Counted from the stretch's first letter, positions 1-64,000 are shown. The stretch is DNA of 64,000 nucleotides from Candidatus Poribacteria bacterium (GCA_965205015.1 OZ242029.1:1312001-1376000); one strand, 5' to 3'. Translations and numbers: made by a program. Notes: generated by a model from the letters alone, not told the origin.

Positions 1-66
1 GTTGCCTTGGTGTAGGGCGTTGTGGCGCACAAGCTCCTTATATTGCAATGTCGGTGTCGTAAGCAT
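1..66 (-). CDS. 5' end of a gene running off the window (MLTTPTLQYKELVRHNALHQGN...), possibly a DNA methyltransferase N-terminus
   Basis: ATG preceded by AGGA. Upstream TTGACA-18-TATCAT promoter at about 161-190 on the minus strand. LHQGN resembles the IYQGD start of N4/N6 MTases. Only 22 codons are visible. Confidence 0.3.
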   Translation of the reverse strand, partial: MLTTPTLQYKELVRHNALHQGN

Positions 67-227
67 TTTCCTGTCCATGTCTTACTTGAACAATGTATGG
101 GGTCTTTGTGAATGCTGTCCGAGCCTTGTCAGACTCGGCGAAGACTTATCCCTATTAATTATGATACCATATTCTATGAGGAGTTGTCAAATCTTTTTTG
201 TAACCATTCCAGTGTTGGCGATATCCA

Positions 228-262
228 TTGTCAGAATCAGGATTAAAGGATGGACAGGATTG
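228..262 (+). repeat. dispersed repeat: ATTGTCWGAATC head followed by ~9-nt periodic GGATT units
   Basis: Same head and periodic GGATT/AGATT units at 1174-1221, 51668-51711 and 57855-57902. Confidence 0.7.
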
Positions 263-295
263 TAAACTGTCGTGATTGAAAACTCTGGGAACGTT

Positions 296-1024
296 CTATT
301 CGTTATTGTTGTCCTCATCTACGAGGTGAAATGGTGTTCCTTCCGCTCTCGCTTTTCGGTACTTCTCGATCCTCTGCAACTTCAAGGCCTCAGGCCACAG
401 CACATATTTCGCTTCGAGAAAGGCGATGTATTCGTCTTCATCGCCGGGAAACCTAAAGCCTCCAAACCATAACTTTGTCTCTCCCTCAACAACAGTATCT
501 ACCTCTGGGATATCGCCATGTTGTTTGATTAACTCTTCTCTGTAGATTTTAGCAAATAACTCTGGATCATCCGTCTCACGCCTCAATTTGGTCTTTAGCA
601 ACTCTTCAAGGAAGTCCTGATTGGACTTGTTGGGCCAGAGGAGATGTTTCGCCTTGGCAAAGTTAATCATTTCCTCAGATGTATATGTAACGTAATCTCC
701 CGATGCTTTTGCTTTCCTTCGTTCATGCGCTGCGACGATATGAACGGCTGGAATGTTCCCGAATTGTTGGAGGAGATGCGCATGGTAATATTTGGCGCGT
801 AGTTCACGATCTTTCGTCTGATCCCAGTTTATGGGCACATCTAACGCCATGAGTTCCTGAACTTCTGCATCGCTAATGTCATAGGTAAGCCCGCTGGTAT
901 CGTAAAATTCGCTTGGTATTACGATTGGATCCGTGTCTTCAGTTTCGCCACAGCCGACGAGAATAGATAGCCCTATGCACCAAGCGAAACCTAAAATTGC
1001 GCTAAGGATTTTGGTGTGTTTCAT
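296..1024 (-). CDS. hypothetical lipoprotein with two copies of a [FH]G[DN]IP[EA]V...L[WY]P module
   Basis: Lipobox LVGC after a hydrophobic stretch; GGAG RBS; internal repeats FGNIPAV...LLWP and HGDIPEV...VLWP. Confidence 0.75.
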   Translation of the reverse strand: MKHTKILSAILGFAWCIGLSILVGCGETEDTDPIVIPSEFYDTSGLTYDISDAEVQELMALDVPINWDQTKDRELRAKYYHAHLLQQFGNIPAVHIVAAHERRKAKASGDYVTYTSEEMINFAKAKHLLWPNKSNQDFLEELLKTKLRRETDDPELFAKIYREELIKQHGDIPEVDTVVEGETKLWFGGFRFPGDEDEYIAFLEAKYVLWPEALKLQRIEKYRKARAEGTPFHLVDEDNNNE

Positions 1025-1173
1025 TTGTGTCTCCCCTTTAAAGTTCGTTAGGCTGAAGGTTTATCGTTTGAATCCAGCGATATACGTGAATTAGCATAAC
1101 ATATCCTGAAGTTCGGTCAATGTAAATTCTGTTGTAAGCACCTCTGGCTTTCTTCAAAGGAATACAAAACTTA

Positions 1174-1221
1174 TTGTCTGAATCGCGGATTCTCGCAGAT
1201 TATACAGATTTCTCGGATTTT
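1174..1221 (+). repeat. dispersed ATTGTCTGAATC/GGATT periodic repeat
   Basis: attgtctgaatcgcggattctcgcagattatacagatttctcggatttt; close match to 57855-57902. Confidence 0.75.
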
Positions 1222-1440
1222 GGGTCTCCTATGTATCTAACGCCTTTTGGAGTGTTGGGTTTACCTATTGCGCTTGTTTACAATGCATTCTGGTGCGGTT
1301 TTGTGAGAAAATTTATGGGATAAAAAAAGAGGCAATTCACGGAGGCTTCACGGAGGTTTTTCTGGTAGTAGGTGACCATTGACTTCCCAGCATCGAAAAA
1401 ACACGTTCTCCGTGAAAACGGATTTTTGAGGTTAAAATGC

Positions 1441-1469
1441 TTGCAAAATAGTGAGGCTTTTAGTATCAT
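1441..1469 (+). promoter_or_regulatory. sigma70-type promoter
   Basis: TTGCAA-17 bp-TATCAT upstream of the ORF at 1615. Confidence 0.55.
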
Positions 1470-1614
1470 ATTATAAGTAAAATTTAGTTTACTCATATAA
1501 TTTGATTAAATTCGTTTTTTACCATGAAAGATAGGCAAAGGCGGAAGGGTCCCATCCTCCTTTGTTTACAGACTTTCAGGTTTTACGATCAGCAATTCAG
1601 AAGGAGAACTTCAA

Positions 1615-2160
1615 ATGAGCGGAAATTTGGTAGTACAGCACACGGATCTCGCAGCGCAAGCGAAGCAGATTCCTGCCGGTTGCGACTTTTTTAAGGAACT
1701 GGCGGCACTGCATAGACCCCGTGCAGAGGCAGCGACCGAGGCTTTTTGTCGAGACTGGGTGGCAAAGTATGAATCGCGTGAGATTAAACTCATCAGCAGA
1801 ACTTGGAGAGCGAATGACGGGACGGAATATAAAGGCGATAAAAATGGCTGGAATATGACGGTTCCGTCGTGTATTGCGGATTATCTGGAGGAGCAGCAAA
1901 ACGAGATCTATTTTGAACTGTTCCCGCGTTGTGCGATGTTACCGATCACGGATACACATCGTGAGTTTATTGTGATTTGCCATGCGCGACGGTTGGAGAC
2001 AGAGGAAGCACTGGTCGAAATGGTGAACTACTTTTCGGAGTTTGCGTTCCTGCGCCAACATATTGAGTTGAGCGAAAAGGAGGTGATGAAGGAATTTAAT
2101 TCAACGTTTTGGGTGAGTCCTGGATGGGTGAAGTTAGAACTACCGACAGTAGCAAAGTGA
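1615..2160 (+). CDS. hypothetical protein, probably 3'-truncated (last ~26 codons read antisense through the PLD gene)
   Basis: Strong AAGGAG RBS and a promoter; no recognisable family; overlaps the convergent ORF by 133 bp. Confidence 0.55.
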   Translation: MSGNLVVQHTDLAAQAKQIPAGCDFFKELAALHRPRAEAATEAFCRDWVAKYESREIKLISRTWRANDGTEYKGDKNGWNMTVPSCIADYLEEQQNEIYFELFPRCAMLPITDTHREFIVICHARRLETEEALVEMVNYFSEFAFLRQHIELSEKEVMKEFNSTFWVSPGWVKLELPTVAK

Positions 2161-2555
2161 ACGGGACTTGAGTCCTGGGCGTGCATCAAGTTGAGTTTCG
2201 CGTGAAATTTGGCTTTGTCATAGACACGAATGACAATTTGTCCACGGCGGATTGCATCACGGACAGCGGCAAGTCCGTGGAGAGTATCGTCTTTTTCCTT
2301 TACGGATTCAATATTCTCATTGGTAACTTCTTGCAGGGCTTCAATGAGGTGTTCTTTTGTGCGTCGTGTGGTCTCGTCGCCCATCAGGAGTCGGATGCCA
2401 TCAAGGTGTTGCCATGTTTTCCCAAGCGATAGAAATGCCCCGATTTCAAAGGTTCCGGTCGCTATGTCTAACTTGGCACTTTTCACGAGAAGGCTTTCGA
2501 GAACTTTCAGGAGGGTATTGCCATCTACATTGTCAATGAGTGTCGGAATCTGCAT
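2028..2555 (-). pseudogene. truncated PLD-nuclease domain typical of the N-terminus of PLD-SNF2 helicase proteins
   Basis: LDIATGTFEIG, FHAK (HxK), VGSSNFT and NVELN motifs. Recognisable sequence stops near 2082 and no helicase domain follows. Confidence 0.7.
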
Positions 2556-2762
2556 ATTGGGCCAGTTTTTCTTCCTATAGCGTTTATTTGATTATATTAC
2601 AGAAAGCCCTAATTTTCAAATCAAATCTTTTGTATTCCATTAAACGAGAGACTTAAGGTATAATATTATGGGTTCGGTATAAAGATAATACACTCCCCTG
2701 TATGACATCCATGCCAAAACGACAACATTTTAGCATTCGTTCGAAAAAAGGATCACCCTGTC

Positions 2763-4415
2763 ATGAGAAAGCGGAAACGTAAATCACCGCATAAGCAGAA
2801 AATAAAAAAGAGGGCGGATAAATCACTTCAGCGGATTGCCTCCAAAGCCTTGCATGCGTGTGTTTCTCTCCTGGAGATAGAACAGACTGAACCCCGAAAG
2901 CGTAAATTCGCAAAAGGGGTTAAGGTCGCAGCAGGGAGCGGGTTTTTCGTCGCACCGGACCTGATCGCCACGAATATTCATTGTGTTGTCGGCACAACGT
3001 GGGCCTTCGTAGATCCCGTCAGTCTGCCCGATGTGTATCCGATTGAGAGCGTGGTTGCGTTTGATGACAAAATAGATTTGGTCATTCTACGTATTTCGGT
3101 TGAAGGGATGCCGCTTTCGCTTGCTGACAGTAATACCGTCCAAGTGGAGGAAGAGATTTATGCCGTGCGGTGCGTCGGTGGCGGGATAGAAGAGAAAGGC
3201 GCGAGCGGTGCAATCACGCCAGGAACGGTACACGGTATCCAAAATACGGACAGATATTTGCGCTTAAAAGCGATGCTGTCGCATGGTAACAGTGGAGGAC
3301 CGGTGATAAACAAAGCGGGTGAGGTTATCGGGATCGCTGTTAGTGGCGGTAGCTCGGTTGACGAACACGGCAGAAAGCATGTTTCCGAATTCGCTTACGC
3401 AATCCCTTCTAATACTGTCAAGACGCTGCTTGCGACGGGAGGCGTCGAGGAATCCTTTGAAACATGGCGCGAGCAGCCCCGAATCCACGCCTATGCCGAA
3501 GCTTCTCAAGGGTATGTGAAGCAAAGTCAAGGAGAATATAAAGCGGCGATAAAGCACTATACAGCTGCCCTGCAACTCAACCCAGATTTAGGAGAGATTT
3601 ATCACAATCGTGGAACTCTCAAAAATACGCTCGGACACCATAAAGCAGCCATTGCTGACTGGGATGCCGCCCTGAGATGCAACCCAGCACTTGCAGAAGC
3701 ATACTTCAACCGGGGTGGCGCGAAGTATGCCTTGGGCGACTCTGAAGGATGCATCGCCGACTGTAGTACTGCCCTTGATCTGAATCCGGACGCAATGCCC
3801 GCCTATTACAACCGTGCCCAGGCAGAAATGGCCCTGAATCGGTACGCTGCGGGGATTCAAGACTACGATAAAGTCTTCAAATTTCCGATGCGTCAGGCGG
3901 ACGCGTATGGTGCCTACTACAATCGCGCCTTGGGGAAATATCTCCTGGGATTAGACACAGCAGCTCAGGGGGATGGCGCGGAAGCCGTTCAACTCTATCA
4001 CGCATCAATCGATGATTATACATACGCCATTAAGGTCGCTCCAGACCCTATCCTCGCCAGTAGAAACTATAACAACCGCGGTTATTCCAAGTACCTCATT
4101 GCAGAATATGAATCTGAACACGGAAACATGGAGGCGGCGCGAGTTCTCTATGAAGCAGCACTGGTGGACAGCGAGGAAGCGATCAAGCGCGATAAGAAAA
4201 ATGCTTATGCCTATTGCACGCGCGCAGTCGTAAAGGTCGCCTTTGCGGAACACACTGCAGCAATAAACGATTTTGATAGAGCCCTCAAACTTAATCCAGA
4301 TTTCGCGCATGCCTACCACCAGCGCGGGCTTGCAAAGCAGGCGATGGGGCGACAGCGAGAGGCAGCGGTGGACTTTCAGAAGGCGAAGCAACTGGACCCA
4401 AACATAGAAAAATGA
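2763..4415 (+). CDS. trypsin-like serine protease with TPR repeats
   Basis: Catalytic triad motifs ATNIHCV, DLVIL and GNSGGP; multiple AYxNRG TPR repeats. Confidence 0.9.
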   Translation: MRKRKRKSPHKQKIKKRADKSLQRIASKALHACVSLLEIEQTEPRKRKFAKGVKVAAGSGFFVAPDLIATNIHCVVGTTWAFVDPVSLPDVYPIESVVAFDDKIDLVILRISVEGMPLSLADSNTVQVEEEIYAVRCVGGGIEEKGASGAITPGTVHGIQNTDRYLRLKAMLSHGNSGGPVINKAGEVIGIAVSGGSSVDEHGRKHVSEFAYAIPSNTVKTLLATGGVEESFETWREQPRIHAYAEASQGYVKQSQGEYKAAIKHYTAALQLNPDLGEIYHNRGTLKNTLGHHKAAIADWDAALRCNPALAEAYFNRGGAKYALGDSEGCIADCSTALDLNPDAMPAYYNRAQAEMALNRYAAGIQDYDKVFKFPMRQADAYGAYYNRALGKYLLGLDTAAQGDGAEAVQLYHASIDDYTYAIKVAPDPILASRNYNNRGYSKYLIAEYESEHGNMEAARVLYEAALVDSEEAIKRDKKNAYAYCTRAVVKVAFAEHTAAINDFDRALKLNPDFAHAYHQRGLAKQAMGRQREAAVDFQKAKQLDPNIEK

Positions 4416-4431
4416 AGGAGTTTACGTCTCT

Positions 4432-5835
4432 ATGGAACTTTATGAAGCCGTCAGTCCGTTGGATTTTAGGTACTATGGCGGTGATGATACTTTTATGAAA
4501 CGCTTGTTGCCTTATGTCTCTGAGGCAGGATATGTCACGTATCAGGCGAAGGTGGAGGCGGCACTGGTACGCACTTTGGCAAATTATGGTGTCTGCACTT
4601 CCGCGATTGCCGATGAGGTGGAAGCGGCAGTAGACCTCGTAACGGCGGAAGAGGTCTATGAGGAACAGTCCCGCATTCGGCACAATATCCGATCACTCGT
4701 CAATGTGATTCGGCGGAACATTCGTCCCGACGCGCGTCCGTATGTCCATCTGTTCGCTACTTCTGCGGACATTCTGGATACGGCGACTGCTTTGCGGTTC
4801 AAGGCACTCACTGAAAATGTCATTGTCCCTGACCTGGTTGCTCTGGAACATCAACTCATCGCGCTGGCGCGTGAGCATGCGGAGACGGTGCAAATCGGGA
4901 GGACACACGGTCAACACGCGGAACCGACAACGTTCGGTTATGCCTTGGCACTTTATGTGAGTCGCCTCGGCACGCGAATTGAAGAGATTCACAGAGCCGG
5001 ACAAAACCTCCGTGGGCAATTTTCAGGGGCGGTCGGTGCGTTCAATGGACTTACGCTGATTCATGAACATCCAGAGCAGATTGAGGCGGATTTCCTCGCA
5101 CTGCTCGGTTTGAAGCCGTCTGATACAAACACATCAACGCAGTGTGTCGAGCCGGAGTTCATCTCTGATCTGGCATATCAGGTTACGGCGGCATATACAG
5201 TGCTTGCGAACTTCGCGGACGATATGCGGCACCTTTATCGGACTGAAATCGCTGAGGTCGGCAGGAAGTACAATCCGCAGCTGGTTGGCTCATCGACGAT
5301 GCCGCACAAGGTGAATCCAGAGACCTACGAGAACATCAAAAGTTTGTGGAAGGCGTTTGTGCCGCGTATGCAGACTGTTTTCATGGATAGTATCCTTGAG
5401 CATCAACGCGACCTAACGAATTCGGCATCAAGCCGTTTCTTGACGGAACTGTTCACGGCGTTCGATTACGCGATCTATCGGCTCCGGCGCGCGTTGGAGG
5501 AGATGGATGTTAAAGCGGATAACATGCGGCGTAACCTCGCCCTGAGCGCAGAGGATACGATTGCAGAACCCATCTATTTACTGATGGCGTATTACGGGTT
5601 TCCTGATGCATACGACCACACCCGGAAGTTGATCGGACAGGTGCATGAGACTGGAAAGAGTTTGACGACGTTACTGTGGGAAGATGAGACGTTTCGTCCG
5701 TTTCTCAACAAGTTGACGGAACCGCAGCGCGAAGCACTGCGTGATCCGACGAATTACATCGGTGCCTCGGTGCGGCGTACGCACGCAACGTGCGATGAAT
5801 GGGAGAAACGGATTTTTAATTTACCTTGCGGTTAA
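4432..5835 (+). CDS. purB: adenylosuccinate lyase
   Basis: SPLDFRY, GRTHGQHAEPTTFG and the fumarate-lyase signature GSSTMPHKVNP. Confidence 0.92.
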   Translation: MELYEAVSPLDFRYYGGDDTFMKRLLPYVSEAGYVTYQAKVEAALVRTLANYGVCTSAIADEVEAAVDLVTAEEVYEEQSRIRHNIRSLVNVIRRNIRPDARPYVHLFATSADILDTATALRFKALTENVIVPDLVALEHQLIALAREHAETVQIGRTHGQHAEPTTFGYALALYVSRLGTRIEEIHRAGQNLRGQFSGAVGAFNGLTLIHEHPEQIEADFLALLGLKPSDTNTSTQCVEPEFISDLAYQVTAAYTVLANFADDMRHLYRTEIAEVGRKYNPQLVGSSTMPHKVNPETYENIKSLWKAFVPRMQTVFMDSILEHQRDLTNSASSRFLTELFTAFDYAIYRLRRALEEMDVKADNMRRNLALSAEDTIAEPIYLLMAYYGFPDAYDHTRKLIGQVHETGKSLTTLLWEDETFRPFLNKLTEPQREALRDPTNYIGASVRRTHATCDEWEKRIFNLPCG

Positions 5836-5966
5836 ACTTCGTGCGTTTATTTTACATAGATGCTGAAGAAACACCCAAGCAAATAAACCCTACGGGACTA
5901 AAGAGCAAATCTTAACTGAAGATTTTTTCTGCGATACCAGCAGCTCAGAAACCCAATCGTTAAAAA

Positions 5967-7325
5967 ATGTTTGATATTACCTATTTAGGACGGCGATGCT
6001 TCCGTTTCATCAAACGTTATCCGCGTACGTGGACAATAGTTGGTTTTCTACTGATCCTCGGTATCGGTATTCGGTTAGGGCAGACGGTTCAGTTCAGCAA
6101 AATAACCGATTATTTGCGTTCCTTTGCGGATCGTGAGCGTGCAGATGTGACAAAATCGGTTGCACGGGGAGTTGTGCACCGACAGATACAAGATAACGGA
6201 ATGCTGACGAATATCCTTGCGGTGTCCCCAGATGCCGTGGACATCCGTCCATACCGTGCGCTGAGTGCGGGGATCGGGACTGAAACATTGGTGTCGCTTG
6301 CGCGGCGACACAAGGCACTCGCCGCGATAAACGGTGGCTTTTTTGAAATGGTAGGGACGTTCCGTGGCGAGTCCGTGGGTGCGTTGAAGATCGACGGTGA
6401 GTGGGTCAGCGAACCGGAGCAGGGCAGAGCAGTGATCGGGTTCCGAACGGTTGACGGAAAAATCGAAGCGTATATTGATAAGATTGCTCTACAGCAGGAA
6501 CTCGTCTTGCCGAGTGGAGGGACATTGCCGATTGACGGTATGAATCGGGAGCGTGGGAAAAATGAATTGGTCATTTACCGTCCGCATTTTCACGCAGTAA
6601 CTTTGACGATGCCGGATGGCGTAGAAACCGTCGTGAGAAACGGCGAGGTCGTCGGTATCCACGAGGGACAGGGGAGTTCTCGCATTCCCGAAGACGGTTA
6701 CGTTTTGTCCGCGAGTGGTAAGAAACGGGATGAACTTTTATCGCATATCGCTGAAGGTGATACGGTTCAGATTCGTGAAACCATCATTTCTGAACGTGTC
6801 GGCGATAGCGAGTTATGGGCAAGTTTTGCACATATTGTCGGCGGTGGTCCGTTACTATTGCAGAATGGAACTGCGGCTTCCACACAGGCGTACGAGCGCG
6901 AAGGTTTCGATCGGGCATTTCACAGTTTCTGGCATCCGCGGACGGCTGTCGGGAAAAAGGCGGACGGCACCCTTCTTTTCGTGACAATAACAGCAGCAGA
7001 AGCAGGCGTTCGCCGCGGTGTTATGCTGCCACGGCTCGCGGAACTGTTCTTGGAATGGGGCGCGACGGATGCGCTTAATCTTGACGGCGGTAATTCATCA
7101 ATGCTCGTCATTCGGGATGAGGTTGTGAGCGTCAAGCAGAAAGATTCTAACAATCCCGAATCTAAAGATGAATTGAAATCGGCTTCTCATGATAAGCCGG
7201 AACTGAAAAAGGCACGAGCAGAGAAGAACACGAAGACTGCCCGTGGGAATCGTCGGATACGTCCGATGCCGAAACAACATGGACGCGCGATCGCGGATGC
7301 AATCTTGATTTTTTCCCACTTTTAG
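5967..7325 (+). CDS. phosphodiester glycosidase (NAGPA/DUF2233) family protein
   Basis: AAINGGFF, GGGPLLL, HPRTAVG and ALNLDGGNSS motifs; N-terminal membrane anchor. Confidence 0.88.
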   Translation: MFDITYLGRRCFRFIKRYPRTWTIVGFLLILGIGIRLGQTVQFSKITDYLRSFADRERADVTKSVARGVVHRQIQDNGMLTNILAVSPDAVDIRPYRALSAGIGTETLVSLARRHKALAAINGGFFEMVGTFRGESVGALKIDGEWVSEPEQGRAVIGFRTVDGKIEAYIDKIALQQELVLPSGGTLPIDGMNRERGKNELVIYRPHFHAVTLTMPDGVETVVRNGEVVGIHEGQGSSRIPEDGYVLSASGKKRDELLSHIAEGDTVQIRETIISERVGDSELWASFAHIVGGGPLLLQNGTAASTQAYEREGFDRAFHSFWHPRTAVGKKADGTLLFVTITAAEAGVRRGVMLPRLAELFLEWGATDALNLDGGNSSMLVIRDEVVSVKQKDSNNPESKDELKSASHDKPELKKARAEKNTKTARGNRRIRPMPKQHGRAIADAILIFSHF

Positions 7326-7333
7326 GTTATAAT
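7305..7333 (+). promoter_or_regulatory. sigma70-type promoter overlapping the end of the upstream gene
   Basis: TTGATT-17 bp-TATAAT. Confidence 0.6.
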
Positions 7334-7387
7334 GCAGGAGAAAAGACATGTTTGGCTACAATAGAAATCGGAACAGGAGGAAAGGTC

Positions 7388-8317
7388 ATGTCAAGTAACA
7401 ATAGACACCTCGAACCTCGGAAGAAATCGGATGCTGGTAACGAATACCGAAAACCTATATCCGGTGTGGGATCGAAACCAGCAAAAAGACTGTCGCGACG
7501 CTCCTTTTTCAAAGGCTCCGTTGGGCTTGCTGCCGCTGCACTCACCGCGGATAAACTGATCTCGCCTGCACACGCTCAGTGGCGGTTCCGCGAATATCTC
7601 CCTTATGATGCAGCTGGGGATTTTCACTACGGACGATATGGGAGGATTTACCATCATTATCCTGAGATGAATCCAACAGGCGAAAAGTTCACGTTTGTGC
7701 GTCTCAAGTACCCCGGTGGCGATTGGTATACGAACATTGTCAACTACTATTATTGGCAATCGGATTTGCAATTTTCTAAGGTCCTCGCTGAAGAGACCAC
7801 GATTGATGTTGAGGTCCGTGAACATCCGCAATATGTTGACATTGACGATGAAGGGTTATTCGCCTATCCGTTCCTCTATATGACGGGACATATCGGGATT
7901 CGGCTTTCTCCGCAACAGGTCCGAAAGTTGAGAGACTATTTTGAACGGGGTGGTTTTCTCCATGTCGAAGATTGCGATGCACGGCTGAACAATTATCGCG
8001 GCGGCTTGCGTCCGCATATCTATGAGATGATGCGGCAGGTCTATCCAGAAAAGAATTTTGAACGATTGGAAATGAGCCATCCGATTTATCATACGCTTTA
8101 TGATCACGATGAGTATCTCGGCGGTGATAAACGCATCCCTGATGTCTCCGATTACGACGAGGCGATCATGGACGATGACCGTGTGATTGTCTATTTCTGT
8201 CCGAGCGACCTGAATTGTGCGTGGGAAGGTAGACAGTGTGAGCCTGGTGGTGAGGAACAGCGGAAGTGGGCATTTGAACAGGGGATGAACGTGGTTGCCT
8301 ATGCCTTGACACGGTAA
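7388..8317 (+). CDS. Tat-exported DUF4159-family protein
   Basis: SRRSFFKG twin-arginine signal; GGDWY, YPFLYMTGH, GGFLHVED and GMNVVAYALT motifs; AGGAGG RBS before ATG 7388. Confidence 0.8.
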   Translation: MSSNNRHLEPRKKSDAGNEYRKPISGVGSKPAKRLSRRSFFKGSVGLAAAALTADKLISPAHAQWRFREYLPYDAAGDFHYGRYGRIYHHYPEMNPTGEKFTFVRLKYPGGDWYTNIVNYYYWQSDLQFSKVLAEETTIDVEVREHPQYVDIDDEGLFAYPFLYMTGHIGIRLSPQQVRKLRDYFERGGFLHVEDCDARLNNYRGGLRPHIYEMMRQVYPEKNFERLEMSHPIYHTLYDHDEYLGGDKRIPDVSDYDEAIMDDDRVIVYFCPSDLNCAWEGRQCEPGGEEQRKWAFEQGMNVVAYALTR

Positions 8318-8408
8318 AATGGTTATCGGTTAACGGTTTTCAGTTTTCAGTAAATCGCAATATTGTGGCAGGGACCCAAAATATTACAACTACAAGCGGT
8401 TCACCTCC

Positions 8409-9770
8409 GTCACTTACCCCCATTTTTTTTCGAGAGTAGATTGTAGTTGATGTAGTCAGGTTTTTCTGTGAGAAAGTCAGTCAGTGAGTGGGTCCGAAAA
8501 GTGGATCCCCTCTGGCACCTATCTCGGTGAAAAAGGAGATAAGAAAGTGTTGGTTCCATAAGTCGGTGAGCACGCGTTTGATAATAGTAATAACAGAAAA
8601 AGTTTTTCTGTTATTACTATTATATGCCCTCTGCCAATGCGTAGAGGCGACCTTCTCGTAACTGATAAACAGCAATCCATAAGCGAGGCAGGCACATAAC
8701 CAAAGGACCTCCAGACGCGCTTGTGTCGGTTTTTTCAAGACGAGTTTACCAAATCCGAAGCACGACTTTATATCTCGAAACCCGTGTTCAATCTGCATGC
8801 GGCGTTTGTAGCAGTGATGTATCTGATGTCCACTGAGGCGATTGGAGATAAGATACATCGGGTCTTTGAAGGTCTCATCTCTGAGGATATAGAGTTGAAG
8901 CGGTATCTGCTCCTGCGCCTGATAAAGGATATGCCGATACCAGCCCGCTTCGAGGTCATCAAGTTTCTTCAGACTCCCATCATGCCGGATACCGACATTT
9001 CTCGCAACACGCATCACGAACGGGATATCCCGTGCCTTGAGAAACTTGATGACGTATCGCGCACGCCCAAAACCACGGTCAAACACCAGAACAGGTCGTT
9101 GTTGATGCCGCGACACCACCCCTAAAGCCTCTTGATAAACATGGACACAGAAGTATTGGATAATCTCATTATGACTCTTATAGATACCCTCGTGAAGCTG
9201 GTGATCGCTATAGATGAACCAAAAGACAGGGATCGCACGATGCCGAAACGGGATCGAAACAACAAGGGCTTTCCACCCGGCAATCAGAGACGTCTCATCA
9301 ACGAGCAAATACAGATGAGCACCCGCATCCTTGAAAAACCAACCCACAACCGACACGAACCACGCTTCTTTGAGCGCATCAATCGGCAGTGGGGTGTCAA
9401 GGAAACGCAGAAACCTTTTCTGTTTCGACTTCTCCCGCTTGACGACGAGCGACAAACGCGACGCAACTTCATTGATCCGAAACGTCGGGGCAACACTGAT
9501 CGCTATCAAGACCAATACCAGATTCCGAAAAACCGGTTTTTTCATACCAACAGACTTGAAGATTTCTCCAAAACGTGTTATCATCGTTTCTGGATTTACC
9601 CGTTTTGGGTATCTCTTTTTCATAAAATACCTCCTTACATGTTTTGTAAAATGCGTTTACAAACAGTTGCTGTAAGGAGGTATTTTATCATAAACCCACT
9701 GAGTTTCTCACACTTTTTACAACTAAAACCTTTCACCACAAACCTTCAGAAAAAAATGGGGGTAAGTGAC
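8409..9770 (-). mobile_element. IS4-family insertion sequence, copy 1 (1362 bp)
   Basis: 21-bp perfect TIR GTCACTTACCCCCATTTTTTT; 10-bp TSD GTTCACCTCC at 8399-8408 and 9771-9780. Confidence 0.95.
8481..9623 (-). CDS. IS4-family DDE transposase
   Basis: LVDET, VFDRGF and YKRRMQIEHGFRDIK (Y-2-R-3-E-6-K signature of IS4). Confidence 0.9.
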   Translation of the reverse strand: MKKRYPKRVNPETMITRFGEIFKSVGMKKPVFRNLVLVLIAISVAPTFRINEVASRLSLVVKREKSKQKRFLRFLDTPLPIDALKEAWFVSVVGWFFKDAGAHLYLLVDETSLIAGWKALVVSIPFRHRAIPVFWFIYSDHQLHEGIYKSHNEIIQYFCVHVYQEALGVVSRHQQRPVLVFDRGFGRARYVIKFLKARDIPFVMRVARNVGIRHDGSLKKLDDLEAGWYRHILYQAQEQIPLQLYILRDETFKDPMYLISNRLSGHQIHHCYKRRMQIEHGFRDIKSCFGFGKLVLKKPTQARLEVLWLCACLAYGLLFISYEKVASTHWQRAYNSNNRKTFSVITIIKRVLTDLWNQHFLISFFTEIGARGDPLFGPTH

Positions 9771-9889
9771 GTTCACCTCCAGAACCGCTTATGGTGGTTT
9801 TAGAATTAAGAAGGGTCTAAGGTCTCTTGAACTCTGACTGATAACTATAACAAGAATAGCAACCAGGCACTGGGATTCGGAGATCCCTC

Positions 9890-11194
9890 CTACAGAAGAG
9901 CGGAAATTTTTTCTCGGAGGCGTTGGTATGCCAGGTTTGCGCCAGCGATGTTGCCTGCAGCGGGACCTATTTGAAGTTGCGCGATAGTGCCAGATCCGAA
10001 GAGATTCTCGATGGGATGGAGTTGTAAATCGGTATCCAATCGTGGGAGTCCACAGACAAGCGGGACGTGGTGTTGTGTGAGTAATTCCCTTAAAAATCCG
10101 TATCGACGCAGGTCAAATCTATGCCCCGTTGCGAGGATAACGCGAGACACATCCGTAATCACGCCACGTGTCGTTTCAACCCTTAGTTTTCGCGCAGGCA
10201 GACTTCCTTCCTCCGTCGTGATGTTGTGGATACGGGTCTCAGGATAGATGTCAATGTTCGGGGTATGCAACAAGGCATCCATAATATCGGGCGTGATGCT
10301 CCCTTCCCCTCTGTTCTGTTGAATTGTCTCATAACGCCGCTGAAAATCGGTCTCGCTTGCGAATTCGGCGAGTGCTTTGGGACCTAACCACACCGGCGGA
10401 AAATCGAACTGCTCCGTCTTCAACGCTTTCCGAGCCATCAGTGCCACACTATGCCCGCGTTCGCTGAGACTTTTCGCAAGTGTCCCCGCCGTCAACCCAC
10501 CGCCAACGATAACAATTTGGTCTCCTTTGTAGGGGCTGGGTAACCCAGCCCCTACCTGCTTATCCTCACAATTCACCGAGAATTGGGAGGCGTGTAAAAT
10601 CTGATCAGGGTATCGACGTTGCCACTGGACGAACTCAGGAGGGACGTAAGCGCAATCGTCTGCTCCGATGGCAAGGACAACACAACTGCTCCGAAATCCT
10701 TCATTATTTGTTGAGATGAGGCGGAAGGGAAATCTACCTGCGCCTTTGTCCCACCGCAATTTCGCTACATCAAACTGATAATAGACCCGATGTTCTCTGA
10801 GTTCAGCAAGCGCACTTTTGCAGAAATCCCAAAAGAGTTGCGTGGAGGGTTGCGAATAGGGGGGTGCCAACGCATTCGTTCGGTTATGGCGTTCAGCATA
10901 TTCAACGATACCGAGCGCATCGGGCGTAATGTGATGGACAGCGGGTGAACGGAGAAACGTCATGCCTTGGCGTTCGGTTTTAGATCGCCATTGGGTGAGG
11001 GGTTGCGGATGCCGATCAACAATCGCGAGGCTTTTCGCGGCTGCTGGCATATCGCGGAGCAACCGGATTGCGATAGACACACCGTGTATCCCACCACCGA
11101 TGATGGTAATCGGGACGTTCCGATGTGCCAAGCGGCTGTCGGCTGTCGGCTGTCGGCAAAGAGGTCTTCTAACTGACGACTGGTGGCTATTCAT
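9890..11194 (-). CDS. FAD/NAD(P)-dependent monooxygenase-like protein (lysine N6-hydroxylase/SidA-related fold)
   Basis: Two Rossmann motifs IIGGGIHG and IVGGGLTA; LRSPAVHH; ILATG; GPAAGNIAGA. Confidence 0.75.
   Translation of the reverse strand: MNSHQSSVRRPLCRQPTADSRLAHRNVPITIIGGGIHGVSIAIRLLRDMPAAAKSLAIVDRHPQPLTQWRSKTERQGMTFLRSPAVHHITPDALGIVEYAERHNRTNALAPPYSQPSTQLFWDFCKSALAELREHRVYYQFDVAKLRWDKGAGRFPFRLISTNNEGFRSSCVVLAIGADDCAYVPPEFVQWQRRYPDQILHASQFSVNCEDKQVGAGLPSPYKGDQIVIVGGGLTAGTLAKSLSERGHSVALMARKALKTEQFDFPPVWLGPKALAEFASETDFQRRYETIQQNRGEGSITPDIMDALLHTPNIDIYPETRIHNITTEEGSLPARKLRVETTRGVITDVSRVILATGHRFDLRRYGFLRELLTQHHVPLVCGLPRLDTDLQLHPIENLFGSGTIAQLQIGPAAGNIAGANLAYQRLREKISALL
10529..10555. repeat. 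GTAG-type REP palindrome inside a CDS
   Basis: GTAGGGGCTGGG-TAA-CCCAGCCCCTAC: perfect 12-bp arms, 27 bp in total. Confidence 0.85.
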
Positions 11195-11205
11195 CCTGTA
11201 GAAAT

Positions 11206-12159
11206 CTAATCCGTATTCGGTGCTGGTAGATGTACGCTTTTCAACGCGAAGGTTTGTGACAACGGTTCATCAACGGCACGATAACGACTGTAACGATACT
11301 GGACAACCCCAACGGAGGGTGCGATCCAATAAATTGCGGGTGGACTAATTAAGAAAACCGACGGCTCTGGACTGTCTCCGTAGACGACCTCCTCGTGAAC
11401 GACATACGTCGTATAACTACCGGCGGGGACGGTAACCCGCTCATTGTCGCTTACGACATAGCGCGTAACCGTGACCGGTATTCCGGCGGTCTTCTCAAAA
11501 ACCACCCACTCTTTCCCGACTTCCAAAGGAAAATCCAAGAGACGACGCGGCGGAAAATGCTTTCGGTGAGATATACGGAGAAACCCGAGATTCTCAGCGT
11601 CTGGAAGGTACATGTCAAACGCGGATTCTATCAACGCCTGATGGGTCTTAGCAAAGTAAGTGGCAAAAATTGGGAACGAGAATCCGTCAAAAAATTCGGT
11701 TTCTATCCGCAAATAATATGCGTTCGCTACTAAGTGATCAACAGCCTCAACACTGAATTGGTCGGGCTCCCCGGTGGTCAATTCGCTGATGGTGAGTTGT
11801 CGATGCGTTGTGCCACTGACATCGCGTGTGCCTTCGACGCGCATTGTGAATTCCTGATTGGTATCAACATTGACATAAGTCCATGCGGAACCTGGAGCCG
11901 TTGGAAGATCAATCGCTTGGAATCCTCTGGTCTCAGGTGGTGGAAGTGTCGTTTCGCCGTACGGGTCAATCAGCCCCTCATCTCCACACCCCACCAACAG
12001 CAGGAAAAGAAGTATGATAGGAAAGGTTTTCGGTATTTGGCTGGAAGGTTGGAAGGCTAGAAGGATAGAGTCCGACGCTTCCACGCTTCCACGCTTCCAT
12101 TCCGGGCTCTTTGCCGACGGCTGACGGCTGACGGCTGACAACTGATAACTTTTCATCAC
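11206..12159 (-). CDS. hypothetical lipoprotein (start uncertain; first ~40 codons derive from repeats)
   Basis: Lipobox LVGC; ERVTVPAGSY...YWIAPSVGVVQ motif common in DUF3108-like beta proteins. Confidence 0.65.
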   Translation of the reverse strand: MMKSYQLSAVSRQPSAKSPEWKRGSVEASDSILLAFQPSSQIPKTFPIILLFLLLVGCGDEGLIDPYGETTLPPPETRGFQAIDLPTAPGSAWTYVNVDTNQEFTMRVEGTRDVSGTTHRQLTISELTTGEPDQFSVEAVDHLVANAYYLRIETEFFDGFSFPIFATYFAKTHQALIESAFDMYLPDAENLGFLRISHRKHFPPRRLLDFPLEVGKEWVVFEKTAGIPVTVTRYVVSDNERVTVPAGSYTTYVVHEEVVYGDSPEPSVFLISPPAIYWIAPSVGVVQYRYSRYRAVDEPLSQTFALKSVHLPAPNTD

Positions 12160-14762
12160 TTTATCACACTAAATTTGCCGGTGCTTTGGAATCCGTTTCC
12201 ATCGGTTGCCCGGAAGAAGTATAATCCGGTGCAGACCATTTCGCCGTGTGCGTTCGTGCAATCCCACTCGGAAGCCCCCTCCAGTACCTTAATTAAGTTT
12301 CCCAAAGCATCGTAGATTTCAACGGTTAAACCCTTCGGATAGAAGGTGAGGTGTTTGCCTTGTCCCGCATAAAGCGGGTTCGGTGCGACGACAACATTTC
12401 GGTTCTGGCTGTTTGCGACATAATTGAAGGTGCGTCCCTGCCATATCTGAGTGCCTGCTAAGCCGGCAGCGGTTTGTCCGCGTATTTTATAGAGATAGAT
12501 ACCTGTCGATGGAAACCCGTTCGTTCGGAGTGTTCCAAACCATCTCGTCTCGGTTTCTTGTGTCAAAAAAACAGTGTATTCATTTCTATTCGGACCCTCC
12601 ACTGTCAGGTGAGGTGAAGCTTGTAATGGGCGCGTGCTTTGGACTTCAACATTCCATTCGCCTATACCGTGGGGGTGCGTCCGAATGAAGAAGGCAGGTG
12701 CTCCACTCACGGTATCCACACCCGGCGTGATACTCTGCGGGACAATACTCGGTGTACCCATAAGTCCTATTGCGTCAACAGGCACAACGGCATAGTAATA
12801 GTGGAGATTGTTCGGATCAAAGAACTCGCTGTTGATATCAATTCCCTCAAAGACAGTGGGATCTTCAAACCGCGTTTGTGTGACATCAACACGCCCAACG
12901 ATGGCTATATCGTTTTCGGGAATACCGTTGCCATCGCTGTCGGCAGCAGCGAGCACTTCATCGGGATTCTGAAAAGGCAACGGGACATCCGTTTCATTCT
13001 GTAACATATAGCGTTTTCGGATGATTGCCACCTCTCGAATCTGCGCCGGATCGTCAACATTCCAAGTCACAAGAGGTCCGTTAGCACCTTGAACGACCTG
13101 TGCGCTTGAAAGCACACCTACCGGTGGCACGCCCGCCACATAGCTGACAGAGCCGCCAAAACTCCCACCCGGAATTACGACGCGCTCAACATCGGGGTGC
13201 ATATTAATTAAGATGAGCGTGATCTCCTGAATATCTCCGCCGAAATCCTTGAAGGTCATCTGTGCTTCTTGGGAACGGTGATAGGTAAACGCCTCCTTGA
13301 TTTGAGTGGTCCCATCCCGTTTCTTGACGATGAATTTGGCAGCCCATCCACGCAAACCGGTCCCTGCGTGCCGCTGCAGTTCGTCTTGAATGTTCTCCCG
13401 ATCATCAGGTGCCAAGTGTTGGAGGCTTATTGGTGCGAGATCGGCGCCATCAATTTTGACTGCGAATTCCGGCAGCAGACCTGCGGGACGGAAAACGATA
13501 TAGCGTGACGAGAAATGTTCAGGCATTGATTCGGAATCGAAATCGGAGCGAACCGGGTAACTGGCATGGACATCGTTGGGATGAATCGCGACCGGTGGGA
13601 AGCGGTGTGCGTTTCTATAGCCCGACATTCCAGTTGCTGTATTCGCACGGGTATGCGTGAAATAGTTCCAGACCGTGAAGGTCTTGAACGCCTCGGCAAG
13701 CGTGGTGCCGTTATTCGTAAAAACCTCGTAAAAATTGCCCATCTCTCGATAACTGCCATCGGTGGTGTTCTGGAAAAATTGGCGGACGATGTCGTATCCG
13801 AACCGCTCCGCCATATACAACGCCCAGATAACGGAGCCGTACTCGTGGTCGCCGATGCGGCTCTCAAGGGAAATATCTGGAATGAGAAACCAACGACGGA
13901 GTTGATGGATATAATAGTTATAGGAGTTGGTTTCGTTGGGTTCATCGGGATCGGGGAGCGTATCGCCATCGTCAATAACGCCGCCATCGTACGTCATGAC
14001 TTCTATCCACGTTGCGGACGCTTCCATGAACCATGTCGGCATATAAGCGTTATATCCGAACTGGACACCGTGCAGGAATTCATGTGTGCAGGTTGTCTCA
14101 AGATAGCGGATCCCCTCGGTTTTTCCAACGTAATCGTAGATACGGGAGTTAATCATGAAATAGGGAGCGACGGTCAGTACGGTGGATAAGACGCGTCCTT
14201 CAAACCAATCTGCGGTCGTGATACCGAGTGCTGGAAAGGTAAAGAGGTAGACATCGTATTTATGATTGCCACCGTTTTGTGCCGCCCAAAAGTCGATGTA
14301 GGGAATTTTGAAGTCCATTAGGTCAATTTGGACGTGATATGCGCGTTCCATTGCATCGGCACAGAGATCAATATAATCGGGAACGCCATTGCGCGGATGG
14401 AAATCTTCAAGCGGTGGTGCATGCGGTCCGACGCGCGTGTAATGGAGTTTAAAATGCGGCGTGTCGAACTTCTCTGGTAACTCTATCTCACCGAAGAAAC
14501 TGCCGGGCAGTCCGGGTCGCAGGAAAAGTCCTTTCAGTTTCTGCCGATGCACAGAGGGTAAGTTTCGCCAATTCTTAGCGATAGTGACAAAACTATCGGT
14601 TACACACTCGGTTATTTCGCTTGCGGTGTATCTCGGTTTGAGACGGGTGAATTGTTGAGCCGTTTGGATCGCGCGTTGGAGTTCGGGGTCTGGTGGAAGC
14701 GCGTGCACAAGAGGTAAGTATGTTATAAAGAGTGCAACGAGGGTTATAAACGATAATTTCAT
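12156..14762 (-). CDS. secreted zinc metalloprotease-like protein with T9SS/FlgD-like C-terminal domain
   Basis: Signal peptide; HEFLH plus WFMEASATW zincin motif; C-terminal APNP...IYDALGNLIK...WD...GLYFF...GKFSVIK. Confidence 0.75.
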   Translation of the reverse strand: MKLSFITLVALFITYLPLVHALPPDPELQRAIQTAQQFTRLKPRYTASEITECVTDSFVTIAKNWRNLPSVHRQKLKGLFLRPGLPGSFFGEIELPEKFDTPHFKLHYTRVGPHAPPLEDFHPRNGVPDYIDLCADAMERAYHVQIDLMDFKIPYIDFWAAQNGGNHKYDVYLFTFPALGITTADWFEGRVLSTVLTVAPYFMINSRIYDYVGKTEGIRYLETTCTHEFLHGVQFGYNAYMPTWFMEASATWIEVMTYDGGVIDDGDTLPDPDEPNETNSYNYYIHQLRRWFLIPDISLESRIGDHEYGSVIWALYMAERFGYDIVRQFFQNTTDGSYREMGNFYEVFTNNGTTLAEAFKTFTVWNYFTHTRANTATGMSGYRNAHRFPPVAIHPNDVHASYPVRSDFDSESMPEHFSSRYIVFRPAGLLPEFAVKIDGADLAPISLQHLAPDDRENIQDELQRHAGTGLRGWAAKFIVKKRDGTTQIKEAFTYHRSQEAQMTFKDFGGDIQEITLILINMHPDVERVVIPGGSFGGSVSYVAGVPPVGVLSSAQVVQGANGPLVTWNVDDPAQIREVAIIRKRYMLQNETDVPLPFQNPDEVLAAADSDGNGIPENDIAIVGRVDVTQTRFEDPTVFEGIDINSEFFDPNNLHYYYAVVPVDAIGLMGTPSIVPQSITPGVDTVSGAPAFFIRTHPHGIGEWNVEVQSTRPLQASPHLTVEGPNRNEYTVFLTQETETRWFGTLRTNGFPSTGIYLYKIRGQTAAGLAGTQIWQGRTFNYVANSQNRNVVVAPNPLYAGQGKHLTFYPKGLTVEIYDALGNLIKVLEGASEWDCTNAHGEMVCTGLYFFRATDGNGFQSTGKFSVIK

Positions 14763-14866
14763 ATTTTTTAATAGTTATCAGTTGTCAGTTGTCAGTTTTC
14801 GGTTAACAAGAGAGGTTTAACGCGCACGAAAACCCCCTTTAACTGATCACTGAAATCAACAACTGC

Positions 14867-15406
14867 TCAAGCAAAATGGGTTGGTTTTCCATCAAGGCTG
14901 GTGTGATTAGTTTCTTTCCAATATGCTTCTACGCCGTCTTCGCCCTTTTTCGCTGCCCACGCGTTTAACTGCTCCCTCTCACCGACATAATCATAAACCG
15001 GGACAGCCATTCCACACGAGGTTTGCACGAGGTCAACGTTGAGGTCAAAGATCTGCCTTGCTCCTGGGAGCGGCGTGAACAAAGGGAAGAGCAATTGCCA
15101 TTCGGCATCGTCTTTGTGTATCGTCTTCGCAGTGCCGTAGAGTCGGAGAATCATGGGATTATCTTGAAAAGCGGTAAACATAAGTGTCATTCGCGGGTTT
15201 TCCTGAACGTGCGCGGCGGTTTCATTCCCACTTCCCGTTACATTTAACCAAGCGACGCGGTTTGGACCCAAGACACGCAACGAATCCATGCCTTTCGGGG
15301 ACAGATTGATTCTGCTATCGGCTGTCGCGGTTGCGACAAAGAAGATTTTTTGTTCACTGATAAATTGCTGTAGTTTCTGGGGGATTTCAGTGTATAATTT
15401 TGACAT
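14867..15406 (-). CDS. pyridoxamine 5'-phosphate oxidase-family FMN-binding protein
   Basis: FFVATA, NLSPKG, TGSGNETAAH and VQTSCG motifs; start taken at MSKLY. Confidence 0.85.
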   Translation of the reverse strand: MSKLYTEIPQKLQQFISEQKIFFVATATADSRINLSPKGMDSLRVLGPNRVAWLNVTGSGNETAAHVQENPRMTLMFTAFQDNPMILRLYGTAKTIHKDDAEWQLLFPLFTPLPGARQIFDLNVDLVQTSCGMAVPVYDYVGEREQLNAWAAKKGEDGVEAYWKETNHTSLDGKPTHFA

Positions 15407-15478
15407 CGTGTTAAGCCCTTGCTGTTTTGAAGGCGGCCAAGATAAGATGTAATCCACTCAACCGCCGACTCAAAAAAC

Positions 15479-16261
15479 TTAATGCGCTTTGATTGCCCCC
15501 CACGTGAGGGCAAGTTTCCCTGCGGGTTCAACATCAAAGGCGATTTGGTAATTTTCCATGACCTCTTTGTCATCTAAGGCACGATGATAGACAGCGACAT
15601 CGTCAATCAAACCCTCAAAATAGAAGGGTTTGATAAAGGCATTCCGGTCGTGTCCGACTGCGACGACAACATGGCTGCGTGTATCGCGACTGTTTATCTT
15701 TCCATCCGCCTCGGCATCGAGTTCACCGTTGATATAGAGGAACTTTTTCTCGTCCTCACCCGCAGCAACGAACGTTACGTGCGTCCATTCGTCCGCTTCA
15801 ACAGCCGTCTCAGTTTTGAAGACACCGAATCCGTCGCCCCCTCTTTGGGTTTGTATCGTGCCATCCGCTAAAAGTTCCAGCCATGAATCACCCCCGCCCT
15901 GTGGATCATCGTCCCAGATAATAACTTTAGGACCCTCGGGTAGGGCTGCGGGTTTAATCCACATGGCGTAGGTCAGATCCTGTCCTGTGGTGGCGGCGCC
16001 CATGACGACATAATCTTCTTCACCGTTAAAACTGAGTGCGTCTCCGACAATGCCTTCTACAATTTTCGGGGCACCCTTAATCTCCCCATCGTTTTCACCG
16101 AGGGCATCCTTGGCGACCTTGGCATCGGTATCAGCCTTATCAAAGGTCCAATGCCCGCCTAATCCGTCTTCAAGAGATTGTGCGTGTGTCACCGCTATAG
16201 GCGCGGACGTGAAGACGAGAACTACCGCGCAAAAGAGTGTAAGGAATAGACCTAATTTCAT
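15479..16261 (-). CDS. secreted LamG-like jellyroll protein
   Basis: AGGAGG RBS; signal peptide; GHWTFD, ALSFNG, WTHV and GLIDDVAVYHRAL; C-terminal VEPAGKLALTWGAIK. Confidence 0.88.
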   Translation of the reverse strand: MKLGLFLTLFCAVVLVFTSAPIAVTHAQSLEDGLGGHWTFDKADTDAKVAKDALGENDGEIKGAPKIVEGIVGDALSFNGEEDYVVMGAATTGQDLTYAMWIKPAALPEGPKVIIWDDDPQGGGDSWLELLADGTIQTQRGGDGFGVFKTETAVEADEWTHVTFVAAGEDEKKFLYINGELDAEADGKINSRDTRSHVVVAVGHDRNAFIKPFYFEGLIDDVAVYHRALDDKEVMENYQIAFDVEPAGKLALTWGAIKAH

Positions 16262-16462
16262 TGGTTCACCTCCTGGGTTTGTAAACCCATGACGTGCAAT
16301 GTGTTCTTCTTGTAGAAGCGAAATGCTTGCCACTTTTATTTGATGTATATTATATATCGTTTTGGGGGTATATGCAAGGGAAACCTCTTCTTGGTCCAAA
16401 GCCTTTCAGTTACTGGAGATGTGTCAGCGAGGAAGAGATACGTCACGATCAGGAGCGCGCTT

Positions 16463-17104
16463 TTACAAATCTTTGAGGGTTGCCCATGTGGTTGCCAACT
16501 TATGGGTGGGTTCAACGGTGTGTGGTTCGGCACCCTCGATATCAGCAACGAATTCACCTTCATAGAGACGGATGTGGTCGAGCCAGACATCCGCTTTTTG
16601 TCCACCCATGATGATGCCAGCGCGTGTACTCACATCATCTGCTGTCATTTTGAACGTGATGAAGAATTCCTTCCACGTTTCAGACAGATTGATTGTCTGC
16701 CTCGCGTATTCGTTCCACGGATCGCCTTGATGTAGGATGCGCATGACGACAGTTCTCGGTTTTTCGCTCTTCGCCCACAAACTGTAGGTATAGGTGGTGC
16801 CTTTCTCCAGCGTGAAAGGTTGCTGATAGAACTGGACATGCCATACGGCGTTACCTGCGTTACTGATTTTGATATACACCACTTTCTTTCCGACAACGGG
16901 TTCGGCTTTTTTGCCTTCAGGTTGAAAGAGGGCGGTGGCATCGGCATGTGTCCAGTGGTGCCATGCTTCGAGGTTGAGGTCGAAATCACCATTTCTGAGA
17001 ATATTTTCAGGAGGCTTCTCGGCATAAGCGTGTGTTGCGAACCCGAAAAACACCGTCAATAGAAACAGATACATGTAAGTCAAAGTTCCGTGAGTTGTGT
17101 TCAT
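16463..17104 (-). CDS. secreted carbohydrate-binding (CBM4/9-like) protein
   Basis: Signal peptide; NILRNGDF, LEKGTTYTYSLWAKS and VWLDHIRL; C-terminal VEPTHKLATTWATLK. Confidence 0.82.
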   Translation of the reverse strand: MNTTHGTLTYMYLFLLTVFFGFATHAYAEKPPENILRNGDFDLNLEAWHHWTHADATALFQPEGKKAEPVVGKKVVYIKISNAGNAVWHVQFYQQPFTLEKGTTYTYSLWAKSEKPRTVVMRILHQGDPWNEYARQTINLSETWKEFFITFKMTADDVSTRAGIIMGGQKADVWLDHIRLYEGEFVADIEGAEPHTVEPTHKLATTWATLKDL

Positions 17105-17204
17105 CTCCACCTTCCTTGTCGTGCTCGCCGTCATGTTCTGAGTCATTTTCGCCGGGTTCCCCGTCATGGCTATGCTCACCACTTCCGAAGGGGTTTACCA
17201 TAAC

Positions 17205-17230
17205 AAAAAAGGCAGGTGATGCACCTGCCT
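17205..17230 (-). terminator. intrinsic terminator of the 23S-5S unit
   Basis: 9-bp stem AGGCAGGTG/CACCTGCCT followed by a T-run on the minus strand. Confidence 0.8.
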
Positions 17231-17241
17231 CTTGAAAGGAT

Positions 17242-17359
17242 TCCCGGCAACGACCTACTTTCCCGCGGGGTTGCCCCCGAAGTATCATCAGCGCTGAAGG
17301 GCTTAACTACCGTGTTCGGGATGGGAACGGGTGGGTCCCCTTCGCTATAGCCACCGGAA
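17242..17359 (-). rRNA. rrf: 5S rRNA
   Basis: Reverse complement contains CCCATCCCGAACACGGTAGTTAAG and GGGAAAGTAGGTCGTTGCCGG; ends approximate. Confidence 0.95.
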
Positions 17360-17449
17360 AATTGTTTGTATGGCTCAGTATGATGTCCGAGCCGTTACAA
17401 GAGTATTTGACAATTGTATATAATGTGAGGGGTCAGTAGAAGAGAAGAA

Positions 17450-20418
<2,969 letters not shown>

Positions 20419-20458
20419 GTAATCTTATTCTTCTACCGATTTACCCTCTATATACAAT

Positions 20459-20491
20459 TGTCAAAGAACAACGCCTATTCAATCATAGGCG
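20459..20491 (-). promoter_or_regulatory. boxA-like antitermination element with an upstream hairpin
   Basis: Minus-strand GTTCTTTGACA (boxA-like) preceded by hairpin CGCCTAT/ATAGGCG. Confidence 0.55.
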
Positions 20492-20492
20492 A

Positions 20493-20563
20493 TGGAGCTG
20501 AACGGGGTCGAACCGTTTTCTGCCACACTGATGGCAGATGCTCACCTGAATGAGCTACTCCTA
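20493..20563 (-). ncRNA. tRNA-like element (degenerate tRNA-Ala derivative without an anticodon)
   Basis: D-arm GCTCA/TGAGC; 7-bp stem TCTGCCA/TGGCAGA with a 6-nt loop; T-arm AACGG-TTCGACC-CCGTT; 3' CAGCTCCA; acceptor stem broken. Confidence 0.7.
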
Positions 20564-20582
20564 ACGTTCATCTATGGTATGT

Positions 20583-20611
20583 AGTATACCACAAAAAATT
20601 AACTTTGTCAA
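20583..20611 (-). promoter_or_regulatory. strong sigma70 promoter for the tRNA-like/23S/5S transcript
   Basis: TTGACA-17 bp-TATACT with TG extension and an AT-rich UP region. Confidence 0.85.
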
Positions 20612-20699
20612 ATTTATTTTGCAAAAAAATCTAATTTTCGCCAAATTTGACCCGTTATCGCTTTATTTTTTAGCGTGAAAGCCGAGCCTGTAACCCGGA

Positions 20700-20772
20700 T
20701 GGAGATGAGCGGATTTGAACCGCTGACCTTCTGGTTGCAAACCAGATGCTCTCCCAACTGAGCTACACCCCC
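20700..20772 (-). tRNA. tRNA-Ala(UGC), CCA not encoded
   Basis: Full cloverleaf; anticodon loop TTTGCAA; G3:U70 identity pair. Confidence 0.97.
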
Positions 20773-20786
20773 AAACGATCATATGT

Positions 20787-20865
20787 AGTATACACCAAAA
20801 AGCGATACATGTCAAATTTATTTTGCAACAGAGTTAAGTATACCACAAAAAGCGATACATGTCAA
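20787..20865 (-). promoter_or_regulatory. two tandem sigma70 promoters (50-bp duplication)
   Basis: TTGACA-17-TATACT at 20787-20815 and at 20837-20865. Confidence 0.85.
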
Positions 20866-20886
20866 ATTTATTTTCAATTTAATACG

Positions 20887-21693
20887 TTATCTGGGGACGT
20901 TCCACCCCAATACAGGTCCACCCATTGGGATTCCGAGTCTTTCGTATCGTTCTTTGTCCTTTTTCCACCTTTTTAAGTTCGCTTTTGTGGCATCTGAGGG
21001 ATAGAGGTGGACTTCTGCCGTATAGAGTTCTATTGCTTCATCAATGGTAAGTCCGATGCCGTATCGGAATTTCTGCTTGAGTCGGAGATAGGTGCGGACT
21101 TCTGGAATATCTCCGAATTTCTTGATGAAAGGGTTGTGAGGACTCGGATTGTCTGGGTCATCCGTGAAAGGGTTAACGAGGACAAAATCTGGGGACACCT
21201 GTTTATCACGGACGGATGGGTTTTGAACGAACTCCTTACTGGCATCCACTACGGCATCAAGGATATAGGAGGGTAAATGCTCACGCACGGGGATTCCGAG
21301 TCTTTGGTACCGCTGTTTATCTGCTTTCAGATCCTTTAACATTTCCTTTGCAGCAGGGGTGGGATAGAGGTGGACTTCTGCCGTATAGAGTTCTATTGCC
21401 TCATCAATGGTAAGTCCGATGCCGCGTCCAAGTTTTTGCTTCAATCGGAGATAGGTGCGGACTTCTGGAATATCTCCAAATTTCTTGATGAAGGGGTTGT
21501 GAGGACTCGGATTGTTTGGATCATCCGTGAGCGGGTTAACGAGGGCAAAATCTGGCGATACCCGTTTATCACCGGTGGGTGGGTTTTGAAGGGGCTCCTT
21601 GACACGCCTTGCACTGCAACCGGACAGCAGGGTTATAAAAATAACAAAAAAAATCAAGTTCGCGGGGGTCGCTTCCGTAGTCGTTTCATCCAT
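20887..21693 (-). CDS. hypothetical lipoprotein with a recent 363-bp internal duplication (start uncertain)
   Basis: Lipobox LSGC; two near-identical 121-aa units containing FIKKFGDIPEVRTY...AEVHLYP. Confidence 0.65.
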   Translation of the reverse strand: MDETTTEATPANLIFFVIFITLLSGCSARRVKEPLQNPPTGDKRVSPDFALVNPLTDDPNNPSPHNPFIKKFGDIPEVRTYLRLKQKLGRGIGLTIDEAIELYTAEVHLYPTPAAKEMLKDLKADKQRYQRLGIPVREHLPSYILDAVVDASKEFVQNPSVRDKQVSPDFVLVNPFTDDPDNPSPHNPFIKKFGDIPEVRTYLRLKQKFRYGIGLTIDEAIELYTAEVHLYPSDATKANLKRWKKDKERYERLGIPMGGPVLGWNVPR

Positions 21694-23096
21694 CTTTGCG
21701 CCTTCGTGATGTTGGTGTCAAAGGGTTCCTTCATCTCAAAATACTCTGTATGTCCCGCATATATTTGATGCCAATCGACGATACAAGGCATCCTGTATTG
21801 GGTGAGGGTCCGCATGAGGAATGCTCGGACTTTGGCACGGGTATCTTGGGGTGCGTTGTCAATAGCGTGCTGAATGTGTTCATCGGTGACAACGCGCTGC
21901 ATTTGTCCCTGCTCCTCCAGTGCGTAGTAGAGTCCGCTTTCGGTATGGATGTTATGATATTCTAAATCTTGACTTTTAATCCAAGGGTCTTCCCAATCCA
22001 ATTTTTCTTCATCAATGAAAGCTTCAAGGAGCCATTTCTTTGCCGCCCAATCGACGCGATCGATAACATTTAGCCAATCATCTTCGAGCTCATTAAGGAT
22101 AGACTCCCATGCCGCAAGCACCCATTCGGTTTCCTCGTCACGATCGGTAACCAAAGCCTGAACGAAGTTAAGATACTCTCTCTGTAAATCAACGGCAGAG
22201 ATCGTTTTTCCGGATTTCAGTTCGACGCGCCAGGTGAAGGTATTATCGCGTGAGATGTGTCGAATCGCGTAGACGGGATCGGCGAGTTCAAAACCCGGGA
22301 GCGGCAATTTTTCGCCATGCATCTCGTAGAATATTTCAATAGCAGAGAGCAAAAGTGCAGTCGTGCCGACCTTCAGGGCGGTTGCGTACTCTGACATATT
22401 GGAATCCCCAACGAGAAGATGGAGACGCCGATATTTCGTATAATCACTGAGGGGTTCGTCTCGTGTATTGATGATGGCGCGACTGAACTGGATCCATTCG
22501 TATATTTCAGTAACGATGTGATCAGCGCGCTGCGAGATTTGATAGTATTGTTGCTCAGCAAGTTCGTCGTGAAAATCGCCGAATTCAATCATTTCATCAT
22601 ACGCCCCCACTCTGCCCGCCCCTGCATAAATCTGGCGTGTAACGAAGAAGGGCATCAGTGTCGGGATAACAACACGGTAAAAGGGAACGTCTCGACTGAT
22701 TTGGAAGTTTTCGTGACATCCAAAGGTTGCACCTGTAAAATGATCGATATTATTTTTGAAAAATGCCGTAGGTAACCCTGTATCTGTAAGGATATTGTTG
22801 ATAACCTGTTCAATGGCTTTGTCGTAAGCGATAAGGTCAAAAAGCGTACCGCATTCGGGTGTAGCGTACTCCAGATGCCCCATATCAATGTAGAGACGTC
22901 CTCCATTGTACAGGAACCCACCGTTGCCCGGAGGTTCACCCCAGTCTCGGTAGTGAATATCCCGAAGCCCGAGTTCCAACACATCGAAAACATAATCCCG
23001 TACGCGTGCCGCAACACCCTCAGAGGTGCCACGAATCCGTTCGGCATCCGTCATGCATCCGAATTCAGTTTCGATCCCAAAAATTCTTTTTTTCAT
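21654..23096 (-). CDS. pafA: PafA-like ligase of the UBact/Pup conjugation system
   Basis: RIFGIETEFG, NGGRLYIDMGHLEYATPEC, GCHENF, RRLHLLVGDSNMSE and DLEYH; last core gene of the proteasome operon. Confidence 0.88.
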   Translation of the reverse strand: MKKRIFGIETEFGCMTDAERIRGTSEGVAARVRDYVFDVLELGLRDIHYRDWGEPPGNGGFLYNGGRLYIDMGHLEYATPECGTLFDLIAYDKAIEQVINNILTDTGLPTAFFKNNIDHFTGATFGCHENFQISRDVPFYRVVIPTLMPFFVTRQIYAGAGRVGAYDEMIEFGDFHDELAEQQYYQISQRADHIVTEIYEWIQFSRAIINTRDEPLSDYTKYRRLHLLVGDSNMSEYATALKVGTTALLLSAIEIFYEMHGEKLPLPGFELADPVYAIRHISRDNTFTWRVELKSGKTISAVDLQREYLNFVQALVTDRDEETEWVLAAWESILNELEDDWLNVIDRVDWAAKKWLLEAFIDEEKLDWEDPWIKSQDLEYHNIHTESGLYYALEEQGQMQRVVTDEHIQHAIDNAPQDTRAKVRAFLMRTLTQYRMPCIVDWHQIYAGHTEYFEMKEPFDTNITKAQRWMKRLRKRPPRT

Positions 23097-23120
23097 TTTT
23101 AATTTTACTTTAAAGGGAAA

Positions 23121-23891
23121 TTATGGGAGTGCGGTTTCAATTTCTTGAGAAGTCAGCAGACGAAATTTACTCGTACCGCGCTGCGCAGTTTCCAAAACCC
23201 CTGCCTCAATTTCACCGTCTTCCCGTGCAAGATTAATAATTTCGTGCATTTGGGCAGTATCTATCTGGGTCTCCTCCGATTCAGCCTCCTCGGGTTCCCG
23301 GGAACTCAATTCTCTACCCACTGCCCACGCTTCTAAACCCAACTGGAGTGCAGCGGTTAAATCTCTGTCGGTATCTGCAGAAGCAGTCGTGAGATAGTTT
23401 TGCATTCCCGTCTCGATTGCCTCTGTACCACCGATAACGGTAGCGGTTGTGTCTGTTCGGACATTCCCGTCGTAGTTGATACAGGTAAAACGGTTTTTAT
23501 CATCCGTGCTGCCGAGTTCAGCGAGCAACATTTTAATGATATATGCTTCACCGACAATCGACTCAAACGCTTGTTTAAAAGTATGTGCCAAGACAAAGTT
23601 CGTGAGTCGGTGTAGGTTCACGTCCTCGGTGGCATTTTGAAAACCTTGGACGCTGGCGGTGTCGGTAACAAGCATTCGGAGGCGTTCAATATCGGCAGGG
23701 TGCCCGATTGCGGAGAGTGCGATTCGGTCATGCACCTCAAAAATTTTGCGTTGTCCTCTACCAATGGTAAGCAGGACCATACCCTCGTTATAGGTAAGTC
23801 CTACAACGGGACTCCCAGCGCGGAGTTGGTCTTCAATGTAATCTCGTCGGTCCTGGATGGCTTCTATCCAGCGATACGGTTCATCTCGCAT
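23121..23891 (-). CDS. prcA: 20S proteasome alpha subunit
   Basis: GSPVVGL and RKIFEVHDRIALSAIG; operon position. Confidence 0.88.
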   Translation of the reverse strand: MRDEPYRWIEAIQDRRDYIEDQLRAGSPVVGLTYNEGMVLLTIGRGQRKIFEVHDRIALSAIGHPADIERLRMLVTDTASVQGFQNATEDVNLHRLTNFVLAHTFKQAFESIVGEAYIIKMLLAELGSTDDKNRFTCINYDGNVRTDTTATVIGGTEAIETGMQNYLTTASADTDRDLTAALQLGLEAWAVGRELSSREPEEAESEETQIDTAQMHEIINLAREDGEIEAGVLETAQRGTSKFRLLTSQEIETALP

Positions 23892-23896
23892 ATTTT

Positions 23897-23981
23897 AATT
23901 TTTCCTTGCGGTTCGATCAGGGGCGTTTGAATGATGACATGCGCTCCCGTATATCCGTCCTCCACTACGTTACGGACTACG
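23897..23981 (+). repeat. ~85-bp dispersed element (AATTTTTCCTTGCGG ... CCTCCAYTACRTTACGGACTACG)
   Basis: Same head and tail at 32030-32115; head repeated again near 32148. Confidence 0.65.
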
Positions 23982-24026
23982 CTAAAAGAACGGCACCAAA
24001 GTTTTCACAAGCAGCCTCGCTTCAAG

Positions 24027-24881
24027 TTATGCTTGCTCTGGTTGTGCTTCAGCGTAACATGCCTCCAAGTCATCATCGGAAATATTTTCAACGCCGGTGC
24101 GTGTTACAGTCTTGAGATTTGGAAAAATTTGTGCTCTTGCGTTGTAACCGCTTGTGGCGGCATCGTACTCGCTTGCTGTGTCCAAGAGGCGTAAGATCGT
24201 GATGGTCGCCTGACGCTCATCCATCTCTTTCAAGGGTGTATCACCGAACCGAGAGAGATAACGTAACACGCCGCGGATCCAGATGGAGCCGGAACCGGTC
24301 GTGGCAAAATTGACGTTTTCAAAGTGTGCCCCGAGTGCGTCATAGAAAAAAATTTTTCCGCCATTCTCATCATCAGCGGCATTCAAATCGTAGAGGGCAA
24401 AGATCGGGATAACACCTCCAATGCCTTGAAGTGCCATCGGCAGATTTTCTCGGATGAGCCGCGAGAGCATCCGGAGCTTGCCTTCAAGACTCAACTCTTG
24501 GAGCTGGCTGCGGCGAAAGTATTGAAACGAGTGCTCCAGTATTCTGGCGATCTCATAAGCGATTGCGGGTGACCCTGAAATTGCGAGCACAGAATGCCTA
24601 TCGATCTGCAAAACCTTCTCTGCCCGATCATAGATGACAGAAGTGCCAGCGGTAGCACGCCGGTCCCCTGCGATCATAACGCCATCTCGGTAACGAACAG
24701 CGACAACAGTCGTACTATGTGCTATCTCAATGTCAACACCGTGCCGTGTCGTTTCCGCGGGCACATCTATCTTCAAGGGATAGTTTGCGTGCTTTAAGAG
24801 GTTGAGGAAGTCACCTTTATGGTTGATGCTTTCCTGTAGCCGCGCGTCCATTCGATTCAGAAAATTGCCGTTATCGCTCAT
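24027..24881 (-). CDS. prcB: 20S proteasome beta subunit with propeptide
   Basis: HS|TTVVAV (Thr1), AGDRRAT, K33 in AEKV and TGSGS motif. Confidence 0.92.
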   Translation of the reverse strand: MSDNGNFLNRMDARLQESINHKGDFLNLLKHANYPLKIDVPAETTRHGVDIEIAHSTTVVAVRYRDGVMIAGDRRATAGTSVIYDRAEKVLQIDRHSVLAISGSPAIAYEIARILEHSFQYFRRSQLQELSLEGKLRMLSRLIRENLPMALQGIGGVIPIFALYDLNAADDENGGKIFFYDALGAHFENVNFATTGSGSIWIRGVLRYLSRFGDTPLKEMDERQATITILRLLDTASEYDAATSGYNARAQIFPNLKTVTRTGVENISDDDLEACYAEAQPEQA

Positions 24882-25078
24882 TACTCACCCGTTCTTTGGC
24901 GGTAACGTCTGGACTGATCTTTGTCAACCCGACGCATCCGTTTGAGGAGTTCTTGTGTATCGGGCCGACTGACTTTCTGTCGTTTGGGTCCCTCGTTATC
25001 GCCATCACCATCACCGGGTCCGATGGGTTTGGTGTCTCTTTGCTTCCGTTCGAGTTGAGCAATCATCTTGGCTGTCAT
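24881..25078 (-). CDS. ubact: UBact ubiquitin-like modifier (65 aa)
   Basis: AGGAGA RBS; short charged low-complexity protein ending YRQRTGE, matching UBact R[ST]G[EQ] rather than Pup GG[EQ]; lies between dop and prcB. Confidence 0.9.
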   Translation of the reverse strand: MTAKMIAQLERKQRDTKPIGPGDGDGDNEGPKRQKVSRPDTQELLKRMRRVDKDQSRRYRQRTGE

Positions 25079-25094
25079 TTTATGTCTCCTTTTT

Positions 25095-26621
25095 TTATCG
25101 ATGCAATTTTTCAATGAGCGTCTCAACGTTTGGGGATTGATCGAGTACCTCGTTATATTGACGTGCGATCGCTGCATCGGCGAGGGCATTTAGACTGACT
25201 TCGCGGGTGCGTCCGTTTACCGTGAAAGTAATACTATCCCACTGGATAGCCTTTATGGCACTGCTGAATCGATCTACAGCGCGTCCGCGGAAGTATGCCC
25301 GTGTGTCGGCAGGTGGATTATGGAGCGCGGCATCAATCTGTTCATCCGTAACGAGGCGCCGCATCGGAATCCCATAGTATAGTCCTTCATCGAGAGCGAT
25401 GTTGTGATATTCTAAATCCAAGCTTTGGAGCCATGGGTCATCCCAGGCGACTCCCTCTTCCTCAGCAAACGTTTCAAGCAGCCATTTCTTGGCGACCCAA
25501 TCCAGTCGATCCGTGAGTGACATTGGGTCCCCCTCAAGTGCGTTGAGGGTATCTTCCCACTCGGTGAGCACCCAGTCCGTTTCAGGTAGGAACGCGGTAC
25601 CCTCGCTATTCGCGAGATGCTTCTGTGCGAGGGCAAGATACTCCCGTTGATGGTCAACGGCGGACATTGTTTTCCCTTCTGCCGTCGTTACTATCCAACG
25701 ATACGTCTGGTCATGCGATACAGTTTTGATGGTATCAATCGGGTTAACGAGTGCTAACTCCGCTGGAACCCTCCGCTGTTCAATCAAAGTAATCACGAGT
25801 GCTGTCGTGCCGACTTTGAGTGCCGTTGCGTATTCGGACATATTTGCATCTCCGGCGATGCCGTGCAACCTACGATATTTCGAGGCATCCGCATGCGGTT
25901 CATCTCGCGTGTTGACGATAGGTCGGTTATGCATCGTATCCACACTCGCCTCGACGTGAAAGAAATCGGACCGTTGCGATAACTGGTAGTGTCCTGGTGT
26001 GGCGAGCCCGGCTTCCGTTTCAATCCCGATCTTTCCTGCCCCTGCGAAGATTTGGCGTGTGATAAAGAACGGCATGATACCTTGCTTGAGCGTTTCAAAC
26101 GGCACTTCGCGTGCCATCAAGTAGTTATCGTGGCACCCGTAACTATGCCCATGGAAATCGGTATTATTCTTGTATAAAAGCACCCGTTTTCCGAGTTTCT
26201 GACTGCGTGTTTCGGCACACCGTTGAAGGATGCGTTCGCCGGCTTTATCATGTGCGACGAGGTCAAAGAGACTCTTGCATTCAGGCGTTGAATACTCCGG
26301 ATGTGCGTGGTCGTTGTAGAGTCGCGCCCCATTGGCGAGAATATGATCGCTTTTGATTTCAGCGAAAGAGAGTCGCTCTTTCGTATTGCGTTTCCGGTCG
26401 CGTTCCTCCTCCTCCTTCTCATCAGGATGATTAGAAAGGGTGTTTGCCCGAAAGCCGCGTTCATCTCGAAACGGATCCTCACCGCGGTAGTCCCACACGG
26501 GTCGAAAATCTGCTTGTCGATAACTTTTTATGAGCTCAATAGACTGCTTGACGGCATCAAGGTGCGCTTCGTTTTCGAGTGTTATTCCGTATTCAGTTTC
26601 GATTCCAAAAAGTCTTTCCAT
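25095..26621 (-). CDS. dop: Dop-like deamidase/deconjugase
   Basis: RLFGIETEYG, NGARLYNDHAHPEYSTPEC, GHSYGCHDNY and NTRDEPHAD. Confidence 0.9.
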   Translation of the reverse strand: MERLFGIETEYGITLENEAHLDAVKQSIELIKSYRQADFRPVWDYRGEDPFRDERGFRANTLSNHPDEKEEEERDRKRNTKERLSFAEIKSDHILANGARLYNDHAHPEYSTPECKSLFDLVAHDKAGERILQRCAETRSQKLGKRVLLYKNNTDFHGHSYGCHDNYLMAREVPFETLKQGIMPFFITRQIFAGAGKIGIETEAGLATPGHYQLSQRSDFFHVEASVDTMHNRPIVNTRDEPHADASKYRRLHGIAGDANMSEYATALKVGTTALVITLIEQRRVPAELALVNPIDTIKTVSHDQTYRWIVTTAEGKTMSAVDHQREYLALAQKHLANSEGTAFLPETDWVLTEWEDTLNALEGDPMSLTDRLDWVAKKWLLETFAEEEGVAWDDPWLQSLDLEYHNIALDEGLYYGIPMRRLVTDEQIDAALHNPPADTRAYFRGRAVDRFSSAIKAIQWDSITFTVNGRTREVSLNALADAAIARQYNEVLDQSPNVETLIEKLHR

Positions 26622-26723
26622 TTTTTTAAAGCCATCAGCCATCAGCGGTTCGCCATCAGCAAAGCGGTAAGCGTATCAGAAATACGCTTCTCTTTGCTGA
26701 CAGCCGATAACCGATCGCCATTC

Positions 26724-28544
26724 CTAAATGACGCGTGATCCGGAGGCTCTGCGTCGCTCCTGTTTTTCAGCCTGAATAGGCGTAACTTTGACAACGTTTG
26801 CTGGATCGTAATCCAGGAGTTTAAGCCAGTCCTCAGTCGCCTCAGTCGGTGGGAAGATTTCGCTTTCGCCATACTCCGCGGCGAGTGCGTCGAACAGGTC
26901 CGCGCGCGTGATACCACTTTCCTTCTCTGGATTCTGAATCGCACGTTTGAGTGCGGATTCCTTCGCCCGCTGCACAATTGACTCAATAATTGCCCCGCTG
27001 CAGAGATGTCCCTTATAGAGGATATCGCGTCTGCCACTCCTGAGAGACACTTCAAGGAATCGGTTGTCTTCGTCTTCACGGAACATCTCATCAACGACCT
27101 GTGCGATAAGATCCGCAACGGCTTTCTCAGCCGGGATCACTTCGGGGGGTGTTTCACCTTCTCCTGTTTCGGTATCGTTCCCGTCATCAAGGAGCGAAGC
27201 GATGGGGAGTTCAGGGGTGAGATAGATACGGAAGATATCCTTCGCAGCCTCTGCCTTTGGACGCGTTACTTTAATTTTTCTATCAATGCGCCCTGGACGT
27301 AAAATGGCAGGGTCAATCAGGTCAGGACGGTTTGTTGCCAAGATAATGACGACATCCTGCAGAGATTCAATACCGTCCATCTCAGCACAAAACATCGGGA
27401 CCAGTGTGTTCGAGATACTGTGGGATCTGAGTGCGCGGCGCGTCCCCAATATTGACTCCGCTTCATCGATAAAGACGAACGCCAGTTTTCCATCTTCTTT
27501 TTTCTCACGGGCAATCTGAAAAATTTCTCGTACCTTCCGTTCAGATTCACCGAGCCACATGTTGAGAATTTCAGGTCCCTTGATATGTAGGAAACACCCT
27601 TCGACATCCTCACCGCTTTCCCGTCGGAGTCGCTGCGTTAAGTTGTAAGCGGTCGCTTTCCCAATGAGTGTTTTCCCACATCCTGGAGGCCCATGGAGCA
27701 GGAACCCTTTCGGTGCACTATACTGGAACCGTTCAAAAAGTTCAGGGTGCAGGATCGGAAGTTCAATCGTATCCTTAATGCGTTGGATCGTATCGTCAAG
27801 TCCGCCGACCTTTGACCACGGTATATTCGGCACAGCCTCAAGGGCGTACGCGTCTGTCTCTTTCGCGGCGATATGTTCAAGGGCGACACGGAAGTTGGCG
27901 TCAATCCGAACCTCATCCCCGGGCTTGAGTTTCGCATCGACGAGGTCTGTGGAGCGTTCAAGAATAACCGTTTGTGCGTTCGGTTCTTGACCGATACGGA
28001 GCCGTCCATCTGGCATGACATCGGCTATCTTCGCGATAGGTCCCGCATCGTTGTATCCGAGTTCGCCGACAACGACAAAAGCGTCGTTCAACAGGATGCT
28101 GAACCCCTTTTTAAGGTTGGGCGCTTCGAGCTCCGGATCAATGTTCGCATAGTATTCGGAGCCACCGACGATGACGCGGGCGATATCCTCTTTGGGCAAT
28201 CCGAGTAAGGTTCCGATCCGATTCGCGGGTGCGGTGAGCTTCTCAATCTGCTCCTCCATCTCCGCGTGGATACGGACGGCTTCCTGCTGAATCGCGCGGA
28301 GCCTCTCCTGAAATTCGCCTTCGTCGTTGAGAATAGAGCGACGGAGTTCCATGAGCCAGCGACGGCGCCGGTCATCTACCGGGGTATCGGCAATAATGTG
28401 GTGAATTAACTGTAACGAATAGCCGGAACCCATTGCGTCCTCTTCGGGCGAGAGTTCCTCTTCAAGTTCCTCGTCATCTTCAATAAACAGGTCGTTCCCA
28501 TCGGGACCTGGACCAGTAGTTTTACGATTCTTCTTATCGTACAT
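26724..28544 (-). CDS. arc: proteasome-associated AAA+ ATPase (ARC/Mpa)
   Basis: N-terminal coiled coil and OB region; Walker A GPPGCGKT; IKGPEIL; Walker B FIDEAE; SRH ATNRPDLIDPAILRPGRID. Confidence 0.93.
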   Translation of the reverse strand: MYDKKNRKTTGPGPDGNDLFIEDDEELEEELSPEEDAMGSGYSLQLIHHIIADTPVDDRRRRWLMELRRSILNDEGEFQERLRAIQQEAVRIHAEMEEQIEKLTAPANRIGTLLGLPKEDIARVIVGGSEYYANIDPELEAPNLKKGFSILLNDAFVVVGELGYNDAGPIAKIADVMPDGRLRIGQEPNAQTVILERSTDLVDAKLKPGDEVRIDANFRVALEHIAAKETDAYALEAVPNIPWSKVGGLDDTIQRIKDTIELPILHPELFERFQYSAPKGFLLHGPPGCGKTLIGKATAYNLTQRLRRESGEDVEGCFLHIKGPEILNMWLGESERKVREIFQIAREKKEDGKLAFVFIDEAESILGTRRALRSHSISNTLVPMFCAEMDGIESLQDVVIILATNRPDLIDPAILRPGRIDRKIKVTRPKAEAAKDIFRIYLTPELPIASLLDDGNDTETGEGETPPEVIPAEKAVADLIAQVVDEMFREDEDNRFLEVSLRSGRRDILYKGHLCSGAIIESIVQRAKESALKRAIQNPEKESGITRADLFDALAAEYGESEIFPPTEATEDWLKLLDYDPANVVKVTPIQAEKQERRRASGSRVI

Positions 28545-28819
28545 TTGAACGTCTCCTCAGACAGCAGCGGATGACTTTACGATAGAGTTTACCACATTTC
28601 CCACAATTTTACGAATATTTATTTAGAACCTGCTCAAATTGGGAAATACCGTGATAATTTGCAATAGTTTAGCACAATTTGCAACACGGATGCAACAAAA
28701 AAACAAGTTTGAAGGGAATTTCGAGGAAAGGTAGCGTAATTTGGGAAAATCGGAGGATAGAACAGAAGCACTTTGATAACGGAAAACCAACGCAATGATC
28801 TTGAAGATAACCAACGATT

Positions 28820-30181
28820 GTCACTTACCCCCATTTTTTTTCGAGAGTAGATTGTAGTTGATGTAGTCAGGTTTTTCTGTGAGAAAGTCAGTCAGTGAGT
28901 GGGTCCGAAAAGTGGATCCCCTCTGGCACCTATCTCGGTGAAAAAGGAGATAAGAAAGTGTTGGTTCCATAAGTCGGTGAGCACGCGTTTGATAATAGTA
29001 ATAACAGAAAAAGTTTTTCTGTTATTACTATTATATGCCCTCTGCCAATGCGTAGAGGCGACCTTCTCGTAACTGATAAACAGCAATCCATAAGCGAGGC
29101 AGGCACATAACCAAAGGACCTCCAGACGCGCTTGTGTCGGTTTTTTCAAGACGAGTTTACCAAATCCGAAGCACGACTTTATATCTCGAAACCCGTGTTC
29201 AATCTGCATGCGGCGTTTGTAGCAGTGATGTATCTGATGTCCACTGAGGCGATTGGAGATAAGATACATCGGGTCTTTGAAGGTCTCATCTCTGAGGATA
29301 TAGAGTTGAAGCGGTATCTGCTCCTGCGCCTGATAAAGGATATGCCGATACCAGCCCGCTTCGAGGTCATCAAGTTTCTTCAGACTCCCATCATGCCGGA
29401 TACCGACATTTCTCGCAACACGCATCACGAACGGGATATCCCGTGCCTTGAGAAACTTGATGACGTATCGCGCACGCCCAAAACCACGGTCAAACACCAG
29501 AACAGGTCGTTGTTGATGCCGCGACACCACCCCTAAAGCCTCTTGATAAACATGGACACAGAAGTATTGGATAATCTCATTATGACTCTTATAGATACCC
29601 TCGTGAAGCTGGTGATCGCTATAGATGAACCAAAAGACAGGGATCGCACGATGCCGAAACGGGATCGAAACAACAAGGGCTTTCCACCCGGCAATCAGAG
29701 ACGTCTCATCAACGAGCAAATACAGATGAGCACCCGCATCCTTGAAAAACCAACCCACAACCGACACGAACCACGCTTCTTTGAGCGCATCAATCGGCAG
29801 TGGGGTGTCAAGGAAACGCAGAAACCTTTTCTGTTTCGACTTCTCCCGCTTGACGACGAGCGACAAACGCGACGCAACTTCATTGATCCGAAACGTCGGG
29901 GCAACACTGATCGCTATCAAGACCAATACCAGATTCCGAAAAACCGGTTTTTTCATACCAACAGACTTGAAGATTTCTCCAAAACGTGTTATCATCGTTT
30001 CTGGATTTACCCGTTTTGGGTATCTCTTTTTCATAAAATACCTCCTTACATGTTTTGTAAAATGCGTTTACAAACAGTTGCTGTAAGGAGGTATTTTATC
30101 ATAAACCCACTGAGTTTCTCACACTTTTTACAACTAAAACCTTTCACCACAAACCTTCAGAAAAAAATGGGGGTAAGTGAC
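28820..30181 (-). mobile_element. IS4-family insertion sequence, copy 2 (1362 bp)
   Basis: Same TIRs and identical transposase as copy 1; 9-bp TSD CCAACGATT at 28811-28819 and 30182-30190. Confidence 0.95.
28892..30034 (-). CDS. IS4-family DDE transposase (identical protein to 8481-9623)
   Basis: Identical 380-aa translation. Confidence 0.9.
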   Translation of the reverse strand: MKKRYPKRVNPETMITRFGEIFKSVGMKKPVFRNLVLVLIAISVAPTFRINEVASRLSLVVKREKSKQKRFLRFLDTPLPIDALKEAWFVSVVGWFFKDAGAHLYLLVDETSLIAGWKALVVSIPFRHRAIPVFWFIYSDHQLHEGIYKSHNEIIQYFCVHVYQEALGVVSRHQQRPVLVFDRGFGRARYVIKFLKARDIPFVMRVARNVGIRHDGSLKKLDDLEAGWYRHILYQAQEQIPLQLYILRDETFKDPMYLISNRLSGHQIHHCYKRRMQIEHGFRDIKSCFGFGKLVLKKPTQARLEVLWLCACLAYGLLFISYEKVASTHWQRAYNSNNRKTFSVITIIKRVLTDLWNQHFLISFFTEIGARGDPLFGPTH

Positions 30182-30193
30182 CCAACGATTAAC

Positions 30194-30222
30194 TTGACTT
30201 CTGCCAACCCGTATGTTAGGAT
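30194..30222 (+). promoter_or_regulatory. sigma70 promoter of the acyl-CoA ligase gene
   Basis: TTGACT-17-TAGGAT with TG extension, starting 3 bp after the IS target duplication. Confidence 0.65.
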
Positions 30223-30253
30223 AGGGGCAAAATAACAGCAGGAGAAACACTAT

Positions 30254-32032
30254 ATGACACTGATATCCCTGTTAGAACATTCAATCCAGCACTACGGCAG
30301 TCAACCGGCATTGGCATACAAACCGAAAGGTGGCACCTATCAAGATATCTCTTACACTGAACTTGGCGAATCGGTGGACGCCTTTCGTAAAGGGTTAACT
30401 GCCTTAGGGGTGCAAAAGAACGATCGGGTCGCGCTTCTCTCTGAGAACCGTCCCGAATGGGCAATCACGGATTTTGGTAGCCTCAAAGCCGGTGCGGTAA
30501 CCGTACCGATGTTCTCAACGCTAACGGCGGCACAGGTCGGTTATATCCTAAAGGATTCGGGATCGAAAATTATCTGCGTCTCCACGGACAGGCAGTTGGA
30601 GAAGGTACTGGCTATCCGAGACGAAATGCCGACGCTTGAACAGATAATTGTCTTTGATCCGATTGAAGGTGAACTCCCAGCGGGCGTTATCCAATTTGAG
30701 GCAGTCTGTGAATTGGAAGGACAGGAAACAGAAACCGCCGCGAGTGAAGACGACATCGCAACGATTATCTACACTTCGGGAACGACGGGAGATCCGAAGG
30801 GTGTTATGCTGACCCATGCGAATTTCATTTCAAATTTGCAGGCGTGTAAATCGCTGATCGATGTCAGTGATGCAGACGTGCTGTTGTCGTTCCTGCCGTT
30901 ATCACATGTGTTTGAACGGCTCGGTGGGCATTATGTGCCGTTGTTCTCCGGTGCGAAGGTGGCTTATGCGGAGAGCACGTTCACGGTTGCACAGAATATG
31001 CGGGAGGTCGCTCCGACGGTGATGCTCAGTGTGCCGAGACTCTACGAAACCATGCATGACAGAATCCTGCGTGCCGTTCAAGAAGGCTCACCACTCAAAC
31101 AGAAGATTTTCCATTGGGGGGTCTCCGTCGGTTCATCCGTGAGTTCAGCGATTCAAAAAGGGAAAAAACCGTCTGCGATTTTGCAATTACAGCAGAACAT
31201 CGCCGATAAACTGGTCTTCGCGAAACTGAAAGCGGCAACGGGGGGTCGACTCCGCTTTTTCGTCTCTGGTGGTGCCGCATTACCCCAATCGATTGCCGAA
31301 TTTTTCCACGCCGCGGGGATACTGATTTTGGAGGGATACGGTCTAACGGAAACCTCACCCGTCATTAGCATGAACCATCCGGCACAATGGAAGTTTGGCA
31401 CTGTTGGCGTGCCTGTCCCCGGGGTGGAGGTGCACATTGCTGAAGATGGAGAGATTTTAACCCGCGGTCCACACGTTATGAAGGGCTACTTTAACAACGA
31501 ATCGGCGACTGCAGAGGTTATTGATGACGAGGGTTGGTTTCACACGGGCGACATCGGTATCATTGATGCGGATGGGTTCGTTAAGATTACCGATCGGAAG
31601 AAGAATATTATTGTGCTTTCCAACGGTAAGAACGTTGCCCCGCAACCGATAGAGAGCGCGTTGGTGCAAAGTCCGTTTATTGACCAGATTATGTTGGTGG
31701 GCAATGAACGGAAAAATCTCGCTGCACTGATCGTTCCGAATTTCGACGCACTCAAGGCGTGGGCAGCGGAGAATAACGTCGCGACGGGAAGGACGGACGG
31801 GGGGACCCCGCCCCTACATGAGGCGCGCGAGGTGCAACAACTGATTCAAGGTGAGATCCGGAGCGGTTTAACCGATTTCGCCGACTTTGAACAGGTACGA
31901 CGGTTCACGCTGCTCGACAAGGAATTTTCTCAAGAAGCGGATGAGATGACACCCACGCTGAAGTTGAAACGGAATGTTATTATGGAGCGATACGGAGATA
32001 GGATTGAGGAGATGTATCCTGAGGATTTTTAA
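30254..32032 (+). CDS. fadD: long-chain fatty-acid--CoA ligase
   Basis: IIYTSGTTGDPKG, LPLSHVFER, EGYGLTET and GWFHTGDIG...ITDRKK. Confidence 0.88.
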   Translation: MTLISLLEHSIQHYGSQPALAYKPKGGTYQDISYTELGESVDAFRKGLTALGVQKNDRVALLSENRPEWAITDFGSLKAGAVTVPMFSTLTAAQVGYILKDSGSKIICVSTDRQLEKVLAIRDEMPTLEQIIVFDPIEGELPAGVIQFEAVCELEGQETETAASEDDIATIIYTSGTTGDPKGVMLTHANFISNLQACKSLIDVSDADVLLSFLPLSHVFERLGGHYVPLFSGAKVAYAESTFTVAQNMREVAPTVMLSVPRLYETMHDRILRAVQEGSPLKQKIFHWGVSVGSSVSSAIQKGKKPSAILQLQQNIADKLVFAKLKAATGGRLRFFVSGGAALPQSIAEFFHAAGILILEGYGLTETSPVISMNHPAQWKFGTVGVPVPGVEVHIAEDGEILTRGPHVMKGYFNNESATAEVIDDEGWFHTGDIGIIDADGFVKITDRKKNIIVLSNGKNVAPQPIESALVQSPFIDQIMLVGNERKNLAALIVPNFDALKAWAAENNVATGRTDGGTPPLHEAREVQQLIQGEIRSGLTDFADFEQVRRFTLLDKEFSQEADEMTPTLKLKRNVIMERYGDRIEEMYPEDF

Positions 32033-32184
32033 TTTTTCCTTGCGGATACGTCATGGCATCTGTGGATTTAGCGGTTTCTGTGTTCGAGCCGCCCTCCATT
32101 ACATTACGGACTACGGTTTTGAAAAAGAAAACCAAGAATCGGAGTCCTAATTTTTCCTTGCGGATACGTCATGGTATCTTCTGC

Positions 32185-33198
32185 TTAGGGTGCCATTACC
32201 GCAAGTCCATGCTTGATGATCTCGATTGTGGCGGGGGTCTCACACATCGGTTCGCCATCGGCATATAACAGTAGAGGGGTGTCAGTCTCAATCGTTAAAG
32301 TGCGGGTCTGGTGCATGGAGACAGCAGGATGCGACACATGTCCTCCCCAGAAGAGTGTTACCAGTAGCCGTAGCACCGTTAGAGAGGAGACTGGGTGGAT
32401 AATACAGACATCGAAAAGTCCATCGTCGATGCGGGCGTTCGGCACAATCTGAAATCCACCCCCATATCGACTTGTGATGCCTGTCGCAGCGAGGAGGAGC
32501 GGTCCCTCGTGAACACCGAAGTCGCCTTCAAGACGGACGAACGGCGGCTCGTAATAGAAAAGTGTCTCTACGGCTGCGTAAGCATAGGAGGCAGTGCCTG
32601 CAAATAGGGGGGTTCCCTTCGCTGCACGGCGGCTCACTTCCGTATCGTACCCGCAGGTGGCGATGGTGGTGAAGTAGCAATCAGCCATCGGCTTTCGGCT
32701 TTCAGCATTTGGTTGGAAGGTTGGAAGGTTGGAAGGTTCGGAGGCATCCATTCTTCCATTCTTCCATTCTTCCATCCCCCCTTGCTGACTGCTGACTGTC
32801 GACTGCTGACAGCTATTATAGCAGCGTCCTAAATCCACACGGATAGGGGTGCCGGATAAGAGGGTTGCGATTGCGGCTTCAGGTTTCAGGGGCACGCCGA
32901 TCGCCGCCGCAAAATCGTTGCCACGCCCGCATGGAAGGACCCCTAAGGTTACATCTGGAACCGTGGCGATGCCGTTGACGACTTCGTGGAGCGTTCCATC
33001 GCCCCCGCACGCAATCACGGATCGAATTCCATCAGAGACGGCTTCCTGTGCGAAACGTTTGGCATCGCCGGATGCCGAAGTGAAGGTCAATTGTCCCTGA
33101 GCCCCGGATTCGGTAAGCGCAGCATAAGCCTGTTCAGCAACCTTTTTCGCGTGTCCCTTACCGGAAATAGGGTTTGCGATGAGGATAAAATCGTTCAT
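32185..33198 (-). CDS. diacylglycerol-kinase-family lipid kinase (YegS/DgkB-like) with a ~45-aa repeat-derived insertion
   Basis: NPISG, GGDGT, GRGNDFA, DDGLFD and ADGE motifs. Confidence 0.9.
   Translation of the reverse strand: MNDFILIANPISGKGHAKKVAEQAYAALTESGAQGQLTFTSASGDAKRFAQEAVSDGIRSVIACGGDGTLHEVVNGIATVPDVTLGVLPCGRGNDFAAAIGVPLKPEAAIATLLSGTPIRVDLGRCYNSCQQSTVSSQQGGMEEWKNGRMDASEPSNLPTFQPNAESRKPMADCYFTTIATCGYDTEVSRRAAKGTPLFAGTASYAYAAVETLFYYEPPFVRLEGDFGVHEGPLLLAATGITSRYGGGFQIVPNARIDDGLFDVCIIHPVSSLTVLRLLVTLFWGGHVSHPAVSMHQTRTLTIETDTPLLLYADGEPMCETPATIEIIKHGLAVMAP
32677..32820. repeat. nested heptamer/octamer palindromic element inside a CDS
   Basis: Outer heptamer arms (GCTTTCG/GCCATCG versus CTGACTG) enclose inner octamer arms (GGAAGGTT x3 versus TTCCATTC x3). 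Confidence 0.8.
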
Positions 33199-36100
33199 TT
33201 ATTTAATTACCGCGATTTTGCCGATCCGTTTTTCGGTATTAAATTCGAGGAGATAGATATAGATACCGGTTGATACATCTGCGGTGTTATTGCTCGTAAG
33301 CCACCACTCCTTGCGGTTGTGATCCTGATCGGTCACCTCCAATGTTTCAAGCAACTCACCCCCTGCGGTAAAGAGTTGGATGCGTGTGCCGACAGGCAAC
33401 CTATCGAAAGTGATCGCCCCTTTGTCAGCGACGTTGGGACGCACCGGATTTGGATAGACCCGCACCTGCGTCAAGTCAGACACTGCTGTTCCGATAACGT
33501 CGAGTGGTATTTTAAGGGGTTGTGTAGAAGCCCGGATAGGATTCTCATCAATATCAACCACATTGGAGACGGTAATCTCATACTGATCGGTTGTATCATT
33601 GAGCGATTGCCCGAAGTGCTCAAGGAGACTGCCTGTATCAAATGCCAAGAGTGCGCGTGTGCCCATCCGGTCCCGGATAGCAGACACCGGACTCACACCC
33701 CCAATCCGTTTCTCGGCTCTTAAAACATACCGGTTCTCGTCCCCAATCACGGGATCCATCCGCCGATCGAAGGTAACGAGGACCCAGAAATTTCCACCCA
33801 TAGAAGAATGGCGGTCAGGCAAGAGATTCTCTTGCTGCCCGCTGTCCGCTGCCCGCTGACTGCTATCACTCCCAGGACGGTGATAGGTCGCCCCAATCAG
33901 CTGCGGGGGTTCTCGCGGTGTCGCGGAAACGGGTTCGGTGCGGTCGGTCTCGTTCCCGTTTTCATCCTTCGTCGTGATAGCGTACCAGTAGGTATTATCC
34001 TTCGTAACACGCCTATCAAGGAACCTTGTAACGGTGAGGTTTTCTATCACCTTTTCATAAGCACCAGAGGCGGGTGCTTCCTTCTTTTCGCCTTGTGCGC
34101 GGTAGACAGTAAAGTAGCGCGTCTGACCCGACTGTTCTGCATCTGTTTCGTCGTTCTCCTCAGCATCCCACGTAACGTGAACCGTTTTCTGTGTCAGTGG
34201 TTTCGCTTCAACATTCCACGGCTTAAGCGCATCAACGGCATTCGGGTCGGTTGCAAAGATAGATTCAAAGCGGTACATACCATCTTCAAGGTTAACGTAA
34301 AACTCGCTGAACCCATTTTGATTGAGTTCCGCGGTAAGAAGGGCAGGGGTTTCCGCCATCTTTCGGTGCCAGAGGGGTAACATCGCAGCACCATCCCACC
34401 GCATCACGTAGAGATTCGGATACGCAGCGATGACCAATCTATTTTGACCCTTACCTTCCAAGTCTGCGATAGCGAGACTATTCCCGTTTCGTCGGTGCGG
34501 TGCGATCGCGACAGACGCATGACGCGTCCCTTCTGAAAGCACAGCGTAGCCGTTTAGCGTGTGCGTGAAGACAAAAAACTTCCAGATGCGCGGTCCCGAG
34601 GGGATATCCGGTAGCGATAGTAACCCCCCAACAACAAACTCAGGTAAACCATCACCGGTGAGATCTCCAGTAGCGAGTTGCGTGATGTCCTTAAGCGGAA
34701 GTTGTGTCTGCCATTCAAGTCGGACGGTGTTGCGGATAGAGGTAGATTCATAAACGAAAAGATCTCCTTCGCTATCCGCCGCTACCAGTTCCATACTTCC
34801 ATCAGCATCAAAATCGTTAATAGCGAAGCGTTGCGCGAAGACATTAGAGCCAGCGGATTCGTTAACCAATACAGTCCTCTCGACATAAGTGCTTGTGGGC
34901 GTGTCATATTCAAAGATGAGAAGCCGGTCATTGTTGTTATCCGCCCCGATAATTTCCTTTTGCCCATCACCATCCAAATCAGCGACTGTGCCACCGGAGA
35001 GAAACGGGGTTTCCCAGATGATACGGTTCGGATACCCTCGCGGTTCAAGGCTCTCAATGAGGAAGGTCCTTGCATCGTCGGTAGCCAGTATTTCGAGCAA
35101 ACCGTCGTTATCGGTGTCATCTACTGTCCATGTAACGAACTTCTCGAGATTAGAGAGTCCGTCTACACTCTCAAGCGTATGTGCCAGTTCATATCTTCCG
35201 CTGGGCAGCCGTTCATAGACGACAAGGATCGCAGCCGCCACCTCGGTGTCAAGCGTTTCCGAGGACAACGGACTTCCGACGATTTCAAGCTGACCGTCTC
35301 TGTCGAAGTCTGCGGTGCCGCTGGCGATGTGGAGTGGTGGAATATTGAGAGATTTTTCAGTGAATCCGCTGGGCGAGATATAACCAGCCACGATGTCAGT
35401 GGTGTAAAATGCGCCGCCGTTATCCTCTCTCGTCTTGAGATTTGTGGTATTCTCTGCTTCAACAAAGAACTGATACGTTCCGCGCGCCAAACCTAAAAAC
35501 AGGGAATGCTCTACCCCGAGATCGGTTGTCTCAACAGGCGCAAAAGGGGCGAGACTCCCTTTTCGGCGGTAATAGAGTGTATTCTGGGTAACATCATCCG
35601 TTGCCCATGTAAAAACCGTAACGGGTTGCTCGCCGTAAAGTGTATCCGTTGCGGTAAGGGAGATAATTTGAGGAGGTGTCCGATCTACACTCAACACGAC
35701 CTGGTCGTGGACCTGTTGTCCATCCGTAGCTGCCGCCGTTAGACGGACGGTATAAATCCCCTCTGGAACGGTTGTGGTATCCCAAACAGTCAACGTTTCA
35801 CCGATTTTCTGTGTGCTGGAAGATTGTGTGAACGGCGTAAATTCGGTTGGGACTGTAGATGCGCCATAACTGAGTTGCCAAGAGCGGAACTTATAACCCC
35901 CTGCGGTTCCGAAGATGGTAATCGAATCGGCGCCACCGCTATTGGTTTCAGGTGCGAGGATACGTGCCTGTAACGCCCCGCTTGCGAGGAGTGCGCGTTC
36001 GGCATTGACGGTTCCTGCCCCAACAAATCTCTCATCCAATACCTCGCTCTCTTCTTGGTAAACAGGATCAGCAGTGCTGATGAGTATGTGTCGCACCTCT

Positions 36101-37371
36101 TCATGCGTCAGCGCGGGACGTTTGGCGAGTAGCAGTGCTGCAACCCCCGCCACGTGTGGCGATGCCATTGATGTCCCAGTGAGGAGCCGATATTGGTTAT
36201 TAATCTGTGTGCTGAGGATGACGTTACCGGGCGCCCCGATGTCTATAGATGCCCCGAAATTAGACTGGTAGAACCGCTGCTGATTCTGCTCAGTAGATGC
36301 GACAGCGATGACCTTCCGATAGGCGGCGGGGAAGATTGCGGTAGGCTTTTGAGAATTTCCAGCGGCGGCGACCAAGACGGCACCTCGCGTATACGCATAA
36401 TCGATTGCGTCCTGAATAACGAAAGAGCGGCGCTCACTGCCCCAACTCATGTTGACGACGTTTGCACCATTGTCAACGGCATAGACAATCGCTGCGGCGG
36501 AGTCATCATCCTGTAGCCGAGAACCGCCACCGAGCGAGAGTCCTGCGCGTATTGCCATGATCGGACACTCCCACGCGACACCTGCGATCCCGATCCCGTT
36601 ATCAGGCATAGCACCAGCGATCCCCGCGACGTGCGTGCCGTGTCCACTTTCATCAATCGGCTCGTTATCGCCTTCAAGGTAATCGCCCTCTGCTTGCAAA
36701 TTAGGTGCGTCGGTAAAATCCCACCCATAGACATCATCGACGTAACCGTTGCCATCGTCATCCAATCCGTTCTCAGGGATCTCGCCCGGATGTATCCACG
36801 CCTTGGGTGCCAGATCATCGTGTTTGTAGTCGATCCCGGAATCAATAACGGCAATGACAACGTTCCTGTCGCCCTTTTCGATTGCCCACGCCTGTGGCAA
36901 CTTCATCAGTGGTAGGTTCCACTGCTCAGGATACATCGGATCGTTGGGAACGACCGGATCCGCGAGTGTGGGACGGAGGTAGTTATACTCGACAGCCTCA
37001 ACGAGTGGACTCTGTTCATAGACAGCCCTGAGATTCTCCAGTGGTGCGTCAGGGGCAAATCGTAACAGATAGATACGTTTCAGGTTCGGATTCAGTGATG
37101 GACGCGCGATGTAGGGAAACAGTGGGTGTAAGGACTCAACCTTATGCTGGACGTGCAAGATGGAGATAGGTGCGTTCGCCTGCAACCGTTCAAGATCCGA
37201 GGCGGCATTCGGTGTCAAACGGATGAGCAGCTCACCGGGGGTTACTTCAGAAACGATGGGGGAAGCGATGTCGGCGAAAGGCAAGTTCTCCGCTTTCATC
37301 TGAGAGAATTCGGAGCAGATTGCCATTGCTAAAAGGAGGATGGTTATTGATAAGACCTTACAGTGTTTCAT
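33199..37371 (-). CDS. secreted S8 subtilase with FG-GAP repeats, Ig/FN3-like domains and a T9SS/FlgD-like C-terminal domain
   Basis: AVIDSGID, HGTHVAG and GTSMASPHVAG triad; DxDGDG repeats; VYPNP...GIYIY...GKIAVIK. Confidence 0.92.
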   Translation of the reverse strand: MKHCKVLSITILLLAMAICSEFSQMKAENLPFADIASPIVSEVTPGELLIRLTPNAASDLERLQANAPISILHVQHKVESLHPLFPYIARPSLNPNLKRIYLLRFAPDAPLENLRAVYEQSPLVEAVEYNYLRPTLADPVVPNDPMYPEQWNLPLMKLPQAWAIEKGDRNVVIAVIDSGIDYKHDDLAPKAWIHPGEIPENGLDDDGNGYVDDVYGWDFTDAPNLQAEGDYLEGDNEPIDESGHGTHVAGIAGAMPDNGIGIAGVAWECPIMAIRAGLSLGGGSRLQDDDSAAAIVYAVDNGANVVNMSWGSERRSFVIQDAIDYAYTRGAVLVAAAGNSQKPTAIFPAAYRKVIAVASTEQNQQRFYQSNFGASIDIGAPGNVILSTQINNQYRLLTGTSMASPHVAGVAALLLAKRPALTHEEVRHILISTADPVYQEESEVLDERFVGAGTVNAERALLASGALQARILAPETNSGGADSITIFGTAGGYKFRSWQLSYGASTVPTEFTPFTQSSSTQKIGETLTVWDTTTVPEGIYTVRLTAAATDGQQVHDQVVLSVDRTPPQIISLTATDTLYGEQPVTVFTWATDDVTQNTLYYRRKGSLAPFAPVETTDLGVEHSLFLGLARGTYQFFVEAENTTNLKTREDNGGAFYTTDIVAGYISPSGFTEKSLNIPPLHIASGTADFDRDGQLEIVGSPLSSETLDTEVAAAILVVYERLPSGRYELAHTLESVDGLSNLEKFVTWTVDDTDNDGLLEILATDDARTFLIESLEPRGYPNRIIWETPFLSGGTVADLDGDGQKEIIGADNNNDRLLIFEYDTPTSTYVERTVLVNESAGSNVFAQRFAINDFDADGSMELVAADSEGDLFVYESTSIRNTVRLEWQTQLPLKDITQLATGDLTGDGLPEFVVGGLLSLPDIPSGPRIWKFFVFTHTLNGYAVLSEGTRHASVAIAPHRRNGNSLAIADLEGKGQNRLVIAAYPNLYVMRWDGAAMLPLWHRKMAETPALLTAELNQNGFSEFYVNLEDGMYRFESIFATDPNAVDALKPWNVEAKPLTQKTVHVTWDAEENDETDAEQSGQTRYFTVYRAQGEKKEAPASGAYEKVIENLTVTRFLDRRVTKDNTYWYAITTKDENGNETDRTEPVSATPREPPQLIGATYHRPGSDSSQRAADSGQQENLLPDRHSSMGGNFWVLVTFDRRMDPVIGDENRYVLRAEKRIGGVSPVSAIRDRMGTRALLAFDTGSLLEHFGQSLNDTTDQYEITVSNVVDIDENPIRASTQPLKIPLDVIGTAVSDLTQVRVYPNPVRPNVADKGAITFDRLPVGTRIQLFTAGGELLETLEVTDQDHNRKEWWLTSNNTADVSTGIYIYLLEFNTEKRIGKIAVIK

Positions 37372-37472
37372 GATGGATGGCTATCGGTTATCAGTTATCA
37401 GTCTTCAGTTAAAAGAGGGATACGAGCGTATGGACACCTTTATATTAGCATATCACCGAAGAAAAAAACAGC

Positions 37473-37510
37473 AAAAGCCTTGCCGTCAGCGTGGAACTGA
37501 TGACAAGGCT
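37473..37510 (-). terminator. intrinsic terminator after the ABC substrate-binding gene
   Basis: AGCCTTGTCATCAG/CTGACGGCAAGGCT stem followed by TTT on the minus strand. Confidence 0.6.
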
Positions 37511-37536
37511 CTGGTTATATCTATCCAATGATGAGG

Positions 37537-39789
37537 TTATTCAAAGGACTGAAGTGTTCCGTCCTTGACGATAAGAACAATCGGGTCATACACCGACTCG
37601 CCATTGGGATCGAAAGAGAAATCGCCTAAAATCGTCGGAAAATCCATCGTCTGTGCCAATGCATCTCGGATCATGGCTGGATCTGTCGATCGGGCGTTCT
37701 TGATTGCCTCGGCGAGAATGTAGAGGGTTGCATACGACTGCGCCGCCCATGCGTCAGGCGCCATCCCGTATTCCGCCTGATAATGTTGGACGAAGGCTTG
37801 GTTACCGGGTGTGTTAGACATACCATCCCAACTAATAAAAGTTATCGCACCTTCGGCGGCAGCACCTGCAGTTTGTACCTCGCTTATACTCAAATCAGGA
37901 ACAATAAAATGAACAGTATCGGGGATACCGAGTTTGCGTCCTTGAATGATAACCTCTGTAATCTCCGCTGCAAATCCAGAGATAAAGAGCGCGTCAATCT
38001 CCAACTTCATGATATTGGTCAGTTGCGCAGAAAAATCGGTATCGCCCTTTTGGAAGGTTTCTATCCCTACAATCTCGACACCGTTGGTTTCGAGCGCTGC
38101 CTTCGCTTGTTCATAACTACTTGTAGAGTAGGCACCATCATCATCATATATCAACGCCGCTTTTTTATAGCCGAGTTTCTCCTGAGTCGCCATCACGCCC
38201 GCAGGTATCAGCCTATCTGTGGCGGGACCGGTGCGGAAAAGAAAATCTCCGAGTGCGCTCAAACCCGCTTCGGCGGAGAGTGAACTAAAAACGACCACTC
38301 CACTCTCGTGTGCAATTGGATAAGATTCCCTCAACTCAGCGGAGCTTGCGAATCCGATGATGGCAGGGACCCCTTGATCCACCAACGTTTGCACGGCAGC
38401 CATCGATCCCTCTACTGTGGTTTGACTGTCCTCGGTCTTGAAGGTGAGATGCATGCTGGGTGGCAGGGTCATGTTAATTTCTTCTCGTGCCAACTCAAAT
38501 CCATTTTGCATTGCCATTCCATACGGTCCAGCGTTACCGCCTGTTAGAGGTACGACAACACCAATGGGAATCCCTGTATCCATCATCTCAGGTGCTGCCG
38601 CTTCAAAGGCTTGAAGTTCCCCGTCCTTGACCATCAGGACAATCATATCATAGACCGCTTCGCCGTTGGGATCAAACGAGAAATTGCCCAAAACTGTGGG
38701 AAAATCCTTCGTCTGTGCTAATGCGTCACGAATCGCAGCGGGATCTGTCGATTGCGCGTTTGCGATGGCGTTGGCGAGAATATAGAGACTCGCATACGCC
38801 TGTGCTGCCCAAGGTTCAGGCTCCATCCCATATTTTGCCTGATAATTCTGGACGAAGGCTTGATTTCCGGGGGTATCAACCATACTTGTCCAACCGAGAG
38901 CCGTTATCACGCCATCGGCGGCAGCTCCTGCTTTTTGTATCTCGGCTGCGCTGAGTTCAGCGACAATCACATGCGTAGAATCAGGAATACCGAGTTCGCG
39001 TCCTTGCATGAGGATCGAGGGTGTTTGTGTTGCAAGCGCAGAGACAAAGAGGGCATCAGGTGCGAGCTTCATTATATTCGTGAGCTGCGTAGAAAAATCG
39101 GTGTCGCCTTTTTGGACGGTTTCCTGTGCCAGAATCTCGACCCCCGCTGCTTCTAAGGCTTTCACGACTTCCTCGTTGCTGCTGGTGGAGTAAGGATCAG
39201 AGGCATCATAGATGGTTGCCACTTTTGTATAACCAAGTTTCTCGTGAGTCGCCATCACCGTTCCCGGCATGATGACATTTGTGGCGAGCCCCGCGCGGAA
39301 GACATAATCCCCAACAATGCCACTTAAACCTGCCTTGGAGGAAATCGGACTAAAAGCGACGACTCCACTCTTTTGTGCGATTGGGAAAGCCTGTTCGAGA
39401 TGTCCTGAGATACCGATCCCAACGATGGCAGGGACCCCTTGATCCACCAATTGCTGGACAGCGGCAACTCCGCCCTCTGCGGTGCTCTGAGCGTCCACCT
39501 CGACGAACATGATGTTTCCATGGTCGTGCGTCATGATGTTCTCATGGCCGTGCATATTAATCTCTTCTCGTGCCAAGTCAAGACCACGTTTCATTGGAAG
39601 CCCATAAGGCTCGGCGTATTCCCCTGTCAACGCCACGGCGATGCCGATGGGAATCGTTCCCTCCATCATTTCAGGCATTTCCGTTTTGGCGTCAGGCATC
39701 ATTTGCGCCGCCTTTTCGCAACCGGAAAGCCCGACAACTAAGGCAACAATTGCGAATACAAACGCGAAGGTTGCAATTTTCTGATACAT
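37537..39789 (-). CDS. lipoprotein with two tandem branched-chain amino-acid-type (LivJ-like) substrate-binding domains
   Basis: Lipobox LSGC; two copies of IPIG...LTG...GDTDFSxQLT...LGxFSFDPNGE. Confidence 0.88.
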   Translation of the reverse strand: MYQKIATFAFVFAIVALVVGLSGCEKAAQMMPDAKTEMPEMMEGTIPIGIAVALTGEYAEPYGLPMKRGLDLAREEINMHGHENIMTHDHGNIMFVEVDAQSTAEGGVAAVQQLVDQGVPAIVGIGISGHLEQAFPIAQKSGVVAFSPISSKAGLSGIVGDYVFRAGLATNVIMPGTVMATHEKLGYTKVATIYDASDPYSTSSNEEVVKALEAAGVEILAQETVQKGDTDFSTQLTNIMKLAPDALFVSALATQTPSILMQGRELGIPDSTHVIVAELSAAEIQKAGAAADGVITALGWTSMVDTPGNQAFVQNYQAKYGMEPEPWAAQAYASLYILANAIANAQSTDPAAIRDALAQTKDFPTVLGNFSFDPNGEAVYDMIVLMVKDGELQAFEAAAPEMMDTGIPIGVVVPLTGGNAGPYGMAMQNGFELAREEINMTLPPSMHLTFKTEDSQTTVEGSMAAVQTLVDQGVPAIIGFASSAELRESYPIAHESGVVVFSSLSAEAGLSALGDFLFRTGPATDRLIPAGVMATQEKLGYKKAALIYDDDGAYSTSSYEQAKAALETNGVEIVGIETFQKGDTDFSAQLTNIMKLEIDALFISGFAAEITEVIIQGRKLGIPDTVHFIVPDLSISEVQTAGAAAEGAITFISWDGMSNTPGNQAFVQHYQAEYGMAPDAWAAQSYATLYILAEAIKNARSTDPAMIRDALAQTMDFPTILGDFSFDPNGESVYDPIVLIVKDGTLQSFE

Positions 39790-39980
39790 GCTAAATCTCC
39801 TTTATTTCAAATGAAAATTCGGGCGGGGCACACCAAAAACGCCACCGCCTTCAACCAGATTCATTGTTGTCAGAGAGAACAAATTTTGTATTAAGCCCAT
39901 ATTGATGATACCCACAAAACCACTTTGCGGATCCATCACTCTCAGACAACGTTCTGGTGTGAAAAAATTAATCGTTGCCC

Positions 39981-40009
39981 ATTATTTCATAGTTAGCAAC
40001 TATTGTCAA
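39981..40009 (-). promoter_or_regulatory. promoter with a palindrome in the spacer
   Basis: TTGACA-17-AATAAT; spacer contains ATAGTT-GCT-AACTAT. Confidence 0.5.
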
Positions 40010-40018
40010 TTAAAAAAT

Positions 40019-41365
40019 CAGGGGTATTTAGTTTTAAGTTTTGTCACTGTATGAGTTTAACTGCGAGTTTAGGTTTTGCAGCGAAAAATCGCAGTGTTTC
40101 CGCAATTTTTGTGTGTCCGTCAAAGCGTAAGAGAGCCAGGGCAGTGTTGCGTAGGGCAGCCATGACTTGTGGGAGTCTCCCTGTTCTTGCTTGTGAAGCG
40201 TCCTCCCCGAGGACGACATCTCGCACCCAATGGACTTTGTTTTCTATCGTCCAGTGTTGGCGTCGGAGTTTGAGCAAAGTTTCTGCGGATGCGTCTTGTG
40301 GTGTAAGACTCGTGATGCCATACTGCGTCTGGTAGGTAGTCTCGCCTGTTTTGGTATTCTCCCGCTTGGATTGGTATTGATACACTTGTGCGAGTCCTGG
40401 CCAGTTGATATAATCCGTCAAGAGTGTGCTTGCTGTTAGCGTGCGTGTGGTGATAAACCCGTGTGATGTTTCAACGTCTGTGTGGGTATCAAGGTGTGCG
40501 TCTGCCTCGGTGTGTAGGTTCTGAAACCGTCGTGCTTGGACGTGTGGTGTGTCTGTCTCCGAAAGCGGTTCAAAGAGTTCGCGAATGTCGTGATACATCT
40601 GTTTGTGATTCTCTTTGACGGGCATTGCATAGTTTGCGTGATATTTGAGAACCTCTTTACAAAAGGTTCTTTGGGTCAAAAGTGCATCTGTTGTTATGAC
40701 TTTCCCGGTGACATCAAAGGTTTTCAGAAGTTGCGTTGAGATGGGGATCTCATTTGTTTTTCCACTGACAGCCCGCTGTGTAAGGGTAATCCCTAACTCA
40801 TGAGAGACAGCGGAGAGTAAATGTGTGCGGTATCGGGTTTCTGGGTCTTTGGAGCCACATAACTCTTTGCCATCTATCGCCACCCCTTGTAAATCCTGTG
40901 TTTTCAAAACTTGAAGACTTTCAAGTTTTGAAAACACCCATTTCGTGAGTAAGGCTTCGAGACTCACGACGTCAAGACGCTTCAAAAGATTATGAAGCGT
41001 TCCAGCACACGGGGTCTTCTCTGATTTGAAACCTAACGCTTTTGCCAGGGCCCCTTGATGCCGTGCCCAAGTCGCTATAGACGTATACCCTTTATGATTC
41101 GACATTACACCGATGACGAGCAGCGCAAGGATAGACCCCAAGTTGTAGCGTTTCCCTTTTTTATGGCGTGGATCCGGAACTTCTGCTAATATGTCAAGTA
41201 AGTGGCAAGAGGAACTTCTTGTCATGATTCACCTCAAAAAATGTGATGGTTTTTTACGGTGAAGTATAGCAGATACAGCGGGAAAAGTCACGCTGTATCT
41301 GTTTATTTTATAATATTAACAGATGTGAAAAATATTACGAAAAAACCGAAAACTGAATACCCCTG
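40019..41365 (-). mobile_element. ISAs1-family insertion sequence (1347 bp)
   Basis: TIR CAGGGGTATTYAGTTTT (16/17); 10-bp TSD ATTAAAAAAT at 40009-40018 and 41366-41375. Confidence 0.95.
40044..41225 (-). CDS. ISAs1-family transposase
   Basis: VPDPR, AIDGK, KTNEI, TTDALLTQ, VKENH and HWTIENKVHWVRDVVLGED. Confidence 0.95.
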   Translation of the reverse strand: MTRSSSCHLLDILAEVPDPRHKKGKRYNLGSILALLVIGVMSNHKGYTSIATWARHQGALAKALGFKSEKTPCAGTLHNLLKRLDVVSLEALLTKWVFSKLESLQVLKTQDLQGVAIDGKELCGSKDPETRYRTHLLSAVSHELGITLTQRAVSGKTNEIPISTQLLKTFDVTGKVITTDALLTQRTFCKEVLKYHANYAMPVKENHKQMYHDIRELFEPLSETDTPHVQARRFQNLHTEADAHLDTHTDVETSHGFITTRTLTASTLLTDYINWPGLAQVYQYQSKRENTKTGETTYQTQYGITSLTPQDASAETLLKLRRQHWTIENKVHWVRDVVLGEDASQARTGRLPQVMAALRNTALALLRFDGHTKIAETLRFFAAKPKLAVKLIQ

Positions 41366-41366
41366 A

Positions 41367-42323
41367 TTAAAAAATAGGAAGATTCGTTTTCATAGGAGAG
41401 AATACATCCAAAACTTTCATAGTTTTCGCGCCAATAATGGCAGTCGCAAGGTTCCCATGGCTGTGATTGGAGAAACTGACTATCCACGCGAACCCTTGAA
41501 ATGACGGATATGCGTGAACCCCGTTTTGACCGGCTAACGTTCTTTTCACGCGTGCATCCGATTTTGCGATGTGGAGGATTACATCCACTGTTTTCTGAGA
41601 AGGGCTCCCCTGCGTTTTCAATGAACCGAGTATCTGTTTGCCCTCGTCTATTTCTGGTGGTAATCTCCTTGGATTTTGTTTTGCGAGTTCGCGAAGGTGC
41701 ATGGCGTGTCGGCGATAGGCATCGCGAAATTTTTCATAACGCTTAAGTCCGTATCCAATTGGAATTTGTTGATACTGCGCGGCACACATCTCCGCGGCAT
41801 CTGCTTCGAGGTGAAGCACTTTTACATAATCACCCTTCTGCTCCGCTACCTCGCGCTGTTTTCTGAAGAAGGTTGGATAGATACCAAATTCGTAAAACCG
41901 ATTGGGGTAGCGCGGTAGCCACATTGCGATAAATTTTGCGATATTTTCGCGTTCGACATCGAGTATTGAAAAGGCATCGGGGTTACAAACCCCTCCTACA
42001 AATTTCTGCCACGCCGTTTCGGCACTCGTGCGGTGCCACCGATATTGTCTCTGAATCTGGCGTGCCTCTTTTTCGGCGCGCGCTGCCCACTTCTCGTAGC
42101 CGTGTCGCGTATAGTAAGCGTGTGCGATCTCGTTCATCGGGACAGAGATGCGCACGAGGCATTCTGCGGCGGCTTCGTGCCAGAGGGCAAGTCTACCATA
42201 ATCACCGGACTGCGTATAGCGGTCAATAAAGACCCCAGCGGTCGCTGTGCCCTCTTGGATTGCCATAGACGGCTGCGCGGTTAGCAATAAAATTGGAAAA
42301 AGCGGTAGTGCGATAAGTTTCAT
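41367..42323 (-). CDS. hypothetical secreted protein
   Basis: Signal peptide; weak internal repeat GDY...EAxAAEx(C); stop codon lies inside the ISAs1 TSD. Confidence 0.65.
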   Translation of the reverse strand: MKLIALPLFPILLLTAQPSMAIQEGTATAGVFIDRYTQSGDYGRLALWHEAAAECLVRISVPMNEIAHAYYTRHGYEKWAARAEKEARQIQRQYRWHRTSAETAWQKFVGGVCNPDAFSILDVERENIAKFIAMWLPRYPNRFYEFGIYPTFFRKQREVAEQKGDYVKVLHLEADAAEMCAAQYQQIPIGYGLKRYEKFRDAYRRHAMHLRELAKQNPRRLPPEIDEGKQILGSLKTQGSPSQKTVDVILHIAKSDARVKRTLAGQNGVHAYPSFQGFAWIVSFSNHSHGNLATAIIGAKTMKVLDVFSPMKTNLPIF

Positions 42324-43471
42324 TGGAGCATAAAGCGGACGATTCCAGAGAAGGTTTCATCGGGTGCAAGCACTATCACACCTGCGGGGATACCTCTCGC
42401 CTCTAAATTGATGGCATCCGTTGGGCAGGTGTAAGGCTCAAAACAGATGGCACCCCTATCAGGGGGCGTATAGACCACCAGTTCCCTGAATATTGCATCC
42501 GATTCCATCACCATGGTATGTCCAGTGTCCCGATTCTCAATGCGGCATCGGCTTACGCCGTCAATCAGTTGCACACTCGTGAAGACATGGTCGAGTTTCA
42601 GTTTTCCGAATGGCTGTCCGTTGCGTAGATCAAGCGTGCCAGCGACATCGTTTTGCTTACCCGTTGGCACGAGAACATCGTCTAACTCCCAATACTTCGC
42701 GGCAGGGACAGTAATCACTGCTTGTGATGCGTCCGCTGCTCCGGTCAAGTTCGTGCTAAAATACGGGTGGATACCGAACCCCATCGGCATGTTCCGGTCG
42801 CCTGTGTTTTTGATAGCAATCCGCATCGTTAGCACTGCGTCTTTGAGGGTATAGGAGATCTCAATTTTAAAAGGGAACGGATACTGCCGGATGACATCGG
42901 GAAAATTTTCGGAATTGAGTGAACAGACGAGTGTTGCTCCGTTTTCATCGGCGGCGTGCTTGTCCACCTGATAGGATAGGTTCAAGAGTAAGCCGTGGAT
43001 TGTCGTTGGAGATTCGGGTGCTTTGTCAAATTGATAGGTTTCTCCTTCAAACTGCCATCTGCCGTTGCGGATTCGGTTAGGGAATGGGAACAGTATCGGA
43101 TTCCCGTAAGCGGTTGGACGTTCTTTCAAGGTCGCGAGATCTGGCGGCGGGTCTATGAGGTTAATCCACGTCTTCCCATCTGCCACTTTAAAAACATAAC
43201 AGTTATTTCCGAGTGCGGGAACAATCTCGGCGAAGGCTTTTCCTTCTTGGTGTAGGGTGTAAACGTCGTATTTTGACTCAAGGGCATCAACCCTTTTTCC
43301 ATTGACTGCGTACCGTGTTTGCGCCATCGCTTTCCCCCTATCTGCATTTGTGAATATTGTCGAAAGTAAGAGAAGAAGACCTGTTATTCCTACGCGGAGC
43401 GTGCGCCTCCAAGTCCCTCTAAATCGAGGAAGTAAAAAAATACAATCCATTGTTTTTACCCTATCTCTCAT
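42320..43471 (-). CDS. aldose 1-epimerase family protein (start uncertain)
   Basis: LFPFPNRI, IHGL, YPFPF, GIHPYF and ICFEPYT motifs. Confidence 0.88.
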   Translation of the reverse strand: MRDRVKTMDCIFLLPRFRGTWRRTLRVGITGLLLLLSTIFTNADRGKAMAQTRYAVNGKRVDALESKYDVYTLHQEGKAFAEIVPALGNNCYVFKVADGKTWINLIDPPPDLATLKERPTAYGNPILFPFPNRIRNGRWQFEGETYQFDKAPESPTTIHGLLLNLSYQVDKHAADENGATLVCSLNSENFPDVIRQYPFPFKIEISYTLKDAVLTMRIAIKNTGDRNMPMGFGIHPYFSTNLTGAADASQAVITVPAAKYWELDDVLVPTGKQNDVAGTLDLRNGQPFGKLKLDHVFTSVQLIDGVSRCRIENRDTGHTMVMESDAIFRELVVYTPPDRGAICFEPYTCPTDAINLEARGIPAGVIVLAPDETFSGIVRFMLQ

Positions 43472-43481
43472 GCGTAGATTG

Positions 43482-43570
43482 GCACAAACTAACAGTTTAT
43501 GCTACAAAAACGTAAACTGGCACAAACTAACAATTTGTGCCACAATGCACAGCCTAACAGGCTATGCTAC
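43482..43570. repeat. cluster of three GTAG-type REP units
   Basis: GCACAAAC-TAACA-GTTTATGC-TAC and two variants; related units at 58586 and 59749. Confidence 0.8.
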
Positions 43571-44184
43571 AAAGTAGCTTTGGCGCACCAGTGAATGCCG
43601 CGCTTCAGGACCTCCCGGAAGTTTGGATTGGAAAAGGTGACATCGTCGTGTCCACTCTGGAAACAGAAGATGCGGGAATTGCCGTATTCACGCGCCCATC
43701 CCAATACATCCATACTGTTCGGATGATCGACTGTTAAGAGGATCGCACTATCATCACCCGCGGACTTCATGGTATAGGTTTCGTCGCCCATCTCCCATTC
43801 GGTGAGACCTTCTGTGATTGGATGCGTGGTATCCGCGATTTGCACCTGTAACGTTTGCCGAGGATAGTAACCAAAATCGCGTTCATGGATACCGCACATG
43901 TCGGAGTAGGCCTCCCATTCTGGGAACGCTAAGATGGCGTGATGCAGAATTACCATGCCCTGTCCACGTTCCGTTATACCGAGAATCGCCTGTGCTTGTG
44001 CATCCGTTGGATAGGGACGGTGAAAGTTGTAAAAGACGACGGTATCGTAGTCTTTCTGGCTTGGATCGTTCACAAAGTCGTCCAGATCCTCTCGGACGAA
44101 TTGAACGTCTTCCATGTTTTCAAAAACGGCGTCAAACTGTTTTTCTTGGAAGCCGTGTTCACCGGTTACGACTGCGATTTTCAT
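43567..44184 (-). CDS. ThuA-like domain protein
   Basis: HPITEGL, DETY and WAREYGNSRIF...GHD motifs; AGGAGA RBS before MKIAVV. Confidence 0.85.
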   Translation of the reverse strand: MKIAVVTGEHGFQEKQFDAVFENMEDVQFVREDLDDFVNDPSQKDYDTVVFYNFHRPYPTDAQAQAILGITERGQGMVILHHAILAFPEWEAYSDMCGIHERDFGYYPRQTLQVQIADTTHPITEGLTEWEMGDETYTMKSAGDDSAILLTVDHPNSMDVLGWAREYGNSRIFCFQSGHDDVTFSNPNFREVLKRGIHWCAKATL

Positions 44185-44268
44185 GGTTCTTTCTCCTTTC
44201 AAGAATGTGCGGGCAGGCACAAGACCTGCCCCTACAGTGGACTTTTCAGAACGGAATTACCGAAATCT

Positions 44269-45582
44269 TTAATATCGCGCCCACTGCCATAACTGCCCCA
44301 AGGTGGGACGTTTGCCGTACATCAGAATTCCGATCCGATAGATTTTCCCACTAATCAGTGTGACGAGCAGGACAGTGGCACACACCAATAAGATGTTCAG
44401 TAGAATCTCCCATAAGGGAGGCATTAGCACGTTGATGCGCATGAACATCAGTATCGGAGAGAAAAACGGGATGTGGGAGAGCAGCACACTGAGTGTCGAA
44501 TCAGGGATCCTAAACAACTGGAACATCAGTATGAACGGGATAACAATGAGCATCGTGAGGGGTACGGCCGTCTGCCGTGCTTCCTCCTCACTGTTGCATA
44601 TCGCGCCGACGATAGCGTAAAGCGTCGAATACATGAAGAAACCGATAACAAAGTAGATGAAGAAATATGTCAGCACTTCAGCACTACTCACTTTGACGGT
44701 CTCAATTACGCCGAGAAGCTGCACTGGCAGGCTATCGATACCAAAGATGCCAAGCAACGGCTCTATGTTCATAACCAACAATACACCAAATATCACCCAG
44801 ATAGCGAACATCGTCAAACAGACAGAGCAGACACCGACGAGTTTGCCGAGTAGCAACTGATGCGGTTTGACTGATGAAACGATCACCTCAACGATTCGGG
44901 TTGTTTTCTCTTCGAGTACACTTAGCATGATGGAGTTGGCATAGATGATAACGAACATGTAAAGCACAAAAACAAGTAGGTACCCAAGTCCAAGCCGCGC
45001 CCCTGTCTCTAAGGCACTCTCAACTTTAGCACCACTTTTAACAGCATACGCGTTAAATCTAACGGAGCGCATGAGTCGGCTGGCTTCGCGCTGAGAATAA
45101 CCGCTTTCCGCAAAGCGTTTGCCCCGAACGATATCAGAAATGACGCGGCGGAGCGCGTTTTGCACCTCAAAATTCGTCGCTGTTCTGGCATAGAAACGTA
45201 CCTCGCCGTTTGCAAAAACATCTTTCGGGATCTCAAGATAAGCGTAAAGATCTTTTGTGTTGACACGTTCCCGGAGTGCGGCTCTTGCCTCCTCCGTTGT
45301 AGCAGCCTCCTTATGGAGTTGATAAACGAGTTCCCCTTTATGCTGAAAAGTCGAGTGTCCAGCGATAGCCGCCTGCATCTCTGTAAAGATTTCACCTGTC
45401 TCATCAATAACCGCGAGTTTTCTCATTTCTTTAGTTTTGTCCGCCATGATTGCGATAAAACTGGACAGAAATACCAACCCACACATCAACACCGGCATAA
45501 GAAATAAGGAAACAACAAACCCCTTGGATTTAACGCGCGTCATGTATTCACGTTTGATAACGGTGACAACTTTATTCGGCAT
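44269..45582 (-). CDS. ABC-2 type exporter permease (NatB/YhaP-like)
   Basis: KREY, EEKTTRIVEVIVSSVKP and IYRIGILMYG; multiple TM helices. Confidence 0.88.
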   Translation of the reverse strand: MPNKVVTVIKREYMTRVKSKGFVVSLFLMPVLMCGLVFLSSFIAIMADKTKEMRKLAVIDETGEIFTEMQAAIAGHSTFQHKGELVYQLHKEAATTEEARAALRERVNTKDLYAYLEIPKDVFANGEVRFYARTATNFEVQNALRRVISDIVRGKRFAESGYSQREASRLMRSVRFNAYAVKSGAKVESALETGARLGLGYLLVFVLYMFVIIYANSIMLSVLEEKTTRIVEVIVSSVKPHQLLLGKLVGVCSVCLTMFAIWVIFGVLLVMNIEPLLGIFGIDSLPVQLLGVIETVKVSSAEVLTYFFIYFVIGFFMYSTLYAIVGAICNSEEEARQTAVPLTMLIVIPFILMFQLFRIPDSTLSVLLSHIPFFSPILMFMRINVLMPPLWEILLNILLVCATVLLVTLISGKIYRIGILMYGKRPTLGQLWQWARY

Positions 45583-46495
45583 CCTGTACTGTTCCTCCGT
45601 GCGTTTCAACACTTTGGACGAAAATCTCGTGTAACGCCGGTTCTACTAACTCAAACCGCGTCACATCAACGCCTTTCTCAACCAGTTCTTGGAGCAGTTG
45701 ACGATAGTCCTCTGGGTTCCGTAATTTAACCTCAGCATACTGCCCAAAATCGTTAAAATCTTGAACCCAAGGGGAGTTGCGAATCGGTTCAAGAGCCCCT
45801 ATGTATTCAATCTCAACAGAATTTTTGCCGAATGCACGCTTAACAGCGCGAAGCTCGCCTTCAAGTAATACTTTGCCCTGATGAATGAGACAAATGTGAT
45901 CGCATAGTTTTTCCACCTGTTCCATCACATGCGTTGAGAAGATAATTGTACTGCCGTTATCCCGCAGTTCAAGCATCATATCCTTGAGAAGCGTCATGTT
46001 AATAGGGTCCAGACCGGAAAAAGGTTCATCAAGAATAATCAACTCAGGTTTGTGAATTACTGTGGTGATGAACTGAATTTTCTGAGCCATCCCTTTTGAG
46101 AGCTCATCAACCCGCTTGTTTCCCCACTCCGACAGTTGCATCTTCTCTAACCATCGTTCAATTTCGCTGAGTGCCTGTTGCTTATATAAGCCTTTTAATT
46201 CAGCGATAAAGAGGATGACATCCCGCACCTTCATTTTGCGGTACAAACCACGCTCCTCTGGTAGATATCCAATCTGGTCCAAAAAATCTTGGATGTGCCG
46301 ATTGCCGCTGAATGTAATGCTGCCTGTATCCGGCGCAATAATGTCCATTATCATGCGGAGGGTTGTCGTTTTTCCGGCACCGTTGGGACCCAGCAGCCCG
46401 TATATACTCCCCTTTTCAATGCTGAAGGAGATATCCGATACCGCTACGAAGTCACCGAACCGTTTATGAACATTTTCGAGTTGAAGGAGGTTCAT
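45572..46495 (-). CDS. ABC exporter ATP-binding protein (NatA/YhaQ-like)
   Basis: GPNGAGKTT, LSKGM and ILDEPFSGLD. Confidence 0.92.
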   Translation of the reverse strand: MNLLQLENVHKRFGDFVAVSDISFSIEKGSIYGLLGPNGAGKTTTLRMIMDIIAPDTGSITFSGNRHIQDFLDQIGYLPEERGLYRKMKVRDVILFIAELKGLYKQQALSEIERWLEKMQLSEWGNKRVDELSKGMAQKIQFITTVIHKPELIILDEPFSGLDPINMTLLKDMMLELRDNGSTIIFSTHVMEQVEKLCDHICLIHQGKVLLEGELRAVKRAFGKNSVEIEYIGALEPIRNSPWVQDFNDFGQYAEVKLRNPEDYRQLLQELVEKGVDVTRFELVEPALHEIFVQSVETHGGTVQDAE

Positions 46496-46544
46496 CTTTT
46501 TACTCCGAAATTAGACAAATGATGGGTTTCACTCATGCCTAATT

Positions 46545-46714
46545 CGGTGCGGTTGAATGAAGATTAATTTATTAATTCGGTAATGCCATAGCCATATCCG
46601 GTGTCCCTTCCCAGTAACGGGTGGGAACCCTGGTTGCAAACCGCACCTACCGGGCCTGGGGAAATATCAAATTACCGAATTATTTTTTGAAACTTTATCA
46701 AACCGCACCTACCG
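46545..46714. repeat. REP interrupted by a 142-bp element with 28-bp imperfect inverted ends
   Basis: CGGTGCGGTT and AACCGCACCTACCG arms are separated by 46557-46698, whose ends share TAATTCGGTAAT in inverted orientation. Confidence 0.6.
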
Positions 46715-46737
46715 AGAATGGCACAGCAATTACAAAT

Positions 46738-47934
46738 CTAATCCGTAATCGCCTGATAGGTAAGGACCCGGAACTGGGCGTGGAACGGTGAGTCACCTAT
46801 CAATTGCGTCATCAGGATGCCGATTAAATCTTCGACAGGATCAATCCAAAAGGTTGTACTTGCGAGCCCACCCCAACTGTAGGTGCCTTCAGAACCGGGC
46901 CCGTGGGTCTCAGCGACATCGGTGACGACGGCAAACCCGAGTCCGAAACCGCATCCGGTTCTCTCAAGCGGTTGCCAATCGTCAGAGATATGATTCATTC
47001 TGATGAGTTCAACGGTTTTCCTTCCAAGCAGTCGAACGCCATCGAGTTCACCATCGTTGAGTAGCATTTGGCAGAAGCGGAGATAATCCGCAGCGGTTGA
47101 CTGCAGTCCAGCACCACCCGAGTGGAAAAAGCTGCGCGGTCCGCTGGAAACCGGAGCGTTCTCGATTACCTGAATACCGCCGTCTTCGGCAGGTTCATAT
47201 AACGTCGGGTACCGATCCGCCTTTTCGTCGGGCACCGAGAAAGCAGTGTCCGTCATTCCCAACGGATCCAAAATCTGGGTTTTTAGAAATTCCGCAAACG
47301 GCACGCCGGATACGACTTCTACGAGGTAGCCGAGAACATCGGTAGACATGCCGTAATTCCATGCACCACCGGGATGGTGAAGGAGCGGGATATTTCCGAG
47401 TTCTTGCGCCATGTTTGCAAGGTCGCCACCGTAGAAATTCGCTGCCTTATACCGTTCATTAATCGGGTGATCCCAGTCGCCACCGTAGATAATTCCAGAG
47501 GTGTGCGTCAACAGATGCTTGATTGTCATCTCGCGTTCTGCGTCAACAATATTTTCGCCGCCCTCAGTATAAACTTGCATGTCTTTGAAAGCGGGAATCA
47601 ATTCAGAGACGGGGGTGCCGAGTTGGAAATGCCCTTCCTCGTAGAGCATCATCACTGCGATGCTGGTAATCGGCTTCGTCATCGAATAGATGCGGAAGAT
47701 GGTATCAAATTCCAGCGGTTTCTCGGTAGCGATATCCTGCATACCGAGCTTTTCGAAATGGACGAGTCTGCCCTCACGCGCGATCATCGTTAGCGCGCCG
47801 GGGATTTTTCCATCGTCAACCCAGCGTTGCATGACTGGCGCGATGCGTTCCAACCGCGCGGTTGACATGCCGACATCTTCAGGTACTGCGCGTGGTAATC
47901 CGCCATATCCATATCTTGTCATAGAACCCTCCAT
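46738..47934 (-). CDS. serine hydrolase, beta-lactamase class C-like family
   Basis: FRIYSMTK (SxxK), LLTHTSG, WNYG and WGG. Confidence 0.9.
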   Translation of the reverse strand: MEGSMTRYGYGGLPRAVPEDVGMSTARLERIAPVMQRWVDDGKIPGALTMIAREGRLVHFEKLGMQDIATEKPLEFDTIFRIYSMTKPITSIAVMMLYEEGHFQLGTPVSELIPAFKDMQVYTEGGENIVDAEREMTIKHLLTHTSGIIYGGDWDHPINERYKAANFYGGDLANMAQELGNIPLLHHPGGAWNYGMSTDVLGYLVEVVSGVPFAEFLKTQILDPLGMTDTAFSVPDEKADRYPTLYEPAEDGGIQVIENAPVSSGPRSFFHSGGAGLQSTAADYLRFCQMLLNDGELDGVRLLGRKTVELIRMNHISDDWQPLERTGCGFGLGFAVVTDVAETHGPGSEGTYSWGGLASTTFWIDPVEDLIGILMTQLIGDSPFHAQFRVLTYQAITD

Positions 47935-47994
47935 GTGATAGATCTGTGGGCAGGCACAAGACCTGCCCCTACTGAAAATAACTGACGGCCACTA

Positions 47995-49179
47995 TTAAGT
48001 TAGTGCTTGATAGGTTAGCACACGGAATTGGGCGTGGAACGGTGAATCGGCACCTACTAATTGGGTCATAAAGACACCGATCAACTCCTCCACAGGATCG
48101 ATCCAAAATGTGGTACTTGCCATACCGCCCCAACCGCAAGTACCTAAGGAACCGAGCGTGTGCGTTTCAGCGACATCCGTGACAACGGCGAACCCAAGTC
48201 CGAAACCGGATCCAGTTCTCTGATTGGGTTGCCAAACGTTAGAAATATGGTTCATTGTGATGAGTTCGACTGTCTTTCTGCCGAGCAGTCGCACACCGTC
48301 GAGTTCACCACCGTTGAGTACCATCTGACAGAATCGGAGATAATCGGGGGCGGTCGATTGGAGTCCTCCCCCACCAGAATGGAAAAAACTCAACGGTCCA
48401 GTTGCAGCATGGACCTTCTCAATTGCCTGAAGTCCACCGTCTTCCCCGAATTCATATACCTTTGAATATCGGTTAGCGTTTTCAACTCGCACGGAAAAAC
48501 CGGTGTCATTCATGCCTAAAGGCTCAAAAATACGAGTTTTCAAAAACGTCTCAAACGGCACACCCGATACGATCCCTACCAAGTAGCCGAGTACATCGGT
48601 AGACATGCCGTATTTCCATGCATCCCCAGGATGATGAAGGAGTGGAATACTCCCGAGTTTTTGTATCATGGTGGCGAGATCACCGCTGTAGAGATCCGCA
48701 TCTTCATATTGCCGATCGATCGGGTGATTCTCCCTATCGCTCTCATAGATAAGTCCGGCGGTATGCGTGAGTAAATGTTTGATTGTCACCTGGCGTTCGG
48801 CATCCACAATAGCACTGCCATCTTCCGTGTAAACCTTCATGTCTTTGAAAGCCGGAACAAACTCGGAGATAGGTGTGGTGAGTTGAAAATGTCCTTCCTC
48901 ATAGAGCATCATCACTGCGATACTGGTAATCGGCTTCGTCATTGAGTAGAGGCGGAAGATGGTATCAAATTCTACGGGTTTGGCGGCGGCGATATCCTGC
49001 ATGCCAAACTTTTCAAAATGGACGAGTTTGCCTTCACGGGCGATCATTGTCAATGCGCACGGGATTTTTCCGTTGTCAACATAGCCCTGCATGACCGGCG
49101 CAATACGTCCTAACCGCGAGGTGGACATACCCACATCTTCGGGGATCGCTCGTGGCAATCCATGATATGTTGTCATCAA
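47995..49179 (-). CDS. serine hydrolase, beta-lactamase class C-like family
   Basis: FRLYSMTK, LLTHTAG, WKYG and WGG; close paralog of its neighbour. Confidence 0.9.
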   Translation of the reverse strand: MMTTYHGLPRAIPEDVGMSTSRLGRIAPVMQGYVDNGKIPCALTMIAREGKLVHFEKFGMQDIAAAKPVEFDTIFRLYSMTKPITSIAVMMLYEEGHFQLTTPISEFVPAFKDMKVYTEDGSAIVDAERQVTIKHLLTHTAGLIYESDRENHPIDRQYEDADLYSGDLATMIQKLGSIPLLHHPGDAWKYGMSTDVLGYLVGIVSGVPFETFLKTRIFEPLGMNDTGFSVRVENANRYSKVYEFGEDGGLQAIEKVHAATGPLSFFHSGGGGLQSTAPDYLRFCQMVLNGGELDGVRLLGRKTVELITMNHISNVWQPNQRTGSGFGLGFAVVTDVAETHTLGSLGTCGWGGMASTTFWIDPVEELIGVFMTQLVGADSPFHAQFRVLTYQALT

Positions 49180-49196
49180 GTCTCCTGTAAGGTGTT

Positions 49197-49316
49197 AGGG
49201 CAGCCGCAAGGGCAGCCATAAGGCAGCCACAAGGCAGCCACAAGGGCAGCCATAAGGGCAGCCACAAGGGCAGCCACAAGGGCAGCCATAAGGGCAGCCA
49301 TAAGGGCAGCCCCTAC
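49197..49316 (+). repeat. tandem repeat of 11-12 bp AGGGCAGCCAYA (9 units) ending in a REP foot GCCCCTAC
   Basis: Units read directly from the sequence; no unique spacers. Confidence 0.9.
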
Positions 49317-49335
49317 AGCTGGGTGCTGGTAGCCA

Positions 49336-50676
49336 TTATTCCGTGAGCGCCTCATAGGTCAGCACTTTAAATTGGTGGTGGAACGGATACGGGTTATTGT
49401 GAATCTGCGTCATGAGCACGCCGACCACCTCTTCGACAGGGTCTATCCAGAAGATGGTCGCGGCGGCACCGCCCCAACTGAAACTTCCGACCGACTCCGG
49501 GTCGTCTTTTGATTCCTTATCCTCCTCACCTGATGCGTCCTCGTCATCAGCGTCTGAGGTATCCTTATCCTCCTTATCTGATGCGTCCTCGTCATCAGCG
49601 TCCGTATCTGTGGGTTCTTTATCGCTTACCACAGCGAAACCGAGTCCAAACCACCCCTCGTGATGCGGATAGCGCATCAGTTCGACCGTTTCCTTCGCTA
49701 ATATACGGGTACCGTCGAGTTCACCGCCGTTGAGCAGCATTTGAGAAAAACGTATGTAATCTGCAGCGGTTGAGACGAGCCCCCCACCGCCGGAAGGGAA
49801 AAACGTGAATTCGCCGTCCGCGTCGGCTTTCTTTCCAACACGTTCGAGCCCATCGTCTTTACTAAAAGTATACAGTGCGGCAAACCTGTCCCGCTTCTCC
49901 GGTGGCACCGAAAATGCGGTGTCTACCATGCCGAGGGGTCCAAAGAGGCGCGTTTGGAGGAATTTTTCAAACGGCATTCCGGAAACGGTTTCCACAAGAT
50001 AACCGAGTACATCCGTAGAGACGCCGTAGGTCCATCTTTCACCGGGTTCATGAACGAGTGGAATGTCCCCGAGTGTTTTCACCATATCGACTAATGTCGC
50101 ACTGGCACCAGACATTTTCAGCGCCTTATAGCGTTCATCAACGGGTTTATTCCCCCAACCGTAGGTGAATCCTGCGGTATGCATGAGGAGGTGTTTGATC
50201 GTTATCTCGTTCTTCGCGTCCGAGATTTCCGTTTGGTCCTTGTTGTAGACCTTCATATTTTCAAATTCAGGAATAAACCGAGAAACGGGTGTGTCAAGTT
50301 GGAAATGTCCCTCTTCATAGAGCATCATCACTGCGACACTGGTAATCGGCTTCGACATGGAGTAGATGCGGAAGATGGTATCAGGCGCTATGGGTTTCTT
50401 ATTTTCGATATCTCGCATGCCGACGGTTTCAAAATGGACGATTTTCCCGCGTCTGGCGACGACTGTCAGGAATCCGGGTAGGTTTTCCTTATCGACGTAA
50501 TCTTGCAACATAGGACGGATGTGTTCAAGACGTTCGGCAGAAACACCGACCTCCTCCGGTGCTGCCGTCGGTAGTCCTTGTCCGAAGGCAAGCACAGGGA
50601 GGCAAAAAATCAGTAAACACATATAGGTCAATTTTTTCAATCTACTTTCCTTTCTCTTTTCTCGTAAAGTATGCAT
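49336..50676 (-). CDS. secreted serine hydrolase, beta-lactamase class C-like, with an acidic repeat insertion
   Basis: Signal peptide; FRIYSMSK; WTYG; 48-bp duplicated acidic segment at 49514-49602. Confidence 0.88.
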   Translation of the reverse strand: MHTLREKRKESRLKKLTYMCLLIFCLPVLAFGQGLPTAAPEEVGVSAERLEHIRPMLQDYVDKENLPGFLTVVARRGKIVHFETVGMRDIENKKPIAPDTIFRIYSMSKPITSVAVMMLYEEGHFQLDTPVSRFIPEFENMKVYNKDQTEISDAKNEITIKHLLMHTAGFTYGWGNKPVDERYKALKMSGASATLVDMVKTLGDIPLVHEPGERWTYGVSTDVLGYLVETVSGMPFEKFLQTRLFGPLGMVDTAFSVPPEKRDRFAALYTFSKDDGLERVGKKADADGEFTFFPSGGGGLVSTAADYIRFSQMLLNGGELDGTRILAKETVELMRYPHHEGWFGLGFAVVSDKEPTDTDADDEDASDKEDKDTSDADDEDASGEEDKESKDDPESVGSFSWGGAAATIFWIDPVEEVVGVLMTQIHNNPYPFHHQFKVLTYEALTE

Positions 50677-50756
50677 ATTAACAACGGGATATAAAGGGGC
50701 GAGGTTCGGAAACCTCGCCAGCAGTGGAAGAACGTTCTCGATCTATTGCCTTTTTT

Positions 50757-51569
50757 CTACGGTGCCCGTTTGAGGTACGCCCATCGGGTTGCGAGTTTTC
50801 CACCGGGTTCAACACTGAGAATCGCAGCCAACCCGACATCCATCGCTTCCTGGATTTCCGCTTCGGTCCGTGCGACATTGGAGATGCGTATCTCTTCAAT
50901 GACACCTTTCAATCCGTTGGCGTTATTGAGGTTCGGCACGCCGATTGTAATCGGATCGGCACTCTGAAACGTGGTCCCATTGGGTGCTTCGGTCTCCAAT
51001 TCACCATCAACATACGCGCGTCCCATTTTGCCATCATAGGTAAAGGCGAGATGATGCCACTTATCGTCGGTGATCTGGGTCGTGCCATCTATACTGAATC
51101 CACACTGCCCATTCGCCCCGATTTCCGAGTGTAGCACATGTTGATCTACATGGACCCAGATACCGTAGTTCCGATTGTTACACCCCGCCTGCTGTTTGCA
51201 GACGATGCCCTGCCATTTCCCTGTGCCTTCTGCCACCTTGACCCACGCTTCAATACTGAGTGTTTCTAATTCCAGTTTTTTTGTCGACTTGACGACGACG
51301 TATCCACTATCATTGCCAGGAAATTCCAAGCCTCCTCCGAACTTTGCCTTGACCCACTTCGGTTTCCCTGCGAATTCACCATCGTGACCGTTGCCGGAAG
51401 CGTCTTTCACGACATCACCGGCACCTTCCTCAAAGAGCCAGACAGCAACGGTGTGCTTGTCAACCGCTGCGTCTGTAGACAGCCCACCGAACAGTGCCAA
51501 AACCACTGCAGCGATGAAGAGTTGCTTGATGCTATAGATCGATTTTGTATCTGTAGTGTGCATAGTCAC
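50757..51569 (-). CDS. secreted LamG-like jellyroll protein
   Basis: WLFEEG, DASGNG, WHHLAFTYDG and IEEIRISN; C-terminal VEPGGKLATRWAYLK. Confidence 0.88.
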   Translation of the reverse strand: MTMHTTDTKSIYSIKQLFIAAVVLALFGGLSTDAAVDKHTVAVWLFEEGAGDVVKDASGNGHDGEFAGKPKWVKAKFGGGLEFPGNDSGYVVVKSTKKLELETLSIEAWVKVAEGTGKWQGIVCKQQAGCNNRNYGIWVHVDQHVLHSEIGANGQCGFSIDGTTQITDDKWHHLAFTYDGKMGRAYVDGELETEAPNGTTFQSADPITIGVPNLNNANGLKGVIEEIRISNVARTEAEIQEAMDVGLAAILSVEPGGKLATRWAYLKRAP

Positions 51570-51587
51570 TTCCCCCTTTATGGCTGT

Positions 51588-51616
51588 ATTCTACCAGAAT
51601 ACAAACCTTAAGTCAA
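51588..51616 (-). promoter_or_regulatory. sigma70 promoter
   Basis: TTGACT-17-TAGAAT with TG extension. Confidence 0.7.
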
Positions 51617-51814
51617 GCATTTGGTGGTACATTCGAGAGGTATTCAGTTTTTAGGGGTTGGACGTTAATTGTCTGAATCAGGATTTACAAGATTTTAGGA
51701 TTGGCAGGATGAGAAAATTTGCTTGATTGATAAATTGAACCTTCATGGGAGATCTAAATTAAGGGAAACTGATTGACATACTCTCCAATCTAAAGATTGG
51801 AGATTCTGGTATCA

Positions 51815-52970
51815 TCAAGAACCGCTTGCGATAGCAAGTCTAACGTTCTCTACTCCAAAGGTTGATGCCCCAACCTTAAGAATGTTAATAGCCGCGTTAA
51901 TATCGCGGTCGTGGTGAGTATTACAATGTTCACACGTCCATGTCCTATCACGCAATTCAAGAGAAACACGAGTATTACAGATGTGACACACAGAAGTTGT
52001 AGGTGGTCCATTGATCGATGCATTCAACACGTTTACCACGTTTCTTGGCTTGCCACTTGAGTTTCTGCGAGAATGCGTAGAACCCAATATCAGAGACTTT
52101 GCGACCCCAGATTCGTTTCATGCCATCAAGGTTCAACGTTTCAAAGAACAGAACATCAAATCTACGCACAAGTTCAAGAGCAAGTTTCCAGTGGTGATCT
52201 TCGCGTTGTCTCTTGACTTTGCGATGCGTACGTGCAGAGTGGTGTCGCGCACGTTCTCGGTTGTTACTTCCACGCTGTTTTGTGGAAAGTTTGCGATTCG
52301 CTGTTCTAACTTTATCAATAGACTCGGTGTAAAAATAGGGCGATTGATATTGTTTTCCATTTGAACACGTCAACATTGTTTTGACGCCCATATCAAACCC
52401 TGCAGCATTACCCGTCATTGGCTTGAGATGGGACTGAATGTGATCCGTAACAACAGACATGTAAAAATCGCCAAGGGCATCTTCTTTGATCGTAACAGTT
52501 TTGATAGTGCCAAATATAGGACGACTGAGATTAAATCTGTATGTTTTCCCCAGGATTGTCACGCGGTCACTGTAGATGCCGAATCCCTTATTACCAGCGA
52601 CAGGGACAGCAAACTTGTATCCAGAAGGACACATTGTGAACGAGTAAGGCTTACGAAACGATCGGAACCTTGGCGGTCGCTTCGCGATTTTCTTAAAGAA
52701 CCGCTGATAACCTTCATCAAGACGTTTGAGTATTTGGCGGGCTGCCCACGAATCTAACTCACGCCAATGTGCAAATATCTCGGGGTGTGATTTACGCAGT
52801 ATCGTGAACGCTCGCGACATCTCTTTGTAGGAGAGATACGGCAATCCAAGAGAATAGCGCGTGCGTTGCCACCCGAGAAAGTAGTTCCATATTGTCTGTG
52901 CGATCCACGTCTTTCGTTTTAAGTTCCGATTGCGTGGCGCACGAAAGAATTTGTAGAGTGCGGTATACAT
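51815..52970 (-). pseudogene. tnpB: RNA-guided endonuclease TnpB, frameshifted near 52007
   Basis: RuvC-I GFDMG and RuvC-II FETLNL in frame 1; Zn finger CHIC/CEHC and RuvC-III HDRDINAA in the shifted frame. Confidence 0.88.
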
Positions 52971-52979
52971 GGTGTTCCT

Positions 52980-53054
52980 TTACATGGTGATACCGCTTCT
53001 AAACGGTGCGGTGGCACTCCCAAGCGGGAGGTAGAATCCACCGCCACCATGTAA
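52980..53054 (-). ncRNA. candidate structured 5' leader of tnpB (three-way junction)
   Basis: Closing stem TTACATGGTG/CACCATGTAA with inner hairpins GCGGTGG...CCACCGC and ACCGTT/AGCGGT. Confidence 0.55.
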
Positions 53055-53058
53055 GAAT

Positions 53059-53087
53059 ATTAAACCACAATTTACAAAAAATATCAA
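53059..53087 (-). promoter_or_regulatory. tnpB promoter
   Basis: TTGATA-17-TTTAAT with TG extension, placing +1 at the leader stem. Confidence 0.55.
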
Positions 53088-53207
53088 GTGTTTTTTACTT
53101 AATTTTAGAGGTTTGGTCTAATTCACTAAAGCGGTTCTGTATCTCCCCGCTGAAGCGAGGGAGTTTTAGAACCGAAGGTTTTGATAACGCCTCGAGAGAT
53201 TAAAATG

Positions 53208-53236
53208 TTGACATGAGACCCTGTATCGCATATAAT
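53208..53236 (+). promoter_or_regulatory. consensus sigma70 promoter
   Basis: TTGACA-17-TATAAT. Confidence 0.85.
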
Positions 53237-53307
53237 TTCGCATGTTCACTTGTCGGCGCGTGTTGGAGACGCGTGAATCATGAGTTGAACACACAAGGAG
53301 GCTTTAC

Positions 53308-54477
53308 ATGGCAGAACGAATTAAAATGGGATTGGTCGGATGCGGCGGTATGTCGGGTGCCCACATGGGTGGGTATCGCGAACTCTGGTCGAAAGGAATC
53401 AGGGATTATGAGATCGTGGCGGCGTGTGACATCGCAGTCGAACGCGCCGAAGAACGGGCAGCTCAGGCGCATGAGTTCCAAGGCGGCACGAAACCAGCCA
53501 TCTATACAGACCTCGATGAGATGCTGGCAAAACATCCTGATCTGGCGTGCGTTGACATCTGTGCGCTCCATAGTGCACATCATACACTCGCCGTGCCTGC
53601 GCTCGATGCTGGAAAACACGTTATCATTGAAAAACCGTTCGGTATTACAATGCGGGCATGTAAACTGATGATGGAAGCTGCGGATCGCAACGACAGGATT
53701 ATCTCCGTCGCTGAAAACTATCGTCTGGCACGTATCCAACGCGCCCGCAGCTGGGCAATCGCGCAAGGACGTATCGGTGATCCCCGCATGTTCTTCTGGG
53801 TAGAGGTCAGCGAAGGTTTAGGGAAATGGGGGTGGCGTAACTTTAAGATGGATGCCGGCGGCGGTTGGGCATTAGACGGCGGTGTGCACTTCACGGACCT
53901 GATGCGCTATATCCTCGGTATGGAAGCCGAGGAGGTTTACGCGATTAACAAGGCTTACGAACCTTTCCGCTACGACAACGCTGCAGAAAGAGAAGGTGGA
54001 TACGCCGTTGACGTTGAGGACGCCATGATCGCCACTATCAAGTTTGAGCAGGGCGTTACAGCACAGTGGACATGGGTCGGCTCTGCTCCCGGACACGGGT
54101 TCCGTCAACATACCGTTTACGGCAGTGAAGGCTCGCTGGATTGGAATCACGGGTTAGTGCCGCGCAGCGGCGAACCGATCTCCAACGATGACCTCATGCA
54201 GGCGTTTACGGATAGCCTCAGCGACTCGGAACGGGAATACTACTTCCCGAGCGGTGTGGAAGATACCGTGGCGATTGAACTGAAATATTTCGCCGATGCC
54301 ATTCGGAGCGGTGGCAAACCGGAAGTGGATGCCGTCGAAGGGATGCGATCAGAAGCCATCTGCATGGCAGTCTACGAATCGGGATGGTTCGGGCGCCCCG
54401 TGACGATTGAGGAGATCGAAAATTGTGAGTTGGAAGGCTATCAGAAAGAGATTAACGACAAGTTAGGGATTGGCTAA
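53308..54477 (+). CDS. Gfo/Idh/MocA family oxidoreductase
   Basis: GLVGCGGM, GKHVIIEKP and GGWALDGGVHFTD. Confidence 0.92.
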   Translation: MAERIKMGLVGCGGMSGAHMGGYRELWSKGIRDYEIVAACDIAVERAEERAAQAHEFQGGTKPAIYTDLDEMLAKHPDLACVDICALHSAHHTLAVPALDAGKHVIIEKPFGITMRACKLMMEAADRNDRIISVAENYRLARIQRARSWAIAQGRIGDPRMFFWVEVSEGLGKWGWRNFKMDAGGGWALDGGVHFTDLMRYILGMEAEEVYAINKAYEPFRYDNAAEREGGYAVDVEDAMIATIKFEQGVTAQWTWVGSAPGHGFRQHTVYGSEGSLDWNHGLVPRSGEPISNDDLMQAFTDSLSDSEREYYFPSGVEDTVAIELKYFADAIRSGGKPEVDAVEGMRSEAICMAVYESGWFGRPVTIEEIENCELEGYQKEINDKLGIG

Positions 54478-54535
54478 ATGCAAATTTGCGGACAAATTAG
54501 CCCGGCTGGGTTAATTTGCCCATACGGAGCAGACA

Positions 54536-55336
54536 ATGGACCGATTGAACGGGAAAGTTGCGATTGTTACAGGTGCCGGCAAAAAAGGGGAGGTCGACGG
54601 CACCGGCTATTCGACATCAATGCTCTTCGCAAGAGAGGGCGCGAAAGTGCTGTTGGCGGACATTTCCCCTGAGAATGCTAACGCCACGCTGGCAGAAATT
54701 GAGGCAGAAGGCGGCGAAGCCGCGACCTTCATCGGCGATCTGTCCACGGAGGAAGCCTGTGCCGGGATGGTAGAAGCCGCCGTCGAAAACTTTGGCAAAG
54801 TGAACGTGCTTTTTAACAACGTCGGGCTTGGCGGCGGCGGGACGGTCACGCAGGTGGACGAGGCGAAGTGGGACAGAGTCATGGATGTCAATCTCAAAAG
54901 CATGATTATGGCGTGCAAACACGCCGTGCCACGAATGGCTGAGGCAGGAGGCGGCTCAATTATTAACGTTTCGTCCATCGACGCGTTGCGCGCGGGTTGG
55001 GTTCGAAATCTGCCCTACGCGGCTGCGAAGGGTGGGATGATTTCCGCAACAACGGTGATGGCAGTTCACCACGGACGAGATAACATTCGGGTGAATTGTA
55101 TCGCGCCCGGACATCTTTACGCCTCATTTCCCGCGCCGTATTTGAGTGAAGCGGAGCGGGAGCGGCGTCGACTTATCGGACCGCTTGGGACAGAGGGAAC
55201 CGCCTGGGATGTCGCGTGGGCAACCGTTTTCCTCGCCAGTGATGAGTCGAAATGGATCTCTGGTGTCACGATTCCGATTGATGCGGGGTTACTGGCGGCG
55301 ACACCGCTCGCTGTTGTGCATCAACTGGATGAATAA
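54536..55336 (+). CDS. short-chain dehydrogenase/reductase
   Basis: AIVTGAG, NNVG, NVSS, YAAAK (YxxxK) and IRVNCIAPG. Confidence 0.92.
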   Translation: MDRLNGKVAIVTGAGKKGEVDGTGYSTSMLFAREGAKVLLADISPENANATLAEIEAEGGEAATFIGDLSTEEACAGMVEAAVENFGKVNVLFNNVGLGGGGTVTQVDEAKWDRVMDVNLKSMIMACKHAVPRMAEAGGGSIINVSSIDALRAGWVRNLPYAAAKGGMISATTVMAVHHGRDNIRVNCIAPGHLYASFPAPYLSEAERERRRLIGPLGTEGTAWDVAWATVFLASDESKWISGVTIPIDAGLLAATPLAVVHQLDE

Positions 55337-55354
55337 GAACAGCAATACGATCAG

Positions 55355-55387
55355 AAAAACGGGCAACGGACCGAAGTCCATTGCCCG
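55355..55387 (-). terminator. intrinsic terminator between convergent genes
   Basis: CGGGCAATGGAC-TTCG-GTCCGTTGCCCG-TTTTT on the minus strand. Confidence 0.85.
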
Positions 55388-55425
55388 CTGGTTATTTCAG
55401 GGATTGGAATTAGAATATCCCTTGG

Positions 55426-57645
55426 TTAATCTCGTAAGCGTTTCAATTGTCCCCACTGTGTTGTTAGCTTACCTTTAGCAGAGACCAACCCTCTCAAGCG
55501 GACTGTCGCCAATGTTTGGCGCTCACCAGCAAAAGATACGTCCTCAATTTGATAGTAGTAGACGAGGTTCGGCTTCGCTGTGGTGTCTGTCCACGTGTAA
55601 GTCGTGCTTTCCGCAGTCGTACCTGCTCCCGGAATCAATTGGGCGTTGATGACTTTGAATTCACCCGTCCTCGTTTGACTGCGTAATATATTGAATCCGG
55701 CGTTATCCATTTCGGATTGGGTGGTCCAATGGATGACGACCGTGCCGGCTTCCGTGCGGTCTGGACGGAAGTGGGAGAGCTGAACGGGGAGCTCGCCACC
55801 AGCACGGATGCCGGGGCTCCCGTGATCGGAGGGACCGCCATACCACACCTCAAGTCTTTTTTCCGATAGATACAAGAAACTGGTTTCTGCTGCGGGGATC
55901 CATCCGTCTGCCCGAGTGCCATCACGTGCTCTTTGTCTGTTATATCTGCGGATGATTGAGGTCCGGTCGTTGTCTGATGTCCATCCACTCGGCAATTGCC
56001 ATGTGGGTGAATCGGCGGTCCGGGTTCTCCCATCAAGGTTACCCACTTGATCGGCGAGGTTATTTTTTCCATCGATGAGTTGGATGTGGAACCCGCTCGT
56101 TGGGTTCAAGAACGGAGCTCGCCGGGTCCTCATCCCAAAGTCAGCGGCGAGCTCTGCGTAGACATCGAAGACACGGGTGGATACAAAATGAGCGTTATTT
56201 GATCTTTTATACGTATTACCCGAGTTTCTGCCCGTTGTTGAGACGATGAGCACTGTTTGCCTCGGGGGGATGGTTTTCACCCTACCACTATTTTTAAAAT
56301 TAATCACCCCGGAGAAGGGGTCTTCCCTTGAGCGAGGATCGTTATAGTTTTCAATGGCCAGCTCCCATCCGGCATCCGCATCTAAGGCAACGGCTTGGGT
56401 ATCAGAACTATTGAAGAGTTCAATCCATTGGATGTCATTTGTGCCGCCCTCGGTAGCGAACATGATTTCACTGATCGTCACTGTTCCGGTGAGATCTCTG
56501 ACGCTCCCTTGTCTTGGCGTGGTGTCTGGGGTTGCGGGTGGCGCGCCGGTTGCGGCGACTGTAAAGGTGCGTGCGGGGGAAGGCGTTGCGACGTTTGGAA
56601 CTCCACCTGCGTCTGTGACTGCCCCGGCGTTGACTTGTACCGTCACCGTCGCCACCCTGGAATTGGGCGTGAGCGTTGCGACGTAACTATTTGTATTGGG
56701 GATCGCGAAGAGGGCAGGGATTGAGCCGCCGATGACGGTGATTTCATTCGGAACCAGCGTGGCATCCGTCTGAAGGGGTTCGTCAAAAGTGATCGTTATG
56801 GGGAACACACCGCCGCCTACCGGAGGCTTTCCTGTAATCGTGGCGACGGGCCCGGTGGTATCTACGGTAAATGTACCTTTTGGAAAGATATAGGAGCCGT
56901 TACTCGAGGCTTCCACTGTTACCTCTGTTCTGCCGACAACGGGGAGAATTGTCACTGTCCACACTCTTTTGGCAGCGTCAGATGACAGGCTATCAACATA
57001 TCCGTTGGTGACCTTGAGATCGACAGATCTCAGTGTAATTGCCTGTGTTGAGGTTAAGGTCACGGTAAACGGTGCATTGCCACTAATAGATTTATCAGGG
57101 GACAGTATGAGCGGGGGTGCTGCACTTCGGATTATTTCGACTGATTTTGTTACAGCATGTTCAGGGACAAGAGCTCCGCGTACAAACGTGCCGCCGGAAA
57201 AATCGTCTTGGGTTCGTGCAGATCCTGCTGGCACTGCTATATTTACCTTACTCACATTACCCTTAACAGTGATTGTCGTTGTCCACACCGCACTATCTGT
57301 AGTTGTAAGACGAGCGGCTGTGGCACCGTTTAGAACAAGATTGTCGTTGCTATTTAAACCCTGCAACACAATATCACTGACATCAAAGCCGGTGACTGGG
57401 GTATTAACCGGATTAGGAACAGCGGGATTTTCCTGAAACGTAATGGTCAGCGGAAAAGAAACGGTTTCGGCTCTGATACCGTATCTCTGTATGCCCGTTG
57501 TGTCCGCGTCACCGTCAACATCCGCTAATTCATCCGGCACCGACAGGACTGGTATTACTGCGATTGCGGGGATTGCAACGAAGGCGAGCCCGGTAACGAG
57601 TAACACCGCTAAAACTACGGAATACGTCAATTTATTACAGAACAT
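55426..57645 (-). CDS. secreted protein with Ig-like repeats and a lamin-tail domain
   Basis: Signal peptide; ITITFDEP Ig-like units; TISEIMF...QWIELFN (LTD); LPVQLSHF domain; C-terminal VSAKGKLTTQWGQLK. Confidence 0.8.
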   Translation of the reverse strand: MFCNKLTYSVVLAVLLVTGLAFVAIPAIAVIPVLSVPDELADVDGDADTTGIQRYGIRAETVSFPLTITFQENPAVPNPVNTPVTGFDVSDIVLQGLNSNDNLVLNGATAARLTTTDSAVWTTTITVKGNVSKVNIAVPAGSARTQDDFSGGTFVRGALVPEHAVTKSVEIIRSAAPPLILSPDKSISGNAPFTVTLTSTQAITLRSVDLKVTNGYVDSLSSDAAKRVWTVTILPVVGRTEVTVEASSNGSYIFPKGTFTVDTTGPVATITGKPPVGGGVFPITITFDEPLQTDATLVPNEITVIGGSIPALFAIPNTNSYVATLTPNSRVATVTVQVNAGAVTDAGGVPNVATPSPARTFTVAATGAPPATPDTTPRQGSVRDLTGTVTISEIMFATEGGTNDIQWIELFNSSDTQAVALDADAGWELAIENYNDPRSREDPFSGVINFKNSGRVKTIPPRQTVLIVSTTGRNSGNTYKRSNNAHFVSTRVFDVYAELAADFGMRTRRAPFLNPTSGFHIQLIDGKNNLADQVGNLDGRTRTADSPTWQLPSGWTSDNDRTSIIRRYNRQRARDGTRADGWIPAAETSFLYLSEKRLEVWYGGPSDHGSPGIRAGGELPVQLSHFRPDRTEAGTVVIHWTTQSEMDNAGFNILRSQTRTGEFKVINAQLIPGAGTTAESTTYTWTDTTAKPNLVYYYQIEDVSFAGERQTLATVRLRGLVSAKGKLTTQWGQLKRLRD

Positions 57646-58011
57646 TCGTCATTCTCCTCCTTCAGGCACATTCAAACGCGGGAATATGTTTGGGACCTTG
57701 ATTTAGGTATTTTTCTCCTTAGATGTGGTTTCCAATCGCGCGCGAATTCTTAAAATTTTTCTCCTGAAGTAAGGTAACGCTATTTTTTCGAAAGGTGTTA
57801 CGAAAAAATGGGATAAAAGCAGGGATAACGCGTCAGATTCGGTGAGGTGTGTATATTGTCTGAATCGCGGATTGACGCGGATTTTACAGATTTCGCGGAT
57901 TTTTTGTTAGCCGCGGACCATCAATTGGTAGATATTAGAATTAATTAGGCACTCTGAGTTGGCGAGGTTCGGGAACCTCGCCAGCGATTGGTCTGTGCTG
58001 CTAATGTGACG

Positions 58012-58542
58012 TTAGAACTGCGCGGGGAAATTTCCGCGGGCGGCATCCATGACTTCGCCTGTGATTTCATCGTAGCCGTTGTCTTTGGCGAAACTTTCAA
58101 TTCCCATTTTCGCCATCGGACGGACAAACGCTGGGATGCGTTCCAAGCGTTCAAGTGCCTCGGCTGACCAGACGGGACCGCTCGGCTCGGCAGGCTCGAC
58201 CTCTTCCTGAAATGCGTCCGAGATGACACCGGTAAAGGGACATTTGCCGCCTTCAGCTGTTCCGTCTGAAGGCATTCCTGGGGAATACTCGTTCGGCATT
58301 GCTTCGGTTTTTGCGGTTTCTAACTGTGAACGCACCATCTGCATCGGCTGCGCGGTTTCGTTGTTCCCACCGAGTTTGAGATCCAAGGATTTTAGCATCT
58401 GGGTCTCCCACGGATTCAGGAACATGGCGATCTCTGTGAAACAGTCGGGACATTCAAAAAGCGCCGTCACGGAGCCTTGTTCGGGACGGGTTACGTCTTT
58501 AAATTTCATCGCTGTGTCACAATCCGTACATAGAAACTTCAT
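58012..58542 (-). CDS. zinc-ribbon plus PCP_red (protochlorophyllide-reductase C-terminal-like) domain protein
   Basis: CTDC...CPDC; CPF; WSAEALERLERIPAFVRPMAK...IESFAK motif. Confidence 0.8.
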   Translation of the reverse strand: MKFLCTDCDTAMKFKDVTRPEQGSVTALFECPDCFTEIAMFLNPWETQMLKSLDLKLGGNNETAQPMQMVRSQLETAKTEAMPNEYSPGMPSDGTAEGGKCPFTGVISDAFQEEVEPAEPSGPVWSAEALERLERIPAFVRPMAKMGIESFAKDNGYDEITGEVMDAARGNFPAQF

Positions 58543-58585
58543 TTTTTTATTTTCCTTTTTTAATTTAACGCAAATTGCCCCCCTA

Positions 58586-58721
58586 TAGCATAATCTGTTA
58601 GATTGTGCGTATGGGGGCGCGAACTGAAAGCTTACGCTACGAAACACCCGAGAATGATGAACGGTTTACAGTTAAGAACGGGGCTGCATGTCTAAAATCT
58701 TGTCCGTAGCAACTTGGGTTA
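58586..58721. repeat. ~140-bp direct repeat unit, copy A (REP doublet plus conserved 30-bp site)
   Basis: Homologous to 59750-59884; terminal 30 bp are 26/30 identical. Confidence 0.75.
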
Positions 58722-58728
58722 AATAGTC

Positions 58729-59646
58729 CTAGCGTAGCGGATTTATGGAGTTCGGCTCGTCACCATTATCACCTTCATTTTGGTGAATAAGTGGACAAAT
58801 GCCCTCAAACTCAAGAATGGTAGCGTCCCTGATTGGAAAATACTGGTGTCTTCGTCCCTTAAAACGCACCTTTAATGCCGCGCCTTTTTGCATTTTTTGA
58901 TAACGCGGATGCCAATAACCGCCATTTAAGGGAAACGGGAATTCCACTGACTCCTGGAGTTCTAACTCCAATTGGAGGATTTCCTCAACCGTGTGTGTCA
59001 ATTTTAAAAAAAGCACCGATACTAGATGGACAAATTTCTTGAACTGCTGAGGCGTTTCTCGGAAAACCCGGTAGAGTTGAGGAGTAGGAGATTCGTGGAC
59101 TTCCAAACCATTCGGGTACTGTAATGAGAGTCCGTTACGAACACGATATTCGCCTAACCAAGGGGTTGCAGGACCAAGTTTATCATCCAGAAGTATCCGC
59201 TTTGCGCGCAGTTCGGCAATCTGGTCACCTACTAGGTCACCGAAAGGTTTTTCATTATGTATGCCTTGCTCATCGCTCTGTTTCAGCGTGACTGTCCAAC
59301 CAGAGGAAGTTTTCTCGACTGATCGCGGCGTAACCCAGGTGGCATATTCTCGGTGTGCAAAAGCGATATCGTCACCATCCCACACTTTTAATGAATGCAA
59401 AAAGTCAATTTCTTCGGGTAACTCCGGCAGCAGTTTAAGGAAAATTTCCGATGAATTCAGGCACACCTCTTGCACTCGGACAAAATACTGTATCCGTTTT
59501 GTTGTCCGTAAAAGCACATACTCGCAACGCTCAATTTCGACAGTATTCGGAACGAATGTGCTTTTCGTGTCATCACGAGGGTTTGTGGAAAGTGCAGACT
59601 TCCGGTACCTTTCCATGAAAGTGAGTTCATAGATGTGTTGTGGCAT
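58729..59646 (-). CDS. hypothetical protein
   Basis: 305-aa ORF with AGGAGA RBS; no family recognised. Confidence 0.65.
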   Translation of the reverse strand: MPQHIYELTFMERYRKSALSTNPRDDTKSTFVPNTVEIERCEYVLLRTTKRIQYFVRVQEVCLNSSEIFLKLLPELPEEIDFLHSLKVWDGDDIAFAHREYATWVTPRSVEKTSSGWTVTLKQSDEQGIHNEKPFGDLVGDQIAELRAKRILLDDKLGPATPWLGEYRVRNGLSLQYPNGLEVHESPTPQLYRVFRETPQQFKKFVHLVSVLFLKLTHTVEEILQLELELQESVEFPFPLNGGYWHPRYQKMQKGAALKVRFKGRRHQYFPIRDATILEFEGICPLIHQNEGDNGDEPNSINPLR

Positions 59647-59749
59647 TGTTTCAATCTCCTAGTGGAGAGTGAGTTCATAGACGAGTCGTGGGATTTTTTC
59701 AATCTCCTAGTGAAGTTCGTTCCTACTATAACCTTAGTTGCCATTTTCG

Positions 59750-59884
59750 TAGCATAATCTGTTAGATTGTGCTTATGGGGCACAAACTGAAAGTTTAGGC
59801 TACCTACCTCTGCAGATAATAAACCATCTTTCATGAAAAACGGTATCCGCACACCTAAAATCTTGTAAGTCGCAGCTTGGGTTA
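59750..59884. repeat. ~140-bp direct repeat unit, copy B
   Basis: See copy A; abuts the stop codon of the TIGR02391 gene. Confidence 0.75.
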
Positions 59885-60610
59885 CTATAGATCGGCTGAT
59901 GTCGGGGCTCGAGAGTCAATAATCCGAAGCAGATGACTCGCAAAGATTATTAATTCCGCTGCTTCTTCCGCAGTAACGGGCACGCTTCGATGGCTGTGCG
60001 GATTTTTGTAAAGTCCAATTGCCCCTGCAAACAAATGTGATGTAGCCTGCCTTTCCGCTTCTGGTTGACTCGCGTCTGCTAATGTACCTCGTTCATGGTG
60101 GAACGCCTGTCGCATCAAGTCAATCCCGTAATATTCAGCATATCCGGAAACACTACGCACTGCTACTTCAACTGCCTTGAATGCCTGGAGTACAGCTGTA
60201 TCATAACGACCTCGTGAAAAGAGGAACCAAATATCTTCGGCTATCGTAGGGGGCAAAAGTTGTCTAGGCAACAGATTCGCTTGGCGATAGGCTTCCAAAG
60301 CAACTGCGTTTTTTACACGTTCTCCTCGCCTCGTAATAGAAACCATATCCGGGTGAAATCCCGGGGTCGGTATAATAAATCCTTCATTTTCCAGCCACTG
60401 CCACGCTTCCCTGAGTGCTCTAATAATGTCCTCATGATGCTCCCCGGGGTATTCTGCAACCGTCTGTGGTAGACTGAAATTAGGAAGGCTGAACTGGCTA
60501 TCTGATTCCGGTAAGGAATGAAGATATTCCAAAACGACTCCAGCTAATTCCTCCGGTTCAAGACTCAGCAAGAGTTCATGATCAGGCATTAATTCATAGA
60601 TAGACGACAT
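59885..60610 (-). CDS. TIGR02391-family protein
   Basis: EAWQWLENEG, AVLQAFKAVEVAVR and LFAGAIGLYKNPHSHR. Confidence 0.85.
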   Translation of the reverse strand: MSSIYELMPDHELLLSLEPEELAGVVLEYLHSLPESDSQFSLPNFSLPQTVAEYPGEHHEDIIRALREAWQWLENEGFIIPTPGFHPDMVSITRRGERVKNAVALEAYRQANLLPRQLLPPTIAEDIWFLFSRGRYDTAVLQAFKAVEVAVRSVSGYAEYYGIDLMRQAFHHERGTLADASQPEAERQATSHLFAGAIGLYKNPHSHRSVPVTAEEAAELIIFASHLLRIIDSRAPTSADL

Positions 60611-60658
60611 AATACCATTTCCAAAAGGAGCACACAAATTGTATAAGTTCTACAACCA

Positions 60659-60687
60659 ATTATAACCTATCCAAAGCAGGAAGTCAA
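60659..60687 (-). promoter_or_regulatory. sigma70 promoter
   Basis: TTGACT-17-TATAAT. Confidence 0.75.
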
Positions 60688-60852
60688 AGAAATCTCATGC
60701 CGACACTGATGCCGAAGACTGTTATCCGCTCTAAACATTTTCAGATTTTTTACAGAAGCCTACCCCAAGTCTTGAATATTCTCAACCATCTCCGGATCCT
60801 TGTCAGGTCTGATATAGTAAACCCGAAAATCTGAAACTTCATACAGTTCGTG

Positions 60853-61734
60853 CTACATTTTAAAAAAGTCTCGAATTTTTTCAGCCACTGCTATGAGTGC
60901 CCTACTCGCAGGAGCGTCCGGGTATTTATCAAGATATAGTGTTCCTTCGTCACCAGCACGAGCGAGTCTCGGATCGAAGGGGACACTGCCCAACAGATCC
61001 TGCTGGAATGCGGCGTCCAACGTCTCATCGGCGGAAAAGAGGGGTTCCTCCTCGCCACAGTGCTCACAGACATAGAATGCCATATTTTCGACAACACCAA
61101 TGATGGGGACCTTGAGAATGTCTCTCGCCATTGTTACCGACTTTTTGACGATGAGTTGCGACACCTCAGACGGGATCGTCACAACGACCACACCGCCAAG
61201 CTCCGGGATAAGTTCTGCTACGTTCGGGAGCCGATCGGTGCCGGGTGGCAAATCCAGCAGGAGATAATCCAGCATGCCCCATTCGGTATCGCCGATGAAC
61301 TCTCGGAGCGCGCCGACTTCCATCGTGCTCCGCCACGTGAACGCATCCTTCTGGGTGTGCGCATTCCAGAGTACCGGGGCATCGTCTTCTGCCAAGAGCA
61401 AATCCATAGAGATAAGCTTGGTGCCGAGTTCGGTAATAGCAGGTTTGACGCCTGTAGGCGTGTATTCCAACGTGGCGTTTCGTACCCCCATCATCTTGGC
61501 GAGCGTCGGTCCGTTGATGTCGGCATCGACGACTCCGACAGTACTCCCCTTCAGCGTGAGGGCGGTGGCGAGGTTCGCAGTGAGTGCGCTCTTACCGACG
61601 CCACCTTTCCCGCTCATAATCGCGACGGTGTGTTTGACCGAGGCGAGCCGTTGCTGGAGTCGGTTCATCTGCGCCGTGACTTGTCCGATAATATTGGAGC
61701 CGGCATCGCTTGGTAACTCTTTGTAAGTCTTCAT
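60853..61734 (-). CDS. mrp: Mrp/NBP35 family P-loop ATPase (Fe-S carrier)
   Basis: SGKGGVGKS, DADINGP, DLPPGT and ENMAFYVCEHC. Confidence 0.9.
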   Translation of the reverse strand: MKTYKELPSDAGSNIIGQVTAQMNRLQQRLASVKHTVAIMSGKGGVGKSALTANLATALTLKGSTVGVVDADINGPTLAKMMGVRNATLEYTPTGVKPAITELGTKLISMDLLLAEDDAPVLWNAHTQKDAFTWRSTMEVGALREFIGDTEWGMLDYLLLDLPPGTDRLPNVAELIPELGGVVVVTIPSEVSQLIVKKSVTMARDILKVPIIGVVENMAFYVCEHCGEEEPLFSADETLDAAFQQDLLGSVPFDPRLARAGDEGTLYLDKYPDAPASRALIAVAEKIRDFFKM

Positions 61735-63002
61735 TTGGTGCCACCAACGGCATAGAGTGCCTGATAACTGCGTAGATAGAGTGTGCCATTTGCGAGAACA
61801 GGAGAGGCAGCGATAATTTCACCTATCGAGTTGCTGGCAACAATCTCAAACGCACGTCCCGCTTTCACAACGGTGATAACACCGTCCCGAGATGTGAGAT
61901 AGACATATCCGTTCGCATAGATCGGCGAGGCGCGATGTCGGTGCCGATGCGTTCGTTTGCGATAGAGTTGTTCGCCGGTCTCGGCATCCAGACATATCAG
62001 ATCACCGTTTTCGCGACAGAGATACACTAAACCGTCATGGATAAGCGGGGAAGGGACATCCGGTGTGCCTTGTCGAAGCTTCCAACGTTGCCATTTGCTG
62101 TTCGTAATATCCCCCTGCGCAGCCGGATCAATACCTACAACGGGTCCGTTTTTCGCCGAGGGGACGACAATGAGTCCCTCCATTGCAACCGGAGAAGCGA
62201 CGAATCGGAGGCTATAGTTATACCTATTTTTCGGGTTCAGGTCCCCGCACCGCCAAATTTCATTGCCATCTTCCAGACTGTGTGCGGTGACATAATCCGC
62301 GCCGTGTACGACGAGATATTCACGTTCTGAATCGCGGTAGAGGATAGGGGAGGTATAGGCGTGTTCGCACTCCTCGGTTGCGTCGCTTTTGCGTTTATGC
62401 TTCCAGATCTCTTTCCCCGTCATTTTGTCGAGTGCCAGCACGAGCCATGCATTGCTGTGGATGAGTTGGATGTAAAGCCGATCCTTATCCAGTAGCGGGG
62501 TTGTTGACATAACGAAATAGAGGTTGAACCTACCGTAACGCTCGGCAAGATTGGTGTGCCAGACCTGATTCCCATCGAAATCGTAGCAGGCAAGATCCCC
62601 GGTGCCGAGGAACGCCCAGACGTGTTCGCCATCGGTCACGGGAGAGGGAGCGGCAGAATTGCCTTCACCGCCACGGACGACGCGGTTGCCGTGTCCTAAA
62701 GTCCGTTTCCAGAGTTCTTCGCCTTCCGTGCTGACACACATCAGAACCAGTGCGTTGCCTTCAGCAGAGGTGAGAAAAATTTTATCTTCCCAGATAACGG
62801 GGGTAGCGGCGGCTTCACCGGGAAGAGGCAAACGCCATCGGACGTTCTCGGTTGGACTCCATTGGATAGGCGCGTCGGTCTCCTGGCTGACCCCGTCGTT
62901 GTTCGGTCCACGCCACTGGTGCCAGTTGTCGGCAGATAAAGACCCTACAAGGATAAACACCCCAAGTAGGAGTGTGAGTATGTTTCTTAGGATATATTGC
63001 AT
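61731..63002 (-). CDS. secreted PQQ-like beta-propeller repeat protein
   Basis: WHQWRGP start and repeated SPV...G..LW motifs. Confidence 0.88.
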   Translation of the reverse strand: MQYILRNILTLLLGVFILVGSLSADNWHQWRGPNNDGVSQETDAPIQWSPTENVRWRLPLPGEAAATPVIWEDKIFLTSAEGNALVLMCVSTEGEELWKRTLGHGNRVVRGGEGNSAAPSPVTDGEHVWAFLGTGDLACYDFDGNQVWHTNLAERYGRFNLYFVMSTTPLLDKDRLYIQLIHSNAWLVLALDKMTGKEIWKHKRKSDATEECEHAYTSPILYRDSEREYLVVHGADYVTAHSLEDGNEIWRCGDLNPKNRYNYSLRFVASPVAMEGLIVVPSAKNGPVVGIDPAAQGDITNSKWQRWKLRQGTPDVPSPLIHDGLVYLCRENGDLICLDAETGEQLYRKRTHRHRHRASPIYANGYVYLTSRDGVITVVKAGRAFEIVASNSIGEIIAASPVLANGTLYLRSYQALYAVGGTK

Positions 63003-63072
63003 GATGTCCTGCTCCTCAGTGATCCTCGTTGAGATAAGAAATAGTAGTCAGTCGAATAAAAAATAGTCGCAC

Positions 63073-63666
63073 CTACACATCAATGCCAAAAATGAGAACA
63101 GGAATATCAATGTCAGCGACTCCGCGCTGCTCCAAATCCCACACAAATTGCTCAAAATATGAGACACCCGTAGACATATCATCAGCGAAAGATTTCACAG
63201 GGACAATCTCAACACCAGCATCAATGTAGTCCAAGTTGCGAAAAATGGTCATCTTTGCACATACGTTGTAGACCATGAATGCGTATTTTCCAAATTGAAT
63301 CTCCACGCCAAGCCGTTCTTTTAGAAAGTCCATTTCTCGGTACGCGGGACGCATTCGTTTAGGCGAATATCCAGGGAGGTAGTAGTCTGTTGAATAGTGA
63401 CACGTTACACGTTTTTTCTGCCATCCTCTGACTCCAAAACCTTCGGCAAAAGAGCGATTAAGGTCGGGCGGACTATACAACTTTTTGCCCGGCATCGTGA
63501 GTTCCTTGCTTTCTTTAACTTTGTAAAGCGAGGCATCAACAAGGGCAATAATATCCTTTACCTCTTGTAACAGGTAAGGGTGCGTCTCTTGAATAGAATG
63601 TCCATCATTGAATGAATACTCAGCAGCAATAACCACGATTGTCCTATCTTCACCCTCTATTTCCAT
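63073..63666 (-). CDS. BglII/BstYI-family type II restriction endonuclease (true start may be GTG 63636)
   Basis: EMDFLK...GVEIQFGKY...VCAKM motif with the Gln typical of BglII; SYFEQ; adjacent MTase. Confidence 0.82.
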   Translation of the reverse strand: MEIEGEDRTIVVIAAEYSFNDGHSIQETHPYLLQEVKDIIALVDASLYKVKESKELTMPGKKLYSPPDLNRSFAEGFGVRGWQKKRVTCHYSTDYYLPGYSPKRMRPAYREMDFLKERLGVEIQFGKYAFMVYNVCAKMTIFRNLDYIDAGVEIVPVKSFADDMSTGVSYFEQFVWDLEQRGVADIDIPVLIFGIDV

Positions 63667-64000
63667 TCCAAAGGCATCTGTGCTGCCCGTTCTTTTTCGG
63701 TTGGTTTGTGAATCGGTTTTCCTAACGGGCGAAGTGGTAGTGTCCCCTCTGAAAATTTCTGTATTCTTTCACGAGTAATCGCCGCATAGTTTGAATCTTG
63801 TTCAGCCCCAATTGCTTTTCGGTTATACTGCAGGGCAGCAATAATAGTAGATCCAACACCACAATAGGGGTCCAAAACGACCCCACCAGGTTGCGTGAGT
63901 GCTAAGACACACCGCTGGACCAATTCAACAGGAAATTGGCAGGGATGTTCGGTTTTCTCTGGATGGTTTGCTTTCACATTCGGAATATCCCAAACTCCAT
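63657..64000 (-). CDS. N4/N6 DNA methyltransferase, C-terminal part (runs off the window)
   Basis: VWDIPNVKANHPEK, HPCQFP and VLDPYCGVGST (SAM-binding motif I). Confidence 0.9.
   Translation of the reverse strand, partial: GVWDIPNVKANHPEKTEHPCQFPVELVQRCVLALTQPGGVVLDPYCGVGSTIIAALQYNRKAIGAEQDSNYAAITRERIQKFSEGTLPLRPLGKPIHKPTEKERAAQMPLEWK

Follow-up and report, generated by a model that had tools for sequence, protein, structure and literature searches.

Ribosomal RNA operons carry tRNA genes in their leaders and spacers, as in the arrangement 16S-tRNA-Ile-tRNA-Ala-23S. The presence of these genes is nearly universal, and whether they aid rRNA maturation or are merely co-expressed with the rRNAs is debated. 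The tRNA shape itself is mimicked by mascRNA-type and viral tRNA-like structures, for processing or for protein recruitment. Among the described systems closest to the present locus, RNase P separates polycistronic tRNA transcripts (PMC2190699), tRNase Z of Haloferax volcanii cuts a tRNA-like structure upstream of 5S rRNA (Hölzle et al. 2008, cited in PMC3296008), and plant mitochondrial t-elements with a GGTTCRANYCC motif serve as signals for RNase P and RNase Z (PMC1920247).

The stretch of DNA analysed here, which we call the window, comprises 64,000 nucleotides from a Candidatus Poribacteria bacterium (GCA_965205015.1 OZ242029.1:1312001-1376000). It holds a 23S-5S operon, one tRNA gene, tRNA-Ala(UGC), and a tRNA-like element located between the two on the minus strand; no 16S gene was found within the 64-kb window. 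The features of the locus are the following.

17242..17358, minus strand: 5S rRNA gene (105.6 bits)
17450..20417, minus strand: 23S rRNA gene (2707.9 bits)
20410..20465, minus strand: 5' strand of the predicted 23S processing helix, pairing with 17459..17406 in the 23S-5S spacer
20458..20471, minus strand: boxA-like box, TTGTTCTTTGACAA, with GTTCTTTGACAA at 20469..20458
20472..20491, minus strand: boxB-like hairpin with a 7-bp stem, starting two bases after the discriminator of the element
20493..20561, minus strand: non-decoding cloverleaf derived from tRNA-Ala (tRNA mimic), 69 nt from G1 (20561) to the discriminator A (20493)
20583..20611, minus strand: promoter-like site P3, TTGACA-17-TATACT, with TG before the -10 box
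20697..20773, minus strand: functional tRNA-Ala(UGC), the duplicate responsible for decoding (72.5 bits)
20787..20865, minus strand: promoter-like sites P1 and P2, in tandem before tRNA-Ala
20887-21693, minus strand: open reading frame of 268 aa, no Pfam match, between the Pup ligase and proteasome genes and the promoters
21654-23096, minus strand: Pup ligase gene, just upstream of the rRNA promoters
23121-23891, minus strand: proteasome-subunit gene, upstream of the rRNA promoters

The three promoter-like sites are of the sigma-70 type (TTGACA-17-TATACT) and lie on the same strand, two before tRNA-Ala and the third before the element, with 21 nt from the end of the P3 -10 box to G1. The promoter-plus-tRNA unit is repeated in tandem with a spacing of 204-208 nt. 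P1 and P2 (window 20787-20874, minus strand) are themselves the two copies of a 50-nt tandem repeat, with 95% identity across 38 nt, and all three sites have A/T-rich stretches upstream of the -35 box. In rrn operons, antitermination signals consist of a hairpin followed by a boxA-like GYTCTTTRACAA upstream of the rRNA, and the leader of the window presents this hairpin-then-boxA arrangement; we name its hairpin and box boxB and boxA on the assumption that the E. coli rrn consensus applies. When the leader is co-folded with the 23S-5S spacer, the predicted processing helix (-109.7 kcal/mol) takes in the 3' half of boxA and all that follows, up to and including the first bases of 23S. The element, about 75 nt before the 23S 5' end, falls outside this helix, and its cloverleaf and the boxB hairpin remain folded just 5' of it in the co-fold.

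The first-pass annotation of this DNA, made from the sequence alone, had described an anticodon-less tRNA mimic at 20493-20563. We place the element at 20561..20493 on the minus strand, the two further positions being leader bases. The Rfam tRNA model scores it at 19.4 bits, against a gathering score of 29 (E 0.21 in a 500-nt search), in an alignment that spans the whole element, opens a gap of three bases within the 5' acceptor strand and gives an unusual anticodon arm; a scan against Rfam at E up to 10 returned this weak tRNA match and chance matches, and no other family. Folded alone, the element forms a four-arm cloverleaf with a minimum free energy of -29.6 kcal/mol (z -4.4; none of 200 shuffles was equally stable). 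Its arms are the following.

20558..20561, minus strand: 5' acceptor strand GGAG, pairing with CTCC at 20497..20494
20540..20555, minus strand: D arm, stem GCTC(A)/(T)GAGC, loop with an invariant GG
20519..20538, minus strand: anticodon-like arm, 7-bp stem TCTGCCA/TGGCAGA, 6-nt loop
20501..20517, minus strand: T arm, AACGG / TTCGACC / CCGTT

Set against the neighbouring tRNA-Ala (20773..20697), most of what had been read from the sequence stands. The D-stem is paired, with the same GCTC/GAGC as in tRNA-Ala; the T-stem carries the announced double change, a G-C to A-T replacement that turns AGCGG/CCGCT into AACGG/CCGTT, around a loop (TTCGACC) with the canonical TTCGA; the variable region is down to 1 nt; and the anticodon stem is indeed re-paired, as TCTGCCA / TCAGTG / TGGCAGA, with 7 bp and a 6-nt loop (8 bp and a 4-nt loop in the minimum free energy version). 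The acceptor pairing, which had been declared lost, is in fact present: GGAG(U)/(G)CUCC gives 4-5 bp, the optional fifth pair joining U20557 to G20498. The 5' acceptor strand is short by three bases, and C-A(-G) on the 3' side is left unpaired. Acceptor and T stems stack over 12 bp in a tRNA, and over only 9-10 bp, with a 2-3 nt bulge, in the element.

Relatives of this locus were fetched through the adjacent Pup-ligase gene, which gave 80 loci, mostly titled Poribacteria and a few 'uncultured bacterium'. In most of the closer relatives (roughly 44 of L001-L060), a Pup ligase precedes the tRNA-Ala/23S start by no more than about 10 kb. A covariance model of the element separates elements (80-99 bits) from tRNA-Ala (40-51 bits) and other tRNAs (at most 29 bits); tRNA-Ala is the best match among tRNAs, with 44-46 bits in one search where the next reached at most 29. 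Among 150 sampled genomes of the phylum, 13 had one element each, 115 had a match at the level of tRNA-Ala only and 22 had no match at E 1e-9. The genome sample and the Pup-ligase loci yielded 15 distinct element sequences. A pattern scan of metagenomes returned 13 loci, seven of which are elements, all near the L008 type, adding two near-identical variants; the other six were discarded as unrelated tRNA-like sequences. The element is confined to part of one uncultivated phylum, a group of Poribacteria associated with sponges.

What stands in this position when the element is absent? In 46 of the 61 distinct 23S leaders there is no element, and 45 of these 46 have a real tRNA-Ala(UGC) there, which stops 69-90 nt short of 23S and is followed at once by the same hairpin and boxA. 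Only L103 (genome G025) departs from this: its tRNA-Ala is 251 nt from 23S, with some 180 extra nucleotides between boxA and 23S. The element occupies this slot in all 15 leaders that bear it, and tRNA-Ala is then found 235-378 nt before 23S. The boxA-like core TCTTTGACAA is present in all 61 leaders, at a distance from 23S of 47-60 nt in 60 leaders and of 232 nt in L103, and the boxB-like hairpin follows either tRNA-Ala or the element in the listed leaders, with stem changes such as GCCTAT/ATAGGC versus ACCTAT/ATAGGT. The element retains the ancestral 3' context (ATC, boxB and boxA) that follows the real tRNA-Ala elsewhere, as well as the ancestral promoter spacing, and the upstream tRNA-Ala has a new 3' flank. 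The element is therefore the original leader tRNA-Ala, altered in place, and the upstream tRNA-Ala its duplicate.

The first-pass annotation had also set the element about 20 nt after its own promoter and before boxA. This holds in the window, but the promoter is not general: 13 of the 15 variants have one, 17-21 nt ahead of the element, which begins 10-14 nt from the predicted start in these 13, and the elements of L008 and L097 would be reached only by read-through from the tRNA-Ala promoters. Several leaders have extra tRNA genes upstream of their tRNA-Ala: tRNA-Phe in L013, L014, L015 and L110, tRNA-Leu in L027, and tRNA-Ile in L102-L108 and L117, a distant group that keeps the classical pair of tRNA-Ile and tRNA-Ala.

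As a canonical tRNA, or as tRNA-Ala, the element was rejected on every feature considered save the elbow. Besides its sub-threshold Rfam score, ARAGORN calls a tRNA in none of the 15 variants. In place of a 7-bp acceptor there are four pairs with an optional U-G or U-A fifth; in place of a 5-bp anticodon stem, a 7-nt loop and a conserved anticodon there are 7 bp and a 6-nt loop whose mean pairwise identity is 0.55. The identity pair recognised by AlaRS is G3:U70, and at this position (alignment pair 14-77) the variants have A-U in 12 cases and G-U in three. The canonical feature that persists is the elbow, with the D-loop GG and a T loop fitting TTCRA. The element does not resemble a tmRNA either: ARAGORN finds none, and the Rfam tmRNA models give partial matches at chance level (10.1 versus 47 bits; 19.6-19.8 versus 47-70 for L010).

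The 15 variants align with zero indels. Over the 21 pairs of the cloverleaf, 97.8% of the 315 stem cells are paired. Compensatory double changes affect six pairs, of which three belong to the anticodon-like stem, two to the D stem and one to the acceptor. Six controls in which partners were slid gave 38-51% pairing and 0-3 double-change pairs, and none of 500 column shuffles matched the observed values of pairing, double changes or covariation. Related sequences may beat shuffles without any structure, and a structure derived from one of the aligned sequences is biased towards that sequence; more weight therefore falls on the slid controls and on the double changes.

Each arm contributes to this picture. 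In the acceptor, 98.3% of cells are paired, and L009 combines a G-C to A-U replacement with two G-U pairs. The four core pairs of the D stem are paired in all cells, with C-G replaced by U-A in L003; a fifth pair, A-U, becomes G-C in L008 and L009 and is weak, with A-C in four of the 15 variants. The anticodon-like stem has 98.1% of its cells paired and double changes at three pairs. The T arm is paired in 100% of cells, its loop reads TTCGAYY and the motif GGTTCGAYYCC is present in all 15 variants. The elbow bases, namely the D-loop GG (G27 and G28 of alignment A4) and TTCGA of the T loop, are invariant in the 15, as is the discriminator A, and G1-C72 and G2-C71 are retained; the base ahead of G1 is not conserved. 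Folded one by one, all 15 variants have the cloverleaf as their minimum free energy structure, recovering 18-21 of the 21 consensus pairs.

Rates of change point the same way. Mean pairwise identity, computed over the 105 pairs of the 15 variants, is 0.84 for the whole element, 0.88 for its stems and 0.85 for the D loop, T loop and connectors. The corresponding values are 0.55 for the anticodon-like loop, 0.59 for four-fold degenerate positions in the neighbouring Pup-ligase gene and 0.36 for the 11 nt that precede the element. In the 26 pairs that lie farthest apart, where the four-fold sites have reached saturation (0.39), identity of the element remains at 0.83. Conservation of stems and elbow, together with a variable anticodon loop, marks selection on the tRNA L-shape: the element has evolved under purifying selection on that shape, and not by decay. 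The initial proposals of stems re-paired rather than randomly decayed, and of a retained tRNA-elbow mimic, are both strongly supported by the 15 variants: their alignment keeps the structure, with double changes at six of the 21 pairs in acceptor, D and anticodon-like stems, and with an invariant elbow in an element that evolves far more slowly than neutral sites.

On a DNA tree of the Pup-ligase gene (85 rows), 13 bearers of the element fall in one clade of 18 with support 100/98, together with five element-free genomes (L006; L049, L002, L004, L005). Two more bearers, G065 and G110, lie outside this main clade; they share 83% and 77% Pup-ligase identity with the window, and their rRNA operon is not adjacent to the Pup-ligase gene. 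The tree requires at least four gains or losses of the element. Since all copies carry the same derived features, the simplest reading is that the element arose once and was later lost, or that recombination later replaced the leader, and the 23S tree (43 rows, first 1400 nt) has a backbone compatible with one as with several origins. The nested element-free genomes and the number of gains or losses suggest that the mimic is dispensable when a real tRNA-Ala fills the slot.

The alleles of tRNA-Ala, distinguished by variants in the anticodon stem and T loop, disagree with the Pup-ligase tree: the element-bearing L009 has the allele of the element-free L006 and L024, and its sister L008 has the allele of the window. 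This suggests that Poribacteria have exchanged sequence at the rRNA leader, by recombination or by gene conversion.

Another observation concerns the sarcin-ricin loop. That of the window 23S (17697..17683, minus strand) is TAGTATGAGAAGACC, in which a U:A pair closes the GAGA tetraloop where bacteria have C:G. The U:A closing pair was read in 22 of 22 Poribacteria genomes (the window, 20 fetched genomes and L045), and it is reported to be viable in E. coli mutagenesis. A sarcin-ricin-like hairpin (TAGTACGAGAGGAAC within a CCTT/GAGG-type stem) also occurs between tRNA-Ala and the promoter of the element in eight of the 15 element-bearing leaders: L007 (11683-11720), L009, L010, L012, L093, L096, L097 and L100, with both distant lineages included. 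Its closing pair is C:G in seven, unlike the resident 23S, and the more diverged L100 has T there; the shorter spacer of the window lacks the hairpin. We rejected the idea that this spacer contains a remnant of the resident 23S: a blastn-short comparison of the relatives' spacer with the window 23S-5S found nothing above shuffles, and Smith-Waterman alignment of the L007 spacer with the L007 23S scored 21, against a shuffled mean of 20.9, the sarcin-ricin-like motif being all that is shared. There is no Rfam LSU match in the tRNA-Ala-to-promoter spacer of the relatives either. That the hairpin is a mimic or decoy of the sarcin-ricin loop is speculation.

How could such an element have arisen, and what would it do? 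The ancestral operon read promoter, tRNA-Ala, boxB, boxA, 23S and 5S, and a duplication put a second promoter-plus-tRNA-Ala copy upstream. The copy left in place then lost all that decoding requires, namely three bases of the acceptor strand, G3:U70, the 7-nt anticodon loop and the variable loop, and selection retained its four helices and its D-loop/T-loop elbow. Comparison of the leaders shows duplication, loss of decoding features and retention of helices and elbow. Once transcribed, the nascent pre-23S leader would fold into an L-shaped tRNA-like module, read in cis by the tRNA end-processing machinery, RNase P acting on the 5' side and the tRNA 3'-end enzyme at the discriminator A. The cut would remove the short 5' leader or the upstream read-through RNA, and the precursor would then begin with boxB, boxA and the processing helix. 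An ancestral leader tRNA would thus have combined decoding with a cis role for the 23S precursor, of which the mimic would keep the second only, a case of subfunctionalisation.

The first-pass annotation had seen in the element a candidate signal for RNase P/Z processing, stability or regulation. The factors known to read the elbow with no need of an anticodon or of amino-acid identity are the end-processing enzymes, and where a real tRNA-Ala fills the slot its 3' cut must fall at most two bases from the boxB hairpin. Because the elbow is what these enzymes read, and because the tRNA-Ala of the slot is excised at the same borders, we favour the reading of the element as a cis-acting, tRNA-shaped processing module left behind after decoding moved to the duplicate, a function that we infer and to which we give about an even chance (roughly 0.5). 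Against it, the bulged acceptor and T stack of 9-10 bp may make a poor substrate for RNase P or RNase Z, and the base before G1 varies. The processing helix lies downstream of the element, so that the mature 23S 5' end could form in its absence; the element was lost or replaced repeatedly on the Pup-ligase tree; and two of the 15 variants have no promoter of their own.

The processing machinery itself gives a mixed answer. A type-A RNase P RNA was found in five of five relatives searched. RNase Z reached its curated NCBIfam cut-off in none of the five (G001, G002, G003, G065 and G110; best score 80 versus 293 bits, from a distant metallo-beta-lactamase relative), which also weighs against a processing module; a 308-aa metallo-beta-lactamase protein at L129:1279-2205 has RNase Z models as its best, sub-threshold matches. 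The leader tRNA-Ala genes that we read, in the window and the compared leaders, have no encoded CCA. Contigs covering the element were present in two of the four metatranscriptome runs examined, out of 24 listed, and one of 409 nt passes from tRNA-Ala through the element into 23S; being assembled, these contigs carry no information on ends, strand or level, and may include DNA.

Must the element be cut at all? A compact fold at the 5' side could shield the precursor from 5'-end-dependent decay or prevent mispairing, and could help boxB/boxA and the helix to form during the transcription of the roughly 3 kb that precede the 3' strand. The position of the element fits such an uncleaved module, both in its closeness to the predicted start in 13 of 15 variants and in its place directly before boxB/boxA and the helix, where it is folded in the co-fold; all stems are selected, and its shortened acceptor makes the element a less than ideal substrate for RNase P or RNase Z. 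However, a generic hairpin would need neither an invariant D-loop GG nor an invariant T loop, the elements of L008 and L097 would be internal to a longer transcript rather than at its 5' end, and the tRNA-Ala found in the slot of other lineages must be cut out to function, all of which makes this explanation unlikely. Equally, the element could be released to act in trans as a tRNA-like RNA, for instance by binding a tRNA-binding protein or enzyme, the leader supplying strong, growth-coupled expression. Selection on the whole L-shape rather than on one border, and the single copy per genome, would suit this, and bacterial tRNA-mimicking Y RNAs do exist (PMC4201824). We hold it to be quite unlikely, however: the only long unpaired stretch, the anticodon-like loop, varies (0.55) and leaves no sequence-specific pairing surface, the permissive Rfam scan gave the weak tRNA match only, and lineages devoid of the element have a plain tRNA-Ala in its place.

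One might also see here a functionless tRNA-Ala pseudogene in slow decay, as the element stems from a duplicated tRNA-Ala, cannot decode and was lost or replaced several times. An identity of 0.84 against 0.59 at four-fold sites and 0.36 in the flank, the lack of any indel in 15 lineages, compensatory changes in three of four helices and persistence in lineages that share no more than 77-83% Pup-ligase identity with the window make such decay very improbable. The 77-91% identity of the copies and their compensatory differences argue against recent lateral copying of one sequence. The retention of G1-C72, G2-C71 and discriminator A73 might recall an aminoacylated tRNA with a non-translational role, such as an amino-acid donor for cell-envelope synthesis; with A-U at the G3:U70 position in 12 of 15 variants, a bulged acceptor of 4-5 bp and no conserved anticodon for other synthetases, this is hardly credible.

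The processing reading has consequences for the debate on tRNA genes in rRNA operons. The retention of the element despite saturated silent sites argues for a benefit of the tRNA shape as such at the start of the 23S precursor. It is possible, if somewhat less than an even bet, that the cis role of an operon-head tRNA is isolated here, in the form of an L-shaped punctuation module through which RNase P and a 3'-end nuclease process or guard the 23S precursor. If true, this would be the first bacterial counterpart of the organellar t-elements and of the archaeal pre-5S tRNA-like structure, and its defined and naturally separated cis element of 69 nt would serve as a natural separation-of-function allele in asking why rRNA operons keep tRNA genes within them. 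Sub-threshold tRNA matches beside rRNA genes should not be dismissed as pseudogenes. In the open-access papers searched, no tRNA mimic or pseudo-tRNA is described from a bacterial rRNA leader, the head of a 23S precursor included, and searches on Poribacteria rRNA operons gave no such description either.

Compared with known systems, the element stands closest in position to the tRNA genes of rRNA operons: its place and 3' context match those of the pre-23S tRNA-Ala in 45 of 46 leaders, and RNase P recognition is expected of both. It differs from them in being sub-threshold in Rfam, in lacking the anticodon loop and G3:U70, and in its acceptor of 4-5 bp. The tRNA-like domains of Y RNAs (PMC4201824) share the mimicry of tRNA shape rather than decoding, in other hosts and contexts. 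The structure of H. volcanii is like the element a non-decoding tRNA-like fold upstream of a mature rRNA, for which recruitment of a tRNA-processing nuclease is proposed or shown; it lies in an rRNA precursor, as is predicted for the element. It is archaeal, however, lies directly at the 5S 5' end and was cleaved in vitro, whereas the element is bacterial, is separated from 23S by about 75 nt that include boxB/boxA and the helix, and has a predicted cleavage; its origin can be traced to a resident tRNA-Ala. The t-elements (PMC1920247) likewise have a non-canonical cloverleaf with a conserved T arm, GGTTCGAYYCC of the element fitting their GGTTCRANYCC, and both are proposed to be cis signals for RNase P and RNase Z. 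While t-elements flank organellar mRNAs, the Poribacteria element would head a bacterial rRNA transcript, where it replaces a real tRNA in a conserved slot.
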